Source: Klebsiella phage KP182
Reading direction: 5' to 3' (one strand)
DNA: 64,000 nucleotides
Sequence record: OM337876.1
In this document: piece after piece, positions 1 through 64,000 of the stretch
Layout: each line of letters opens with the position of its first letter
How positions within the stretch are numbered: position 1 is the first letter of the stretch
Notes under the pieces: model-generated
What the model saw: only the letters and a program-made list of their open reading frames with translations
Database searches by the model: none
Told to the model about the DNA's origin: nothing
Translations under genes and position numbers: made by a program

Positions 1-55
1 CGAATTATATTTTCCAAAATCTATATCGTTTCTCATAATTTTATTCTCATAAATT

Positions 56-131
56 TGGTACCCCCACCAGGACTCGAACCCGGACTACCGACCTTAGAAC
101 GATCGTGTGCTATCCATTACACTATAAGGGC
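56..131 (-). tRNA. tRNA-Arg (anticodon TCT)
   Basis: minus-strand cloverleaf; anticodon loop GTTCTAA; T-loop TTCGAGT; encoded CCA; acceptor stem has 3 G-U pairs. Confidence 0.6.
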
Positions 132-133
132 TT

Positions 134-220
134 TGGTGCGTCGAACGAGACTCGAACTCGTACGGGTTTAATCCCGGGAGATTTTAAGTCTCCTTTGTCT
201 ACCAATTCCAACATCGACGC
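134..220 (-). tRNA. tRNA-Leu (anticodon TAA), class II with long variable arm
   Basis: acceptor GCGTCGA/TCGACGC; anticodon stem GGAGA/TCTCC with loop CTTAAAA; long variable arm; T-loop TTCGAGT; CCA encoded. Confidence 0.7.
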
Positions 221-228
221 AAATATTT

Positions 229-355
229 GTTCAGGCAGGACTCGAACCTGCACGACTGATTCCGTCAGCGATTTACCACCGTCGCCAGCATATGATGCAA
301 TATGCGAGCTCAAAAGGTGTCCGTCACCATGTCTACCGATTTCAACACTGAACAA
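229..355 (-). ncRNA. tRNA-like stable RNA candidate (acceptor + T-arm minihelix flanking a ~115 nt insert)
   Basis: 7/7 Watson-Crick acceptor pairing TGTTCAG/CTGAACA; canonical T-arm GCAGG-TTCGAGT-CCTGC; D-arm TTGAAATCGGTAGACA nearly identical to the adjacent tRNA-Leu D-arm; no canonical anticodon arm, several internal hairpins instead. Confidence 0.3.
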
Positions 356-365
356 GATAATTATA

Positions 366-815
366 TTACCGATTATTTATAGCATTTCTTAAACGATAAA
401 GTTGATTACAGAATTCGCGTTCAGTCAAAATCGTTTCAGAAATTTTATTTTTACCCATACTGTGAGTGAGCGTAGCATTCCTGGTAGCAGCCAAAGCTTT
501 TCTGAATCCTTCATTTTTACTAAGTGCATCGTATGCTCCTGTCAGTAAATTCTGATACGCTTCTGAAGCACGATGGATTGGCACGCCTTTCCAATAAAGT
601 GTTTGAGTTGGCCACCACCGTTTCTTTTTACCTTTGAACTTAGCCGATTTACCAACTAATGTACATACATGTGCTTGCATTTCAGGCGAAGAAAATTTGA
701 GGGACTGCAAGAATCCCTCCATTGAGGCACATTCTACGCCATCATAGATAAATTTATGAGGAGCAAAGTTGCTCAAAGCACATGATGGATATGAACTACC
801 TGAACCGATATCCAT
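366..815 (-). CDS. NADAR-domain protein (YbiA-like ADP-ribose processing fold)
   Basis: N-terminal motif LSNFAPHKFIYDGVECASMEGFLQSLKF matches the NADAR signature SNFxP...DG...S.E...Q..KF; start taken at internal ATG 815 overlapping the upstream stop (TAATG). Confidence 0.6.
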   Translation of the reverse strand: MDIGSGSSYPSCALSNFAPHKFIYDGVECASMEGFLQSLKFSSPEMQAHVCTLVGKSAKFKGKKKRWWPTQTLYWKGVPIHRASEAYQNLLTGAYDALSKNEGFRKALAATRNATLTHSMGKNKISETILTEREFCNQLYRLRNAINNR

Positions 816-1372
816 TACTTTTCCTTCACGTATTTCAACCAATCAACTTTTAATGGACTTTCTTTTTGTTTATACGTAATTCCAACATGGAATGCAACCG
901 GAGCGTCAGGAATACGAATTTCTTCTTTGATGTCAAAGATTTCTACTTTCTCAAATACTCGCATGAAATCATAATCATATTCAATTGGATTACCCAACCA
1001 AGCCTGAATAGCATACATAACTTCATTTGAACAAGAATAGTGGTTATCTAAATAAGCATCAAACTCTTCGTCTGAACAATCATATGCAGGAACATCAACG
1101 CCAAAGAATTTCTTGGAAAATTCAGGAGTTACATACTTTTGTTCAGTGTGAAGCTTTTCAAGAATTGCTTCATGGTTGTAATCATTATTTCCAAGGTATT
1201 CACCACGCCGACCATTAGAAGAGAACCATTCAAGAACATGAATTACTTGATTAATCTCTTCTTTTTCTAAGCCATAAACCATTTGGGTAGAATACCGATC
1301 AGCATCGTTTTCCCAAGTGGTAATTGCCATTGCTAAGCCTTTAGGAATAACTTGTCCAAATTTAATATGCAT
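815..1372 (-). CDS. hypothetical protein
   Basis: ORF; start trimmed to internal Met because the longer ORF would run into tRNA-Ile. Confidence 0.4.
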   Translation of the reverse strand: MHIKFGQVIPKGLAMAITTWENDADRYSTQMVYGLEKEEINQVIHVLEWFSSNGRRGEYLGNNDYNHEAILEKLHTEQKYVTPEFSKKFFGVDVPAYDCSDEEFDAYLDNHYSCSNEVMYAIQAWLGNPIEYDYDFMRVFEKVEIFDIKEEIRIPDAPVAFHVGITYKQKESPLKVDWLKYVKEK

Positions 1373-1395
1373 TTCAATTTCCTCTGTTGATAATT

Positions 1396-1472
1396 TGGTG
1401 ACCCTGGCAAAGACTCGAACATGCAACCAATCCCTTATGAGGGGAACGCTCTACCAATTGAGCTACAGGGCC
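1396..1472 (-). tRNA. tRNA-Ile (anticodon CAT, presumed lysidine type; could be annotated Met)
   Basis: acceptor GGCCCTG/CAGGGTC; anticodon loop CTCATAA; T-loop TTCGAGT; CCA encoded; as far as I recall, T4 annotates a CAU-anticodon tRNA at this position as tRNA-Ile. Confidence 0.7.
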
Positions 1473-1491
1473 TTTATAGAAATCTTACGAC

Positions 1492-1517
1492 TTTTATAAA
1501 AGCCCTCCGAAGAGGGC
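1492..1517 (-). terminator. hairpin GCCCTC-cgaa-GAGGGC followed by T-rich tract on minus strand
   Basis: seen in sequence. Confidence 0.35.
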
Positions 1518-1550
1518 GCCTTGTCGGGCTTATCCACCTGCTAGGCAGAA

Positions 1551-1775
1551 TTACTCACACATAAAATCAGCTACTTCCCAGAAGTCATTTTCAACTGCTA
1601 CTTTAACCACCGGAGAAATTTCAGACGTTTTAATAGAAACAATTACATCACCTGTGACAGTTTCTACCAGACCAACAATTTTCTCGCTACGAGCAACAAA
1701 TTTGCTCACCGGATGAAATTTACCGGTAGCAGCGAACATAGCTTCTTGGTCAACAATCAGTGCGATACGTTTCAT
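1551..1775 (-). CDS. hypothetical protein
   Basis: 74 aa ORF in minus-strand gene string. Confidence 0.4.
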   Translation of the reverse strand: MKRIALIVDQEAMFAATGKFHPVSKFVARSEKIVGLVETVTGDVIVSIKTSEISPVVKVAVENDFWEVADFMCE

Positions 1776-1830
1776 TCTTTTTCCTTGTTTGTTTGGTATG
1801 AATTAATTATATCTGTTTATTTTTGTAGCA

Positions 1831-2064
1831 TTAAATATCAAAGATGGTTCCGTTATCCCACATCGTAGCGAACATAGGAGAAACCTTAACGAATGATTTG
1901 CTTCGCATTGCAACGTAGTCGTTATCTACTTTAGCCAATCCTGAAGCAATATCAGTAATACGGCCACACTTCATAGAACCGCGACCACCTTTATTGTATG
2001 TGCGTTCTCCGTAGAAAACGATATCACCAACTTGTACGTCTCGACCTTTAGAATCTTTCATCAT
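1831..2064 (-). CDS. hypothetical protein
   Basis: 77 aa ORF, overlaps next ORF. Confidence 0.4.
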   Translation of the reverse strand: MMKDSKGRDVQVGDIVFYGERTYNKGGRGSMKCGRITDIASGLAKVDNDYVAMRSKSFVKVSPMFATMWDNGTIFDI

Positions 2065-2413
2065 ATTTCGCCTGATAAATTCGTTTAAAATCAGTAATTA
2101 GCTCTTCTACATTTGAAGCATTAGTAAACGGAATAACTTGACGCAGTTTACTTACTTTACAGCCAGAATGATAAGCAATAACTTCTTGAATATCACGCTC
2201 ACTGAAGTACTCATATTTGATTAATGCTTCGTATCTGCATTTAATCCAGACCCACATACCTTTGCGTTCATCAAAAGTATATGCAAAATCAGCATGAAGC
2301 ATTAAATCACGTTCAGATTTACATAATCCTAAAGCAAAATTAGTTGGACGATTCCATTGTAATTTCACCGTAATAGCATTTACGTCATTTGATACACCAA
2401 TAAAAATATTCAT
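2048..2413 (-). CDS. hypothetical protein
   Basis: 121 aa ORF, ATGA overlap with neighbour. Confidence 0.4.
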   Translation of the reverse strand: MNIFIGVSNDVNAITVKLQWNRPTNFALGLCKSERDLMLHADFAYTFDERKGMWVWIKCRYEALIKYEYFSERDIQEVIAYHSGCKVSKLRQVIPFTNASNVEELITDFKRIYQAKYDERF

Positions 2414-2619
2414 TCTATTTCCTTCGCTTGTTTTTGGCCTTCTTGTCGTGCACGAGAACGTCCTGCTTTATGCAGTGATTCGTAATATGCTCGACGTCTA
2501 TCAATGTTTTCTGTACGATATGCTTTCCCGAAATGGGATGTTTTGAAGCCGTAATATTTCATAATATAATTCTCAATGGCAAGTGATTGGACGGTATGCC
2601 CGGTCTCGAACCGAGTCAC
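2410..2619 (-). CDS. hypothetical small basic protein
   Basis: 69 aa ORF; its 5' end coincides with a tRNA 3'-half-like sequence. Confidence 0.3.
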   Translation of the reverse strand: MTRFETGHTVQSLAIENYIMKYYGFKTSHFGKAYRTENIDRRRAYYESLHKAGRSRARQEGQKQAKEIE

Positions 2620-2737
2620 ATTGACTTTGCAGAATCCATGTGTTTAATATATCACCCATACTCGATAGCATATCTGAACGAGACTGCAATCCCGCTACTC
2701 AGCTTACACCATCTTGTATTGTGTCATACCGTTAATT

Positions 2738-2814
2738 TGGTCTCCATAGAATGACTCGAACATTCGACCTTTCCATCCCAAATGGAACGCTCTACCAGAC
2801 TGAGCTATACGGAG
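2738..2814 (-). tRNA. tRNA-Pro (anticodon TGG)
   Basis: acceptor CTCCGTA/TATGGAG; anticodon stem TTCCA/TGGAA loop TTTGGGA; T-loop TTCGAGT; CCA encoded. Confidence 0.75.
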
Positions 2815-2819
2815 TAATT

Positions 2820-2894
2820 TGGAGCATCCAAGGAGAATCGAACTCCTATCTTCTGGGTGGAAGCCAGACATAATATCCGCTATACGATGGATGC
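2820..2894 (-). tRNA. tRNA-Gly (anticodon TCC)
   Basis: acceptor GCATCCA/TGGATGC; anticodon stem TCTGG/CCAGA loop CTTCCAC; T-loop TTCGATT; CCA encoded. Confidence 0.75.
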
Positions 2895-2899
2895 AAATT

Positions 2900-2974
2900 T
2901 GGCAGGCCCTGAAGGAATCGAACCCTCATCACTGGGTTTGGAGCCCAGCATAATAGCCGTTATACTAAGAACCT
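2900..2974 (-). tRNA. tRNA-Trp (anticodon CCA)
   Basis: acceptor AGGTTCT/AGGGCCT with two G-U pairs; anticodon stem CTGGG/CCCAG loop CTCCAAA; T-loop TTCGATT; CCA encoded; D-arm irregular. Confidence 0.6.
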
Positions 2975-2980
2975 GTTATT

Positions 2981-3056
2981 TGGTGGGAGTAACTGGACTC
3001 GAACCAGTCACCGCTCGATTATCGGTCGAGAGCTCTACCAAATGAGCTATACTCCC
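2981..3056 (-). tRNA. tRNA-Ile (anticodon GAT)
   Basis: acceptor GGGAGTA/TACTCCC; D-arm GCTC-ATTTGGTAG-AGC; anticodon stem CTCGA/TCGAG loop CCGATAA; T-loop TTCGAGT; CCA. Confidence 0.75.
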
Positions 3057-3122
3057 ATGGAAAGCTAATCATCTAATTGTTGATGTACCACTGCTATGGG
3101 CAGCGTTTAACTTTCATAAATT

Positions 3123-3207
3123 TGGCGGAGAGTAAAGGAGTTGAACCCTCACCGTTTCCGATGGCCCGGATTTCAAGTCCGGTTTGCTACCACTAGCGCT
3201 ACTCTCC
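3123..3207 (-). tRNA. tRNA-Ser (anticodon TGA), class II
   Basis: acceptor GGAGAGT/ACTCTCC; anticodon stem CCGGA/TCCGG loop CTTGAAA; long variable arm; T-loop TTCAACT; CCA. Confidence 0.75.
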
Positions 3208-3303
3208 ATTAATTGGTGAAGGAAGTGCCATATAGACACAATTCGCTTAGCGACAGCCACAGCATTTTGCGGGCCGTGTATTTTTCCACCATTCCTTCAT
3301 TGT

Positions 3304-3380
3304 TGGGGTGACCGATGGGAGTTGAACCCATGACTACGAGAATCACAATCTCGAGTTCTACCAACTGAACTACGGCCACA
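3304..3380 (-). tRNA. tRNA-His (anticodon GTG)
   Basis: acceptor GTGGCCG/CGGTCAC; discriminator C73; anticodon stem CGAGA/TCTCG loop TTGTGAT; T-loop TTCAACT; CCA; no encoded G-1. Confidence 0.65.
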
Positions 3381-3475
3381 TCAATATTCACTCCATCCAT
3401 CATGAGGACTTCATACGAAATTAAGAGAAGAATGATCAGTTCAACCCCTGTAGACGCGTTGAATGAATATTAATT

Positions 3476-3550
3476 TGGCTGGACTATCTGGATTCGAACC
3501 AGAGATACCGGAGTCAAAGGCCGGTGACTTAACCGCTTGTCTATAGTCCA
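3476..3550 (-). tRNA. tRNA-Gln (anticodon TTG)
   Basis: acceptor TGGACTA/TAGTCCA; anticodon loop CTTTGAC with a C31-T39 mismatch closing a 4-bp stem; T-loop TTCGAAT; CCA. Confidence 0.55.
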
Positions 3551-3551
3551 A

Positions 3552-4220
3552 TTATTTATTTACTAATTTTCTTCCTTTATACCATCCTTCTGGTATAGGG
3601 GAATCTTTTGAAATCTTTTTAGCTTCTATTCCATTATTAATCCACATTGTGCCAAATTGTGAATTTTTTGAACCGGATTGAGCTAGTTTCAGTTTATCAG
3701 AAATTTTTCGTTTAGTTTCAGAAGAGTGTGTTTTACCTAAAAACGGATTTCCATTTTTAGCTATATTAGCTTTAACTGCGTCTGCAATGCGAGAACGTGC
3801 ATCTGGTGTAATTCCAGATTTAACCTTATCCGAAAAATTCAGTTTAAATTTAGAATCATTTCTAATTTTATTACTGGTTGAATTTCCTCCAAGTATTCCT
3901 CTTGCTTTCATTTTTGACGGAGTCCAATATGTTGAGTTAACATAGTCAAATCCACCTTCACCACCAAGTTTTAAATTATATACGTTTCCTAATAAAAATT
4001 CTGGTGTAACTATTTCAGATTCCTTTAAATACATCTCCTCAGATGATTCACAATAATGAATAACTTCCTTGGTAAAGTTCTCAATTCCGTATTTTAGAAT
4101 TGCCTTTTTAATTAATACACCTGAACCCATGTAGCCATCATTGATGTCATCAGTTTTATGGGCTCCAACATAATATTTGCCATTTACATTATTGGTTATT
4201 TTATAAATCAAATAGTACAT
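3552..4220 (-). CDS. segB: GIY-YIG homing endonuclease (segB-like position inside tRNA cluster)
   Basis: N-terminal YLIYKITNNVNGKYYVGAH GIY-YIG motif; C-terminal NUMOD3-like repeats (GKTHSSETKRKIS); 222 aa; sits within the tRNA cluster as segB does in T4. Confidence 0.65.
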   Translation of the reverse strand: MYYLIYKITNNVNGKYYVGAHKTDDINDGYMGSGVLIKKAILKYGIENFTKEVIHYCESSEEMYLKESEIVTPEFLLGNVYNLKLGGEGGFDYVNSTYWTPSKMKARGILGGNSTSNKIRNDSKFKLNFSDKVKSGITPDARSRIADAVKANIAKNGNPFLGKTHSSETKRKISDKLKLAQSGSKNSQFGTMWINNGIEAKKISKDSPIPEGWYKGRKLVNK

Positions 4221-4284
4221 AAATTATTCTCCATACCAACTACGTGATAATTATATCACATGGTACGGATAAAGTAAACAAAAG

Positions 4285-4358
4285 AGGCGGAGGCAGGACT
4301 CGAACCTGCGCGTGTCGGGATATGAGCCCAACATTCTACCAACTGAAGTTACTCCGCA
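4285..4358 (-). tRNA. tRNA-Met (anticodon CAT), initiator-like features
   Basis: anticodon arm TTGGG-CTCATAT-CCCGA with three consecutive G-C pairs, closely matching my recollection of the E. coli tRNA-fMet arm; unpaired T1/C72; T-loop TTCGAGT; no encoded CCA. Confidence 0.5.
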
Positions 4359-4367
4359 TTTATCCGG

Positions 4368-4503
4368 GTTCTTGAAGTACTAACAAGTAGCTTGATGTAG
4401 AACACGCTAAAGATATAATCTTCCGAATATAGAGCTTATCCCGTGGGAACAAACAGCTTCGTCCTCGGCATTATCTTATAGGACTCAAACTCATCTTCAA
4501 GAA
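4368..4503 (-). ncRNA. candidate structured RNA closed by a 10-bp perfect stem (GTTCTTGAAG/CTTCAAGAAC)
   Basis: inverted repeat enclosing about 116 nt between tRNA-Met and tRNA-Asp; strand inferred from neighbours. Confidence 0.25.
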
Positions 4504-4519
4504 CTGCCACGTTCTTATT

Positions 4520-4596
4520 TGGCGGACCTAGCGAGGATCGAACTCGCGCTCTCTCCCGTGACAGGGGAGTATTTTATCCAACTAAACTATAGGTCC
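4520..4596 (-). tRNA. tRNA-Asp (anticodon GTC)
   Basis: acceptor GGACCTA/TAGGTCC; anticodon stem CTCCC/GGGAG loop CTGTCAC; T-loop TTCGATC; CCA. Confidence 0.8.
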
Positions 4597-4603
4597 ATAA
4601 TTC

Positions 4604-4719
4604 GCTTTCAGAGATACTCTGGCACGATGCCGAAGCAAAGGGGAACAGGACTCTCATCACCTTGGTACCAGATGAATCTTGTTTAGCACTCTGTTCTAAG
4701 ATGTATCCCTGAAAGCGAA
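4604..4719 (-). ncRNA. candidate structured RNA closed by a 17-bp stem (one G-U) with internal hairpins
   Basis: TTCGCTTTCAGAGATAC pairs with GTATCCCTGAAAGCGAA across about 85 nt; inner GAACAG/CTGTTC stem and GGCA-cga-TGCC hairpin; no ORF. Confidence 0.3.
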
Positions 4720-4826
4720 CTTTCAACGCCGTAAGAAATTATAAGTACGTAGTTATCGTTGAGGGAACTCGTAAACAGGGAATTCTATGCCGACGATTTA
4801 TCAGAACGTCTTCTGACTTCTATATT

Positions 4827-4911
4827 TGGCGGGCCGTGCAGGTATCGAACCTGCCTAGTCATTTCTGACACGGATTAACAGTCCGTCGCTTACCCTCTCA
4901 GCCAACGACCC
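4827..4911 (-). tRNA. tRNA with Asn anticodon (GTT) but class-II architecture (3-bp D-stem, 15-nt variable arm with GAAA tetraloop)
   Basis: acceptor GGGTCGT/ACGGCCC, G73, CCA; anticodon arm ACGGA-CTGTTAA-TCCGT matches my recollection of the E. coli tRNA-Asn arm; variable arm GTCA-GAAA-TGAC-TAG; T-loop TTCGATA. Confidence 0.55.
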
Positions 4912-4917
4912 CGAATT

Positions 4918-4995
4918 TGGTAGAACGTGAGGGATTTGAACCCATCGACATCTCGATTAAAAGTCGAGTGCTCTAACCAGATGAGCTAACGTTCT
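4918..4995 (-). tRNA. tRNA-Lys (anticodon TTT)
   Basis: acceptor AGAACGT/ACGTTCT; D-arm GCTC-ATCTGGTTA-GAGC; anticodon stem CTCGA/TCGAG loop CTTTTAA; T-arm one nt irregular; CCA. Confidence 0.6.
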
Positions 4996-5465
4996 ATATA
5001 ACTATTTATAAATCTTCGTGCTTGGGTATGCGTAACATTTATGGCTTTAGCATATCTGTTAAGAGCTCCCCATTTTGTCATGTCCATTGAATTATATACT
5101 TCAATTCGTGAAGCAACTTCAGTGTCTGTCAGTTTTGAAGCGCTATTTTCTGAAATCTTTTTACGAGATTCTTCAGTATGATGTTTTCCTTTAAAATTAT
5201 CACACTTGCCGCCATAAGGTTTTACTCCATTTTTAACAGCATCTCGTACATTATCAGCATTTGTAGCACAAAATACATTTGTTGGAGAATAAGGACCTTT
5301 GTCACCTATTCTGCACATGCAGTATTCATGACCTTTACGTCCACGCTCAGATAATTTTCCGGTAGATTTCCACCATTCAATCCAAGTATCATACGTAAAT
5401 TCCCAAGGAATTCCACGATACAATGCATTATATCTTTGTTGTTCGTATTTAATTTTCATAAACAC
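4986..5465 (-). CDS. homing-endonuclease-like protein (HNH-like Cys/His-poor variant with NUMOD3-like motif and C-terminal HTH)
   Basis: EYCMCRIGDKGPYSPTNVFCATNADN resembles HNH_3-type core; KGKHHTEESRKKISE NUMOD3-like motif; embedded in tRNA cluster; its 3' end overlaps the predicted 5' end of tRNA-Lys by about 10 nt. Confidence 0.35.
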   Translation of the reverse strand: MFMKIKYEQQRYNALYRGIPWEFTYDTWIEWWKSTGKLSERGRKGHEYCMCRIGDKGPYSPTNVFCATNADNVRDAVKNGVKPYGGKCDNFKGKHHTEESRKKISENSASKLTDTEVASRIEVYNSMDMTKWGALNRYAKAINVTHTQARRFINSYIER

Positions 5466-5473
5466 TCTAAATT

Positions 5474-5560
5474 TGGTGGGGAGTGATGGAGTCGAACCAC
5501 CCGAGCCTTTTGAGCAACAGATTTACAGTCTGTCCCGCTACCCCTACGGTCTAACGCCCC
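5474..5560 (-). tRNA. tRNA-Tyr (anticodon GTA), class II
   Basis: acceptor GGGGCGT/ACTCCCC (one C-T mismatch); anticodon stem ACAGA/TCTGT loop CTGTAAA; long variable arm; T-loop TTCGACT; CCA. Confidence 0.65.
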
Positions 5561-5642
5561 AATGGATATTTTTATTTATACTGCCCTGAAATTAATCAGA
5601 GCAGTTGATAGATTAATAATAACAAAGAAAACCTAAAGCATA

Positions 5643-5993
5643 TTACACAATCGGTGAGCTCTTTGATTTAACCAGGAATACACTATGTGGTGAATCCATA
5701 TGAGATAGCAATACCCGGTGCTCAGGAATTGGACTTGTATGGAACGGAACCACACGATAACCTTTAGGCGTAAATCCTAGCAAAATACCAACGCTTGCTG
5801 CAGAAAGTGACCCGCCGCAATAGTATGATACCAAATCACCAGGCTGGATTTCATTGTCAAGAGAATCAGTTTTGACATGCTTAGGCGTAACTAAATCATT
5901 AGGAATTGGAACGCCTTGTGCATCATGGTATTCATGGGCAAGAAGCTTATAATTCTCTTGATAGAAAGTATTAAATGCAGCTCTGATATTCAT
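5643..5993 (-). CDS. hypothetical protein
   Basis: ORF; start moved to internal Met to avoid overlap with the upstream ORF. Confidence 0.4.
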   Translation of the reverse strand: MNIRAAFNTFYQENYKLLAHEYHDAQGVPIPNDLVTPKHVKTDSLDNEIQPGDLVSYYCGGSLSAASVGILLGFTPKGYRVVPFHTSPIPEHRVLLSHMDSPHSVFLVKSKSSPIV

Positions 5994-6009
5994 CACAATT
6001 TCCTCACAA

Positions 6010-6195
6010 TTAATCTTTGTATGCTTCAGTTGAACCTTTAGCAACAGTCTCAAACCGAGAGTTCAGTATCTCAAAATAGTCCTGATACGTTCCCTGGAGG
6101 GCTTCATAGCATTCTTCTACTGTAGAGTAGACACCTCTGATTTGGTCAGAGCCAGGAGCAGGATAATAATTAGACCAAGTTAAAAGTGCATACAT
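6010..6195 (-). CDS. hypothetical protein
   Basis: 61 aa ORF; TAATG coupling with the upstream small ORF. Confidence 0.35.
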   Translation of the reverse strand: MYALLTWSNYYPAPGSDQIRGVYSTVEECYEALQGTYQDYFEILNSRFETVAKGSTEAYKD

Positions 6196-6374
6196 TACTT
6201 ACGTTTCCAGCTGTAGTGAGCCAAAATAAGAAGCACTGCAACGGCAAGTAGTGATGAATGCAATGCTGCCAGTAGTGCACCTAGTCCTACACCCAAAGTA
6301 ACATAATCATACTTAGTTACTTCTTCACGGTTTAAATCATAGTTTTTGATGAACCACTGCTTAATCTTTTTCAT
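6195..6374 (-). CDS. small hydrophobic (single-TM) protein, 59 aa
   Basis: own translation: MKKIKQWFIKNYDLNREEVTKYDYVTLGVGLGALLAALHSSLLAVAVLLILAHYSWKRK; below the ORF-track length cutoff. Confidence 0.35.
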   Translation of the reverse strand: MKKIKQWFIKNYDLNREEVTKYDYVTLGVGLGALLAALHSSLLAVAVLLILAHYSWKRK

Positions 6375-6540
6375 GCGCTATTTTATCCATTATGAAAGAA
6401 ATGATACCCATTAGAAATGCAACACTTAACACTGATACTGTTTCAGGAAGAGACATAAAGGCTGCACCGATAATGCCAAAACCTAACGCTCCCATGCAGA
6501 TAGTTGATGCAACATTTCTAATTAATTCACAACGTTTCAT
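6361..6540 (-). CDS. small hydrophobic (single-TM) protein, 59 aa
   Basis: own translation: MKRCELIRNVASTICMGALGFGIIGAAFMSLPETVSVLSVAFLMGIISFIMDKIAHEKD; overlaps start of next small ORF. Confidence 0.35.
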   Translation of the reverse strand: MKRCELIRNVASTICMGALGFGIIGAAFMSLPETVSVLSVAFLMGIISFIMDKIAHEKD

Positions 6541-6615
6541 TTTATTCTCCTCAAGTTGATAGGGTTATAGTATCACTACTACAACCCGTTGTAAACAACT
6601 TTGTGAAATAAATTT

Positions 6616-7300
<685 letters not shown>

Positions 7301-7304
<4 letters not shown>

Positions 7305-8038
7305 TTTTGAATTCCTAATATAGTGTTGATTTTTGAATAAAGCTCTTCTAGAGAACCGTCGTTAGTTATTACGATATCGCCTTCGCGAATCGGAAGTCCA
7401 CGCTCTGTGACGTGAGTATCTTTTTTAGAACCTTCTTGCTCAGGACGAACTACATGAATAACTGTAGCACCCATCGCCCTGGCTACATCAAGTTCATGGT
7501 CTTGACGAGTATCTGGTACAATGAAATAATCATAATCACCAAAAGTATCAGCCATAACCAAAGTAAATCGTTTTACCCAATACATGCGATCGAGCTTATC
7601 ACAGACAATGTCAGTCCCAAGGGTCTGCATGAGACGACGAATTGACCATGGCTCAACAGGTTTATTTATTACAACTTTACGGATGACTTCCATCGTATCA
7701 CCGTCAAGTATTTTACGTTTGTTATCATAAACCACGCCAGGTAAAGGCAAATCATGATGAACATATTCAATCGCGTTCGCCATGATACGAATCACGTCTT
7801 TAGTAGACAGATTTAAATCCTGCTCACGATCGTAATCAATGCCCTCAATCATAGACCGAGTGATGCGAGGAAACTCACGAGACGTATCACGATACCACTC
7901 AATAAGCATAGCATCAGCTAGTGCATCTTTAATTGGACCCGCTAACTGATGCTTTGTTGCATTGTAGTTATCCATAATGTAGTCAGCAGTTGTATCTTTG
8001 CCACTGCGTTTTTTACCAATCAAAAATAAAAGCTTCAA
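7301..8038 (-). CDS. 1: deoxynucleoside monophosphate kinase
   Basis: P-loop GKKRSGKDT; 245 aa; position in T4 order. Confidence 0.8.
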
Positions 8039-8042
8039 ATTA

Positions 8043-8645
8043 TTACCTCATAGAAGGATGCATTCCCATGACCTTTTGCTGATACTGAGATTCACGAGTA
8101 TCATTGACAGAAGGTCTACCAGTAATTATTATACCATCTTTTTCAACTTCAATGTATTTGTACTGCAAAGTTGCTACACATACCATTGCTGGGTCGGATT
8201 CTTCGGTTAAAGAATACTCAATTTCAGATAAATCACTCACCCAACCTCCGATGTAGCGGACAGTTAATACTATATCATGTTTATCGTTATCAAGCACATG
8301 CATTAAAACTGCGCCAGGAAATCCTTCACCGCCATTATTCCATCCAGACTTTCCTCGGTCAATGTAATTCTGACAGCTTAACATCCATTTGTACATCTGT
8401 ACCCATGAATCAAGGTTTTCGTCTACTAAAAATCTAACAGGAACAGCGTCAAATTCAAAGGTAGACCCAGGCAATTTAGCACGATGCATGCCTTGTGGAG
8501 AACCCACAGTATCAGTAGCAGGAATATGAACTCCGGGAACTACCGCCGTTTGAAGATTAGCCTTAAAGGCCTGAGTGAGGCCCCCATCGGGGACCTCTAG
8601 TATAAAGTTAGTTGTGTTAGTTTGATTAAACAAGCCAGTAGACAT
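8043..8645 (-). CDS. 3: gp3 tail completion / sheath stabiliser
   Basis: position between genes 1 and 2; start trimmed to ATG overlapping gp2 stop (TAATG). Confidence 0.55.
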   Translation of the reverse strand: MSTGLFNQTNTTNFILEVPDGGLTQAFKANLQTAVVPGVHIPATDTVGSPQGMHRAKLPGSTFEFDAVPVRFLVDENLDSWVQMYKWMLSCQNYIDRGKSGWNNGGEGFPGAVLMHVLDNDKHDIVLTVRYIGGWVSDLSEIEYSLTEESDPAMVCVATLQYKYIEVEKDGIIITGRPSVNDTRESQYQQKVMGMHPSMR

Positions 8646-9484
8646 TATGATTTCCATACAGAAGTAGCAGAGTAGCGTTTGCCTTTCGACATGAACTGCT
8701 GCAGTGGTAACATGACTACATTCGCCCAATCAGCCGGTTTTATCTCAATTAAAGCACCCTTTATATTACCAGGAATATATGCTTTAATCATTTTGTCAGC
8801 GCCAGCAAATCCTTTAACCTGGCTCCAGTTTATCTTTAATCTGGTCTTATTAGATATCACTGGCGTATTAGCATACTGTTTCAGAAGTTCTTCTAAAAAC
8901 TGCTGACGAGCCTTTGGCGGAATGTAGTGAAGGTTTAACCCATACATCAATGTGGTTGTACCTTGCTTTCCAAGACCAAGATAAACTATCAAAGGAAATT
9001 TATCCCAGAATGGAAGAGTGTCTTTGTGCTTAGCGTCATACATGTAAGCATATAGCTTTCCAGGTTGAGGCTTGGTTACAGAATGACCACGTATATTTTT
9101 CTTTATAGTTTCTGCAAACCATTTAGCAGATTTATTGTTTACTGCTGCGCCTTCATTACGAATTTTATCTTTGATAGAGCTTCGAAATGAATTTACCATC
9201 ACAAGAGCACGCTCTTGTTTGGTCATTTTGTTAGCAGGTTTTTTCTCAATTTCTGCTACTTTAATTGCCGTTTTAATTCTTGATGCATGACGAGCCATAG
9301 CTTTACTGAACGTAGCAGGATTTATTCCTTTACTTTCAGCAAATGATTTTGATGTCATGCCTTTTTTACGAGCAGCAGAGTATTCAACTCCTAATGCTAC
9401 CCATTGATTTTCACTACGGGATTTAGCTTTAGGCGATTCTGCAGCTTCAGTGATAAATTCAAATATAGCCATCAGCCTTTCCAT
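8645..9484 (-). CDS. 2: gp2 DNA end-protector protein
   Basis: 279 aa; T4 order 1-3-2-4. Confidence 0.6.
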
Positions 9485-9828
9485 CCTAATTTTTTAAGTG
9501 AATCTTCAGTAATTAACCTAAATTCTATACCCATTTTACTGGCAGTAGCTTGAGCTGCTTTCCACTTATCAACGTTTACAGACCATGTGTAAACTTCATC
9601 AATGTACCGTTTCTTTGCTGAAGTTGTTAGCTTTGTGGGTTTAGCTGGTGGCCGGGTTTCTTTCTTCGGCTTAACTTCAAAAAAGAACTGTTGACCATTA
9701 GAAAATTTAGCCCAGAAATCCATGAAATACCGGCGTTTCTTTCCATCAGCATTACTAAAGTATGGAATGACTACCTCCTCCGAATTCCATTGAACTACAT
9801 CAGGATGGTTATCTAACCATCTCATCAT
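9472..9828 (-). CDS. 4: gp4 head completion protein
   Basis: T4 order; overlaps gp2 start. Confidence 0.55.
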
Positions 9829-9911
9829 GAAACTGCTCCCAAGTAGATCGGTACGTGATCTTACGAGGGTCCCCCTTATATTTTGCTAAGTTAGTTGGTA
9901 AAAATTTTCCG

Positions 9912-10607
9912 CTATAAGCCATTTTTGTATACCTTGCAATTAGTTCCGTGCCATCTCTTGAAATTTGCTGAATCCACTTCTTTAGAACAATGAGGACACG
10001 TCAATTTTGGTGCATTTTTGCGCTTTTCAGATAATTTGTTTCTGACTGATTGGGTAATTCCTGCCTTTATTTTATCGGCATGACCTGTCCAATCACGATT
10101 TTTCTGTGAAATACTGATATTATGCTTCCATTCATCAGTTATTTCACGTTTAGACAGATTTTCTCTATGTTTAGACGTAAAAATCCGTCCTTTTAAACTT
10201 TTAGATAAGTTTTCTTTATGCTCATCAGTAAATGAAACCCCAAGACGTTTTCCTTTTAAAGAATTTGATATATTTTTCTTGGTTGTATCTGACCGTTTCA
10301 TTCCAGTATGCAATTTAGCAGAAGCTATTACTGCTTTTCTTCTAATCCAACCAAATTGTTTATTCGTTTTATTGCATGAACCCATTAAAATCTTAAGAGC
10401 TAAAGCTAGTTTAATCTCGTCTGGATAAATTTTTACCAGTAGTTGATGCGCAACAAAATGTTCTTCTGCTGTTAAATCAACCAAGTTTTCCATTTCATCC
10501 GTTCCGCCCATGCATCGAGGAACAATGTGATGACGTTCTTTGTATCCAGAAAGAGTTCTTGATTTTCCTCTTTGTATCAAATCATCATAAATTTTCTTAT
10601 AGTTCAT
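9912..10607 (-). CDS. HNH homing endonuclease (Mob-like) with NUMOD3 repeats
   Basis: KERHHIVPRCMGG...ENLVDLTAEEHFVAHQLL HNH core; repeated GKRLGVSFTDEHKENLSKSLKGR motifs; inserted between genes 4 and 53. Confidence 0.8.
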   Translation of the reverse strand: MNYKKIYDDLIQRGKSRTLSGYKERHHIVPRCMGGTDEMENLVDLTAEEHFVAHQLLVKIYPDEIKLALALKILMGSCNKTNKQFGWIRRKAVIASAKLHTGMKRSDTTKKNISNSLKGKRLGVSFTDEHKENLSKSLKGRIFTSKHRENLSKREITDEWKHNISISQKNRDWTGHADKIKAGITQSVRNKLSEKRKNAPKLTCPHCSKEVDSANFKRWHGTNCKVYKNGL

Positions 10608-10674
10608 AGCAGTATCCTCTCAATTATATTTATTGCTATTTTATACTATAAAATCTTTGGAGTAAACAGGTATT

Positions 10675-10682
10675 TATAAATA
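10675..10682 (+). promoter_or_regulatory. T4-type late promoter TATAAATA upstream of gene 53
   Basis: exact TATAAATA 33 nt upstream of ATG. Confidence 0.6.
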
Positions 10683-10714
10683 AATTATATTTAATATTTA
10701 TAAGAGGATAAACT

Positions 10715-11353
10715 ATGCTCTTCTCATTTTTTAGTCCGATAGATTATTCTGCAAAGACCGTAAAAGGTGCTAAGGCAAAAGCTATCCCAACCGCTGATAT
10801 ATTTCGCAACTACCGCAAATATTTTGACACTGTAGCAGAAAACTATCTTTTACAAACATATTACATAAGTGGAGCTCCTAGACCAGAAGAATTAGCACAT
10901 ATTCTTTATGGAAATAGTCAGCTGTACTGGATTCTTTTAATGTGTAATAATGTATATGACCCATTCAGAGATTGGATTAAAACCCAAGATGCATGCTATC
11001 AATTTGCGCAGCAAAAATATGCAGATGTAGGTGGAGACCAAATACTCTATCACGTGGATGCGTATGGCAATCGCTATTACAATCTCGAGCAATATCCTGA
11101 AAATTCAGGTGTTTGGTATGATAAAGGGGACTTTAATCATCAGTATCCTCAATATACTGGTGCTTTGGCTGGTGTTGACATTTATGAAGATTCTATTATA
11201 GAAAATGAAAAACTGCGCCAAATAAACATTATCAATCCTAGTGATATTGAGGCATTTCTTTCTGATATTATACGAGAAATGGAAAAAGCACCTGACAGCG
11301 AATACGAATCAGGCCGATACAAATCCCAGACTACCATCGGAGAAGTTTTATGA
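10715..11353 (+). CDS. 53: gp53 baseplate wedge protein
   Basis: precedes gene 5 with ATGA overlap; size near the ~196 aa I recall for T4 gp53. Confidence 0.65.
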   Translation: MLFSFFSPIDYSAKTVKGAKAKAIPTADIFRNYRKYFDTVAENYLLQTYYISGAPRPEELAHILYGNSQLYWILLMCNNVYDPFRDWIKTQDACYQFAQQKYADVGGDQILYHVDAYGNRYYNLEQYPENSGVWYDKGDFNHQYPQYTGALAGVDIYEDSIIENEKLRQINIINPSDIEAFLSDIIREMEKAPDSEYESGRYKSQTTIGEVL

Positions 11354-13080
11354 TTGAAATGAACGATTCATTAAAATGGTTTACTGGTGTTGTTGAAGAC
11401 AGACAAGACCCGTTAAAGCAAGGAAGAGTGCGAGTACGCGTTTACGGGCTTCATCCGTTTGAAAAGGTGCAAGGAGCTATAACCGGTCTTCCTACCGAAG
11501 ACCTTCCCTGGATGTCAGTGATTCAGCCTACAAACTCAGCTGGAATTTCCGGAGTTGGCTCGTCTATAACTGGAATGGTGGAAGGAACATCTGTATTTGG
11601 ATTATGGCTTGATGAATTCAAAACAGCAGGATTAGTAATAGGAACATATTCTGCGCACAGAAAAACTAAGCCAAACTACACGGAAGGTTTTTCTGACCCC
11701 ACAGGTCAATATCCTAGACAGGTTGGGTCAGATACTAACCCATTAGTTCAAGGCGATGAAACTGGGTATAGTGCTATACCAAACATCATCCAAGATAGAA
11801 ACTTGGATATTGGCATTAATCCTGACGATGCTGACCTAAGCGATATTCCCGAAGACCCAAATCCTGCAATTACAATAACAGATATGCTTAATAGGGATGA
11901 AGGTCTTAGATTGAAAGTCTATTGGGATACGGAAGGATATCCTACTGTAGGTATTGGACACCTTATCATGGCACAAAAAGTACGTGATATGTCTGTCATT
12001 AATAAAACTTTATCTAATCAGGTTGGTCGTACTGTTACAGGAAATCCTGGTATCATTACAATGGACGAAGCTGTCGCGTTATTTAAACAAGACCGCGATA
12101 AAATGCTTTCTGATATTAAAACGAATTCACGTGTAGGACCGGTATATGCTAAAGTCAACAAATCAAGGCAAATGGCTTTAGAAAATATGAGTTTTCAAAT
12201 GGGCGTAGGTGGATTAGCAAAATTTGGTAAAATGCTTGATGCCATGCTCATTGGTGATTGGAAAACAGCCTATACTGAAGCAAGAAACTCTGTTTGGTTT
12301 AATCAGACAAAAGGTCGTGCTTCTCGTGTTTCCATGATTATTCTAACGGGTAATATGGAATCATATGGAGTTCCTGCTCCAAAGCCTGAAGGAAAAACAC
12401 TGTCTGCGGCTTACGTAGAACCGAAGTCTGGTGGTAATCCTGAAGACCCGTGGACTCCAGAAGATTCAAGAATTCTTTTTAAAGAGCCCGAATCTTCATA
12501 TAACGGTCAATATCCATATGTACATACGATGGAAACAGAATCAGGCCATATCCAAGAATTTGATGATACACCTGGCTATGAACGCTATCGTATTGTTCAT
12601 CCAACCGGTTCATATGAAGAAGTTGCTCCTGATGGACGTCGTACCAGAAAAACTGTAGCCGATTTATATGACATGACTCAGGGCGATGGAAATATTTTAA
12701 TCTCTGGGGATAAGAAGGTTAACGTTGGAGGGAACGAGACCTATTATAACATGTATAATCGTCGACAGCAAATTGATGGCGATAACACGCTTTATGTACG
12801 TGGAAATGAAACTAAAACGATTGAAGGTGATGGTACTATTTTTGTCAAGGGTAACATTAAGATAGTCGTTGAAGGAAATGCTGATATACAAGTCAATGGT
12901 GATGCCACTACTAAAGTAGATGGCAACCACGACGTGACCGTCGGTGGTAATTTAACTTGGCAAGTAGCAGGTACTGTGAATTGGAATGTTGGTGGGGCTT
13001 GGACTGAAACAATGGCTTCTATGAGCTCAATCGCCCAAGGTCAATACACTGTTGATGGTTCACGAATTGATGTAGGTTAA
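11350..13080 (+). CDS. 5: gp5 baseplate hub / tail lysozyme / cell-puncturing spike
   Basis: central T4-lysozyme-like domain (NRDEGLRLKVYWDTEGYPTVGIGHL); C-terminal VxGxxxxx beta-helix octapeptide repeats; 576 aa. Confidence 0.9.
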   Translation: MIEMNDSLKWFTGVVEDRQDPLKQGRVRVRVYGLHPFEKVQGAITGLPTEDLPWMSVIQPTNSAGISGVGSSITGMVEGTSVFGLWLDEFKTAGLVIGTYSAHRKTKPNYTEGFSDPTGQYPRQVGSDTNPLVQGDETGYSAIPNIIQDRNLDIGINPDDADLSDIPEDPNPAITITDMLNRDEGLRLKVYWDTEGYPTVGIGHLIMAQKVRDMSVINKTLSNQVGRTVTGNPGIITMDEAVALFKQDRDKMLSDIKTNSRVGPVYAKVNKSRQMALENMSFQMGVGGLAKFGKMLDAMLIGDWKTAYTEARNSVWFNQTKGRASRVSMIILTGNMESYGVPAPKPEGKTLSAAYVEPKSGGNPEDPWTPEDSRILFKEPESSYNGQYPYVHTMETESGHIQEFDDTPGYERYRIVHPTGSYEEVAPDGRRTRKTVADLYDMTQGDGNILISGDKKVNVGGNETYYNMYNRRQQIDGDNTLYVRGNETKTIEGDGTIFVKGNIKIVVEGNADIQVNGDATTKVDGNHDVTVGGNLTWQVAGTVNWNVGGAWTETMASMSSIAQGQYTVDGSRIDVG

Positions 13081-13082
13081 TC

Positions 13083-13586
13083 ATGGCTGATATACTTCCT
13101 ATTAATACAACGTTACGTGAAGTAATAGAAGGTGAATATGTTGAGCAGTACTTTACTGCTCAATTATCTACTAACGAAACATTAAAATCAATAAATATTA
13201 TCGACTATCAACCAGTATCTGATATCTCTGTGTCTGAAACTCATTATAAAGGTAATTATAACTCGGTTTTTACTTTTGGAAACGATGTGCTTAAATACCG
13301 TGAAGGTGATGAGCTAAAGTCCGCTTCAGCGTGGGAGGATTTACCTAATCCCAAAACTGCTGATTTGTATCTATGGAAAGCCCCCAGAACACTAGAGAAG
13401 ACATTTACCTATACAGTTGAGATAATATATACAGTGACAGAAGAATCGTCTGGAGGTTCATCCGGAGGTTCTAGCGCTCCAATCATAACAGAACATAAAA
13501 AGCAAAAGATTTACTCTCAAACCGTTAAAGGCAACTGGAGTAGATGGGGCGACCAACTTCGTGCTTATGTATATGCGGGGAACTAA
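13083..13586 (+). CDS. gp5.1-like protein
   Basis: position between 5 and 5.4. Confidence 0.35.
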   Translation: MADILPINTTLREVIEGEYVEQYFTAQLSTNETLKSINIIDYQPVSDISVSETHYKGNYNSVFTFGNDVLKYREGDELKSASAWEDLPNPKTADLYLWKAPRTLEKTFTYTVEIIYTVTEESSGGSSGGSSAPIITEHKKQKIYSQTVKGNWSRWGDQLRAYVYAGN

Positions 13587-13880
13587 ATGGCTGGACTATC
13601 ATTTAATAAATGCTTAACTGCCGGGCATAGTGCGTATCCTCCGACAGAAGTAAATGCTACACAAAGTAAAGTATTCACTGGTGGAATAGCGGTATTAGTT
13701 GATGGCGACTCAATTACCCCACACACCAAGACGGTTGACCCTCATGATACGCATGGAGGAGTTGTTCAACCTCGCACATCCAAGGTATTTGTAACAGGCA
13801 AAAAAGCTGTTCAAATGGCCGATCCAATTTCTTGTGGCGACACTGTCGCGCAATCAAGCTCAAAGGTATTCATACACTAA
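13587..13880 (+). CDS. 5.4: gp5.4 PAAR-repeat spike-tip protein
   Basis: 97 aa; PAAR-like His/Cys pattern; position before gene 6. Confidence 0.65.
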
Positions 13881-15838
13881 TGGCTATTAAAGAACCTTTA
13901 AATTATCAGTTAACGCGTACTGCAAACGCTATCCCAGACGCATTTACTGGAGCAACATTCGATGAAATTAAAAATCAGCTTATTAACTGGCTTAGCGGAC
14001 AAAAAGAGTTTCAGGACTTTGATTTTGCTGGTTCGCGTTTAAACGTGCTATTAGACTTATTAGCATATAACACTCTTTACATACAGCAATTTAGTAATAC
14101 TGCTTTATACGAAAGCTTTATTGGAACAGCTAACTTGAGAAGTTCCGTTGTTCAAGCAGCTCAGCAAAACGGGTATTTGCCAAGTTCCAAATCAGCGGCT
14201 ACTGCGTCTATTATGCTTGAGGTAACTCACATGAACCCGAGCAGCACGCTGAGAGTTGTAATTCCACGAGGAACTAAATTTTTAGCATACTCAAAATCCG
14301 ATAAAGCCAACCCATATAACTTCGTTGTTACTGAAAACGTTGTGGCTATTCGTGATAATGACCAAAAATATTGGCCTATTGTCAATTTGGCACAGGGACG
14401 TATTATTCGTACTCAGTTGTCATATGACCCGAAGAAACCTATTGTTATTCGCGACCAATCAATTGACCGCAAGCAGGTTAAGCTGTGGGTGGATGGCGCT
14501 GAATGGACTAACTGGACAGACCGATCAATGGTTCATGCTTCGTCTATTTCAACGATTTATTATATGCGTGAAACCGTCGATGGAAATACAGAATTCTTCT
14601 TTGGTGAAGGTGTGGCAGAAGCATCTGTGGCAGGAGGAGTTCTTGAAAGCAACTTCATTGGTGGATTAAAACCCACTAAAGGCGCGCAAGTCGTTATTGA
14701 ATATATTCGTACTGACGGTGAAGCTGCTAACGGCGCGACTGAATTTAGTTATGCGGATACTCTGCAATATATCGTAGTAAATAGAATCATTGAAAACTGG
14801 TCAGATTCTCCTGATTATGTTGGCGCTGATGGCGGTGGTGAACCTGAAGACATCGAGCGTATTCGTGAGCTCGCCCAGATTAAGCGCGAATCTCAAATGC
14901 GTTGCGTGTCTAAAACTGACTATGAATCATTCGTTAGTTCACGCTTTGGTTCTATCGTACAAGCAGTACAATGCTTTACTGATCAGGACAAACCCGGATA
15001 TGCATTTATCGCAATTAAACCAAAATCTGGGTTGCAGTTAACTGCGGTTCAACGAGAAGACATTCAGGATTATCTAAAACCTTTCTGTCTTGCTCCGATT
15101 ACTCCTTCGGTAATGAGCCCAGATTACTTATTCATTCGTCATAATATTAAAGCTTCTTATGCATTGAATAAGTTGCAAGAATCAGAGCAGTGGTTACAGT
15201 CAAAAATTATAGACTCGATTAATAGATATTACGTTGATGAAGTTGAAATGTTCAACAAAAATTTCAGTAAATCTAAGTTGTTGACTTACATTGATGACAC
15301 TGACCACTCAATCATCGGTTCTTCTGTGGATATTCAGATGGTTCGTGAAATTGTCAACTATTTCACTCTTCCTAGCGCAGGTATTAAATACTATAATACT
15401 ATTACTCCGCGGACGTTACGTTCTGGTGATTTGGTCTTTACTGTTACCCCAACTGCTGAACCGTATTCAGTTAATATCGTTGGAACTGACCCAGATAAAA
15501 ATGGCAAAGGAAATATGGTTATTGGACCATTTAAGCCAGGTGACATTAAAGAGAATACTCATATCCAGCCATATACTGAAAACGATTTTGATAGAACTAC
15601 CGTCGGCGAAAGAACTCGCTGGTATAAAATCGGTGAAGTAGATTATTACGGCGATAACATTTACTGGAGCCTTGGAGCTATTGGAGCCGATCCTCTTCAG
15701 TTTGAAGACCAAAGTATTGAGCTTTATTCTACTCCTACTCAGGATATCGTCTTCGCCCGCGATGGAACACTTATCGTATTTGAGAATGACCTTCGTCCTC
15801 AATACACAACTATTAAATTGGAGCCTATTACAGCTTAA
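13880..15838 (+). CDS. 6: gp6 baseplate wedge protein
   Basis: 652 aa; start at ATG overlapping 5.4 stop (TAATG). Confidence 0.8.
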   Translation: MAIKEPLNYQLTRTANAIPDAFTGATFDEIKNQLINWLSGQKEFQDFDFAGSRLNVLLDLLAYNTLYIQQFSNTALYESFIGTANLRSSVVQAAQQNGYLPSSKSAATASIMLEVTHMNPSSTLRVVIPRGTKFLAYSKSDKANPYNFVVTENVVAIRDNDQKYWPIVNLAQGRIIRTQLSYDPKKPIVIRDQSIDRKQVKLWVDGAEWTNWTDRSMVHASSISTIYYMRETVDGNTEFFFGEGVAEASVAGGVLESNFIGGLKPTKGAQVVIEYIRTDGEAANGATEFSYADTLQYIVVNRIIENWSDSPDYVGADGGGEPEDIERIRELAQIKRESQMRCVSKTDYESFVSSRFGSIVQAVQCFTDQDKPGYAFIAIKPKSGLQLTAVQREDIQDYLKPFCLAPITPSVMSPDYLFIRHNIKASYALNKLQESEQWLQSKIIDSINRYYVDEVEMFNKNFSKSKLLTYIDDTDHSIIGSSVDIQMVREIVNYFTLPSAGIKYYNTITPRTLRSGDLVFTVTPTAEPYSVNIVGTDPDKNGKGNMVIGPFKPGDIKENTHIQPYTENDFDRTTVGERTRWYKIGEVDYYGDNIYWSLGAIGADPLQFEDQSIELYSTPTQDIVFARDGTLIVFENDLRPQYTTIKLEPITA

Positions 15839-16539
15839 TGAAGTATAATGAAATTTATGATAGTTTAATTAAAAGAGGCCTCGAAAGAGGCCTTAATAAA
15901 AAGAAGCTTGATTATCATACAGAAAAACACCACATTATTCCTAAGTGTATGGGAGGAGTTAATAATAATTCTAACTATGTATTGCTAACTCCCAGAGAAC
16001 ATTTTGTAGCTCATCAATTGTTAGTAAAAATATATAAAGATACTAAGTATTTCTATAAGTTAGTTAGAGCTCTCAACGCGATGTCAATGTTTAATGATAA
16101 ATATTCTAGACCCAACGCTAAAGAATATGAATGGGTACGAACTTTATGTTATAATGCTAATAAATTGACTAATGCAGGAAGAAAGCATAAACCTGAAACT
16201 CTGCGTCTGTTCTCGGAGCAACGTACAGGTGCTAATAACCCAATGTATGGAAGAAAGGGCGAATTGTCTCCATCATTTGGTAAAAAGAGGAGTAAAGAAT
16301 CTAATGATAAGATATGGTTAAATCGAAACAGAAATATTAGTCAGAAAGCAAAATATAATATTTCAAAGGGGAAACGAACATCTCCTATATGGAAAGAACC
16401 TATGTATAATGAATTGTTCAATTTATACGTAAGTAATCCGGTAGGAGGATGCGCGTTTAGAACTAAAGCCATGTCTTTAGGATATCCTAATACTTCATAT
16501 CACAGACTAGTACAAGAATTTAAGGAAATTACTCAATGA
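15838..16539 (+). CDS. HNH homing endonuclease (Mob-like)
   Basis: HTEKHHIIPKCMGG...NYVLLTPREHFVAHQLLVKIY; inserted between 6 and 7 with TAATG and ATGA overlaps. Confidence 0.8.
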   Translation: MKYNEIYDSLIKRGLERGLNKKKLDYHTEKHHIIPKCMGGVNNNSNYVLLTPREHFVAHQLLVKIYKDTKYFYKLVRALNAMSMFNDKYSRPNAKEYEWVRTLCYNANKLTNAGRKHKPETLRLFSEQRTGANNPMYGRKGELSPSFGKKRSKESNDKIWLNRNRNISQKAKYNISKGKRTSPIWKEPMYNELFNLYVSNPVGGCAFRTKAMSLGYPNTSYHRLVQEFKEITQ

Positions 16540-19500
16540 CAATTGCACCGTTCGTCACCAGCTTACGAATTCATAAGCTATCTGCGAATCAGGTCAATAT
16601 TCGTTGGGATGACGTTGGTGCAAACTTCTACTATTTTGTAGAACTGGCCGAAACTCGAAATCAAGCGGGGGAAATCATCCCCGCTGATAATTTGAGTTGG
16701 TCTTCACTGGGTTATACCGCGGATAATGATTGGTTCGAGCAAAATCGTATTGAACCGCTTACCTATTATAAAATGCGTGTTCAAACTACGTCAGCAGGAT
16801 TTGAACCGTCTGAATGGGTTGAAACAGAAGAGTTCCAAACTTTTGAAGAAAACGCGTACACGTTTGAGCATATGCAAGAATTCAGTTTAGTGAAAGAATT
16901 CATTAAGCAGAAGTTTTCTTTAAATAACATGTCGTATGTTAACTTCAACACATCTGCCATGATGGCATCTTTGATGACTGAGTCTTTTCAATTTAGTCCT
17001 GAATATTCTCATTTGTCAGCTATTGAAAACTTCGTAGTAGGTGAATCTGGATATCATGAAATTCAGGGACCTATTGAAGCAGTCTGTGTTGATAAAAATA
17101 GAACCATGCTAGGAGAAATAGACGGAATTTTGTATCTGTTTGAAAGATTCCAACATATGGTTAAAGTATCAAACGATAAAGGACAGAACTGGCAATATGT
17201 TCAGTTATTTAATGACCGTGTAGGAAACCCTGTTTCACGGGTAGTCATTTATCAATCAAGTACCACATCGTATGTTTTAGGATATGATAAAATCTTTTAC
17301 GGAAGAAAATCATCTGACGTACGCTGGTCATCAAATGAGGTTAAATTTAGCGATAACGAAGTCACGTTCGCTAAATTGGGAGACCAGTTAAAATTGGGAT
17401 TTGAAGTAGAGTTATTTGGTACATATGCATCACTACCTGCTGATGTTACCAAATATGCAGAAGCTTTTACATGTAATGATGACCACTTATACGTAGTTGC
17501 AAAAGATACAGTACGCAGAGTTAAATTAAAAGATGCTCCAATAGATACTGACCCTTTAAGCCCTACATTTGGTGAAAAGGTGTTCGAAAAAGAAGCATCT
17601 CATATAACAGGCAATCCTAAATCTGTATGCTTTAAAATGGATTCCGTTGGAGGCAAAATCTTTGCCCTTATTACAGGGGAAGTTAAAACCTTAGGATTAG
17701 ACCCAACAGACCCAAGGAACGTTGTTGATTCTGCAACTAAAGGCGTCTATGTTTATCAAGAAGGCACAAATACATGGAAACGTGTATTCGGTAATACAGA
17801 TGAAGAAAAACGTCGTATAGAGCATTTATTGACATCTATGTCAACTGACGGAAAGGAAATATTCTTTTCATCAGCTAATTTCAAAACAATAGAGTACGCT
17901 CAGGATACTGAACTTGAAGCAAAATACCCAGAACTAATTTCTAGCGCAGTAAAAAACGTTAATCCAATTCAGTATCACTCTGATAAGCATTATCATATGA
18001 TGAGTTTCAGGGCAGATGAATTTTCTGGTTGGGAAACATTTGTTCCTGGTCCTATGAGGTTTTATGCTGAACCTTGGTTTGTATGGATGGCTCGCGAGGG
18101 TAACAGATGTTGGATAAGTACAGCTGACCACGCAGTAGTCATTTATAATGATATTTTTTATCAGAAAAGAATAGACACGGCGGCACAAGGAACTACTGAA
18201 CGTGTTCTTTCGGAAGTGTGGGATAAAGGTGACGCAACGTTTTATTGCCCTCCAGTTTCATTTAATGGATTTTTGCAGTATGCTTCTGGCATCATGTTTC
18301 ACGAACCAGACGGAAAACTGATAGGCTATTACGCATTTGATTATCGTGTTCGTGACCAGGTAACGCTTAACTGGAAACCAACTGATGTAATGTTTAAAGC
18401 GTTTCTGCAGAACCAAACACGGGAAGAAGACTGGACACCTGAACATACTCCAGGCTTACGTGACCCGGATTTACGTCCGTATCTTACTAAAATGATGCCG
18501 GATAGCTACTTATTACAAGATAGTAATTTTGAGCACTTTTGTAAGTACTATCTCCAATTCCTTTCGGATGGAAATGGAACGCATTACAACAGTCTCGTTA
18601 ATCTTGTTAAGAACAAATATCCTCGCGAAGAAAATGCATGGGAATATCTGTGGTCAGAAGTTTATAAACGCAACATTTATCTGAGTAAAGACGCTCGTGA
18701 CGCTGTCGTCCGTTTCTTTGAAGCACGCAAGAATGATTTCTATGCTACCAAAGGAATTGAAGACTCATACAAGTTCTTGTTTAAACTTCTTTATAATGAA
18801 GATGTTGAAATTGATATCGAGTCAAAGAATACGACCGAATATGACATTATTGTAGAGAGTACAAATATTTCTGACGATTTGGTTGGTCGTACGATTTATA
18901 CTGCTTCTGGTCGTAGTAATGTGACTTATATCGAGAGAGAATATCAGGACGGTCGTCTGTTGTGGCGTATTACTATTCACAACTTATCAGGACGATTTAT
19001 TGAAGGACAAGAAATTAAATCGGAACGTACTGACTTCGAAGGTGTCATAATTCAAGGTGTCCGTGGAAAGGATATGTTGAGTAATAACATTGATTATATA
19101 AACCGCAGCCGTTCTTACTATGTTATGAAAATTAAGTCTCAGCTTCCTACTTCTCGGTTCCGCGATGATGTACTGAGATTTGTTCATCCTGTAGGTTTCG
19201 GTTTCATTGGTATAACATTGCTGACAATGTTTATCAATAGCGGTTTAAACATGAAGCATGTTGAGACTATCATAAATAAACTCAAGAACTATAAATGGGA
19301 TGCAGGACTGCCATCAGTTTATCCTGATAGAGTTGCTATTATCGCTTCAGATGATACAATAGAAAGAGACCCAATAACTAATGAGCCTAGGTATTCTTCA
19401 CGTGCTCAAGCTGGTGAACCTTTCCCGTTACCTGCTAACTATAATCAAGAAAATAACAATAGTGTTATCGCTGGACAAAACCCTGGACAACGACGTAAGC

Positions 19501-19634
19501 CGTTGAGCCCTACATTTGACCAATCAGCAGTAACGTTTGCTAATTATCGCGATTTAGTTAACCAACGTCTTAAAGACGATGCAGGTAATCCTCGCGATCC
19601 TGAAAATCCGACACAGGTAAAAATTGATGAGTAA
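16536..19634 (+). CDS. 7: gp7 baseplate wedge protein
   Basis: 1032 aa, matching the ~1032 aa I recall for T4 gp7; position. Confidence 0.85.
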   Translation: MTIAPFVTSLRIHKLSANQVNIRWDDVGANFYYFVELAETRNQAGEIIPADNLSWSSLGYTADNDWFEQNRIEPLTYYKMRVQTTSAGFEPSEWVETEEFQTFEENAYTFEHMQEFSLVKEFIKQKFSLNNMSYVNFNTSAMMASLMTESFQFSPEYSHLSAIENFVVGESGYHEIQGPIEAVCVDKNRTMLGEIDGILYLFERFQHMVKVSNDKGQNWQYVQLFNDRVGNPVSRVVIYQSSTTSYVLGYDKIFYGRKSSDVRWSSNEVKFSDNEVTFAKLGDQLKLGFEVELFGTYASLPADVTKYAEAFTCNDDHLYVVAKDTVRRVKLKDAPIDTDPLSPTFGEKVFEKEASHITGNPKSVCFKMDSVGGKIFALITGEVKTLGLDPTDPRNVVDSATKGVYVYQEGTNTWKRVFGNTDEEKRRIEHLLTSMSTDGKEIFFSSANFKTIEYAQDTELEAKYPELISSAVKNVNPIQYHSDKHYHMMSFRADEFSGWETFVPGPMRFYAEPWFVWMAREGNRCWISTADHAVVIYNDIFYQKRIDTAAQGTTERVLSEVWDKGDATFYCPPVSFNGFLQYASGIMFHEPDGKLIGYYAFDYRVRDQVTLNWKPTDVMFKAFLQNQTREEDWTPEHTPGLRDPDLRPYLTKMMPDSYLLQDSNFEHFCKYYLQFLSDGNGTHYNSLVNLVKNKYPREENAWEYLWSEVYKRNIYLSKDARDAVVRFFEARKNDFYATKGIEDSYKFLFKLLYNEDVEIDIESKNTTEYDIIVESTNISDDLVGRTIYTASGRSNVTYIEREYQDGRLLWRITIHNLSGRFIEGQEIKSERTDFEGVIIQGVRGKDMLSNNIDYINRSRSYYVMKIKSQLPTSRFRDDVLRFVHPVGFGFIGITLLTMFINSGLNMKHVETIINKLKNYKWDAGLPSVYPDRVAIIASDDTIERDPITNEPRYSSRAQAGEPFPLPANYNQENNNSVIAGQNPGQRRKPLSPTFDQSAVTFANYRDLVNQRLKDDAGNPRDPENPTQVKIDE

Positions 19635-20652
19635 TTCAACAAGAGCAAGTTCAACGCGTAGCACGATTTATCGTGCTATCATTACATCTAAGTTCAGAAC
19701 TGAAAAGATGTACACATTTTATAAATCGATTGGTCCGGGAACGGACCAAAACACACTGTATGTTTCATTTGGCAAAAGCACTCCATGGTCAGATAATGAA
19801 TCTGAACCTGGATTTGCACCTCCATATCCCGCTGATAATGGAGATGGGGTAGTTGATGTTTGGACAAATATGATGGGTGCGGTCAAAATTGAATCATCTA
19901 TGCTTGATTGTGTTGTTCCAAGAAGAGACTGGGGTGATACTAGATATCCTAACCCGCGTACATTTTTGATTGGCGACATTGTTGTTGCTAACTCTGCGCC
20001 ATATAACAGAACTGACGCTGGATTTGGGTGGATGGTATATAGATGTATTGATGTTCCAAAAGACGGAATGTGTTCAATTGGAAATCTTACAAGCAAAGAT
20101 GAATGTATTAAGCTTGGAGGTAAATGGACACCATCAGCTATTTCAGGTTCAGCTCCTCGTGGTCGTGGTGATGCAAATGGTACTGTCGATTTAGGTGATG
20201 GATATCTTTGGGAATATCTATATGAAATTCCAGCTGATGTATCAATCAACAGATGCACAAATGAATATATTGTAGTTCCTTGGCCAGAAGAGATTCAAGA
20301 ATCTCCGGCTCGTTGGGGATTTCAAAACAACTTAACATGGCAGCAAAATGACTTTAATTTAATTTATCGCATGAAGTGCAATACGATTAGATTTAAAGCA
20401 TATCTTGACGCAATTTATTTCCCAGAATTTAGTCTTCCAGGAAATACTGGGTTTAGACAGCTGTCAATTATAACTAATCCGCTTGAAGTTAAGCCAATGC
20501 CAAATTCTCCTAACGTTAAGGCTGAAAAAGGCTGGTATAGTGCTTCTGGTCTTGAAAGACAGTCAGGTGAAATGATTTACATGGAAAATCGGCAACCTAT
20601 TATTCGTTCAATGGACCAAACGGAAGAATTAAACTTAATTTTCGAGTTTTAA
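19624..20652 (+). CDS. 8: gp8 baseplate wedge protein
   Basis: 342 aa; position. Confidence 0.8.
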   Translation: MMSNSTRASSTRSTIYRAIITSKFRTEKMYTFYKSIGPGTDQNTLYVSFGKSTPWSDNESEPGFAPPYPADNGDGVVDVWTNMMGAVKIESSMLDCVVPRRDWGDTRYPNPRTFLIGDIVVANSAPYNRTDAGFGWMVYRCIDVPKDGMCSIGNLTSKDECIKLGGKWTPSAISGSAPRGRGDANGTVDLGDGYLWEYLYEIPADVSINRCTNEYIVVPWPEEIQESPARWGFQNNLTWQQNDFNLIYRMKCNTIRFKAYLDAIYFPEFSLPGNTGFRQLSIITNPLEVKPMPNSPNVKAEKGWYSASGLERQSGEMIYMENRQPIIRSMDQTEELNLIFEF

Positions 20653-20656
20653 TTAT

Positions 20657-20681
20657 GGGGAGCCGAAGGCTCCCCATTTTT
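20657..20681 (+). terminator. rho-independent terminator GGGGAGCC-gaag-GCTCCCC + T-run
   Basis: seen in sequence after gene 8. Confidence 0.6.
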
Positions 20682-20682
20682 A

Positions 20683-20690
20683 TATAAATA
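20683..20690 (+). promoter_or_regulatory. late promoter TATAAATA upstream of gene 9
   Basis: exact motif. Confidence 0.6.
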
Positions 20691-20718
20691 GGACTATACT
20701 TTGATATGAGGTTAACCT

Positions 20719-21630
20719 ATGTATACAGATAAAGGTAAAAAAATAATTGACGTCGGTGAGATTGGTAACGCTTCTACCGGCGACATTCTGTACGATGGTG
20801 GTGTGAAAATTAATGATAACTTCGACGCCATTTACAACGCCTTCGCCGACCAACGATTATTTGCAGCTGGCGGCGGAGCATTGAACCAAAAAATTCATGC
20901 AACAAGCTATTATCAAAAGATAAAATTTGGTGATGCTAACTCTGCAGGGACAGTTCCAATGGGGTCATGCATAGATGCTGATTGTTCAGAAGGTGCAGTT
21001 CAAATACGTCTTTCAAAAGGTAAAGCGGGAGAAGCTGTATTCGTTGTAAATAGTAATGGCTCAGCATCAAAAGCTAGATCCATAAAAATAACAACAAACG
21101 GCGAAGGTGTAGCAGATGCATTTAAAGACGGATCGCGAGAATTGATTATCAACACACCAAGATGTAGAATTGAGCTATGGTGCATTGAAGTCAAAGCTAA
21201 CGGTGCTGCAGTTTGGGATTATTCAATTTCAAGTATGTTTGGCAGCACATATTCGCCGTTAGAAGCTACATATAATTTAACGAGTTCTCCTATTAATATT
21301 CGACTTGGATATAATGATGATTACTCTACTGTTAAATTGCTATTAAGCTTCAGCGCAAATCCAGGTGGTCAAACCATCAAAAGGCAATCATCTGAAGTTA
21401 TGCTTATGATTGACCCGACTATTACTTCGTCAGCACCAAACGGAAGAGTATTTGATACTGAATATGCAGTGTTAAGAAGCGGTGAATCATCTGAAAACGA
21501 AAAGATGTATTCCATTTCATACTCTATTAATGCACAAAAAGATTTAATATGCACAGCTTCAACATCTTATGGAAACGCACGTTTGGCAGTTAAAGTTATT
21601 GCTACACAGACCGTAGGGGTATCTCAATAA
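20719..21630 (+). CDS. 9: gp9 baseplate wedge / tail-fibre socket
   Basis: 303 aa; position. Confidence 0.75.
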   Translation: MYTDKGKKIIDVGEIGNASTGDILYDGGVKINDNFDAIYNAFADQRLFAAGGGALNQKIHATSYYQKIKFGDANSAGTVPMGSCIDADCSEGAVQIRLSKGKAGEAVFVVNSNGSASKARSIKITTNGEGVADAFKDGSRELIINTPRCRIELWCIEVKANGAAVWDYSISSMFGSTYSPLEATYNLTSSPINIRLGYNDDYSTVKLLLSFSANPGGQTIKRQSSEVMLMIDPTITSSAPNGRVFDTEYAVLRSGESSENEKMYSISYSINAQKDLICTASTSYGNARLAVKVIATQTVGVSQ

Positions 21631-23453
21631 TGAAACAAAATTTGATAGTAGGCCAATCAGTAGATGACGGGTCTGGTGATTACCTCCGTAAAGGTGGTCT
21701 TAAAATTAATAACAACTTTGATGATTTATATTCAGAGTTAGGGGATGGATCAGTTCCATTTGCTGCAGGTGCATGGAAAACTTTTAAAGCTAGCCCTACT
21801 GGAACTACTTTAAATGCTAAGTTTGGTCAGGCTTTTGCTATTAACACACAAGCAGCAAGAGTTAATGTTCAGCTTCCAAAGGGAACAGCTAATGACTATA
21901 ACAAAGTTATTAAACTTCGTGATGTTTGGTCAACCTGGCGATTAAGCCCAATCACAGTTATTCCAGCTCAAGGCGATACATTAAAAGGTTCAGCTTCTCC
22001 TAAAATTTTCAACACTAACTTCCAAGATTTGGAATTAGTTTATTGCGCACCTGGCCGCTGGGAATACATTGAAAATAAAACAGTAGACAAGCTAACTAAT
22101 GGCAACTTAAGTACTGTAGCGAAAAAATCAATTATTGCTACCGCCGGACAGACTGACTTTCTTAACATTTTTGATGGCGTAGATTATAACGAAGACTCAC
22201 TTAACGTATATCGTCGTGGTAATATTTTATATTACGGTGAAACCAGCGTTATGGATAAAGCCAATGCTGATTACGGTTCTCCTGGAACGGTAGCGGGTCA
22301 ATTGGTAGAATTAAACGGTAAAGACATTCGTTTAAAAGTTCCGTGTGTTGAAGGCGAAGTAATAACATTCGAAACCTTCTTAGATGGAATTGGTGTATAT
22401 CGTTCTTCATACAACAAGTTAGCTATCCAGATACGAGATTCAGCCCAGACTACATCCCAGACGATTCCTGGGTCAATTATAGTAGATAACCTTGCTACTC
22501 TCCGCAGAATCACTCTGGATGACATGGGTGTACTTCCAGGCGTAGGGGTAAATCCTAACTCGCTTGAAATTTCATTGAACGGAAAGGAATTACTCGAAGC
22601 TGGAACTGCTGGTCTTCCTTTATTTTATTGCGAAGGCGCAGAAGGCGGATATGCAGAAGACTGTATAAACAACGGTGGTCAATGGGTAAATTCTAACCAA
22701 GATTACAGACTGGAATTTGACTCGACTGGTATTAACGTAGAAGCTATTATTTTTGGTGAAGCGTTCGAGGATAAAGACCTTCTTACTGTTCGTTGGTTCA
22801 ACAACAACATCGGTACTACTATGAATATCGATGATATCATGGCAGAAACTGATCATGTGTATATGAATGCGGAGCAATTAGTAACTCTAAAAAATCGCAT
22901 TGAATACACTAACTATGATGAACCGAATCAGAAAAATATGCGTCCTGTCGCTGATGATGTTATGATTAAAGTCAATAACATTGCAGCATTCTTTGACGTA
23001 ATTTATCCGATTGGTACTATCTACGAAAACGCCCATAACCATGCAAACCCTGCCGATTACATGGGATTTGGTGTATGGAAGCTTTACTCTCAGGGTCGTG
23101 TTACTGCGGGTTGGAATAATGATTCATCTGACCCTTATTTTGCGCGTAACAATAATAACCTAAACGAAAACGGGCAACCATCGTTAACAGCAGGTGGAAC
23201 AGTTGGTGATTTGACATTTACATTAGGAAAAGAACACATTCCTGAGTTAATGTCAAGGGACAAAGTTCTAATTTCAGACCCTGAACATGGCAGCGTAGTT
23301 ATTGGCGGATGTCAATTAGACCCAGACGCGCAGGGACCAGGTTATTCTAAATACCGTGAAGACACTGTTGCAGTAAACAATGGTGTAGTTCCAAATGACA
23401 TCACTAAAATTCAGCCAACAATCACCGTTTATCGTTGGATTAGGGTAGGTTAA
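21630..23453 (+). CDS. 10: gp10 baseplate wedge protein
   Basis: 607 aa; position. Confidence 0.8.
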   Translation: MKQNLIVGQSVDDGSGDYLRKGGLKINNNFDDLYSELGDGSVPFAAGAWKTFKASPTGTTLNAKFGQAFAINTQAARVNVQLPKGTANDYNKVIKLRDVWSTWRLSPITVIPAQGDTLKGSASPKIFNTNFQDLELVYCAPGRWEYIENKTVDKLTNGNLSTVAKKSIIATAGQTDFLNIFDGVDYNEDSLNVYRRGNILYYGETSVMDKANADYGSPGTVAGQLVELNGKDIRLKVPCVEGEVITFETFLDGIGVYRSSYNKLAIQIRDSAQTTSQTIPGSIIVDNLATLRRITLDDMGVLPGVGVNPNSLEISLNGKELLEAGTAGLPLFYCEGAEGGYAEDCINNGGQWVNSNQDYRLEFDSTGINVEAIIFGEAFEDKDLLTVRWFNNNIGTTMNIDDIMAETDHVYMNAEQLVTLKNRIEYTNYDEPNQKNMRPVADDVMIKVNNIAAFFDVIYPIGTIYENAHNHANPADYMGFGVWKLYSQGRVTAGWNNDSSDPYFARNNNNLNENGQPSLTAGGTVGDLTFTLGKEHIPELMSRDKVLISDPEHGSVVIGGCQLDPDAQGPGYSKYREDTVAVNNGVVPNDITKIQPTITVYRWIRVG

Positions 23454-23454
23454 A

Positions 23455-24126
23455 ATGACTATTGAAACTAAAACTCGTGAAGGAGCTAAAGTTAATTCAA
23501 AATTAACTGCTTTTTCAGAATATCGTGTAGACCCGCAGAATATCGCTGTGGGAAATAAGGCTCCTATAGGGAGCCTAACCTTTGAACAAATGGATTTAGG
23601 TGTTTGGTATCCAAACGCAGAAGCTGCTATTAATGATTTAATGTCATTACAGTCAGCTGAAATTGGAACTATTATTTGCAATGACACTGGAATATCTCCA
23701 CAGCCAGCACAGCAAATTACTCGTGCTACTTTTTCAGGCGTAGTTTCGTTAGAACCTAAAGAAGACGGTTCTGTTGGTGACCCAGTAATAATTCACATTC
23801 TCGGATTGCCGATTAGAATTGCGAATGGTGATGACTTTGCTGCAGTAGCTACCAGGTGGTATGATAAGGTAAAAGAATTAGAAGCAGTTGGAAAAGTGGT
23901 TCAACAAGTTACTCAATCACCTGCAACTCCTCAGTATGTTGATATTATTCATCTGGATTATCAGAACCATAATTTTGAAACATATAAAAAATATGGTTTA
24001 ACTGTTGAGTTTACTGTTACTTCACCCGCTAAAGCGGGTTATGGACAATGGGACGCTATTGGTAACGAAACTAAAACCTTCGGTGCAAACACATTTACAT
24101 TCCACTATTTTAGAAGGATGGGATAA
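23455..24126 (+). CDS. 11: gp11 baseplate wedge / short-tail-fibre attachment
   Basis: 223 aa; position. Confidence 0.8.
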   Translation: MTIETKTREGAKVNSKLTAFSEYRVDPQNIAVGNKAPIGSLTFEQMDLGVWYPNAEAAINDLMSLQSAEIGTIICNDTGISPQPAQQITRATFSGVVSLEPKEDGSVGDPVIIHILGLPIRIANGDDFAAVATRWYDKVKELEAVGKVVQQVTQSPATPQYVDIIHLDYQNHNFETYKKYGLTVEFTVTSPAKAGYGQWDAIGNETKTFGANTFTFHYFRRMG

Positions 24127-25466
24127 TGGCCCAGAATAACTATAATCACTACAGTGATTTGGCCAAATATACGATATTTGACCCAGCAAATACGCAATGG
24201 CCAGTTGCTACAAAAGACGTCCAATCAGCGCTAGCGTTGATTGGAAGCTGGGCAAGAACTGACACTGGATTACCTGCAGCATCTCCAACCGTAGCAGGTA
24301 TAATTCGTACAGCTACACAGGCCGAAGTTGAAGCTGGAACTGTAGGTAATGCTGCTGTTACCCCAGCTACATTAAAATCCACAATTACTCGGCCTGAAGC
24401 AACTACCGCAATTCTTGGCTTAACCCGATACGCAACTAATACCGAAGCCGCAGCATTAACCGCAGCAAACAGAACTATTACAGCTGCTGCTCTTGGTCAT
24501 GTGTTTAAAACTGTAAAAGCCCAAGAAAACGTAGATGGAACTGTTAGGTTAACGACTGCAGCTCAAGCTCAAGCAGGAACTGATGAAACCACTGCAGTAA
24601 CTCCTAAGCGTGTTGTAGAAATGATTGGAAAGTTCAGCGTTAATCCTCCTACTTATACTTCTGCAACAGAAAGCAACTTGGGATTAGTTCGTGTCGCAAC
24701 TCAAGCCCAGGTAGCAGCAGGTGTTGTTCATGATGGATACGCAGTAACTCCAAAAACATTCATGGCGTCAAAAGCGTCTGACAGCGTATTTGGTATAGTA
24801 AAATTTGCTAAAGACTCAGATGTTACTACAGCAACAGCTAATAACCTGGCAGTTACTCCAAAAAGTTTGCAAGCGTTAAAATCAACCAAGGATAAATATG
24901 GATTAACCCGATTATCAGGTTCTCCAACATCAGATGCTTCACTTGCTGCAGCTGCGACTGATGCTGTTTTTAAAACCCGCAAAATAAACGGAAAAACTCT
25001 TGATAATGACATAACAATTACCAATAACGATATCAATTGCTATACACGCCCTGAGTCGGATGGAAGATATATGCCAGCTGGAACGCGTGTCGGTAATATT
25101 ACTTGGGTAGAAGGTGGAACTTATATTCCTGCTGGAAACTGGTTTGGGTGTAATTCTCCATATGAAGCCACTTCTAGATTGGCGCTGACTCTCACAATAA
25201 AATTCCAACGTAATAACGATGGCTATGACAATAGAATTTGGAGATTTAGAATAACTGTCAACGGGGAAAATAGAGGAGAACATACACTCAATATAGAGAA
25301 TACCAAGGGTGGTAGAAATGGTCATTCGTGGAGATTTGAAGGATATGCTACAGGCTCATATATTGTAAATGATGTTCCTCCTAATGCCAGAGTTCAAATT
25401 GAGCCATTTGAAAATATCCGTGGCGATAATTATTCAGCGTCATTAACGTTTTGCACCAACCGATAG
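24126..25466 (+). CDS. 12: gp12 short tail fibre
   Basis: 446 aa, Ala/Thr-rich repetitive N-region; position. Confidence 0.8.
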   Translation: MAQNNYNHYSDLAKYTIFDPANTQWPVATKDVQSALALIGSWARTDTGLPAASPTVAGIIRTATQAEVEAGTVGNAAVTPATLKSTITRPEATTAILGLTRYATNTEAAALTAANRTITAAALGHVFKTVKAQENVDGTVRLTTAAQAQAGTDETTAVTPKRVVEMIGKFSVNPPTYTSATESNLGLVRVATQAQVAAGVVHDGYAVTPKTFMASKASDSVFGIVKFAKDSDVTTATANNLAVTPKSLQALKSTKDKYGLTRLSGSPTSDASLAAAATDAVFKTRKINGKTLDNDITITNNDINCYTRPESDGRYMPAGTRVGNITWVEGGTYIPAGNWFGCNSPYEATSRLALTLTIKFQRNNDGYDNRIWRFRITVNGENRGEHTLNIENTKGGRNGHSWRFEGYATGSYIVNDVPPNARVQIEPFENIRGDNYSASLTFCTNR

Positions 25467-25474
25467 GGAATTAT

Positions 25475-27241
25475 ATGACAAAATTAGTAGACTCGCTTCC
25501 GTTTGTTGACGGAATTCCGGAAGATTTTCAACAGAGAATTAACTGGATAAAAAATACAGAGCCTCTTAATGGGGCTTCAACCCGCTATGGAAATGATGGA
25601 GAACTGAATAGAGCCTCTGTGCAGATTCAGAAAAATGTGGTTCAAGTTCACAATGATTTGAGTAATGTTGGAACTGTTGTAGAAACTATTCAGGTGGATG
25701 TAGACCAAATCAAAAAGTCATTAGAAATCACAGGTTCTTCTGACGCTATTGAGCAGGTTTATATCAATAAAAAGAATATTGAAAAACATGATGGGCAAAT
25801 TCTTAAATTAGAAGAAGACACCACAAAGATTAGAACTGACCTCGATTTTCTTGAAGAGGATGTAGGTGTTTATGATTCTAGTAAAGATGACTATTACAGA
25901 ACTGTTCGCGATAATATAGTTTGGGTTAAACGGGAAATTGGGGCATATCCTGGCCAAGACATTAACGGACAGCCTAAGCAAGACGCTCCAGGTTCTGGTA
26001 TGAAATATCGAATCATCAATAACGCGTCAGCTATAGTAAAACATGATGAGCGTATTCAAGCGCTAGAGGACGCATATAATGATTCGGATGTTGGTTCATT
26101 GACTATTGAAGTAAATGACCTGCGTAAAGAAGTTGGTCCTAAATCCGGAGCCACTTCAGCTTCAATTTATGCAAGGCTCGTGAATAACGCTGATGCTATT
26201 TCCGCAGCTAACAATGAAATCTTTGCTATTAACCAAGCCATTGATTTTACCAATCCAGTAAAAATTGGAGCTCGCACTACTAGATTAGAAAACGATTATC
26301 GTATAGTTGACGCAACACTTAACTCTGCGCAGACCGGATTAGTTCCTCGTGTCAATAATATTGATGCTCGTTTAGGGTCTTCTGATAAGCCTGATACTAT
26401 TGAAGGAAAAATTAGTTCTCTTTCAACTGACCAAAGATACATTTCTGATGTCGTAGGTCAGGATACTTCATCAGGGCTTCAGGGCCAAGTAGCATGGATA
26501 AACCAACAGGTTGGTATTGTTCCTAGCGAGCAGCCGATTCCTCCTGGGTCAATTTTAGCGAGAATGACCAATGTTGAAGGTATGCAAAACTCTCAGCAGT
26601 CTGCTATTCAGGACATTCAAGTAGAACTTGGTAATAACAGTGAAGGCCTAAAGGGTTCTGTATTTACATTGCAGACTCAAATGAACGGTGATTTTTCATC
26701 AGAAAATCCGGTTCAGCGGGATGGTGTGTATGCTACTGTAGTAGAATTACAGGATAAATTTGTTACTGCAGTTACTGACGTAGAACAAGATGGAGCATAC
26801 CTCCGTAAACGGGGCGAATGGTTTAAAAAGCCTTCATCAATAGGTGAATTCAGTAAAGAAGATTTCACTGTTAATTTAAGTTCTGACGCATTGGTAAATC
26901 CTAACTCATTGGTCGCTGCTTCATTCAATGCTGGCATTCGTATTGTCGATGATATTATTGTCGATGACGATGGTGTATTTTGCGTAGAAACTGATACAGT
27001 TATCGAAGCTTCTGATTCAGATAAAGCCGTCCAAATTGTTATTCTCGTCAATAACATTGAGGTGTTTACTTATAGCCTAGGTGTTAAAGCAGTAACCGGC
27101 GAGCAACTGTTGAAAACCAAGAAACTTATTGAGTTTTCGTCTGGCGATGCAATCAAAATTGTGTATAGAGCTGCTTCAGAAGAATCAAAAGTTCCTGTTA
27201 GTATTAAATCATTGGATATTACTATTCATCCAGCAGTATAA
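25475..27241 (+). CDS. wac: fibritin (whisker antigen control)
   Basis: N-terminal LPFVDGIPED motif, long coiled-coil-like central region; start at ATG after gp12 stop. Confidence 0.8.
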   Translation: MTKLVDSLPFVDGIPEDFQQRINWIKNTEPLNGASTRYGNDGELNRASVQIQKNVVQVHNDLSNVGTVVETIQVDVDQIKKSLEITGSSDAIEQVYINKKNIEKHDGQILKLEEDTTKIRTDLDFLEEDVGVYDSSKDDYYRTVRDNIVWVKREIGAYPGQDINGQPKQDAPGSGMKYRIINNASAIVKHDERIQALEDAYNDSDVGSLTIEVNDLRKEVGPKSGATSASIYARLVNNADAISAANNEIFAINQAIDFTNPVKIGARTTRLENDYRIVDATLNSAQTGLVPRVNNIDARLGSSDKPDTIEGKISSLSTDQRYISDVVGQDTSSGLQGQVAWINQQVGIVPSEQPIPPGSILARMTNVEGMQNSQQSAIQDIQVELGNNSEGLKGSVFTLQTQMNGDFSSENPVQRDGVYATVVELQDKFVTAVTDVEQDGAYLRKRGEWFKKPSSIGEFSKEDFTVNLSSDALVNPNSLVAASFNAGIRIVDDIIVDDDGVFCVETDTVIEASDSDKAVQIVILVNNIEVFTYSLGVKAVTGEQLLKTKKLIEFSSGDAIKIVYRAASEESKVPVSIKSLDITIHPAV

Positions 27242-27246
27242 TGAAA

Positions 27247-27267
27247 GGGACCTTCGGGTCCCTTTTT
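27247..27267 (+). terminator. terminator GGGACC-ttcg-GGTCCC + T5
   Basis: seen in sequence after wac. Confidence 0.65.
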
Positions 27268-27269
27268 CG

Positions 27270-27277
27270 TATAAATA
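27270..27277 (+). promoter_or_regulatory. late promoter TATAAATA upstream of gene 13
   Basis: exact motif. Confidence 0.6.
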
Positions 27278-27297
27278 GAATATAAAGAGGAGCTTAT

Positions 27298-28239
27298 ATG
27301 TCATACAACACATACAACCCAAAAACGCTTAAAGACGCTATACTTCGACGTCTAGGAGCGCCGGTAATTAATGTCGAAGTAACTGAAGACCAAATTTATG
27401 ATTGTATTCAACGAGCATTAGAGTTGTATGGTGAATACCACTTTAACGGATTGAATAAAGGTTATCAAGTTTTTTATATTGGAAAAGACGAAGCTGACAA
27501 CGCAAGATTTTTAAACGGCGTGTTTGATTTGCGCGGCCGTAATGTATTTGCTGTCACCCAAATCGTTAGAACAAATGTAGGTTCATTAACTTCAATGGAT
27601 GGTAATGCTACCTATCCGTGGTTTACTGACTTTTTAATGGGAATGGCCGGAATTAATGGCGGAATGGGGTCAAGCTGTAATAAAAGTTATGGGCCAAATG
27701 CATTTGGTGCTGACCTTGGCTATTTTACTCAATTGATGACTTACTGGTCGATGATGCAAGATTTGCTTGCTCCTCTCCCGGATTATTGGTATAACTCTGA
27801 TAATGAAATGCTTAAAGTAATGGGCAACTTCATGAAGGGTGACATCATTGTCTGTGAATGCTGGACCAAATCATTTATGAATACAGATGTGATGGTAGGC
27901 AATACGGCAGGATACGGATTTGCCGGTCCGCAAACAGATGATAATTGGGGATTAGGAGATAGATACCAAAATCCTAGCCTTCGTAATAATGGTCAATATG
28001 CTGGTGAAGGTAATACAAATAGAGAAGGCGCATATAATAATCGTTGGGTAAAAGATTATGCTACAGCATTAACCAAAAAGCTGTGGGGTGAAATTCTTTT
28101 TAAACATCAGGGTCTGCAATTGGCCGGTGGAGTTACAGTTGATGGTCAAACACTTAAAGTAGAGGCCCAAGAAGAAATCGAGAGGCTCCGAGAGGAACTT
28201 GATTTACTTGACCCGGGTTGTCCTATTCTGTTGGGGTAA
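27298..28239 (+). CDS. 13: gp13 neck protein
   Basis: 313 aa; position. Confidence 0.8.
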
Positions 28240-28242
28240 AAG

Positions 28243-29019
28243 ATGACTACATTTAATTCTAGGCTCTTCGCTAAACTCGAAGATTATCGAGGATATAATA
28301 AAACTAATGAGACTGAAATTCTCAATCCTTATGTGAATTTTTACAATCATAGAAATAGTCAAACGTTAGCAGATGCTTTATCGGCTGAGGCTATTCAAAT
28401 GAGAGGAATTGAGTTTTATTTCCTTCCTCGTGAATATAACAATCCTGATTTGCTTTTTGGAGAAGACCCATCAAGTAAATTCACCAAAGCTTGGAAATTT
28501 GCTGCTTATTTAGATTCATTTGAAGGATATTCTGGCGATAACACATTCTTTAGTAAATTTGGTATGATGGTTAATGATGAAGTCAATTTGACTATTAATC
28601 CCAACCTATTCAAGCATCAAACTAATAATTCTGAACCAAAAGCCGGTGACCTAATTTATTTTCCTATGGATAACTCATTATTCGAAATTAACTGGGTTCA
28701 GCCATACGATCCATTTTATCAGTTAGGTCAAAATGTTCAACGCAAGATTACTGCACAAAAATACATTTATTCTGGTGAGCAGCTTCAGCCAGAATTGCAA
28801 CGTAATGAAGGCATTAATATTCCTGAATTTTCTGAGCTTGATTTAGAACCAATCAAAAATATAGATGCTCTTGCTGATATTTCTGATGTGCAGTACGCAG
28901 AAAGCGACGCAATCAATAAAGAAGCTGCTGAATACGTTCATCCGTATTATGTTAATAACGGAAGAGGACTTGAGTCTCCTCCTAAAGCAGATTCGTTTGA
29001 TGACGGATTTTTCGAATAA
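28243..29019 (+). CDS. 14: gp14 neck protein
   Basis: 258 aa; position. Confidence 0.8.
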
Positions 29020-29028
29020 ATAATCTAT

Positions 29029-29616
29029 ATGATATATGATAAAGTAGGAATATGGCTTGGTGATTTAGCGGATGAATATCTGTCGGTGGTCACCAAGCCA
29101 CCTAAGACTAAATACACCGAAAAGCATCATATTCTTCCTAAATCACTATTTCCTGAATATGAAACAGTTCCAGAGAATATTGTTTCTCTTGATATTTTAG
29201 ATCATTTAAATGCTCATGAAATACTAGCGAAAACAAAAGACCCTAAAATGATTATGGCTTTTTGGATTATGTTTAGTAGTTCAAAACGTAGGAAATTAGA
29301 TTTATCTAATGATGAATTGAAGATAAAATATGAAAAAGCTCGCATAGAAATGAAGCGAGTTAAATCCGAATGGGGAAAATCTAGAGTAGGTAAATTAAAT
29401 CCATTCTTTGGCAAACACCATGGAGAATATGCAAAAAGACGTGCTAGTGAAACCCATAAAGGAAAGAAACTTAGCAAAGAGCATGCCAAGTCATTTGGTC
29501 AAGCTCAAAAAGGTGTTCCAAAAAGAAAAGTGGAATGCCCTCACTGCCATCAAATGATTCCTTATAATTTAATTAATAGATGGCATAATGATAACTGTAA
29601 ATTTAAAGAAGATTAA
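29029..29616 (+). CDS. HNH homing endonuclease (divergent paralog)
   Basis: YTEKHHILPKS...ENIVSLDILDHLNAHEIL; C-terminal CPHC...C zinc motif; inserted between 14 and 15. Confidence 0.7.
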   Translation: MIYDKVGIWLGDLADEYLSVVTKPPKTKYTEKHHILPKSLFPEYETVPENIVSLDILDHLNAHEILAKTKDPKMIMAFWIMFSSSKRRKLDLSNDELKIKYEKARIEMKRVKSEWGKSRVGKLNPFFGKHHGEYAKRRASETHKGKKLSKEHAKSFGQAQKGVPKRKVECPHCHQMIPYNLINRWHNDNCKFKED

Positions 29617-29673
29617 TGGGGGTGGTTTATTTTTGGACATTGGTATAATTCGTCCTTACGCCGATACATTGTA

Positions 29674-30449
29674 TTGCTTGGAGATTTATTTTCTCATGTA
29701 CAAATTGCTCGTTGGCGTGAAGACACTGGACTAAAATATATTAAAGTACCTATCACTTATGCTTCAAAGGAAAAGTTCCTTTCTCAGCTTGGAAAATGGA
29801 CTGCTATTCAGTCTACCGAGAATAAAGCAAAAATAGAAACTGTTTTGCCAAGAATGAATTTGCACTTGGTTGATATGCAATACAACGCGATGTATAAAAC
29901 ATCACAACTAAATAGAACCAAGTCATATAAAACTCCTTCAAAAATTACATCTCAATATAATCCTACTCCTATTAAGATGATTTTTGAATTAGGAATTTAT
30001 ACACGCAATCAAGATGATATGTATCAAATCATCGAGCAAATCGTTCCTTATTTTCAGCCTCACTTCAATACGACCATAACTGAGCTTTACGACAAAGACA
30101 CAAGTTTTAATCGTGATGTTAGAATTGTATTACAGTCATTTTCTCAGGATGAAGCTGTTGATGGAGACAATATCACTCGTCGTAGATTAGAATGGTCATT
30201 AATGTTTGAAGTCAATGGCTGGCTGTATCCGCCTGTAGCTGAAATTGACGGCGAAATTAGAACCATTTATTTAGATTTCTTCGCTAACAGCAAAGAGCTA
30301 ACTCCAGAAGGAAACTTTGAATCAGTAGATAGCGAAGTTACTCCACGAGATGTTCAGCAAGAAGACTGGGATGGCTCTAGTAAACAAACTTATTCTCACG
30401 ATATTCCTATTCCGGTAAATCCGGAGGCTCCTGGACCGAGAGGTGAAAA

Positions 30450-30453
<4 letters not shown>
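29674..30453 (+). CDS. 15: gp15 tail sheath stabiliser / tail terminator
   Basis: 259 aa; position. Confidence 0.8.
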
Positions 30454-32778
<2,325 letters not shown>

Positions 32779-32808
32779 ATAAAAAGCAAACAACATTGAG
32801 GATATATC

Positions 32809-34782
32809 ATGCCTTTAGTCTCTCCTGGAATTGAGCTCAAAGAAACGAGCGTACAGAGCACGGTAGTACTTAACGCTACAGGTCGTGCCGCAATTGTCGG
32901 GAAGTTCCAATGGGGTCCTGCATATCAAGTTACTCAAATCACTAATGAAGTTGAACTGGTTGATATGTTTGGCGGCCCTAATAACCAAACTGCTGATTAC
33001 TTTATGTCAGCAATGAACTTTCTGCAATATGGTAATGATCTACGCACCGTCCGTGTAGTTAACCGTGAAGCTGCTAAAAACGCATCTCCATTGGTTGATA
33101 ATATTGAATGGGAAATCACAACAGCTGGCAGTAACTATGAAGTTGGTGATAAAATTACGGTTAAATATGCAGACCAAACCGTAGATGACACCGGTTTAGT
33201 TACCGAGGTAGATAGTGACGGGAAAATTATGTCGGTGTTCATTCCGACATCAAAGATTATTGCATATGCAAAAAGCATTAATCAGTACCCAGATTTAGGG
33301 TCTTCGTGGACAACTACCGTTACTTCACAGAGTTCTGGTGTTTCCGCTGTCATTACTTTAGGTAAAATTATTTCTGAGTCTACAGTTCTACTGACTGAAC
33401 ATGAAACTGCCCATGAAGAAATGACAAAAACTGAATTCCAGACTGCGCTTGCGCAATATAAAATGCCTGGAATTGTAGCTGCGTATCCGGGCGAGCTCGG
33501 AAACCAACTAGAAATTGAAATTGTATCAAAAGCCGCTTTTGATAAAGGCGAACAACTGACGATTTATCCGAGTGGTGGACAGCGTGCATCAACCGCAAAA
33601 GCCGTATTTGGATATGGTCCTCAGACCGATACTCAGTACGCTATCATTGTTCGTAGAGATGGCGCGGTAGTTGAATCAACTGTGTTATCAACAAGCCGTC
33701 AAGATAAAGACATCTACGGAAATAACATCTTTATGGACGATTATTTCTCCAAAGGTTCTTCACGTTATATATTTGCTACCGCGCAAGGATGGCCTGAAGG
33801 ATTTTCCGGTGTTATTCGTCTGGGTGGTGGGGTTTCAGCTAATGAATCAGTTACGGCTGGCGATTTAATTCAAGGTTGGGATTTATTTGGTGACCGTGAA
33901 GCATTGCGCGTAAACCTTCTGATTGCTGGTGCTTGTGCCGGTGAAACCGATGAAATCGCAAGCACAGTACAAAAACACGTTTCGTCTATTGCAGATGAGC
34001 GTCAAGACTGTTTAGCACTCATTTCGCCTCCAAGGTCAACGATTGTAAATATTCCTCTGACTCGTGCTGTTGATAATTTAATCGACTGGCGCCAAGGCGA
34101 TGGAACTTATGATTCTGCCAATATGAACATTAATACCACGTACGCGGCAATTGACGGCAACTATAAATATCAGTATGATAAATATAACGACGTAAACCGT
34201 TGGGTTCCGTTAGCTGCTGATATTGCAGGTCTGTGTGCTCGTACTGATGATATTGCTCAGCCTTGGATGTCACCAGCTGGATATCGTCGTGGTCAGATTT
34301 TAAATTGCATCAAATTGGCAATTGAACCGCGTCAGGCACATCGTGACCGCATGTACCAAGCAGGTATTAACCCGGTAACGGGTCAAGGTACCGGTGAAGG
34401 TTTCATTCTGTTTGGTGATAAGACTGCAACCACTGTTCCAACGCCGTTTGACCGAATTAACGTTCGTCGCTTGTTTAACATGCTGAAGAACAACATCGGT
34501 GATTCTTCTAAGTGGCAGCTGTTTGAATTAAACGATAACTTTACCCGTAGTTCTTTCCGTATGGAAACCAGCCAATACCTCGCAGGTATTAAAGCTCTGG
34601 GTGGTGTATATGACTTCCGAGTTGTATGTGATACCACGAACAACACTCCAGCAGTTATCGACCGCAACGAGTTTGTAGCGAGCTTCTATATCAAACCGGC
34701 CAGATCGATAAATTATATCACTCTGAACTTCGTTGCTACGGCAACTGGAGCAGATTTTGATGAGTTGATTGGACCACAGTAA
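32809..34782 (+). CDS. 18: tail sheath protein
   Basis: 657 aa; position. Confidence 0.9.
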   Translation: MPLVSPGIELKETSVQSTVVLNATGRAAIVGKFQWGPAYQVTQITNEVELVDMFGGPNNQTADYFMSAMNFLQYGNDLRTVRVVNREAAKNASPLVDNIEWEITTAGSNYEVGDKITVKYADQTVDDTGLVTEVDSDGKIMSVFIPTSKIIAYAKSINQYPDLGSSWTTTVTSQSSGVSAVITLGKIISESTVLLTEHETAHEEMTKTEFQTALAQYKMPGIVAAYPGELGNQLEIEIVSKAAFDKGEQLTIYPSGGQRASTAKAVFGYGPQTDTQYAIIVRRDGAVVESTVLSTSRQDKDIYGNNIFMDDYFSKGSSRYIFATAQGWPEGFSGVIRLGGGVSANESVTAGDLIQGWDLFGDREALRVNLLIAGACAGETDEIASTVQKHVSSIADERQDCLALISPPRSTIVNIPLTRAVDNLIDWRQGDGTYDSANMNINTTYAAIDGNYKYQYDKYNDVNRWVPLAADIAGLCARTDDIAQPWMSPAGYRRGQILNCIKLAIEPRQAHRDRMYQAGINPVTGQGTGEGFILFGDKTATTVPTPFDRINVRRLFNMLKNNIGDSSKWQLFELNDNFTRSSFRMETSQYLAGIKALGGVYDFRVVCDTTNNTPAVIDRNEFVASFYIKPARSINYITLNFVATATGADFDELIGPQ

Positions 34783-34885
34783 TATGAACCCCAGGACATT
34801 CTGGGGTCATCTAATCTTTAGATGATAAATTATATTACCGCAAACTTTAATAGCCTCTATGATGATGTAGTCAATCGAGAGGCTA

Positions 34886-34893
34886 TATAAATA
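34886..34893 (+). promoter_or_regulatory. late promoter TATAAATA upstream of gene 19
   Basis: exact motif. Confidence 0.55.
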
Positions 34894-34909
34894 TCTATAG
34901 GAAACAACG

Positions 34910-35401
34910 ATGGAATTAACAGACATCACTCGTGCGTTTGAATCTGGTGACTTTGCGCGTCCTAACCTGTTTGAGGTAGAAATTCCTTATCTGGGTCGTA
35001 ACTTCAGTTTCAAATGCAAAGCAGCACCGATGCCGGCAGGTATCGTAGAAAAAGTTCCAGTTGGGTACATGAACCGTAAGATTAACGTCGCTGGTGACCG
35101 TACTTATGACGACTGGACTGTTACCATCTATAACGATGATAAACATGAAGTACGTAAGGCAATTATTGCTTGGCAGGCTCAGGCCCACGCTCAAGGAAAC
35201 GATATCTCTGGTATGACTCCAGCTGATTACAAAAAAGTTGCTACTGTACGCCAATTTAGTCGTGATGGCAAAACTGTCACAAATGAACACACCATTACCG
35301 GTCTGTGGCCAACTAACGTTGGTGAAGTACAGATGGACTGGGACAGTAATAATGAGGTAGAAACGTTTGAAACTACCTTTGCTATTGACTGGTGGGAATA
35401 A
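34910..35401 (+). CDS. 19: tail tube protein
   Basis: 163 aa, as I recall for T4 gp19. Confidence 0.9.
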   Translation: MELTDITRAFESGDFARPNLFEVEIPYLGRNFSFKCKAAPMPAGIVEKVPVGYMNRKINVAGDRTYDDWTVTIYNDDKHEVRKAIIAWQAQAHAQGNDISGMTPADYKKVATVRQFSRDGKTVTNEHTITGLWPTNVGEVQMDWDSNNEVETFETTFAIDWWE

Positions 35402-35470
35402 TGCTATGGGGCTTCGGCCCCGTATCGAAGTTCTGTGAGTTATTTGCTTAAATATCTGACAAAACTTCGA

Positions 35471-35478
35471 TATAAATA
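35471..35478 (+). promoter_or_regulatory. late promoter TATAAATA upstream of gene 20
   Basis: exact motif; preceded by GGGGC-ttcg-GCCCC hairpin at 35407-35420. Confidence 0.55.
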
Positions 35479-35505
35479 TACTTATAGATAATTTCGGAGA
35501 CTCCA

Positions 35506-37074
35506 ATGGCCTTTCATATTTTGGACTTATTCGCTCCGTGGGAAAAACGCGACGAAGCTGAATATAAGCAACAAATCAACAATGACCTAGAGTCAATCAC
35601 TGCTCCAAAATTTGATGATGGAGCTCGTGAAGTTGAATCAAACGAAAACGAAATCCAGTATAATTCATTCAACCAAATGATGTTTGGTTTCAATGAACCT
35701 GGAATGAAAACAACTGCTGATTTAATCAACACTTATCGCAGTTTAATGAATAACTACGAAGTTGACAATGCTGTTGAAGAAATAGTTTCTGACGCAGTTG
35801 TATACGAAGACGGTCATCCAGTAGTTTCTCTTGATTTAGATTCTACCGACTTCAGTCAAGCAATTAAAGACCGCATTCTTGAAGAATTTAATACAGTTTT
35901 AACATGCCTTAATTTCGAGCGAAAAGGAGCCGACCATTTCCGCCGTTGGTATGTTGACTCAAGAATATTCTTCCATAAAATCGTCAACACCAAGAAAATG
36001 AAAGACGGAATTCAGGAACTGAGACGTCTTGACCCGCGCAACTTGCAATTCATCCGTGAAATCGTTACCGCTGATGACGCTGGTACTAAAATCGTTAAGG
36101 GGTACAAAGAATATTTCATTTACGATACCGGCAAAGAAAGTTATTATGCAGATGGCAGATTATATTCCGCCGGAACGAAAATTAAAATTCCACGCGATGC
36201 TATCGTATATGCACATTCTGGACTAGTTGATTGTTCAGGTCAAAACATCATCGGTTATTTACATCGAGCCGTTAAACCCGCCAACCAGTTAAAGCTATTA
36301 GAAGATGCGTTGGTAATTTATCGTATTACTCGTGCTCCTGACCGTCGTGTGTTTTACATTGACACTGGTAATATGCCTTCTCGTAAAGCGGCAGCTCATA
36401 TGCAACATATTATGAACACGATGAAAAATCGCGTTGTATATGATGCATCAACCGGTAAGATTAAAAATCAGCAACATAATATGTCAATGACAGAAGACTA
36501 TTGGTTGCAGCGTAGAGATGGTAAAGCAGTTACTGAAGTAGATACTCTTCCTGGTATGTCAGGTATGAGTGATATGGATGACGTCCGTTACTTTAGAACA
36601 GCGTTATACATGGCATTGCGAGTTCCTCTTTCGCGCATGCCAGATGCAAATAATCAAGGTGGTGTGCAGTTTGATGCTGGTACAGCAATCACTCGTGACG
36701 AACTTGATTTTGCCAAATTTATTCGTAGATTACAGCATAAATTTGAAGAGATTATGCTTGATCCACTTCGCACTAATCTAATTCTTAAAAAGGTTTTGTC
36801 TAAAGATGAGTGGGAAGACGAAATAAATAATATTAAGATTGTGTTCCATAAAGACTCATATTTCACCGAGTTGAAAGATGCTGAAGTTATGGAGCGTAGA
36901 ATCAATATGCTCACAATGGCTGAACCGTTTATCGGCAAGTATATTTCTCATAAGACAGCAATGAAAGACTTCCTTCAGATGTCAGATGAAGAAATTGAAC
37001 AAGAAGCCAAGCAAATTGAATTAGAGTCTAAAGAGGCTCGCTTCCAAGACCAAGAAAATGAAGAGGATTTCTAA
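35506..37074 (+). CDS. 20: portal vertex protein
   Basis: 522 aa; position. Confidence 0.9.
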
Positions 37075-37298
37075 TGGAAAATTATATTTCCGCAATTGAA
37101 TCCAGAGACCTCGTAGCAGCCAAAAAAGCTTTTGGTGCAATTATGGCTGAACGGACATCTGGTTTAATTGAAGAGCGCAAAAAATTTATCGCAGCGTCTG
37201 TCATGATTGAGGGTGAAGAGCCCGATGAGGACGAAGATGAAGACGACGAAGACGAAGATAAGTCTGATAAAGACGAAGACGACGAAGAGGACGAGTAA
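37074..37298 (+). CDS. 67: prohead core protein gp67 (acidic C-terminus)
   Basis: 74 aa with [22 protein letters not shown] tail. Confidence 0.7.
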
Positions 37299-37723
37299 TG
37301 CTTATACTGCCTGAAAATCATGAATTAGTTATCGACACTGTCGAAGCTCTTCTTCCTGAAGCCCAGGCACGTTTTGATAAGTTGTCCGCAGCGCTCTCTA
37401 AAGATGATATAAATAAAATTGTAGAGAATCTTGTTGCTTCTGAGCCTGATTTAGCAATTGCTTTAGGTTCAATCAATGAATCTCTACAACTAAATGAATT
37501 TATCGTTAAACACGTTGATTCTAAAGGTACTATTACACGTACTAAGGATCGTAAAACACGTGAGCGTAACGCGTTCCAAACAACTGGACTTTCTAAAGCT
37601 AAACGCCGCCAAATCGCGCGTAAAGCAGTAAAATCAAAACGTGCTAATCCATCGGCTCAAATTCGTGGATTACGTAAACGTAAGAAAGCACTTAAACGCC
37701 GTCAGGCTCTGGGGCTAAGTTAA
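37298..37723 (+). CDS. 68: prohead core protein gp68
   Basis: 141 aa; position. Confidence 0.7.
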
Positions 37724-38373
37724 TGGAAAACCTCAATGAACAACTTTTAATTGAGCATTGGGGTCAACCGGGCGATGTAATTGATGGTAAACCAATGCTA
37801 GAATCTATTATCGTTGAAGGCGAAAATGAATCTGGCTTAAAACCTGGTCTGTATATTGAAGGTGTTTTTATGCAGGCAGAAGTAGTAAACCGTAATAAAC
37901 GTCTTTATCCAAAACGCATTCTTGAGACTGCGGTAAGCCGTTATATTAAGGAACAGGTTGCTACTCGTCAGGCTCTAGGAGAATTAAACCATCCACCTCG
38001 CGCAAATGTTGACCCGATGCAAGCCGCAATCATTATCGAAGATATGTGGTGGAAAGGCAACGATGTTTATGGGCGTGCAAGAATCATCGAAGGAGACCAC
38101 GGTCCAGGTGATAAATTAGCCGCTAACATCCGTGCTGGTTGGATTCCTGGTGTATCAAGCCGCGGGCTCGGTTCTTTAAAAGACTCAGGAAAAGGATATA
38201 ACATCGTACAAGAAGGCTTCCGCCTGACTGTTGGTGTAGACGCAGTTTGGGGTCCTAGTGCTCCGGATGCATGGGTACAACCGAAACAAATTTCGGAAAA
38301 TACCTCGGCACAAGTTGCCAATAGTGCTGATGATGCTTTTATGGCTCTCGCAGAGAAGTTAAAAGCGTTATAA
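37723..38373 (+). CDS. 21: prohead core protease
   Basis: 216 aa; position. Confidence 0.85.
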   Translation: MENLNEQLLIEHWGQPGDVIDGKPMLESIIVEGENESGLKPGLYIEGVFMQAEVVNRNKRLYPKRILETAVSRYIKEQVATRQALGELNHPPRANVDPMQAAIIIEDMWWKGNDVYGRARIIEGDHGPGDKLAANIRAGWIPGVSSRGLGSLKDSGKGYNIVQEGFRLTVGVDAVWGPSAPDAWVQPKQISENTSAQVANSADDAFMALAEKLKAL

Positions 38374-38376
38374 ATA
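38369..38376 (+). promoter_or_regulatory. late promoter TATAAATA upstream of gene 22
   Basis: exact motif. Confidence 0.55.
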
Positions 38377-38405
38377 ATTATGTAACTTAACACAGGACAT
38401 CAAAA

Positions 38406-39218
38406 ATGCTTAAAGAACTTTTAATGACCGAAGCTAAAACTATCGATGCTTCCGTCGCTCTTGACAGTATTTTCGAATCAGTTCAGCTTTCTCCGGAAGC
38501 TAAAGCTAACTTCAGCACTGTATTCGAAGCAACAGTCAAAAAACACGCCGTAGCTCTGGCAGAATCTCACATTGAAAAGATTGCTGAGAAAGCAGAAGAA
38601 AAAGTAGAAGAAGAAAAAGAAAAAGCTAAAGAAGAAGCTCGCGAAGAGCTGAAAGAAGCTGCTTCTAAATACTTTGACCATATCGCTGCAGAATGGATGG
38701 CAGAAAACCAGCTGGCGGTTGACCGCGGTATTAAAGCTGACCTGTTTGAATCCATGTTTGTCGGTATGAAAGAGCTGTTTGTTGAGCACAACGTTGTAAT
38801 TCCTGAAGAATCAGTAGACGTAGTAGCTGAGATGGAAGAAGAACTTGCTGAGCAAAAAGCAGAAACTGCTCGTTTATTTGAAGAAGTTTCTAAACGCGAT
38901 GAGTATATCAATTATGCCCAACGTGAGTATGCTATTCAAGAAGCAACCCGTGAACTGACTGATACCCAAAAAGAGAAAGTAGTTTCTCTGACAGAGGGCA
39001 TGGATTATTCTGACGCATTTTCAACTAAGCTGAAAGCTATTGTTGAAATGGTGCAGGGTTCTGTAGAGCAGTCTGTAACGGAATCTGCCGATATAAATAC
39101 TATCGACAAAGAAGCAGACGGTTTAAACTTCACAACTGAAGCAGTAGAAGAAACTCCTGCGACTAAAACCCCATCCGTTATGGATGCTTATGTGGCCCAA
39201 GCGGCTCGTCTTTCTTAA
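38406..39218 (+). CDS. 22: prohead scaffold protein
   Basis: 270 aa, Glu/Lys/Ala-rich. Confidence 0.8.
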   Translation: MLKELLMTEAKTIDASVALDSIFESVQLSPEAKANFSTVFEATVKKHAVALAESHIEKIAEKAEEKVEEEKEKAKEEAREELKEAASKYFDHIAAEWMAENQLAVDRGIKADLFESMFVGMKELFVEHNVVIPEESVDVVAEMEEELAEQKAETARLFEEVSKRDEYINYAQREYAIQEATRELTDTQKEKVVSLTEGMDYSDAFSTKLKAIVEMVQGSVEQSVTESADINTIDKEADGLNFTTEAVEETPATKTPSVMDAYVAQAARLS

Positions 39219-39238
39219 TTTAAAAGGTTATACAACAC

Positions 39239-40798
39239 ATGAAAAAGAATAAACTTATCGAAAAATGGCAGCCGCTGCTTGAGAACGAAGCTCTGCCGGA
39301 AATTGTTGGCGCTAGCAAAAAAGCTCTGATCGCTAAGATTTTTGAAAACCAGGAAGCTGATATTAATCAGGCTCCAGAATACCGCGATGAAAAAATCGCT
39401 GAAGCATTTGGTTCTTTCCTGTCTGAAGCAGAAATTGGCGGTGACCACGGTTATGATGCACAGAACATCGCAGCTGGTCAGACCTCTGGTGCTGTAACCC
39501 AGATTGGCCCGGCAGTTATGGGTATGGTTCGTCGTGCTATCCCTAACCTGATTGCTTTCGATATCTGTGGTGTACAGCCGATGTCTAACCCAACCGGTCA
39601 GGTATTCGCTCTCCGCGCTGTTTACGGCAAAGACCCTCTGGCTGCTGGTGCTAAAGAAGCTTTCCATCCGATGTACGCTCCGGATGCAATGTTCTCTGGT
39701 CAGGGTGCAACCGAGAAGTTTGAAGCAGTTAAAGCTGGTGCTGCTCTGACTGTTGGTGATATCGTTGTTCACGATTTCGCACAGACCGGTCGTGCTCATC
39801 TGCAGGTTGTTGAAGATTTCACTGTAGACGCTGGTGCTACCGATGCTGCTAAACTGGACGCTGCAGTTACTGCTGCTCTGGAAGCTGGTAAAGTTGTAGA
39901 AATCGCCGAAGGTATGGCTACTTCCGTTGCTGAACTGCAAGAAGCATTTAACGGTTCTAAAGATAACCCGTGGAATGAAATGGGCTTCCGTATCGATAAA
40001 CAAACTATCGAAGCGAAATCTCGTCAGCTGAAAGCACAGTATTCCATCGAACTGGCTCAGGACCTCCGTGCTGTTCACGGTATGGACGCTGATGCTGAAT
40101 TGAGTTCAATCCTGGCTACCGAAATTATGCTGGAAATCAACCGTGAAGTTGTTGACTGGATTAACTACTCCGCTCAGGTTGGTAAATCTGGTATGACCCA
40201 GACTGTTGGTTCTAAAGCCGGTGTATTCGACTTCCAAGACCCGATTGATATCCGTGGTGCTCGTTGGGCAGGTGAAAGCTTTAAAGCTCTGCTGTTCCAG
40301 ATTGACAAAGAATCCGCTGAAATCGCCCGTCAGACCGGTCGCGGTGAAGGTAACTTCATTATCGCTTCCCGTAACGTAGTTAACGTACTGGCAGCTGTTG
40401 ATACCAACGTATCTCCGGCAGCTCAGGGTCTGGGTCGTGGTTATAATACCGACACCACTAAAGCAGTATTTGCTGGTGTTCTGGGTGGTCGCTACCGTGT
40501 ATACATCGACCAGTATGCTCGTCAGGATTACTTCACCATCGGTTATAAAGGTGCTAACGAAATGGATGCTGGTATCTACTATGCTCCGTATGTTGCACTG
40601 ACCCCGCTGCGTGGTTCCGATCCGAAGAACTTCCAACCGGTCATGGGGTTCAAAACCCGTTACGGTATCGGTATTAACCCGTTCGCCGATTCTGCTGCTC
40701 AACAGCCGAAAGGTCGTATTACCTCTGGTATGCCTTCTATCGTCAACTCTGTTGGTAAGAATGCTTACTTCCGTCGTGTATGGGTTAAAGGTATCTAA
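39239..40798 (+). CDS. 23: major capsid protein
   Basis: 519 aa; strong codon bias generating long antisense ORFs. Confidence 0.95.
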   Translation: MKKNKLIEKWQPLLENEALPEIVGASKKALIAKIFENQEADINQAPEYRDEKIAEAFGSFLSEAEIGGDHGYDAQNIAAGQTSGAVTQIGPAVMGMVRRAIPNLIAFDICGVQPMSNPTGQVFALRAVYGKDPLAAGAKEAFHPMYAPDAMFSGQGATEKFEAVKAGAALTVGDIVVHDFAQTGRAHLQVVEDFTVDAGATDAAKLDAAVTAALEAGKVVEIAEGMATSVAELQEAFNGSKDNPWNEMGFRIDKQTIEAKSRQLKAQYSIELAQDLRAVHGMDADAELSSILATEIMLEINREVVDWINYSAQVGKSGMTQTVGSKAGVFDFQDPIDIRGARWAGESFKALLFQIDKESAEIARQTGRGEGNFIIASRNVVNVLAAVDTNVSPAAQGLGRGYNTDTTKAVFAGVLGGRYRVYIDQYARQDYFTIGYKGANEMDAGIYYAPYVALTPLRGSDPKNFQPVMGFKTRYGIGINPFADSAAQQPKGRITSGMPSIVNSVGKNAYFRRVWVKGI

Positions 40799-40807
40799 TA
40801 CCAATAA

Positions 40808-40833
40808 GGGAGCCTTCGGGCTCCCTTTAGTTG
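40808..40833 (+). terminator. terminator GGGAGCC-ttcg-GGCTCCC + T-rich
   Basis: seen in sequence after gene 23. Confidence 0.65.
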
Positions 40834-40843
40834 TTTTAATGGA

Positions 40844-40851
40844 TATAAATA
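40844..40851 (+). promoter_or_regulatory. late promoter TATAAATA upstream of gene 24
   Basis: exact motif. Confidence 0.6.
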
Positions 40852-40879
40852 AACTTATAAATCCACAGAGGAAAGCGCA

Positions 40880-42160
40880 ATGGCTAAAATCAACGAACTT
40901 CTGCGCGAGTCAACTACAACGAGTAGCAACTTAATTGGTCGCCCTAATCTCGTTGCATTAACGCGCGCAACTACTAAATTAATCTATACCGATCTTGTTG
41001 CTACACAGCGTACTAAACAGCCTGTAGCAGCACTGTATGGTATTAAATATCTTAACCCTAATGGTGACCTGACGTTTAATACAGGTGCAACTTATGCAGG
41101 TCAAATCGGGGCGCCAGAACGTGAGTCAATTGAAGAACTCACTATGGCAAATAAAGACTCATTCAATAAAGACGATATGTTCAAATATCAGAATGTGGTC
41201 TTTAAAGTACTTAAAGATAGCCCGTTTACCGATACAGCAGAAACCGATGAATTTGGACTTGTATCTGAAGCGGTAGCAGCTAATAATATTCGTATGTTGT
41301 CAGATGCTGCAGTCACTGAAAAATTTGAAGGACCTGATTCAGACCCAATCACCGAAGCCAGTTTTAAAATTGATAAATGGCAGACCCAGGTTAAATCACG
41401 TAAGCTTAAAACAGATTTAACGGTAGAATTAGCTCAAGATTTAGAAGCTAACGGGTTCGATGCTCCAGAGCTTATTGATGATTTACTTGCTACTGAAATG
41501 GCAGAAGACATTAATAAAGACATCTTACAATCATTGATTACGGTTTCTTCTCGGTTTAAAGTAGCTGGTGTATCCGATAAGGGTGTATTAGATTTAACTA
41601 AACAAGATTCTGCTCCGGAACAAGGTCGTACTCTGTACCGTTTCATTTGTGAAATGAATTCAGCAGTTCAACGTAATACTTCTTATTCTGGTACTTATGC
41701 AGTAGCATCTACTCGTTGTGCTGCGGTGCTGGCAGCTTCCGGTTGGTTAACACAGAAGAATGATGGCACTATTCCGGACAACGCGTACGGTATGCTGAAT
41801 AACGGTTTACCTCTTTATTGTGATACTAACAGCCCAGTTGATTACGTTATTGTTGGTGTTAAGGCAGAATTTGGTGGGAAGGAAACTGTAGGTTCTTTAT
41901 TTTATGCGCCATATACCGAAGGCTTGGATTTAGACGACCCTGAGCATGTTGGTGCATTTAAAGTTATTGTTGACCCAGCTAGCTTGCAGCCTTCTGTTGC
42001 TTTACTGGTACGATATGCGCTGTCAGTTAACCCATATACTGTAGGATTGGACGAGGACGAAGCTCGTGTGATTAATGCTGCGGATATGGATAAGATGGCA
42101 GGAAGAAGTAAGATGTCTGTACTGCTCGGTGTTAAGTTACCTAAGCTTATTGCGGACTAA
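40880..42160 (+). CDS. 24: capsid vertex protein
   Basis: 426 aa; gp23 paralog fold position. Confidence 0.9.
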   Translation: MAKINELLRESTTTSSNLIGRPNLVALTRATTKLIYTDLVATQRTKQPVAALYGIKYLNPNGDLTFNTGATYAGQIGAPERESIEELTMANKDSFNKDDMFKYQNVVFKVLKDSPFTDTAETDEFGLVSEAVAANNIRMLSDAAVTEKFEGPDSDPITEASFKIDKWQTQVKSRKLKTDLTVELAQDLEANGFDAPELIDDLLATEMAEDINKDILQSLITVSSRFKVAGVSDKGVLDLTKQDSAPEQGRTLYRFICEMNSAVQRNTSYSGTYAVASTRCAAVLAASGWLTQKNDGTIPDNAYGMLNNGLPLYCDTNSPVDYVIVGVKAEFGGKETVGSLFYAPYTEGLDLDDPEHVGAFKVIVDPASLQPSVALLVRYALSVNPYTVGLDEDEARVINAADMDKMAGRSKMSVLLGVKLPKLIAD

Positions 42161-42166
42161 TTTACG

Positions 42167-42188
42167 GGGAGCTTCGGCTCCCCTTTTG
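42167..42188 (+). terminator. terminator GGGGAGC-ttcg-GCTCCCC + T4
   Basis: seen in sequence after gene 24. Confidence 0.65.
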
Positions 42189-42737
42189 CTATAAACTAAA
42201 TATGTCAAACCTCGAGGAGTATTCCTCCTCGAGGGATTTAAACACGTTCTTATCATAGAGGTTGACGCATTCTATTCCATGTCTACGGGCTATATCAACA
42301 GCTACTCTCGTCCCTCCAGATACACTCCCACATCTTTTTTCAGGCGCCCAATATAATACCTTATCTACAGGCTCAGTGCATTCTAGGCCCAATACCTGCA
42401 TAGAATTCCGTGCGAATAATGTCTGCACTATCTTCGAGCATTCATCCCAGTACGACGTAACTTCTCTCGCCTTAATGATGCTTTTGATTTTGGCTTCGTT
42501 TGATAATTCAGACCATACAACAACACCTGTATCAGGAAAGTGGCCACAAAAGCCAGAGTAAGGAATAATCCTACAAGAATTTGACCTATCGTATTTTGCC
42601 AACCACGCTTCATCTGAACCCGGAGCTCCACCTGAATATGAAAAATGCCCCTCTTCCGAGAGGCGTTGACCTATTATAGTCATTAGACTCAGAACTCTGC
42701 GTGGCGCTTCTCTTGAACCAATCAGCGCCAGCCTCAT
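42189..42737 (-). CDS. DprA/Smf-like Rossmann-fold (SLOG-type) protein
   Basis: ALIGSREAPRRV...YSGGAPGSDEAWLAKYD...FARNSMQVLG...VSGGTRVAVDIARRHG aligns with the DprA core (GxxGxDxxAH, FP.RNR, SGsLiTA); translationally coupled to rnlB. Confidence 0.55.
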   Translation of the reverse strand: MRLALIGSREAPRRVLSLMTIIGQRLSEEGHFSYSGGAPGSDEAWLAKYDRSNSCRIIPYSGFCGHFPDTGVVVWSELSNEAKIKSIIKAREVTSYWDECSKIVQTLFARNSMQVLGLECTEPVDKVLYWAPEKRCGSVSGGTRVAVDIARRHGIECVNLYDKNVFKSLEEEYSSRFDIFSL

Positions 42738-43744
42738 TATTCTAAAACCTCATGCCATTTACTACGAATAGTGTTTTGAATTAAAATAGTCAGTTCTTTC
42801 TTAACTGCAGAAGGATTATCAGCGAATAACATATCGTGACCTTCACGAGCTGCTTCGTTAATGATATCTTTCATAGTCAGTCCCATAACACGACCGAAAT
42901 CTTTAGCAGTTACAGTACCAATATGAGACAGAACGTTACTTACACGGTTCCAGGTTACATACTCGGAAAAGATTTCCAGAACACGCTTATCAGTATCAGT
43001 GAGTTCAACCTTAGCTTTAATAGGCTTATCAGATTTAGCTTTCTCGCTGAACTTAGAATTCTTGCACTTAATAGCTACACGGGTACCGTTATTAAAGAAT
43101 TTAGGATTAACCGGTTTAAGAACATAGCCTTCAGCTACACCGGTTTCAGAAGAAGCCTGTGGACCGAACACATGTTTATTTGCATGTTCAAGGTCAGTCG
43201 TGTCAACAAGTTCATTGTAGTAATTGACAATAGATTTAAAGTCATTTACATACTGAGATAATTCAGCGAATGAACCACGACCAAGCAGTGGAGCTAATTT
43301 AAGACCAAGACCAGTAGCAAACGATTCTACTACATAATCGTCCCAATAAACTTTTTCATTACCGGAGTCCGACAGGATATCAAACACGTAGAAATCTTTC
43401 ACACCATAATCTACGCCTTTCTGAATACCGCCGCCAGCAAATTCGCCAAAGATTTGAACAGATACTAAATCCATGGCATTTAGCATGTTCTGCATCTTAA
43501 CGAAAGAATCCTTGTACTTCTTCATGATAATCTCATGACCAAAGAAGCTTTCACCTTCTAAAATAGGACCAGTACGCTTAGCCGGAACAATTTCGGTAGG
43601 GGTAATAATCACACTGAAGTTAGTGCCATGAATCTTCTCACGAGCTACCCACTCAACAGTATGCATATCAAAACCAGCACCACGAATTTTCTCGATGAAC
43701 TTATTGTTGTAATGGTTCTCGAGACTAGAATATTTTGCAAACAT
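42737..43744 (-). CDS. rnlB: RNA ligase 2
   Basis: nucleotidyltransferase motif I KIHGTN near N-terminus; 335 aa; position after gene 24 as in T4. Confidence 0.8.
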   Translation of the reverse strand: MFAKYSSLENHYNNKFIEKIRGAGFDMHTVEWVAREKIHGTNFSVIITPTEIVPAKRTGPILEGESFFGHEIIMKKYKDSFVKMQNMLNAMDLVSVQIFGEFAGGGIQKGVDYGVKDFYVFDILSDSGNEKVYWDDYVVESFATGLGLKLAPLLGRGSFAELSQYVNDFKSIVNYYNELVDTTDLEHANKHVFGPQASSETGVAEGYVLKPVNPKFFNNGTRVAIKCKNSKFSEKAKSDKPIKAKVELTDTDKRVLEIFSEYVTWNRVSNVLSHIGTVTAKDFGRVMGLTMKDIINEAAREGHDMLFADNPSAVKKELTILIQNTIRSKWHEVLE

Positions 43745-43753
43745 TATATTTCC

Positions 43754-44011
43754 TTAGAATGTGATTTTCATAAAGTCAGTATCACCATTACGCTGGGCAC
43801 TGGTATAATTTGTAACAAATCCTTCATCATGCAAATAATTAAGAACACTTGTAATATGTTTCTTAACTAGACTGCTAGGATACATAATTAGCTCACGCTT
43901 ACCCGCTAAAGCGGTTTTCTCAATTTGAGTTAATACTTCTTCTTTTGCTGCACTCAATTCTTCTGTAGCAACATTAATAGCTGTATTAGCCATTCTATCG
44001 GCAAGGTTCAT
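43754..44011 (-). CDS. hypothetical protein (24.2/24.3 region)
   Basis: 85 aa ORF. Confidence 0.4.
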   Translation of the reverse strand: MNLADRMANTAINVATEELSAAKEEVLTQIEKTALAGKRELIMYPSSLVKKHITSVLNYLHDEGFVTNYTSAQRNGDTDFMKITF

Positions 44012-44094
44012 AATTTTTCTCTCAATAAATAATATAAAACCAGGAGTCTATCTATCCTGGGCAAGGGTAATGGTATTAGAGAATTTCCCCTGAG

Positions 44095-44126
44095 CCCATT
44101 ATACCACGTCCAAACTTAAAGCAATT
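44095..44126 (-). promoter_or_regulatory. T4 middle-promoter-like element: MotA box TTGCTTTA plus extended -10 TGgTATAAT
   Basis: minus strand reads aaTTGCTTTAagtttggacgTGGTATAATggg; spacing 12 nt. Confidence 0.45.
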
Positions 44127-44454
44127 AATATCCGCTCGGCACGAAGCGGTACACCAGATGGCCGTGTTTATTTCGCATGATTTCAAATTGACTTTTGCTT
44201 CCAACTTCCAATACTAATGGAATATCTTTATCCATCAGCATCCAATCAATTTTTCCATACCGTTCATTAATCAAATCCGTTATTTTACGTGCACCACTTT
44301 TATAGTAGTAAGAACTCTGAACAGCCATCATTTTACTAACAAATTTAGATGCAAACAACCAGACATTTACCCCATTAGCAGCTGGCGTAAATTTCTTAGA
44401 AAGCATTTCTTCAAATCGTTCTACTACAATTGGGTCTGCTTTAGGCATTTTCAT
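44125..44454 (-). CDS. hypothetical protein (24.2/24.3 region)
   Basis: 109 aa ORF, ATGA overlap. Confidence 0.4.
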   Translation of the reverse strand: MKMPKADPIVVERFEEMLSKKFTPAANGVNVWLFASKFVSKMMAVQSSYYYKSGARKITDLINERYGKIDWMLMDKDIPLVLEVGSKSQFEIMRNKHGHLVYRFVPSGY

Positions 44455-44678
44455 AATAACCTCATATGTTTAACAAGTTTCTTATGACGAGATTTTATAC
44501 CAACGTTTGTTAAGCGTTTCCGATATACGACTTTTTCTTTTTGCTTAAACCGTTCGTGTGCTTTCTCAACTGAGACCCACAATTTAGCAGCTTCCGCTGG
44601 AGTGATATCTAATGCTCTCGCAATTTCTTGAAAATCTTTACCGCTTTCATGCATTAAGTGAGCTTGTAGTGCTTTCAT
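44451..44678 (-). CDS. small helix-turn-helix protein (sigma region-4-like)
   Basis: SGKDFQEIARALDITPAEAAKLW HTH; GAGG Shine-Dalgarno 6 nt upstream of this ATG; longer ORF version would overlap hoc and its terminator. Confidence 0.4.
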   Translation of the reverse strand: MKALQAHLMHESGKDFQEIARALDITPAEAAKLWVSVEKAHERFKQKEKVVYRKRLTNVGIKSRHKKLVKHMRLL

Positions 44679-44729
44679 AATAACCTCATCTATGTGACGA
44701 GGACATAATAAACCAATCCGTGAATAGCA

Positions 44730-44752
44730 AAAAAGGGAGCCCGAAGGCTCCC
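44730..44752 (-). terminator. terminator GGGAGCC-ttcg-GGCTCCC + T5 on minus strand (after hoc)
   Basis: seen in sequence. Confidence 0.6.
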
Positions 44753-44757
44753 GAATA

Positions 44758-45882
44758 TTAAGGATAGATAATACCTGCTTCCAGCGCAGTACGATGAACA
44801 ATGTATCCATTTCTAGATTCTTGTACATCGACTTCTGGATAATCATCTAGCATTTTAGCCAGAGTATACCGGTGCAGGTAATAATCGCTGTCAGGGTCGT
44901 CGAGTTTCCAATCTTTGCCCTCAACAGTCATTCGCTGGATTTCATCCATTACCCACCAACCACACCAGATATAAGCTGTTCCACGGAATGGTAAAGGATG
45001 AATATATGGAAGTTCTCCGTCTGGCTCAGGGGCTACTCTTTTGGTAATAGTTACATTACCAGTTTTAGTGACTGTAACCGGAGTGTAATCTTCTGCGGAA
45101 ACATCAACAGAAACACCAATCACTTGAGACCCTATATCAGACGTGTCAATCACTAAAGTGCTAGTAGAACCTTCTACAGGAGAACCGTCTTTAGTCCAAG
45201 AATAAACCCCAGTTGCACCTTCCGGAGCACCGATAACGTTGGCTTTAAAAGATGCCTCAGAACCCTGTTCGGTCGTAATAGACTCAGGAGTCAAAGTAAC
45301 TGAAACACCACTCATAGTCTTTTTGGTAAAAGCAACAGCAATACCTTTAGTTGCAGTTCCATTATTATAGTCTGGAGCAGAAACCGTTACTTCACAATTC
45401 AACGTGTAGCTAGTTTCTGCTGATTCAGTTAAGGTAATTGTTTTACCAGTTTGACCGGAAATAACAGCAGAGCCACGCTTCCAAACATAAGCAATACTTG
45501 CTCCTGACGGCGCTCCAGTAACATTAGCTGTTACTACTTGAGATTGTCCAATTTCTTTAGAAACAGAGGTCGGGCTCAAAGCTAAAGTAATCGCAGGCAT
45601 AGTTTTGTTCTTAACTGTCAGGGTAGTTTCTGCTTCAGCCGTTTCAGGCGCGCCTTCAGCCGGAGTAACAGTAGCAACTACTTTAACAGTCTTACTGCCG
45701 GCAGGTCCTGCAGCAACATAATTCATAGCTGCGGTGACAGAAGATTGTTTTACGCCATTTACTGTCCATACAAACGTTTCTGTGCCTTCAGCTGCGGCTC
45801 CAGAAGTTGTTGCAGTAAAATTGGTTGTTGCTCCAATGACTGCCGAAGCAGCCAAAGGAGCAATAGATACACTATAAGCCAT
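44758..45882 (-). CDS. hoc: highly immunogenic outer capsid protein (Ig-like domains)
   Basis: 374 aa of repeated Ig-like (Big_2-type) segments rich in T/S/V/A; T4 position. Confidence 0.7.
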   Translation of the reverse strand: MAYSVSIAPLAASAVIGATTNFTATTSGAAAEGTETFVWTVNGVKQSSVTAAMNYVAAGPAGSKTVKVVATVTPAEGAPETAEAETTLTVKNKTMPAITLALSPTSVSKEIGQSQVVTANVTGAPSGASIAYVWKRGSAVISGQTGKTITLTESAETSYTLNCEVTVSAPDYNNGTATKGIAVAFTKKTMSGVSVTLTPESITTEQGSEASFKANVIGAPEGATGVYSWTKDGSPVEGSTSTLVIDTSDIGSQVIGVSVDVSAEDYTPVTVTKTGNVTITKRVAPEPDGELPYIHPLPFRGTAYIWCGWWVMDEIQRMTVEGKDWKLDDPDSDYYLHRYTLAKMLDDYPEVDVQESRNGYIVHRTALEAGIIYP

Positions 45883-45891
45883 AGGTGTTCC

Positions 45892-46686
45892 TTATTTTAA
45901 AGTTACAAATGAAGAATTACGTGTTTCACGAATCATAACAGACCCGTTTCTTTTGATGTAATAGATTAAACTAAACAGTGTCTGGTGTGCTGATGGGTGT
46001 TCAAACGACGTTGGCCGAGATTTCCAATCTGGGTTATCTTTAATCCATTGGTAAATCCACCATGGAAGAGTAATATATCCTGGGTTCTTACCTAGCAATT
46101 GCATATTTGGACTAAAGTTTTCAGGAAGCTCAATGATTTCGTCTGTTTTAATAATTTTAACTACTTTGTCCATTGCTTTGGAGAATTCTTCAGGGTCCGT
46201 GATACTAACCGGAATATTGGTAACTTGTCCTTCATCATCTATATGAATAACGCTGTCTCCAATAGGAGCTTCAGCATAAAATCCTTTATCATTGATAGAA
46301 GGTGTTTTTACTTCAAACCCTGGGTCATTTACCTTAGGGGTTTCTTTATAGAAACCTGGGTCAATATCATGAATTTTAATACCAACATTAACTGGAGCGT
46401 CAAACAGTAGTTTTGCCTCATCAGACGCTTCATCTTTAAATACTGCTTTACCCTCAATTTCATCATCTGCTTGAATTAAATCAGCAATTGACAGCCCATC
46501 ATTATCTTCTGGCATAGGCTCATCAGCCAATTTAGCCAGTTCTTTTTCTAAGTCAGCAACCATATTGTCAAATGAACGGGTCTTTTTCAGTTTAATACCG
46601 AAAGTTTGGGCATACCCGTCGAGCTTGTCTTTAGCTTCTTTTTTATCGAGTGCCTGAATTTCTTTGATATAGTCTTTATCTAGCAT
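45892..46686 (-). CDS. inh-like protein (position of T4 prohead-protease inhibitor) with tandem 11-12 aa repeats
   Basis: position between hoc and uvsW; late promoter + SD upstream of ATG 46686; repeats DPGFYKETPKVN/DPGFEVKTPSIN/DKGFYAEAPIGD. Confidence 0.4.
   Translation of the reverse strand: MLDKDYIKEIQALDKKEAKDKLDGYAQTFGIKLKKTRSFDNMVADLEKELAKLADEPMPEDNDGLSIADLIQADDEIEGKAVFKDEASDEAKLLFDAPVNVGIKIHDIDPGFYKETPKVNDPGFEVKTPSINDKGFYAEAPIGDSVIHIDDEGQVTNIPVSITDPEEFSKAMDKVVKIIKTDEIIELPENFSPNMQLLGKNPGYITLPWWIYQWIKDNPDWKSRPTSFEHPSAHQTLFSLIYYIKRNGSVMIRETRNSSFVTLK
46283..46388 (-). repeat. three tandem ~33-36 nt coding repeats inside the inh-like gene
   Basis: repeated gggtca..ttac/atatc units on plus strand; peptide repeats above. 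Confidence 0.45.
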
Positions 46687-46706
46687 TAGTTGTGCCTCGT
46701 GTGATG

Positions 46707-46714
46707 TATAAATA
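46707..46714 (+). promoter_or_regulatory. late promoter TATAAATA for uvsW
   Basis: exact motif; overlaps the ORF-track ATG at 46714, so translation more likely starts at GTG 46744 after a GAGG Shine-Dalgarno. Confidence 0.5.
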
Positions 46715-46720
46715 TGTTTG

Positions 46721-46728
46721 TATTTATA
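46721..46728 (-). promoter_or_regulatory. late promoter TATAAATA (minus strand) for inh-like/hoc operon
   Basis: reverse complement of tatttata; divergent from the uvsW promoter 7 nt away. Confidence 0.5.
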
Positions 46729-46743
46729 ACTGAGGATAGTACA

Positions 46744-48246
46744 GTGCACGACATCCAAGTCAAATTTAAAGATTTTAGTCATGTTCATATTGAGTGTGAT
46801 GACTCGATTTTCTATGAACTCAGAGACTATTTTAGCTTCGAAGCCGATGGATACAGATTCAACCCGAAATATCGCTATGGACATTGGGATGGACGAATTC
46901 GTCTGCTAGATTATAATCGTCTCTTACCGTTTGGTCTTGTTGGCCAAATCAGAAAATTCGCTGACCAATTCGGATATAAGGTTTATTTCGATCCAGCTAT
47001 ATTCGAGCAAGAAACTCTTTCGCGGGAGGATTTTGATAATTGGTTGTCAACTAAAGAAATTTATTCAGGATTAACTAAGATTGAACCTCACTGGTATCAG
47101 AAAGATGCTGTATATGAAGGTCTAGTTAATCGACGTAGAATTCTTAATCTTCCAACATCTGCTGGTAAGTCTCTTATCCAGGCATTACTTGCTCGATATT
47201 ATGTAGAAAATTACGAAGGCAAGGTTCTTATCATCGTTCCTACCACAGCGTTAGTTGACCAGATGATTGATGATTTTTGTGATTATCGTTTATTTCCTCG
47301 CAATGCTATGCTGGGTATTCGAGGTGGTACTGCTCGTGATTCGAATGCATTAGTTTATGTATCTACCTGGCAGACCGCTGTTAAGCAGCCTAAAGAATGG
47401 TTTTCTCAATTCGGCATGATGATGAATGATGAATGTCATCTTGCAACAGGAAAGTCAATTTCAACAATCATTGCAGGTCTCACCAATTGCATGTTTAAGT
47501 ACGGACTGTCTGGTTCTCTTAAAGACGGCAAAGCTAATATCATGCAATATGTTGGTATGTTTGGTGAAATCTTCCGTCCAGTATCAACTTCTAAGTTAAT
47601 GGAAGATGGACAAGTAACTGAGCTTAAAATTAATACAATCTTCTTAAGATACCCAGATGCAGCCGCAAACGCTTTAAAAGGCAAAACGTATCAAGAAGAA
47701 ATTAAATTCATCACCAATGTTAAGAAAAGAAATCGTTGGATTGCTAATCTTGCTACTAAACTTGCAGCGCGTGACGAAAATGCCTTTGTGATGTTTAAAC
47801 ATGTAGCTCATGGTAAAGAGCTGTTCGAGATGATTAAAGCTGCGGGTCATGAGCATGTATATTATGTGTCAGGCGAAGTTAATACCGAAACACGTAATGC
47901 TTTAAAGGCTATGGCAGAAAACGGAAAGGGAATTATTATCGTCGCAAGCTACGGTGTATTTTCTACAGGTATTTCTGTTAAAAACCTGCATCATGTAATT
48001 TTAGCCCATCCAGTTAAATCGAAGATTATCGTACTCCAAACTATTGGTCGTGTTCTTCGTAAGCATAAAGATAAATCTTTGGCTACAGTGTGGGATATCA
48101 TTGATGACCTGGGCGTAAAGCCGAAGTCAGCCAATGCTAAAAAGAAATACACACATTTAAACTATTGCTTAAAACATGCATTAGAGCGTATTCAACGATA
48201 TGCTGATGAAAAATTTAACTACGTAATGAAAACGGTAAATCTATGA
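46744..48246 (+). CDS. uvsW: UvsW helicase
   Basis: helicase motif I LPTSAGKS, motif II DECH; about 500 aa; GTG start inferred. Confidence 0.8.
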   Translation: MHDIQVKFKDFSHVHIECDDSIFYELRDYFSFEADGYRFNPKYRYGHWDGRIRLLDYNRLLPFGLVGQIRKFADQFGYKVYFDPAIFEQETLSREDFDNWLSTKEIYSGLTKIEPHWYQKDAVYEGLVNRRRILNLPTSAGKSLIQALLARYYVENYEGKVLIIVPTTALVDQMIDDFCDYRLFPRNAMLGIRGGTARDSNALVYVSTWQTAVKQPKEWFSQFGMMMNDECHLATGKSISTIIAGLTNCMFKYGLSGSLKDGKANIMQYVGMFGEIFRPVSTSKLMEDGQVTELKINTIFLRYPDAAANALKGKTYQEEIKFITNVKKRNRWIANLATKLAARDENAFVMFKHVAHGKELFEMIKAAGHEHVYYVSGEVNTETRNALKAMAENGKGIIIVASYGVFSTGISVKNLHHVILAHPVKSKIIVLQTIGRVLRKHKDKSLATVWDIIDDLGVKPKSANAKKKYTHLNYCLKHALERIQRYADEKFNYVMKTVNL

Positions 48247-48485
48247 TTAAATTTGAAGATATTTACGAAGCCACAATTCGTGAGGCTACTATCGATAACT
48301 TCATGAGTAAAATTAATGCTTGCCAAACCTTAGATGGTCTGAAAGAACTCGAGAAGTATTACGATAAGCGCTCTAAAGAAACTACTCTTGCTGATTCTGA
48401 TGACATCATTGTGCGGGATGCTTTGGCGGGGCGTAGACAGGCTCTTGAAGCTGATTCTGAAGATGACGAAGACGAAGACTTCTGA
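48243..48485 (+). CDS. uvsW.1: UvsW.1 small acidic protein
   Basis: 80 aa with acidic C-terminus directly after uvsW (ATGA overlap). Confidence 0.55.
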   Translation: MIKFEDIYEATIREATIDNFMSKINACQTLDGLKELEKYYDKRSKETTLADSDDIIVRDALAGRRQALEADSEDDEDEDF

Positions 48486-48488
48486 TAT

Positions 48489-48516
48489 AAAAAAGCCCCA
48501 ACCGAAAGGAAGGGGC
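48489..48516 (-). terminator. hairpin GCCCC(12-nt loop)GGGGC followed by T6 on minus strand
   Basis: seen in sequence. Confidence 0.4.
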
Positions 48517-48544
48517 AAAGCCAATTGGCTACATCAACACTAGA

Positions 48545-48712
48545 CTAAATTAAAAGCTGCGTTTCTTGTAATTGCTCTTCTGTGTCTTCAGTGACAGGCA
48601 ATTCAATCGCATAATTATAGCAAGCTCCGGGATGAACCGGGCCTTTGTCTGTTTGGACAACCAATGCTTCATCGATTGGTCCTTTACAGACGACACATAC
48701 CGTATTCGACAT
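48545..48712 (-). CDS. uvsY.-2-like zinc-ribbon protein (55 aa)
   Basis: own translation MSNTVCVVCKGPIDEALVVQTDKGPVHPGACYNYA...; CxxC...HxxxC; below ORF-track cutoff. Confidence 0.4.
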   Translation of the reverse strand: MSNTVCVVCKGPIDEALVVQTDKGPVHPGACYNYAIELPVTEDTEEQLQETQLLI

Positions 48713-48742
48713 GATTGTCTCCTTAGTTTACAAGTTTATTTA

Positions 48743-49159
48743 TTACGCGCCAGCTTCAAACTGACGAAGGTCAATAATGTGCTTAATGCTAAAACCTCGT
48801 GACTTGATAGCATCCATTGCATCGCTACAGAACTCCAAAAGAATTCCCCAATATTGCAATTTAGTATCTACACCCAAGATTTCTTTATCAGCGCTTAAAA
48901 CAGTTTTCATTTCTGATTTTTCATATACATCCATGCATACTTCACCACCAACCTCTCCACGGCCAGTGTAATAATCCAATCGTGCTTTAAGATTTTGCTT
49001 TTTGAGGGCATCTAATCTTAACATTTCTTTTCGGCAAGTCGAGTGCTTACGCACCCATTTCCCATACAGAACAGGGTTATTAGCCGCTTCATACTGTAAC
49101 TTGGTCTGGTCGATAATCAAATCATTATCTAATTCATCTTGTAATTCTTCTAATCTCAT
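48743..49159 (-). CDS. uvsY: UvsY recombination mediator
   Basis: 138 aa (I recall 137 aa for T4 UvsY); position. Confidence 0.8.
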   Translation of the reverse strand: MRLEELQDELDNDLIIDQTKLQYEAANNPVLYGKWVRKHSTCRKEMLRLDALKKQNLKARLDYYTGRGEVGGEVCMDVYEKSEMKTVLSADKEILGVDTKLQYWGILLEFCSDAMDAIKSRGFSIKHIIDLRQFEAGA

Positions 49160-49200
49160 TCTATCTCCACTCTACTGTTTCTTGGGAAGGACTAGTCCCA

Positions 49201-49611
49201 TTATACTCTACTGCTAGAGTTAGCATTACTACGCATCTGTATGCGTATACGTTCTAGCGTATCAGGGTCGTCTACTATAGAAAACTGCACAGTGACAATT
49301 ATAGCATTATCGTCATATAACGGAAGTACATCAACCGATAGACGATTAATCCTAGGCTCATAATTACGCACAGCAGAGACTATATTACGCTTTATCGTAT
49401 CACCAGTTAATGGAGTCATGTTTTCAAATAATTCGTTTGTGATATCACAACCAAACGCTGGGTCAAATGGCCGAGACCCCTTTCTTGTGGTTATTATTCC
49501 AAGAAGGCTATTTTTAACCGATCGTGCTCCTACCGTTTTTGATACATCAGTATCCCAAGCAAGTCGCATTTCTGGGTCAAGGTCAGAATATAGTTTATCA
49601 ATATTGCTCAT
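49201..49611 (-). CDS. 25: gp25 baseplate wedge (GPW/gp25 lysozyme-like fold)
   Basis: 136 aa; position. Confidence 0.8.
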   Translation of the reverse strand: MSNIDKLYSDLDPEMRLAWDTDVSKTVGARSVKNSLLGIITTRKGSRPFDPAFGCDITNELFENMTPLTGDTIKRNIVSAVRNYEPRINRLSVDVLPLYDDNAIIVTVQFSIVDDPDTLERIRIQMRSNANSSSRV

Positions 49612-50243
49612 GACATAATCTTAAAGAATTCTTTAAGCCCCTTAATTACATGAATGTGAGAAATTCCGCATTCACAAGTAATGGGAACTGCTAATTGAAC
49701 CTGCGGCTTCAATAGCATATTTTTGATGTTAACTACATCTTCGGTTGTAATAGCAGAATATAAATCATCGATTTCTGCATCGTTTAAATCATTAAAGTAA
49801 ATCTGCTCATTTCCAACCACGATATAATCTATGCATTTTGATATCATCATTGGAATGTCTGAATCGTCAAAAAGACTCGGATACTTGAACTTTATTTTAA
49901 ATCCCTTTAAGTCATACCAGAGGTCTTCTGGAGGATCGATTTGTGCGTGTGTATAATTTAATGGCACAGGAATTTTACGCCCACAGGTGCAATTCCAGGT
50001 CACCTCATGATTAACCTCGCCTATACTATGCGCCCAAAGTATAACTATAAGTAATTCCGATTCCTGTTTGTTTAATTCAGTGGCATTAGTGCATTCTCTG
50101 AGCAATGCTTTAATGCATTCATCGATTGTGCCGTTTTTCTTCGCTGCAATTAAATTAGCGTATTCTTCTAGTGTAAAAGCTCGGCACTGGATATTCTTGC
50201 CATTTATTCTTGTTTCAAATTTATATGTGATGTTCATATCCAC
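49608..50243 (-). CDS. 26: gp26 baseplate hub
   Basis: 211 aa; position. Confidence 0.7.
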   Translation of the reverse strand: MDMNITYKFETRINGKNIQCRAFTLEEYANLIAAKKNGTIDECIKALLRECTNATELNKQESELLIVILWAHSIGEVNHEVTWNCTCGRKIPVPLNYTHAQIDPPEDLWYDLKGFKIKFKYPSLFDDSDIPMMISKCIDYIVVGNEQIYFNDLNDAEIDDLYSAITTEDVVNIKNMLLKPQVQLAVPITCECGISHIHVIKGLKEFFKIMS

Positions 50244-50257
50244 TCCTCTTATTCAAT

Positions 50258-50269
50258 TATTTATAAATA
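50258..50269. promoter_or_regulatory. palindromic bidirectional late promoter (TATTTATAAATA) between genes 26 and 51
   Basis: TATAAATA readable on both strands from an overlapping palindrome. Confidence 0.5.
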
Positions 50270-50288
50270 GTATAAAGAGGATTACCTT

Positions 50289-51047
50289 ATGGCCAACATA
50301 GTTAGATGCGAATTACCAGATGGTGTCCAACGTTTTAAGCCATTTACCGTAGAAGATTATAGAGACCTTTTATTGGTTAGAAACGACATGAACACCAAGT
50401 CTGAAGAAGAACAAAAACAACTTATAGCAGAATTAATGGATGATTATTTTCATGACCATCCTGCCGAGTATCGTCCTTATATATTTCTTAAGGTATTTCT
50501 TTCAAGTATTGGTAAAACCAAAATACCTGTCAGAATGAAGTGCCCAAAATGCGGAAAATATAAGCAGTATCTTTTTAATCTTAACCAACCTCCATTGGTA
50601 AATCCAAAAGTAGAGGTTGCTGGATTAACGCTCAAGTTCAAAAAACCCATAGAAATAATTGACGATACAGGTAAAATGATTTTAGACAACATTATATCTG
50701 TGAAGGATTCATCTGGGGAATACGCGTGGAATGAATTGAGCGATAGCAATAAATTGACCGTTATCGATGCTATAGATGTTGAAACTTTGGAAAAGATTTT
50801 ATCGCAGATGAAGCCCTTTAATTTTGAATTAAAAACATCATGCTGTGATACCACGACAATATTAAAATATGATAACATTGTCGATATTTTTAAGCTATTG
50901 CTACATCCTGACGAGATTTTCACATTTTATCAGATTAACCATAGATTGGTTTCTCAAGGTAAATACGATTTGAATTCTATAATGAAAATGCTGCCTATAG
51001 AACGTGGCATAACCTTATCGCTTATTGAAAAGGACCTTAAATCATGA
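50289..51047 (+). CDS. 51: gp51 baseplate hub assembly catalyst
   Basis: 252 aa; position. Confidence 0.7.
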
Positions 51048-52186
51048 CAGCACAAAGATTAGGATATCCTAATATAAGCATAAAATTATATTCTGGATAT
51101 GATGCGTGGCTAGCTAATAGATTCGTTGAATTAGCAGCTACATTTATTACATTAACAATGAGAGATTCATTACGCGGGACTAATGAAGGTCTACTTCAGT
51201 TTTATGATTCGAAAAATATGCACACGCGTATGAACGGTGATGAACTGGTTCAAATATCTGTTGCAAATAGCAACACATCAAGAACGCAAACTCGAATTTA
51301 CGGAATTAAACACTTTACAGTTGGTGTTGATGATAAAGGTGATAGCATTATCACCCTTCAGCTTGGAACGCTGCATGACATAATGAATCTCAAGTTCAGT
51401 AGAGCGTTTTTTAGTTCTGCATATGAAACTATAAAAGAAATGATAGGCGCGATGTATGTTGACCAACCATTGATTGCTCCTCCTATCAACGGAATTAACG
51501 CTTACGTCCCACGAGTTCCATGGACTAGTACTCTCAAAGATTACTTACGATATGTTAGAAACGTAGGCATTTCTACTGATAACGACCAATTTATTTTTGC
51601 CTGGGAAGATATCACTGGGATTAACATGATGGATTATGAATCAATGATATCCCAGAACCCAAATGTATTCATGTTTGGAGCTCCTCAAACAATAGGTCAG
51701 TTTGCAGCAGGATTAAAATATCCATTGGCATGGGATTTTGAATGGCTTGTTAAGTCAAATAGATATAATAGAAATCCCATGAAAAACGCAACATTTTATG
51801 CACACTCGTTTGTGGACAAAGATGTTACCCGAATTATTAATGGAGAAGGCCAAAACAGCGTATTCATTAATAGGTCAGGCGGATATTCTGACATGATTTT
51901 TAGAAATGGCTATGAAGAAGCACTACGCATTTCTACGATGGCTCAATATGACGGGTATGCTCAAACTAAATGTTACGGTAATTTTGAACTAACTCCTGGA
52001 ATGAAAATCAATTTTGTTGATTTAAAGGACCAGTTCAGAACTGACTTTTATATAGATGAAGTTATCCATGAAATATCAAATAACACATCTATAACTAACT
52101 TATATATGTTCACAAATGGCTCTGCCCTTGAACCTGTAGATTTGATTAAGGTGAAAAATGAACTTAAACGTGATTCTTCCTATTAA
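51044..52186 (+). CDS. 27: gp27 baseplate hub
   Basis: 380 aa. Confidence 0.85.
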
Positions 52187-52685
52187 GAAAATAGTAATAA
52201 ACGAAAAGACGATATCAATTCCAAAACTTGGATTAAAGCACCATAATCTGATGAAAGATGTTAAGGGACCAGACGAAAACATGAATCTTCTTTTAGATTC
52301 AATTTGTCCAGGATTAACTGCAGCCGAATCCGATATCGTTGTACTACATTTATTAGCATTTAACAACCGAATAAAAGAAACCGTTGTTAAAGATGATTTT
52401 ACCTACGATTTGAATAAAGTTTACATTTGCCAACGATTAACTCAGCGGTTAGATGGTAAAGAATTCAAATTCAGAGCTCCTCCTCGTTATTCCAAACTAG
52501 GTTCAGTAGATTCAATTTTGAGCGAATTTCTTGAATCAGTAGATGGAAAACCAATGGATATAAACTTTATGAAGCTTCCAGCTTTTGTAACAAAGTGGGC
52601 TGATGACTTAGTAAACACTATAGCCATTGATGGACCTGAAGGACCAATCAAAGGCATGCTTAACGTAATGGAAATATTTGAATGA
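52158..52685 (+). CDS. 28: gp28 baseplate hub distal
   Basis: 175 aa. Confidence 0.7.
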
Positions 52686-54415
52686 CTAAGAAATCAGAAA
52701 TGAATTCAATGCGTAGAAGAGTTATTGCTGACTCGGCTCCACAGAAAAAGGCTGAGTCTCAAGCTGATGCTCAGATTAATACGCTAGAAGATATTGGTCG
52801 TCGCTTAGACGACCAACAAGCGTCTACTGATTTGATTTCGGATGTAATAGAAACTAAATCAAACGAAATTATCAAATCAGTAGAAGATGTTTCAGCTGGT
52901 GTTGAATTAACTGCTGAAGCTTCAGAACGCACAACAGATGCTGTCTCGAAACTAAATGATACAGCATCGTTAATTAATGATAAGCTCACGAAACTTGCCG
53001 ACTTGTTATCTAAAAAGCATGATGTTCAGCAAGATGTCCAAAAGACTGGTACTGGAACATCGTTAGAAACAATAACGGAACAAGTACCTGATGCTCCGGT
53101 TCAGCAGCCGCTAGAGGAATTACTCGAAAGGCTTATTCCTCCACAGGATGATAGACGTCCTGACGCGGATTTCTTTCCTAACACAGAAGAGCAAGAGGAA
53201 AGAAAAGAACCTAACAAAGAAACTGAAGATAAGAATAAAAAGTTTCTTGACCTAAAATTTGGAGAATTAATTAAAAGCGTTAAATCTGGTTTTGGAAAAA
53301 CTATTTCATTAACAGATAAGATTAGCAGCATGCTATTTAGCTATACTGTTAGCGCTTTGGCTCAAATGGCGAAAACTGCCGCCATGGTTTTGGGCGTGAT
53401 AATGCTTATAGATTTAATTAAAGTTCATTTTAATTATTGGACTAAACTGTTCGAAAAGAACTTTGTTGAATTTAACAAGCAAGCCAAAGAATGGGGTCCG
53501 CTATTAACAGCAATAAGCGAGATGTCGAATGAAATAGTAAAATCATTCGTCAAAGGGGATTGGGGCGGATTAGCTAAAGCCATAGGTTCTGGATTGGTTG
53601 ATGTAATTGACAAGCTCGGAGAAACTATTATGCTCGGAATGAGTAAGCTTCTTGCTGGAATGTTACGCGCATTAGGATTTAACGATTCGGCAGATAACAT
53701 TGAAGGCGCTGCTTTAGACAGATTTCAAACTGTTACTGGGGCAGAACTAGATGAAGAAGATGCTAAAATGAGAGCAAAATATGTTGACCGTCAAGAAAGA
53801 GAATATGACGAACAACCTGAATGGAAAAGAAAGCTTTCTGCTAAATTCCAAAAATTCACCGGTCAGATTGATGACGATGAATATAATAAACTGCTGAGCG
53901 GAGAGAAAAAGCAGTCAGCGTATGCAGACTTGCCAGAAGACGAACGCCTCAAAATCATCACAGCTCGTAATAATGCTGAGGCAGAACTCAAGCGTACAAA
54001 AGCATATGTTGAAAAAACTGACGCATCTGATTCCACTCGATTAGACTCTGCTAAGGATGCAGTACAAAGCACAACCACCAGATATAAAGAATTGGAGAAA
54101 TTATCTCCAGAGGTTGCAAAAGATTTAAAAGTTGAATTAGACCAATTGCAAAAACTCCTTGATTCTAAAATATCAGAACCTGCTCCAACTGCCGAAGCTA
54201 TACCTGCAACAGAACAACCTGAGGTTAAACAGTCTGCTTCTATTAAAGCCGCTGCGGATAGTCGTGAAGCTGCTCGTACACGTGAATTTAGTACACAGCC
54301 GCAACCTATTCAGGTTAATACTGCTGTAAATAAGAATAGCACATACGTTTATAGAACGCCTCCACAGACTTCAACAGCTGCTCCTGGAATGCAAGGCGCT
54401 ATGAAAACCTCTTAA
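52682..54415 (+). CDS. 29: gp29 tail tube tape-measure / hub
   Basis: 577 aa, extended helical, low complexity. Confidence 0.8.
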   Translation: MTKKSEMNSMRRRVIADSAPQKKAESQADAQINTLEDIGRRLDDQQASTDLISDVIETKSNEIIKSVEDVSAGVELTAEASERTTDAVSKLNDTASLINDKLTKLADLLSKKHDVQQDVQKTGTGTSLETITEQVPDAPVQQPLEELLERLIPPQDDRRPDADFFPNTEEQEERKEPNKETEDKNKKFLDLKFGELIKSVKSGFGKTISLTDKISSMLFSYTVSALAQMAKTAAMVLGVIMLIDLIKVHFNYWTKLFEKNFVEFNKQAKEWGPLLTAISEMSNEIVKSFVKGDWGGLAKAIGSGLVDVIDKLGETIMLGMSKLLAGMLRALGFNDSADNIEGAALDRFQTVTGAELDEEDAKMRAKYVDRQEREYDEQPEWKRKLSAKFQKFTGQIDDDEYNKLLSGEKKQSAYADLPEDERLKIITARNNAEAELKRTKAYVEKTDASDSTRLDSAKDAVQSTTTRYKELEKLSPEVAKDLKVELDQLQKLLDSKISEPAPTAEAIPATEQPEVKQSASIKAAADSREAARTREFSTQPQPIQVNTAVNKNSTYVYRTPPQTSTAAPGMQGAMKTS

Positions 54416-54424
54416 GGAAAAACA

Positions 54425-55477
54425 ATGATTTTTGAAGAACTGGCCGATGGCCTTGAAAACATCAAAAAATCAGGAACCCGAATTTCCTCAGGTAAATCTA
54501 AACTGACGAATGCGCCTACCACTAAGGTGGCGCAGTTTCCGGCTGAGCGTTCGGCCGGAAACGATTCCGCGCAAGATATGAGAGTACATGACTTGTATCG
54601 TAACGGATTATTATTCACAGCGTATGATTTTAAAGGAAGAACTACTCCTGATTTGCGTTCATTTAGACGAGATGTAATGTTATCGTCTGTATTCGATTCA
54701 CCAATGTCAGCACTGGCTAATTCATCAAGTTCTACTACAAGTACTGCGCCGGTAGCTAATATTCTATTACCACGGTCTAAGTCAGACGTTGATTCGGTTA
54801 GCCATAAATTTAATGATGTTGGTGATTCTCTTGTTACTCGCGGCAGCGGTACTGCTACCGGTGTATTAAGCAACGTCGCTTCTACTGCTGTGTTTGGGTC
54901 GATAGAGTCTTTAACGCAGGGATTAATGGCTGATAATGGTGAACAGATTTATAACACAGCTCGTAGTATGTATGCCGGGCCTGACAACAGAACGAAAGTG
55001 TTTACTTGGGATTTAACTCCTAGGTCTGCTGATGACCTTATACAAATTATTCGCATCTATGAAATTTTTAATTACTATTCTTACGGTGTGACGGGGAATT
55101 CATCATATGCAAAAGAAGTTAAAGCTGCTATTGATGAATGGTATAAAGGAACACTTAAATCGGCAGCACCAGAAGGAGCTAAAGTAGAAAACACTGTGTT
55201 TGAGCAAATAACATCGTTTTTAAGCAATGTTATTGTAGTTTCTAACCCAACGATTTGGACTGTTCGTAATTTTGGGTATTCTACATCAATGGATGGTAGA
55301 GAGGATATATTTGGTCCATGCCAAATTCAGAGTATCCGTTTTGATAAAACGCCTAACGGCCATTTTAATGGGTTAGCAATCGCTCCTAATCTTCCAAGCA
55401 CATTTACGCTTGAAATTACTATGCGTGAAATACTTACTCTTAATAGAGGTAACGTTTATATCGGAGGTATTGAATAA
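54425..55477 (+). CDS. 48: gp48 baseplate tail-tube cap
   Basis: 350 aa. Confidence 0.8.
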   Translation: MIFEELADGLENIKKSGTRISSGKSKLTNAPTTKVAQFPAERSAGNDSAQDMRVHDLYRNGLLFTAYDFKGRTTPDLRSFRRDVMLSSVFDSPMSALANSSSSTTSTAPVANILLPRSKSDVDSVSHKFNDVGDSLVTRGSGTATGVLSNVASTAVFGSIESLTQGLMADNGEQIYNTARSMYAGPDNRTKVFTWDLTPRSADDLIQIIRIYEIFNYYSYGVTGNSSYAKEVKAAIDEWYKGTLKSAAPEGAKVENTVFEQITSFLSNVIVVSNPTIWTVRNFGYSTSMDGREDIFGPCQIQSIRFDKTPNGHFNGLAIAPNLPSTFTLEITMREILTLNRGNVYIGGIE

Positions 55478-56403
55478 TGTTTACTCTCGAAGAATTTAAG
55501 AGTCAAGCGGCTGATATCGATTTCCAGAGAACTAATATGTTCTCTGTTGTATTCGCTACTGTACCCTCTAGTAAAACCCAGGCTCTTCTAAACGACTTTG
55601 GCGGAGAGCTGTATAATAATATGGGTTTAGATGGAAATTGGCTTGGATTGACCCCAGGTGAATTCAATCAGGGTATAACAACCATAGTGACACAAGGAAC
55701 TCGACAAGTTGTTCGCAAATCAGGTGTGAATACATTCATGATTGGCGCAATGACTCAACGCGTTGTACAGTCGTTGTTAGGTGAATTTACAGTAGGTACT
55801 TATCTGCTTGATTTCTTTAACATGGCATTTCCGACAGCAGGCTTGATGGTGTATTCTGCTAAAATACCAGAGAATAGACTGTCATATGAAATGGATAAGT
55901 TCCATAACGCTCCTAACATAAAAATCACTGGAAGAGATATGGAGCCGTTGGTTCTTTCATTTAGGATGGACCCAGAAGCAAGCAACTATAGAGCAATGCA
56001 AGATTGGGTAAATGCAGTTGAAGACCCGGTGACTGGTCTGCGAGGATTGCCACAAGACGTAGAATGTGATATCCAAGTTAACCTTCATGCTAGAAATGGA
56101 TTACCACATACTGTATGCCTGTTCTCAGGGGCTATGCCTGTAGCATGTGGAGCTCCTGAATTTACATATGATGGAGAAAATACTATAGCAGTGTTTGATG
56201 TCACGTTTGCTTATCGCAGCATGCAAACAGGTTCAGTCGGAAAACAAGCCGCAATGGACTGGTTAGAAGATAAAACTATTCAGAAAATTGAGACGATTAA
56301 TCCAAATCAGGGCTTGAGCGCGTCTGCTTCAAGATTGTCTCGTTTAGGCGGGGCTGGTGGTGGAATTTCTAATATCACTACTTCAACAAGCAGAATAATT
56401 TAG
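55477..56403 (+). CDS. 54: gp54 baseplate tail-tube initiator
   Basis: 308 aa. Confidence 0.8.
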   Translation: MFTLEEFKSQAADIDFQRTNMFSVVFATVPSSKTQALLNDFGGELYNNMGLDGNWLGLTPGEFNQGITTIVTQGTRQVVRKSGVNTFMIGAMTQRVVQSLLGEFTVGTYLLDFFNMAFPTAGLMVYSAKIPENRLSYEMDKFHNAPNIKITGRDMEPLVLSFRMDPEASNYRAMQDWVNAVEDPVTGLRGLPQDVECDIQVNLHARNGLPHTVCLFSGAMPVACGAPEFTYDGENTIAVFDVTFAYRSMQTGSVGKQAAMDWLEDKTIQKIETINPNQGLSASASRLSRLGGAGGGISNITTSTSRII

Positions 56404-56426
56404 GGGCCGTAAGGCCCCTTTGTTTT
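56403..56426 (+). terminator. terminator GGGGCC-gtaa-GGCCCC + T-run
   Basis: seen in sequence after gene 54. Confidence 0.65.
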
Positions 56427-56703
56427 ATGCAATGCAGCCAATAAACCCTGGCTCAGTACGAAGAAGTTTCATTTCTTCAGTAGTCCAAACTACCTTAACA
56501 GGAATAATACCTTCTGCTTTACCGTTAAGAACCGCTTCAACAAACGATGGTTCAGTTGGCTTACGGAATATATCTTGAATAAGAACCGTCGGAGTACCTT
56601 CGTTAAACCCTTCAAGCATGATAAGAACTTCTTCATTGAACTTCTCTGCATCTTTAACATCAGCAGACCATTCAATACCGTTAAAGCGGAATACATGTTT
56701 CAT
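56425..56703 (-). CDS. hypothetical protein (alt.-1 position)
   Basis: 92 aa ORF downstream of alt. Confidence 0.4.
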   Translation of the reverse strand: MKHVFRFNGIEWSADVKDAEKFNEEVLIMLEGFNEGTPTVLIQDIFRKPTEPSFVEAVLNGKAEGIIPVKVVWTTEEMKLLRTEPGFIGCIA

Positions 56704-56766
56704 ATCAATTTCCTCATTGGTTTGTGTAAGTCTATAGTATCACGTCCTTGTGATAAGTAAACAACT

Positions 56767-58893
56767 TTATGCAAGTTTTTCTGGGATACCATCCAGGTTG
56801 ATAGCACCAGCCAGTAGCTCCATGGTGCGTGTGTAGCTAACCTTATCTGTGGAACGGTCTGGCGAAAAGTAAATCTCATTTAAAAAGCCTTTGAACTTGC
56901 TTTCTTCAAGAGGTTCCACTTTTCCTTGTTCCATCAAGATGTCACCATCATAGAGATGAACGGATTCATCGATTTGCTCTGGAGGAACTACCGTCATTTC
57001 TACCATGAATGTCTTGTTATTCGCTACACCAACTCCATTTCTAAAAGGAGTTCCCCATACTTTGTTGACTTTCATTGCCAACCCGCGAGGAAGAATAACT
57101 TCAGCCTCATCGCTAAAGCTTGACAAGACACCCGGGATAACTACCTTAACTTTATCGGCCCCATGAATAACGAATCCAAACTTAAACTCATCGCCATAGG
57201 CAACTTCCTCGCCTCTATCAACTCTTTCCAAGTTGTCTGTTCCAATAACGGAAGATACTGCATCAATAGTTGTTTCTTTGTTTTCTAAATCAGAGCTAGG
57301 AGCATCTGGCATTAATGAATCACCAGCATTTGAATAAGCACCAAAGATAATTGGACTTAACGAAGTAGAAACATAGTTCTGGAAATAAAACATTTTAGAC
57401 TCAATGTTATCTTTAAAGTCTTCATATTTTCCGCGCTGACCACGATACAAAAGAGTGCCCGATTCAAGACGCAAACCTTTTTCAAAGGCAGAATCGAGCG
57501 GACGAATTTTCTTGTCAATAATTGGATCGCCTAAGCTTTCCATACCAATAAGATAATTATTAACAAATGAATAACCAGAACCGCAGTAATGGTGTATTGC
57601 ATCTCTTTCTTCTTCGCTTAAACGAGATTGCATTTCACGGTTATATTCAATTGCTTTGGATATAGAATCGCCAACAATTGACACATAAGCTGATATCATA
57701 TAATTGACAAGATTTTGGTATTGACGTAAAGCTCCGAAATCGTCAGCTGGAGGCATATCAAATCCACGAGTAGCTACTTCAACGATTTTACGCAACGTTT
57801 CCATAGATGCAGGATTTTTAGCCTGTTCAATAACATCAGCAACGTCTGAAATTCGCTGTTCAGCGATTTTCATTTTGTCTGAGCCAGCAGGAATGAAAAC
57901 TTTCCAGTCGTCATGCATTCTAGACATTTGGCCTATGAATAATCTTTCAACTGCATCGCCAAAATTACTTCCATACCCACCACGAACTCGATAGTGCTTA
58001 ATATCATCAACATAAAAAGGAATTGATTTTTCTAATCCGGCTTTGATATCTTTTTGGAGGTCTACCGTATCGCCTTCTGCGTTTAGTACTGGAGTGTTAG
58101 TAGTTAATTCGTACCAACGTTCGCGTTTATTTTCTGGCCAATCCTCATCAACATATGAAACGAATTTGCCGTATTGTGCTCGGATTAAATCCTTTCGAGA
58201 CACTTTCATTTTACTCATTACAGCGAGTTCAGATTTCTTGTCTTCTTTTTCGCCAATGGAGTTTGCCAATGCTTCGGCTTTGGTAACGCTTTCGCCGGTT
58301 TCTTTAGACACATAAATTTCACCTACTTTGGATTCAACCTTTGTGTATAACTCATCTGAAATTTCAGGAATTCCTTCAATCTCTTCAAGCTTCTTACCCT
58401 TGCGAACCATAATGGAATAAGCATACTTACCTTTATAGTAAGCCATGTCTTTCATTAGATTGAACCGACCACCGGTGCGAGTAGTAATCAACCGAGCAAG
58501 AATGCGTTGAATAGCTTTATCCTGTCCTTGCATTTTCTTCGGATTAAAGCGGAACATCACTGCATCAGCTTTAATTTGTTTAACTACTTTGTTGACAGTT
58601 TCAAAAATGGTATTGATAGCACCAATCGGGTCATGACCTAAGCCACCCTTAAGAGCACCAATGTTACCTTTCTCTGATACAGAGAACACATAAACCTGAA
58701 TGAATTTATCACCCATTTTGATGTTCTTAACTGCATCACCTTGACCTGACCCGTGTACTAAGCGAATCATTAAATTGTTATTGCCTGGTACCTTAATCAG
58801 AAATACCTGAGGCACCTTTAGTTTTGGTTTAACGTTCTCGACAGGATAGATTTTGCTATTCTCTTCATCGAAAACTTCATTTAAAAGTTCCAT
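56767..58893 (-). CDS. alt: Alt ADP-ribosyltransferase
   Basis: 708 aa; R-S-E ART motifs (YRGQRGK, YVSTSL, EAEVILP) in C-terminal half; T4 position between 54 and 30. Confidence 0.8.
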   Translation of the reverse strand: MELLNEVFDEENSKIYPVENVKPKLKVPQVFLIKVPGNNNLMIRLVHGSGQGDAVKNIKMGDKFIQVYVFSVSEKGNIGALKGGLGHDPIGAINTIFETVNKVVKQIKADAVMFRFNPKKMQGQDKAIQRILARLITTRTGGRFNLMKDMAYYKGKYAYSIMVRKGKKLEEIEGIPEISDELYTKVESKVGEIYVSKETGESVTKAEALANSIGEKEDKKSELAVMSKMKVSRKDLIRAQYGKFVSYVDEDWPENKRERWYELTTNTPVLNAEGDTVDLQKDIKAGLEKSIPFYVDDIKHYRVRGGYGSNFGDAVERLFIGQMSRMHDDWKVFIPAGSDKMKIAEQRISDVADVIEQAKNPASMETLRKIVEVATRGFDMPPADDFGALRQYQNLVNYMISAYVSIVGDSISKAIEYNREMQSRLSEEERDAIHHYCGSGYSFVNNYLIGMESLGDPIIDKKIRPLDSAFEKGLRLESGTLLYRGQRGKYEDFKDNIESKMFYFQNYVSTSLSPIIFGAYSNAGDSLMPDAPSSDLENKETTIDAVSSVIGTDNLERVDRGEEVAYGDEFKFGFVIHGADKVKVVIPGVLSSFSDEAEVILPRGLAMKVNKVWGTPFRNGVGVANNKTFMVEMTVVPPEQIDESVHLYDGDILMEQGKVEPLEESKFKGFLNEIYFSPDRSTDKVSYTRTMELLAGAINLDGIPEKLA

Positions 58894-58924
58894 GACATAT
58901 CCTCGTTTGTTTATTCTATTTATA

Positions 58925-58944
58925 CGAAAAAAGGCCCGAAGGCC
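58925..58944 (-). terminator. hairpin AGGCC-cgaa-GGCCT with A6/T6 flanks (possibly bidirectional)
   Basis: seen in sequence. Confidence 0.5.
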
Positions 58945-58949
58945 TTTAA

Positions 58950-59126
58950 TTAATTATTGTGGCAGTACGCCAAACCTGTAATCCATTTACAGACTCATAC
59001 TCTTCAATGTTTTCTTTGAAGTTTTTGAATACATCGATATTATCAAAATCAAGAACTTCGGTATGGACGGAAATACCTCCTCGCCCATCATCGGTTTTAG
59101 CAATTACTTCATATAGAACTTTCATT
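58950..59126 (-). CDS. small hypothetical protein (58 aa)
   Basis: own translation MKVLYEVIAKTDDGRGGISVHTEVLDF...; ATGA coupling with ligase stop. Confidence 0.3.
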
Positions 59127-60594
59127 TTATTCCTGTTGCCTCTGTAAAGTCAACACCAAATGCAGCTTCAAATGTATTAGCAACTTCTTTATCATATCTG
59201 CGTTGTTTAATGATAGGTAAGAATAATCCTACTGTACCATCATCACGGCCTTCAGCAGTTACCCAACCATTACATTCAAGTTCCCAGATAGTTCCTGGAA
59301 GAGAATCTCTAATTTTCCATAGATGAGTACGGTCAAGCTCGTGCAGTTCTTCGGGCTTATCTTTAAGACCTGACCCAGCGTTAACACGAATACGACCACA
59401 TTCTGATACGAACATTAAGCCGCCCATTTTACCAGGTTGTTTCCTATGCTCGTATGAACCGACACATTTCAAATCTACGGTGATAACCTCTTTAAATTTG
59501 ACAAGGTTCTTAGAACGCTTATCTTCCCAATAAGCACCGATATTCTTAAGGATAATACCTTCGAGACCTTGGTCTACATATGTCTTATAGATAGCACGAG
59601 CTTCATGGATGTCGTGTACGACATGATTTTCAATTAGAATAATCTTGTCATAGCCTTTGCTCATCATTTCCAGTGCACGGAAGCGTACATCATAAGCAAA
59701 TCCAGGAACTTTACCTTCGGAGTATACTACATCAAGCGGAACATAATCCCAAACTTGGAATCTCATACCTTCTGCTTCTTCGGCAGAGATTGTTCCTTTA
59801 ATGGCCTTATTAGCTAAGCCGTTTGATTCTGTACGAGCCGTCTGTTGGAATTCCTTAGCTTTACTTAGCTCAGGAAGCTCAGGCTCTTTAAACATATCAA
59901 ACAGGTCGTTTTCTTCTTCTTTCACTTCGACATGATATACCAACTCGCCATCAATCATCACACCATTAGGATGGCGTTCTCGGGCTTCTTTGGTCATCTC
60001 GATAAGTTGACGCTTAAGTTTATCTAGACCCAGGTATTCATTACCGGAACGAGTAAGAAGAGTTACATCATCTAATTCATCTCCGCGGATTTCGGCGAAG
60101 CATCGAGCTCCATCAGCTTTAAGCTGAGCAAACGCAGGGAACTTAATATACGATAGCGCTTTCTCAGAATAAGCTGATGCTAACATCTGTGGCATCTCAG
60201 GAATTAACTTCTTCCATACCTTATTAGCAATAGAACCTGAAGCGCCGCAACGCATATCCTTAAGAAGTACACGGACCAGTACACTAGCATCACCCTCGTT
60301 CATCTTAGAGAGCAAATCTACTAGCCCCTGGATTGCCATATTACCAGTAAGTACTCGTGCTGCCAGAATGTCTTGGAGGTAATCTAGACCATCAGAAAAC
60401 GTCTTTGAAGGAACATTTGGATATTTAACGGGAGTATATTCTGGAACTTTCTTAATAAAGAATTTAAATCGCCCGGAATACGCCAGCAGATAAGCTCGTT
60501 TTAAATCAACGTTATCTTTATTGTCAATGAGAATTTGGGTTTTAGCTTTAGAACCCTTAGCATCTTCAATTGCTTTGATGATATCAAAAATCAT
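59122..60594 (-). CDS. 30: ATP-dependent DNA ligase
   Basis: motif I KADGAR; 490 aa; T4 position. Confidence 0.9.
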   Translation of the reverse strand: MIFDIIKAIEDAKGSKAKTQILIDNKDNVDLKRAYLLAYSGRFKFFIKKVPEYTPVKYPNVPSKTFSDGLDYLQDILAARVLTGNMAIQGLVDLLSKMNEGDASVLVRVLLKDMRCGASGSIANKVWKKLIPEMPQMLASAYSEKALSYIKFPAFAQLKADGARCFAEIRGDELDDVTLLTRSGNEYLGLDKLKRQLIEMTKEARERHPNGVMIDGELVYHVEVKEEENDLFDMFKEPELPELSKAKEFQQTARTESNGLANKAIKGTISAEEAEGMRFQVWDYVPLDVVYSEGKVPGFAYDVRFRALEMMSKGYDKIILIENHVVHDIHEARAIYKTYVDQGLEGIILKNIGAYWEDKRSKNLVKFKEVITVDLKCVGSYEHRKQPGKMGGLMFVSECGRIRVNAGSGLKDKPEELHELDRTHLWKIRDSLPGTIWELECNGWVTAEGRDDGTVGLFLPIIKQRRYDKEVANTFEAAFGVDFTEATGIK

Positions 60595-60800
60595 TATTCA
60601 CCTAATTCTTTTGAAAGTTCGCTTACGCTACGATGATAAGTTAATCCATCGATATAAACAAACCCGTTATTGATGCATTCATTCCAAATCGGACACGACT
60701 TTGCTTCACGCCAAATTGGATTCCAACGATAAAACTGATTAACATGGCAATAATCACATGATAACCAGCGTTTACCAACCTTAGTATGAACTACAAACAT
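60594..60800 (-). CDS. small Cys/His-rich protein (possible zinc ribbon)
   Basis: CDYCH...CPIWNEC; start trimmed to internal Met. Confidence 0.3.
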   Translation of the reverse strand: MFVVHTKVGKRWLSCDYCHVNQFYRWNPIWREAKSCPIWNECINNGFVYIDGLTYHRSVSELSKELGE

Positions 60801-60841
60801 ATTTCCTCCTAGGGTATGGCTATTATACCATACCCAGTGTG

Positions 60842-61684
60842 TTAGCAATTAATTTGGTGGTTATCACATGTAATACGACCGTTATTCCACCAGTCGTTTC
60901 CAGGAGGAACATGTGGACCAGGACTAAACGGAATGATAGGTTGTTTCCACCAATCTCCTGGAACTTGTCGTGGAGGCCAATTAAAAGGATGTTGCTCTTT
61001 ACGAATTTGGTCTTTGATAGCTTCTTCCCACAATCCAGAAAGAGACTTCTGCGGTTTCTTAACAGATTCCAGAGATTCCAGGCAAGTTACGATTTGATGC
61101 CAATCTTCTACCAAAATTCCAGGAGCAGTGACAGAACCTTCACGCTCGCCACGAGGCATATAAAACACACGAGTTTCAGTGTCTTCAAATACTTTGCTGG
61201 CTGCAGCAATATGTTTAGGCAAATCATCTACATAACAGACGATGCGATCGCCGTATTTTACTTTAGCCTTTTCCAGTAAAGCATCTTTAGATTCATCATA
61301 ATCGCAGACCATGATTTCTGTAAATGCATCAGGGAACAAAGCATTCAGATTGAAACGACGATTAAGGTTAGCATCTACTGAATTACCAAGAGCCGTGATA
61401 GCGACAAAATCGTATTTTTCTTTGAGCTTATTAACTGTAGCTAAAGCATCGGCATACGGAGCAAGATAACGAATAAAATCACTGTTGTTATATTTCAGAA
61501 GAAGCTTAACAGCCAGGTCTTCTTCACAATCAAACAGCTCAGCGGGTTTAATGAATTTTTCAGTAGTCATCATATCAAGGATATGCTCTACCGGAAGGTT
61601 ATATTTTTGGGCAAAGTAAGGCAGACCACTTTGCCACTTAACGATGATTCCATCAACATCGGTTGCGATTACTGGTTTTGACAT
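60842..61684 (-). CDS. HAD-superfamily phosphatase-like protein with Trp/Pro-rich C-terminal tail
   Basis: motif I ATDVDGII, motif II VAITALG, motif IV YVDDLP; C-terminal PFNWPPRQVPGDWWKQPIIPFSPGPHVPPGNDWWNNG. Confidence 0.55.
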   Translation of the reverse strand: MSKPVIATDVDGIIVKWQSGLPYFAQKYNLPVEHILDMMTTEKFIKPAELFDCEEDLAVKLLLKYNNSDFIRYLAPYADALATVNKLKEKYDFVAITALGNSVDANLNRRFNLNALFPDAFTEIMVCDYDESKDALLEKAKVKYGDRIVCYVDDLPKHIAAASKVFEDTETRVFYMPRGEREGSVTAPGILVEDWHQIVTCLESLESVKKPQKSLSGLWEEAIKDQIRKEQHPFNWPPRQVPGDWWKQPIIPFSPGPHVPPGNDWWNNGRITCDNHQINC

Positions 61685-61878
61685 TCGGGGAAATTCCTCA
61701 ATGCTTGTTTAAATTTGACGACGCTATTTGCGGCACCGGTGAAATTGAACCAGATTAACCCTGGAGCGTCCGAGGGTTCTATATCAATTAATTCTATATT
61801 ATAATACTCAGCAGTCTTTAGCATTTCCCTGGTGATACGTCGGGCAACCATATGACCGAAGTGAGGATTAATAGACAT
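61669..61878 (-). CDS. hypothetical protein
   Basis: 69 aa ORF. Confidence 0.35.
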   Translation of the reverse strand: MSINPHFGHMVARRITREMLKTAEYYNIELIDIEPSDAPGLIWFNFTGAANSVVKFKQALRNFPECQNQ

Positions 61879-62068
61879 CGTCGTTAGCAGCCCTTAATTG
61901 AGTAATTGGATAAAGCTCGGATTCTGCATGGATTGAACGATTGCCATCAACCCAATTAACTTCATACCACGGTTCAACTGAGTAGGCTTTAATGGCTGAA
62001 GCCGTATCACATACAACTCCAGGAATTCCATTTGCTAATCTTACTGTACTGAAGATATGATATTTCAT
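61868..62068 (-). CDS. hypothetical protein
   Basis: 66 aa ORF. Confidence 0.35.
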   Translation of the reverse strand: MKYHIFSTVRLANGIPGVVCDTASAIKAYSVEPWYEVNWVDGNRSIHAESELYPITQLRAANDDVY

Positions 62069-62235
62069 GCATCAAGTCTCACTGCCCATTCAGGCAATTC
62101 AAAGAAATCCGGAGCATCAATTTCATACTCAACGGTGTGTTGTTTAACGTTAGCTGACATGATATCAACCATTGGGTGGTTTTTCAAACTGCAAGAAAAA
62201 ATACCAGCTTTAGGTTTAGGCACGGATACAATCAT
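62068..62235 (-). CDS. hypothetical protein (55 aa, below cutoff)
   Basis: own translation MIVSVPKPKAGIFSCSLKNHPMVDIMSANVKQHTVEYEIDAPDFFELPEWAVRLDA. Confidence 0.3.
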
Positions 62236-62245
62236 GTTGATTTCC

Positions 62246-62524
62246 TCAAAATTTAGTTATGAATTTTTCTTTCGGCATTTTAGCATTTGAGCCATCACCG
62301 TCAGAATACCCAATTGGCACAGTTTCATTAATAAATTCAATTTTAGCATTTATAATGTTAATGCTCAGAGAATCTACGCCATCAACCATACGAAATTCAG
62401 GAGGGCAATACTTATCAATGTATGCTTTCACACCATTTTTATTGGCAGGTGTACCATCGAGAGTATCGCTGATAATGGTTTCAACCTTTTTCTTTCGTGA
62501 ATCATAGAAAGCTGATACAATCAT
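62246..62524 (-). CDS. hypothetical protein
   Basis: 92 aa ORF. Confidence 0.35.
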   Translation of the reverse strand: MIVSAFYDSRKKKVETIISDTLDGTPANKNGVKAYIDKYCPPEFRMVDGVDSLSINIINAKIEFINETVPIGYSDGDGSNAKMPKEKFITKF

Positions 62525-62536
62525 TTCAATTTCCTC

Positions 62537-63025
62537 TTAAAACGGACGAATATTAACGTGAACCACAGGGACAGCAAAAGGTTGCATGATTACAACTTTT
62601 GTGTCTTTAGTTGCATTCAGGCGTTGTACTTTTGCAAGATTAACAGCTTCTTCCTTTGTCAATCCACCCTTGTAGGTATCATTTCCTTTATTTGAGGTCC
62701 AAACGCCCCAATCATTGCTTCCATCATCGGTCTTCGGTTCAGGTTCTTTGTTGGTGGTTTCTTCAAAATAATGTTGAAATTCTTGATTAGTAAGAATACA
62801 CCACATGTGAGAAAAGCGAACTTCATCTACACTAACGCGTTTGTATTCTCCATCTGGCTTAATGATTTCAAATTCAACTAATCCGGTATTTTCCGCATAT
62901 TTAAAGGTTCTGGTAATTTTAATCGGATTATTACCGATTTGCTCAAAAACACCTTTGATAAGAGCGCCTGGAGACAAGATTGGAGTCTTTTTAAGCTTAT
63001 AGAATTTACCTTTTTCCATTATCAT
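62537..63025 (-). CDS. hypothetical protein
   Basis: 162 aa ORF. Confidence 0.4.
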   Translation of the reverse strand: MIMEKGKFYKLKKTPILSPGALIKGVFEQIGNNPIKITRTFKYAENTGLVEFEIIKPDGEYKRVSVDEVRFSHMWCILTNQEFQHYFEETTNKEPEPKTDDGSNDWGVWTSNKGNDTYKGGLTKEEAVNLAKVQRLNATKDTKVVIMQPFAVPVVHVNIRPF

Positions 63026-63037
63026 TTCCTCAATAGT

Positions 63038-63051
63038 GGGGCCGAAGCCCC
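63038..63051. promoter_or_regulatory. intergenic hairpin GGGGCC-gaag-CCCC without T-run
   Basis: between two minus-strand ORFs; possible processing/attenuation site. Confidence 0.3.
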
Positions 63052-63059
63052 AGTCAAGA

Positions 63060-63428
63060 TTACTGTTTAGTCCAATTATCCATGTTTAATTTACCTACCT
63101 TTTTCATTTGCTCAATTAAAGCATCGGCACGATTACGACCATTTTCATACCAAGTTACATCTTCTGAGTAACCGTCTTCTTCATCTTCATAAGTTTCAGA
63201 ACGAATACGACCAACAACCGGAGTGTTAAGAACATATACTGAACCTGTGAACCAGTTTGTTAAAGTGATATGCCAGCAGAAATCATCTGACGGTCCGTCC
63301 GGTGTCATGCATGGAACGATATCACCTTGAACTTTAGACAAAATCCACATTTTCTCATGGACAGTCTGAGCTTTGTAACCGTCATGGTCTTTAGTCTTGA
63401 TAGTTGCGTTCAGGTTGATGGTATTCAT
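63060..63428 (-). CDS. hypothetical protein
   Basis: 122 aa ORF. Confidence 0.4.
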   Translation of the reverse strand: MNTINLNATIKTKDHDGYKAQTVHEKMWILSKVQGDIVPCMTPDGPSDDFCWHITLTNWFTGSVYVLNTPVVGRIRSETYEDEEDGYSEDVTWYENGRNRADALIEQMKKVGKLNMDNWTKQ

Positions 63429-63512
63429 TTTATTCTCCGTTGTCCGTTTGGGTGGTACAGGTCTATAGTAACCTTGTTGAGCCTAGAAGTAAACAACTTT
63501 TTTCATTCTGCG

Positions 63513-63543
63513 GAAAATAAAAAAGGGACTCCCGAAGGAGTCC
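63513..63543 (-). terminator. terminator GGGACTCC-cgaa-GGAGTCCC + T-run on minus strand
   Basis: seen in sequence after the small basic ORF. Confidence 0.6.
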
Positions 63544-63549
63544 CTGAAC

Positions 63550-63756
63550 TTATGCTTTCGGCTTACCAAAACGAGAAGCATCATCGCGAAGAACCGCACG
63601 AGCTCGACGCATGATTTTCTCAACCGTCTGATTGATACGCTTGTTCGACCCACGCTTGTAGCCAGCGCGTTTAGAGGTACCAACAACTTCTTTTACTGCA
63701 GTTTTTGCTTTAGCCTGTTTAGCCATTTTATCATCTTCCATTTTGGAGAAATACAT
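63550..63756 (-). CDS. small highly basic protein (possible nucleic-acid binding)
   Basis: Lys/Arg-rich 68 aa (MAKQAKAKTAVKEV...KRGSNKRINQTVEKIMRRARAV); true start uncertain. Confidence 0.35.
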   Translation of the reverse strand: MYFSKMEDDKMAKQAKAKTAVKEVVGTSKRAGYKRGSNKRINQTVEKIMRRARAVLRDDASRFGKPKA

Positions 63757-64000
63757 GGGAGCACGTTCTTCCGAGGTTCAACTTCTTTCGACAGTTCTTT
63801 CGGTTGTAGCTCCCGCAAGCCCTCAAGGGGTACGTTTAAACTCTTATCTGTTGCACACCGTTAGCTTAAAGGTTCCGGGTCCGATTTATCGGGGATAAGA
63901 TATACACCGATGGATGTATAGGCCTTGAGGCGTACTCCCGATTGGCCATCGCCTCGGGGTAGCATGCACTTGCCGTTTATTTTCTAGCTGCACTTTGGTA

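What the first reader, a model, noticed from the sequence alone, without database searches (positions are those of the whole stretch)
4827..4911. tRNA with an Asn anticodon arm on a class-II (long variable arm, 3-bp D-stem) scaffold
The minus-strand RNA GGGTCGTTGGCTGAGAGGGTAAGCGACGGACTGTTAATCCGTGTCAGAAATGACTAGGCAGGTTCGATACCTGCACGGCCCGCCA folds as a cloverleaf. Its anticodon arm ACGGA-CTGTTAA-TCCGT matches the E. coli tRNA-Asn arm as I recall it, with G73 and encoded CCA. Unlike a normal tRNA-Asn it has a 3-bp D-stem and a 15-nt variable arm (GTCA-GAAA-TGAC), features normally restricted to Ser/Leu/Tyr/Sec tRNAs. Asn tRNAs are class I in all domains. AsnRS identity (G34 U35 U36 G73) may be met. 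A long variable arm plus G73 are also SerRS identity elements, so it could be mischarged or act as a decoy. It could equally be a hairpin insertion tolerated in the variable loop.
Basis: seen in the sequence. Interest (0 to 1): 0.6.

Follow-up and report, generated by a model that had tools for sequence, protein, structure and literature searches.

The report
Long-armed asparagine tRNA of phages
This Klebsiella phage carries a real asparagine tRNA with an extra hairpin arm that cellular asparagine tRNAs lack; the same design recurs in many unrelated phages (about 9% of sampled phage Asn tRNAs), including T5, whose copy helps defeat a tRNA-cutting bacterial defence.

Summary
Window 4827-4911 (minus strand) is an 85-nt tRNA(GUU). 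It has a 3-bp D-stem, a 15-nt variable region (GUCA-GAAA-UGAC hairpin plus UAG), G73 and an encoded CCA.

It is not an artefact or a one-off. The identical gene is in about 148 phage records, and homologues occur in T5-like, T4-like, Phapecoctavirus, Marfavirus and jumbo phages. About 9% of phage tRNA-Asn genes in an unbiased viral sample are long-armed. Cellular genomes almost never have them.

All four arm pairs covary. Across the family the Asn identity set (GUU, G73) is conserved, while the tRNA-Ser acceptor signature is not. So it most likely accepts Asn, not Ser.

The window tRNA is a mosaic: an anticodon arm 16/17 identical to E. coli tRNA-Asn, acceptor and T stems 23/24 identical to E. 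coli tRNA-Lys, and a class II D/V core.

Host tRNA-Asn(GUU) is cut by the PARIS AriB and P2 Old nucleases. T5's long-armed Asn and Thr(UGU) tRNAs, together with tRNA-Lys, rescue cells from PARIS.

My best reading is a nuclease-resistant replacement Asn tRNA whose reshaped core shields the anticodon stem. That step is inferred, and one family-wide motif test was negative. I found no prior description of the architecture.

The parts
4827..4911 (-). Whole gene: 85-nt tRNA-Asn(GUU) with class II architecture and encoded CCA
   Evidence: ARAGORN; Rfam tRNA 49.2 bits; MFE is the cloverleaf; covariance model R1 gives 101.1 bits
4905..4911 (-). Acceptor stem, 5' strand GGGUCGU; pairs with 4831-4837
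   Evidence: all 7 pairs covary. [quoted passage not shown]
4888..4902 (-). D-arm: 3-bp stem GCU/AGC with 9-nt loop GAGAGGGUA. Position 16 is A where E. coli asnT has U16
   Evidence: a 3-bp D-stem occurs in 45/82 family members
4870..4886 (-). Anticodon arm ACGGA-CUGUUAA-UCCGU; anticodon GUU at 4877-4879. It keeps the host U36-A-A-U-C|C41 context
   Evidence: 16/17 identical to E. coli asnT. Cleavage context taken from PMC12409363
4855..4869 (-). Variable region, 15 nt: 4-bp hairpin GUCA-GAAA-UGAC (4858-4869) followed by unpaired UAG (4855-4857)
   Evidence: All 4 pairs show compensatory changes, 100% paired. GNRA loop in 43/82 family members
4838..4854 (-). T-arm GCAGG-UUCGAUA-CCUGC
   Evidence: The T-stem is identical to that of E. 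coli tRNA-Lys
4827..4837 (-). Acceptor 3' strand ACGGCCC (4831-4837), discriminator G73 (4830), CCA (4827-4829)
   Evidence: G73 occurs in 78/82 family members
4918..4995 (-). Context: adjacent tRNA-Lys(UUU), 6 nt upstream. The Lys-Asn pair is also adjacent in CF1 and Gravdalen. It has C16 and G41 where E. coli lysT has U16 and A41
   Evidence: U16C and A41C impair AriB cleavage of E. coli tRNA-Lys (PMC12409363)

Best explanation
This is a functional, phage-encoded asparagine tRNA. Host AsnRS should charge it through the anticodon GUU and the discriminator G73, so it supplies AAC/AAU decoding during infection. It belongs to a large, virus-restricted family of tRNA-Asn genes that carry a short variable-arm hairpin (3-4 bp, often a GNRA loop). 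In many members, including this one, the D-stem is also of the class II, 3-bp type.

The most likely role of this reshaped core is to make the tRNA a poor substrate for host defence nucleases that cut host tRNA-Asn(GUU) in the anticodon stem, such as PARIS AriB (cuts at 40|41) and P2 Old. The phage would then keep an Asn decoder when the host pool is destroyed. The arm leaves the core directly 3' of the strand that is cut, and the D-loop lacks the U16 that AriB is proposed to contact.

Shown: the structure, its conservation and covariation, the Asn identity elements, the restriction to viruses, and (from the literature) that host tRNA-Asn is an AriB and Old substrate and that T5's family member helps rescue cells from PARIS.

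Inferred: that this tRNA is charged with Asn, that it resists cleavage, and that the arm is the cause of any resistance.
For: Structure and selection.

Family breadth: 620 phage records match. Members are found in Demerecviridae, Straboviridae, Stephanstirmvirinae, Marfavirus and Alcyoneusvirus. There are 82 unique sequences with 64 distinct arm hairpins, and the mean z-score of the variable region against shuffles is -3.0.

Asn identity conserved: anticodon loop CUGUUAA in 81/82, G73 in 78/82, U1-A72 in 51/82. The identity rule is from PMC9976931. That review also reports that Asn identity can be transplanted into a tRNA-Lys body by changing only the anticodon and base 73. This matches the Lys-like acceptor and T stems of this tRNA: 23/24 identical, the best of 986 phage tRNAs.

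Virus restriction: about 85 of 120 pattern hits in viral contigs are real, against 7 of 120 in cellular genomes, 4 of which lie in dense tRNA arrays. There is no close homologue in 5,426 E. coli genomes.

Frequency: 10/106 phage tRNA-Asn are long-armed against 1/112 tRNA-Asp (p = 0.004).

Defence link: E. coli tRNA-Asn(GUU) is cleaved by AriB at 40|41. T5 tRNA-Lys, Thr(UGU) and Asn(GUU) together rescue PARIS toxicity and T5Mos infection. AriB needs contacts distal to the anticodon loop, and U16C impairs cleavage (PMC12409363). P2 Old also cuts tRNA-Asn(GUU) (PMC12445682). In a genuine T5 genome both Asn (83 nt) and Thr(UGU) (87 nt) are long-armed.

The window tRNA keeps positions 28-43 identical to the host, so any resistance cannot come from anticodon-arm substitutions.

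Co-occurrence: in contigs with a long-arm Asn, Thr(UGU) is long-armed in 11/32 against 7/149 elsewhere (p = 1.4e-5), and A-codon readers are long in 35/221 against 18/417 for other class I isotypes (p = 1.4e-6).
Against: There is no direct evidence that this tRNA, or any long-arm Asn, resists a nuclease because of its arm.

The AriB authors attribute the resistance of the T5 tRNAs to substitutions near the cleavage site. T5's Asn does differ from the host at 28:42; the window tRNA does not.

A prediction of the AriB-specific version failed. Long-arm tRNAs are not enriched for the U36-A-A-U39 motif relative to short-arm tRNAs of the same anticodon: Asn 58% vs 60%, Thr(UGU) 44% vs 55%.

In the unbiased sample, A-codon readers other than Asn are not significantly more often long-armed than other class I isotypes (28/658 vs 29/885, p = 0.34).

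Covariation shows selection to keep the hairpin folded, which does not by itself prove that the arm has an adaptive role.

The contigs compared are not phylogenetically independent.

T5 tRNA-Asn was needed for rescue of T5Mos and Bas34 but not of T4 or T7.
Confidence: 0.5

Rival explanations
1. Tolerated structural variant with no function of its own. A hairpin arose in the variable loop, or the gene descends from a class II tRNA. AsnRS does not read that region. The hairpin is then kept paired only because an unpaired insert would misfold.
For: Asn identity needs only the anticodon and G73. Covariation is also what selection against misfolding would produce. The UAAU-motif test was negative. 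The origin analysis gave no clear signal.
Against: The arm sits on several different body types: Lys-like acceptor/T stems, Asn-like acceptors such as TCCTCGG/CTGAGGA, and Ser/Tyr-type D-arms. It is about 9% frequent in phage tRNA-Asn but nearly absent from cells, which should tolerate it equally. Sixteen contigs keep both a short and a long Asn tRNA. It co-occurs with long-arm Thr(UGU), Met and Ile(UAU) in the same phages.
Confidence: 0.2
2. The arm is a handle or shield for some factor other than a defence nuclease. Examples are loss of the host variable-loop modifications, altered processing within the polycistronic tRNA transcript, extra stability, or recognition by a phage protein.
For: A long arm replaces the 5-nt loop found in E. 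coli asnT (AUGUC), where host enzymes normally act (established tRNA biology, from my own knowledge). GNRA tetraloops occur in 43/82 members and are typical stable or protein- and RNA-docking loops.
Against: No protein shared by T4-like, T5-like, Phapecoctavirus and jumbo phages was identified or sought as a partner. Nothing in the data points to a specific factor.
Confidence: 0.13
3. Decoy or competitive inhibitor. The tRNA mainly binds and titrates an anticodon-stem nuclease, presenting the host tRNA-Asn anticodon arm on host tRNA-Lys-like acceptor and T stems, rather than serving translation.
For: Positions 28-43 are identical to host tRNA-Asn, including the cut site. The acceptor and T stems are 23/24 identical to E. 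coli tRNA-Lys, AriB's prime target. The AriB authors themselves raise inhibition by competition as a possibility.
Against: G73, the CCA end, a standard T-loop and an exact GUU anticodon are conserved family-wide. This is expected for a translating tRNA and unnecessary for a decoy. Acceptor stems differ widely across the family.
Confidence: 0.1
4. Mischarging or recoding. SerRS (or another class II-tRNA synthetase) charges it through the long arm and G73, so AAC/AAU codons are partly read as Ser, as nev-tRNAs and allo-tRNAs do for other codons.
For: This particular tRNA has G1-C72, G2-C71, C11-G24, G73 and a long arm. Serine identity rests mainly on the arm and ignores the anticodon (PMC9976931). 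nev-tRNAs are a precedent (PMC3333845).
Against: Family-wide, G2:C71 occurs in 31/82 and A3:U70 in 15/82, against 48/53 and 41/53 in phage tRNA-Ser. U1-A72 occurs in 51/82 and never in tRNA-Ser. The arm geometry is Tyr-like, not Ser-like. G73 is an antideterminant for LeuRS and TyrRS. The full Asn identity set is conserved. T5's member helps restore growth when host tRNA-Asn is cut.
Confidence: 0.05

Closest known systems
Canonical bacterial tRNA-Asn (E. coli asnT/U/V/W)
   Same: Anticodon arm 16/17 identical, GUU anticodon, G73, CCA. Many family members also share U1-A72.
   Different: E. coli asnT has a 5-nt variable loop, a 4-bp D-stem and a different acceptor stem (TCCUCUG). Outside the anticodon arm, body identity is only 53%, which is background.
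Bacterial class II tRNAs, especially tRNA-Tyr
   Same: 3-bp D-stem. Variable arm of 3-4 bp with 0-1 unpaired bases on the 5' side and about 3 on the 3' side. The window's own tRNA-Tyr is the closest body in the window at 69%.
   Different: G73 instead of A73 and GUU instead of GUA. The family-wide nearest-neighbour analysis does not point to Tyr, Ser or Leu. GNRA loops are far more common (43/82 against 4/32 in Tyr).
T5 tRNA-Asn(GUU) and the other phage tRNAs that neutralise PARIS and P2 Old (PMC12409363, PMC12445682)
   Same: T5's tRNA-Asn is a homologue: 83 nt, 79% identical, same acceptor stem, same arm type. It is phage-encoded with the same anticodon as a host tRNA that AriB and Old cut.
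   Different: The described resistance mechanisms are substitutions in or near the anticodon stem and D-loop, or a shortened anticodon stem. The window tRNA has none in positions 28-43. Neither paper's main text contains the word 'variable'.
[quoted passage not shown]
   Same: Acceptor and T stems are 23/24 identical. Changing only the anticodon and base 73 of tRNA-Lys gives Asn identity (PMC9976931).
   Different: The D-arm, anticodon stem and variable region differ. Only the enterobacterial-phage subgroup is Lys-like (20-23/24); the family mean is 12.4/24.
nev-tRNAs (nematodes) and allo-tRNAs: class II bodies carrying anticodons of class I amino acids
   Same: A long variable arm combined with an anticodon that normally belongs to a class I tRNA.
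   Different: Those tRNAs keep the identity elements of Leu or Ser and are charged according to the body, causing recoding. Here the elements that are conserved are those of the anticodon's own amino acid, Asn.

Membership tests
tRNA (Rfam RF00005) | Cloverleaf with 7-bp acceptor stem, D, anticodon and T arms, and a T-loop of the GUUCRANNC type; score above the curated threshold | tested here: met
   49.2 bits against 29; ARAGORN; MFE is the cloverleaf; 98.6% of cells paired with covariation in every helix
tRNA-Asn (bacterial AsnRS substrate) | Identity set G34 U35 U36 plus discriminator G73 | tested here: met
   Present in the window tRNA; CUGUUAA loop in 81/82 and G73 in 78/82 family members; rule from PMC9976931
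tRNA-Asn (bacterial AsnRS substrate) | Actual aminoacylation with asparagine | not testable with these tools
   Indirect evidence only: T5's homologue helps rescue growth when host tRNA-Asn is cleaved
tRNA-Asn (cellular architecture) | Class I: 4-5-nt variable loop and 4-bp D-stem | tested here: not met
   15-nt variable region and 3-bp D-stem; E. coli asnT has AUGUC and a 4-bp D-stem
Class II tRNA architecture | Variable region of 10 nt or more forming a stem-loop, usually with a 3-bp D-stem | tested here: met
   definition from PMC7609411
tRNA-Ser (bacterial SerRS substrate) | G1-C72 and G2-C71 conserved, A/U at 3:70, long arm (5-7 bp) with about 1 unpaired 3' base, G73 | tested here: not met
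   The window tRNA has G1-C72, G2-C71 and G73, but G3:C70 and a 4-bp arm with 3 unpaired 3' bases. Family: G2:C71 31/82, A3:U70 15/82, U1-A72 51/82. Charging itself was not testable
tRNA-Tyr / tRNA-Leu (bacterial) | Discriminator A73 (plus GUA anticodon for Tyr) | tested here: not met
   G73. Phage tRNA-Tyr has A73 in 33/33 and tRNA-Leu in 67/72. G73 is listed as an antideterminant for LeuRS and TyrRS
Phage anti-defence tRNA (nuclease-resistant replacement of a targeted host tRNA) | Phage-encoded, with the same anticodon as a host tRNA cleaved by a defence nuclease | tested here: met
   E. coli tRNA-Asn(GUU) is cut by AriB and by P2 Old; the window gene is phage-borne
Phage anti-defence tRNA (nuclease-resistant replacement of a targeted host tRNA) | Substitutions at or near the cleavage site in the anticodon arm | tested here: not met
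   Positions 28-43 are identical to E. coli asnT; only 27 differs
Phage anti-defence tRNA (nuclease-resistant replacement of a targeted host tRNA) | Demonstrated resistance to cleavage and rescue of infection | not testable with these tools
   Shown only for T5's homologue, and only in combination with tRNA-Lys and tRNA-Thr

The most novel reading that the evidence does not exclude
Converting a class I tRNA to a class II shape is a general, previously unrecognised phage counter-defence. By adding a short variable-arm hairpin (and often opening the D-stem), phages make replacement tRNAs for Asn, Thr(UGU), Lys, Met and Ile(UAU) that synthetases still read through the anticodon. Anticodon-stem nucleases of the AriB/Old type, or other tRNA-binding effectors, can then no longer dock on them or cut them, or are trapped by them. 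The window tRNA would be the clearest case, because it keeps the host cut site unchanged and relies on shape alone.
Probability: 0.3. Interest if true: 0.8.

Novelty: new variant of a known kind. Interest (0 to 1): 0.6.

Why it matters
Textbooks and current reviews restrict long variable arms to Ser, Leu, bacterial Tyr and Sec tRNAs. Here a sizeable, virus-restricted family of Asn tRNAs breaks that rule while keeping Asn identity. It makes up about 9% of sampled phage tRNA-Asn genes and occurs in hundreds of isolated phages, including the model phage T5.

If the arm is what makes these tRNAs resistant to tRNA-cutting immune nucleases, there would be a second, structural route of phage escape alongside the known anticodon-loop and stem substitutions. 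It would also help explain why AriB cleavage could not be restored in T5 tRNA-Lys by repairing the cut site alone.

The idea is directly testable with existing AriB and Old assays by adding or removing the arm. It also matters for annotation, since isotype models score such tRNAs poorly, and for engineering orthogonal or nuclease-proof tRNAs.

Tried and rejected
(1) MAFFT alignment of 16 members with different arm lengths (A1) put the arm out of register. I replaced it with nine members that share the same layout (A2).

(2) The covariance model R1, searched over 78 loci, matched every tRNA in the arrays (579 hits). The automatic alignment A3 mixes isotypes and was not used for counts.

(3) Origin. 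Same-contig nearest-neighbour analysis of the bodies gave no consistent donor isotype. A co-resident short Asn was nearest in 4 of 16 loci and Tyr in 3. Descent from Tyr (GUA to GUU) or Ser (GCU to GUU) is therefore not supported family-wide, and origin is left unresolved.

(4) Prediction that long-arm tRNAs are enriched for the AriB-type U36-A-A-U39 context: negative.

(5) General enrichment of long arms in A-codon readers: significant only within contigs that already carry a long-arm Asn, not in the unbiased sample.

(6) The Sf14 paper's remark that its tRNA-Asn scores best as Lys looked like a lead. Sf14's gene turned out to be a 77-nt class I tRNA, not a family member.

(7) A search of 5,426 E. 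coli genomes for a homologue gave no match.

(8) Literature. No paper combines 'phage tRNA' with 'long variable' or tRNA-Asn with 'long variable arm' and phage. The supplements of the AriB paper and the 2025 Trends review were not available. Older subscription-journal papers on T5 tRNA sequences could not be searched, so an earlier description cannot be excluded.

Full report
**What is there.** The window comes from a T4-like Klebsiella phage: 99.5% identical to KpV477 and 97% to Nispero over 4000-6500. Fifteen tRNA genes lie on the minus strand between 56 and 5560. The finding, 4827-4911(-), is called by ARAGORN as an 85-nt tRNA-Asn(gtt). It matches Rfam's tRNA model at 49.2 bits, well above the gathering score of 29. 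ARAGORN's drawing shows:
- a 7-bp acceptor stem;
- a 3-bp D-stem with a 9-nt loop;
- the anticodon arm ACGGA-CUGUUAA-UCCGU;
- a variable region of 15 nt (GUCA-GAAA-UGAC plus UAG);
- a normal T-arm, G73 and CCA.

ViennaRNA's minimum-energy structure is the same cloverleaf, including the 4-bp arm. The anticodon arm is 16/17 identical to E. coli K-12 asnT, which I fetched rather than recalled.

**It is not an artefact or a one-off.** The 85-nt sequence is at least 99% identical in about 148 deposited phage genomes, and 545 records cover at least 80% of it. Homologues of 81-86 nt with the same layout are annotated as tRNA-Asn in:
- T5 and T5-like Demerecviridae, and Proteus phage PM135;
- T4-like Moonvirus, Winklervirus, Karamvirus and Angelvirus;
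- Phapecoctavirus, Marfavirus and the jumbo phage Muenster.

ARAGORN confirmed about 85 genes of 81-95 nt, giving 82 unique sequences with 64 different arm hairpins.

On nine members with the same arm layout, all four arm pairs change on both sides and stay 100% paired. The whole cloverleaf is 98.6% paired, against 31-48% for slid controls. Variable regions fold much better than their shuffles, with a mean z of -3.0.

**How common, and where.** In a scan that admits both short and long variable regions, 10 of 106 phage tRNA-Asn(GUU) genes were long-armed (9%). This compares with 1/112 for Asp and 0/79 for Arg(UCU). The membership of that sample was partly reconstructed: two of its twelve re-used loci were assumed from the scan order.

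There, only 7 of 120 matches were real long-arm tRNA(GUU) genes, and four of those lie in arrays of 9-35 tRNAs within 8 kb, typical of phage or mobile DNA. No close homologue exists in 5,426 complete E. coli genomes. The architecture is essentially viral.

**Which amino acid.** Bacterial Asn identity is the anticodon plus G73 (PMC9976931). In the family the loop CUGUUAA is present in 81/82 and G73 in 78/82. U1-A72, typical of bacterial tRNA-Asn, is present in 51/82.

Serine identity in bacteria rests on the arm plus a conserved G1-C72/G2-C71 acceptor and on tertiary shape. In the phage tRNA-Ser of the same contigs, G2:C71 is 48/53 and A3:U70 is 41/53. In the long-arm Asn family they are 31/82 and 15/82. 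The arm is 3-4 bp with 3-4 unpaired 3' bases, which is tRNA-Tyr geometry, rather than 5-7 bp with about one. G73 is an antideterminant for LeuRS and TyrRS.

Selection in this family therefore acts on Asn identity, not Ser, Tyr or Leu identity. The window tRNA itself happens to have G1-C72, G2-C71, C11-G24 and G73, so a low level of serylation cannot be excluded from sequence alone.

**A mosaic body.** Outside the anticodon arm the window tRNA is only 53% identical to E. coli asnT, which is background. Unexpectedly, its acceptor and T stems are 23/24 identical to those of E. coli tRNA-Lys(UUU). This is the best match among 986 unique phage tRNAs. T5, PM135, Salmonella phage 1-23, EI and Gravdalen follow at 20-21/24, against a family mean of 12.4. 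This echoes the classical experiment in which Asn identity was moved into tRNA-Lys by changing only the anticodon and base 73.

Other family members have Asn-like acceptors (for example TCCUCGG/CUGAGGA) or Ser/Tyr-type D-arms. A nearest-neighbour analysis did not identify a single donor isotype. The arm therefore sits on several frameworks. Whether that reflects several gains or recombination is unresolved.

**Link to host defence.** E. coli tRNA-Asn(GUU) is one of the three main substrates of the PARIS nuclease AriB and is cut between 40 and 41. [quoted passage not shown] AriB also needs contacts away from the anticodon loop: an AlphaFold 3 model puts the second monomer on D-loop U16-U17, and U16C impairs cleavage (PMC12409363). 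P2 Old also cuts tRNA-Asn(GUU) in the anticodon stem (PMC12445682). Neither paper's main text contains the word 'variable'.

I verified in a genuine T5 genome that tRNA-Asn (83 nt) and tRNA-Thr(UGU) (87 nt, arm GGA-GUAA-UCC) are both long-armed, while tRNA-Lys(UUU) is not. The window tRNA keeps positions 28-43 identical to the host, cut site included. It has A16 instead of U16 and an arm that emerges directly 3' of the strand that is cut. The adjacent phage tRNA-Lys has C16 and G41 where E. coli has U16 and A41.

In contigs with a long-arm Asn, Thr(UGU) is long-armed in 11/32 against 7/149 elsewhere (p = 1.4e-5). A-codon readers as a group are long in 35/221, against 18/417 for other class I isotypes.

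**Limits.** The protective role of the arm is an inference.
- The prediction that long-arm tRNAs would more often keep the AriB-type U36-A-A-U39 context failed (58% vs 60% for Asn).
- In the unbiased sample, A-codon readers other than Asn are not significantly enriched for long arms.
- Covariation proves that the hairpin is kept folded, not that it is adaptive.
- The contigs are not independent samples.
- The AriB authors ascribe T5 tRNA resistance to substitutions near the cut site.

I therefore give about 0.5 to the full explanation. That it is a real, Asn-specific, translating tRNA is much more secure than that its arm is an anti-nuclease device. The rivals, in descending order, are a tolerated neutral variant, a handle for another factor, a nuclease decoy, and Ser mischarging.

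**Novelty.** The genes are already annotated as tRNA-Asn, and T5's copy has been used experimentally, so the gene itself is known. The architecture and its spread are, as far as I could search, undescribed. No full text pairs 'phage tRNA' with 'long variable', and none combines tRNA-Asn, 'long variable arm' and phage. Reviews of tRNA identity and of non-canonical tRNAs list no class II tRNA-Asn. Older subscription papers on T5 tRNA sequences were not searchable. I file it as a new variant of a known kind.

Noticed in passing
L655:2634-2720 (T5_ev212, minus strand); also viral loci such as L030, L033, L035, L068, L079, L083, L094, L099, L123, L130: tRNA-Thr(UGU) also exists in a long-arm form: 83-87 nt, with a hairpin in the variable region. 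T5 itself has one. It co-occurs with long-arm Asn: 11/32 against 7/149 in an unbiased sample (p = 1.4e-5).
   Followed up: partly
Viral loci, e.g. L014:291-382, L058:7585-7680 (Ile-UAU); L022:5587-5674, L029:2302-2388 (Met-CAU); L034:407-494, L104:9380-9466 (Lys-UUU): Long-arm versions of Ile(UAU) (7/37 even in the unbiased sample), Met(CAU) and Lys(UUU/CUU) occur in uncultivated phage contigs. Several of the Met(CAU) genes have an initiator-like C1xA72 mismatch.
   Followed up: partly
window 4918-4995 (-): The tRNA-Lys(UUU) 6 nt upstream of the Asn gene has C16 and G41 where E. coli lysT has U16 and A41. At these two positions, substitutions (U16C, A41C) impaired AriB cleavage of E. coli tRNA-Lys. 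The Lys-Asn pair is also adjacent in CF1 and Gravdalen.
   Followed up: partly
window 4597-4826 (-): The 230-nt spacer between tRNA-Asn and tRNA-Asp has no ORF of note and no Rfam match. It folds unusually well (-66.7 kcal/mol, z = -3.7, 0/200 shuffles as good), with a long hairpin in its 3' half. It may be a stable small RNA.
   Followed up: no
window 4986-5465 (-): A 159-aa ORF with a NUMOD3 motif (homing-endonuclease DNA-binding module). It is annotated as a putative homing nuclease in phage Nispero and is missing from many close relatives. Its last 10 nt overlap the 5' end of tRNA-Lys.
   Followed up: partly
window 4827-4911 (-) compared with L651:555-630 (E. coli lysT): The acceptor and T stems of the phage tRNA-Asn are 23/24 identical to host tRNA-Lys(UUU), the best match among 986 phage tRNAs. 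The same holds, less strongly, for the tRNA-Asn of T5, PM135, 1-23, EI and Gravdalen.
   Followed up: yes
L654:2561-2637 (Shigella phage Sf14): Sf14's tRNA-Asn is a 77-nt class I tRNA whose anticodon stem differs from the host at position 39 (U36-A-A-C). The window's long-arm Asn keeps the host stem. This is one anecdotal contrast between two possible escape routes.
   Followed up: partly
L145, L169, L209, L212 (genome contigs): The few long-arm tRNA(GUU) genes in cellular assemblies lie in very dense tRNA arrays: 35, 18, 9 and 11 tRNAs within 8 kb. The assemblies are a Thermoguttaceae MAG, a Mycobacterium sp., an alphaproteobacterial MAG, and L212, whose organism was not displayed. The arrays are probably prophage or mobile-element DNA.
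   Followed up: no
window 4284-4358 (-): The second tRNA-Met(CAU) of the cluster does not encode CCA (its tail reads UC), unlike most of its neighbours.
   Followed up: no
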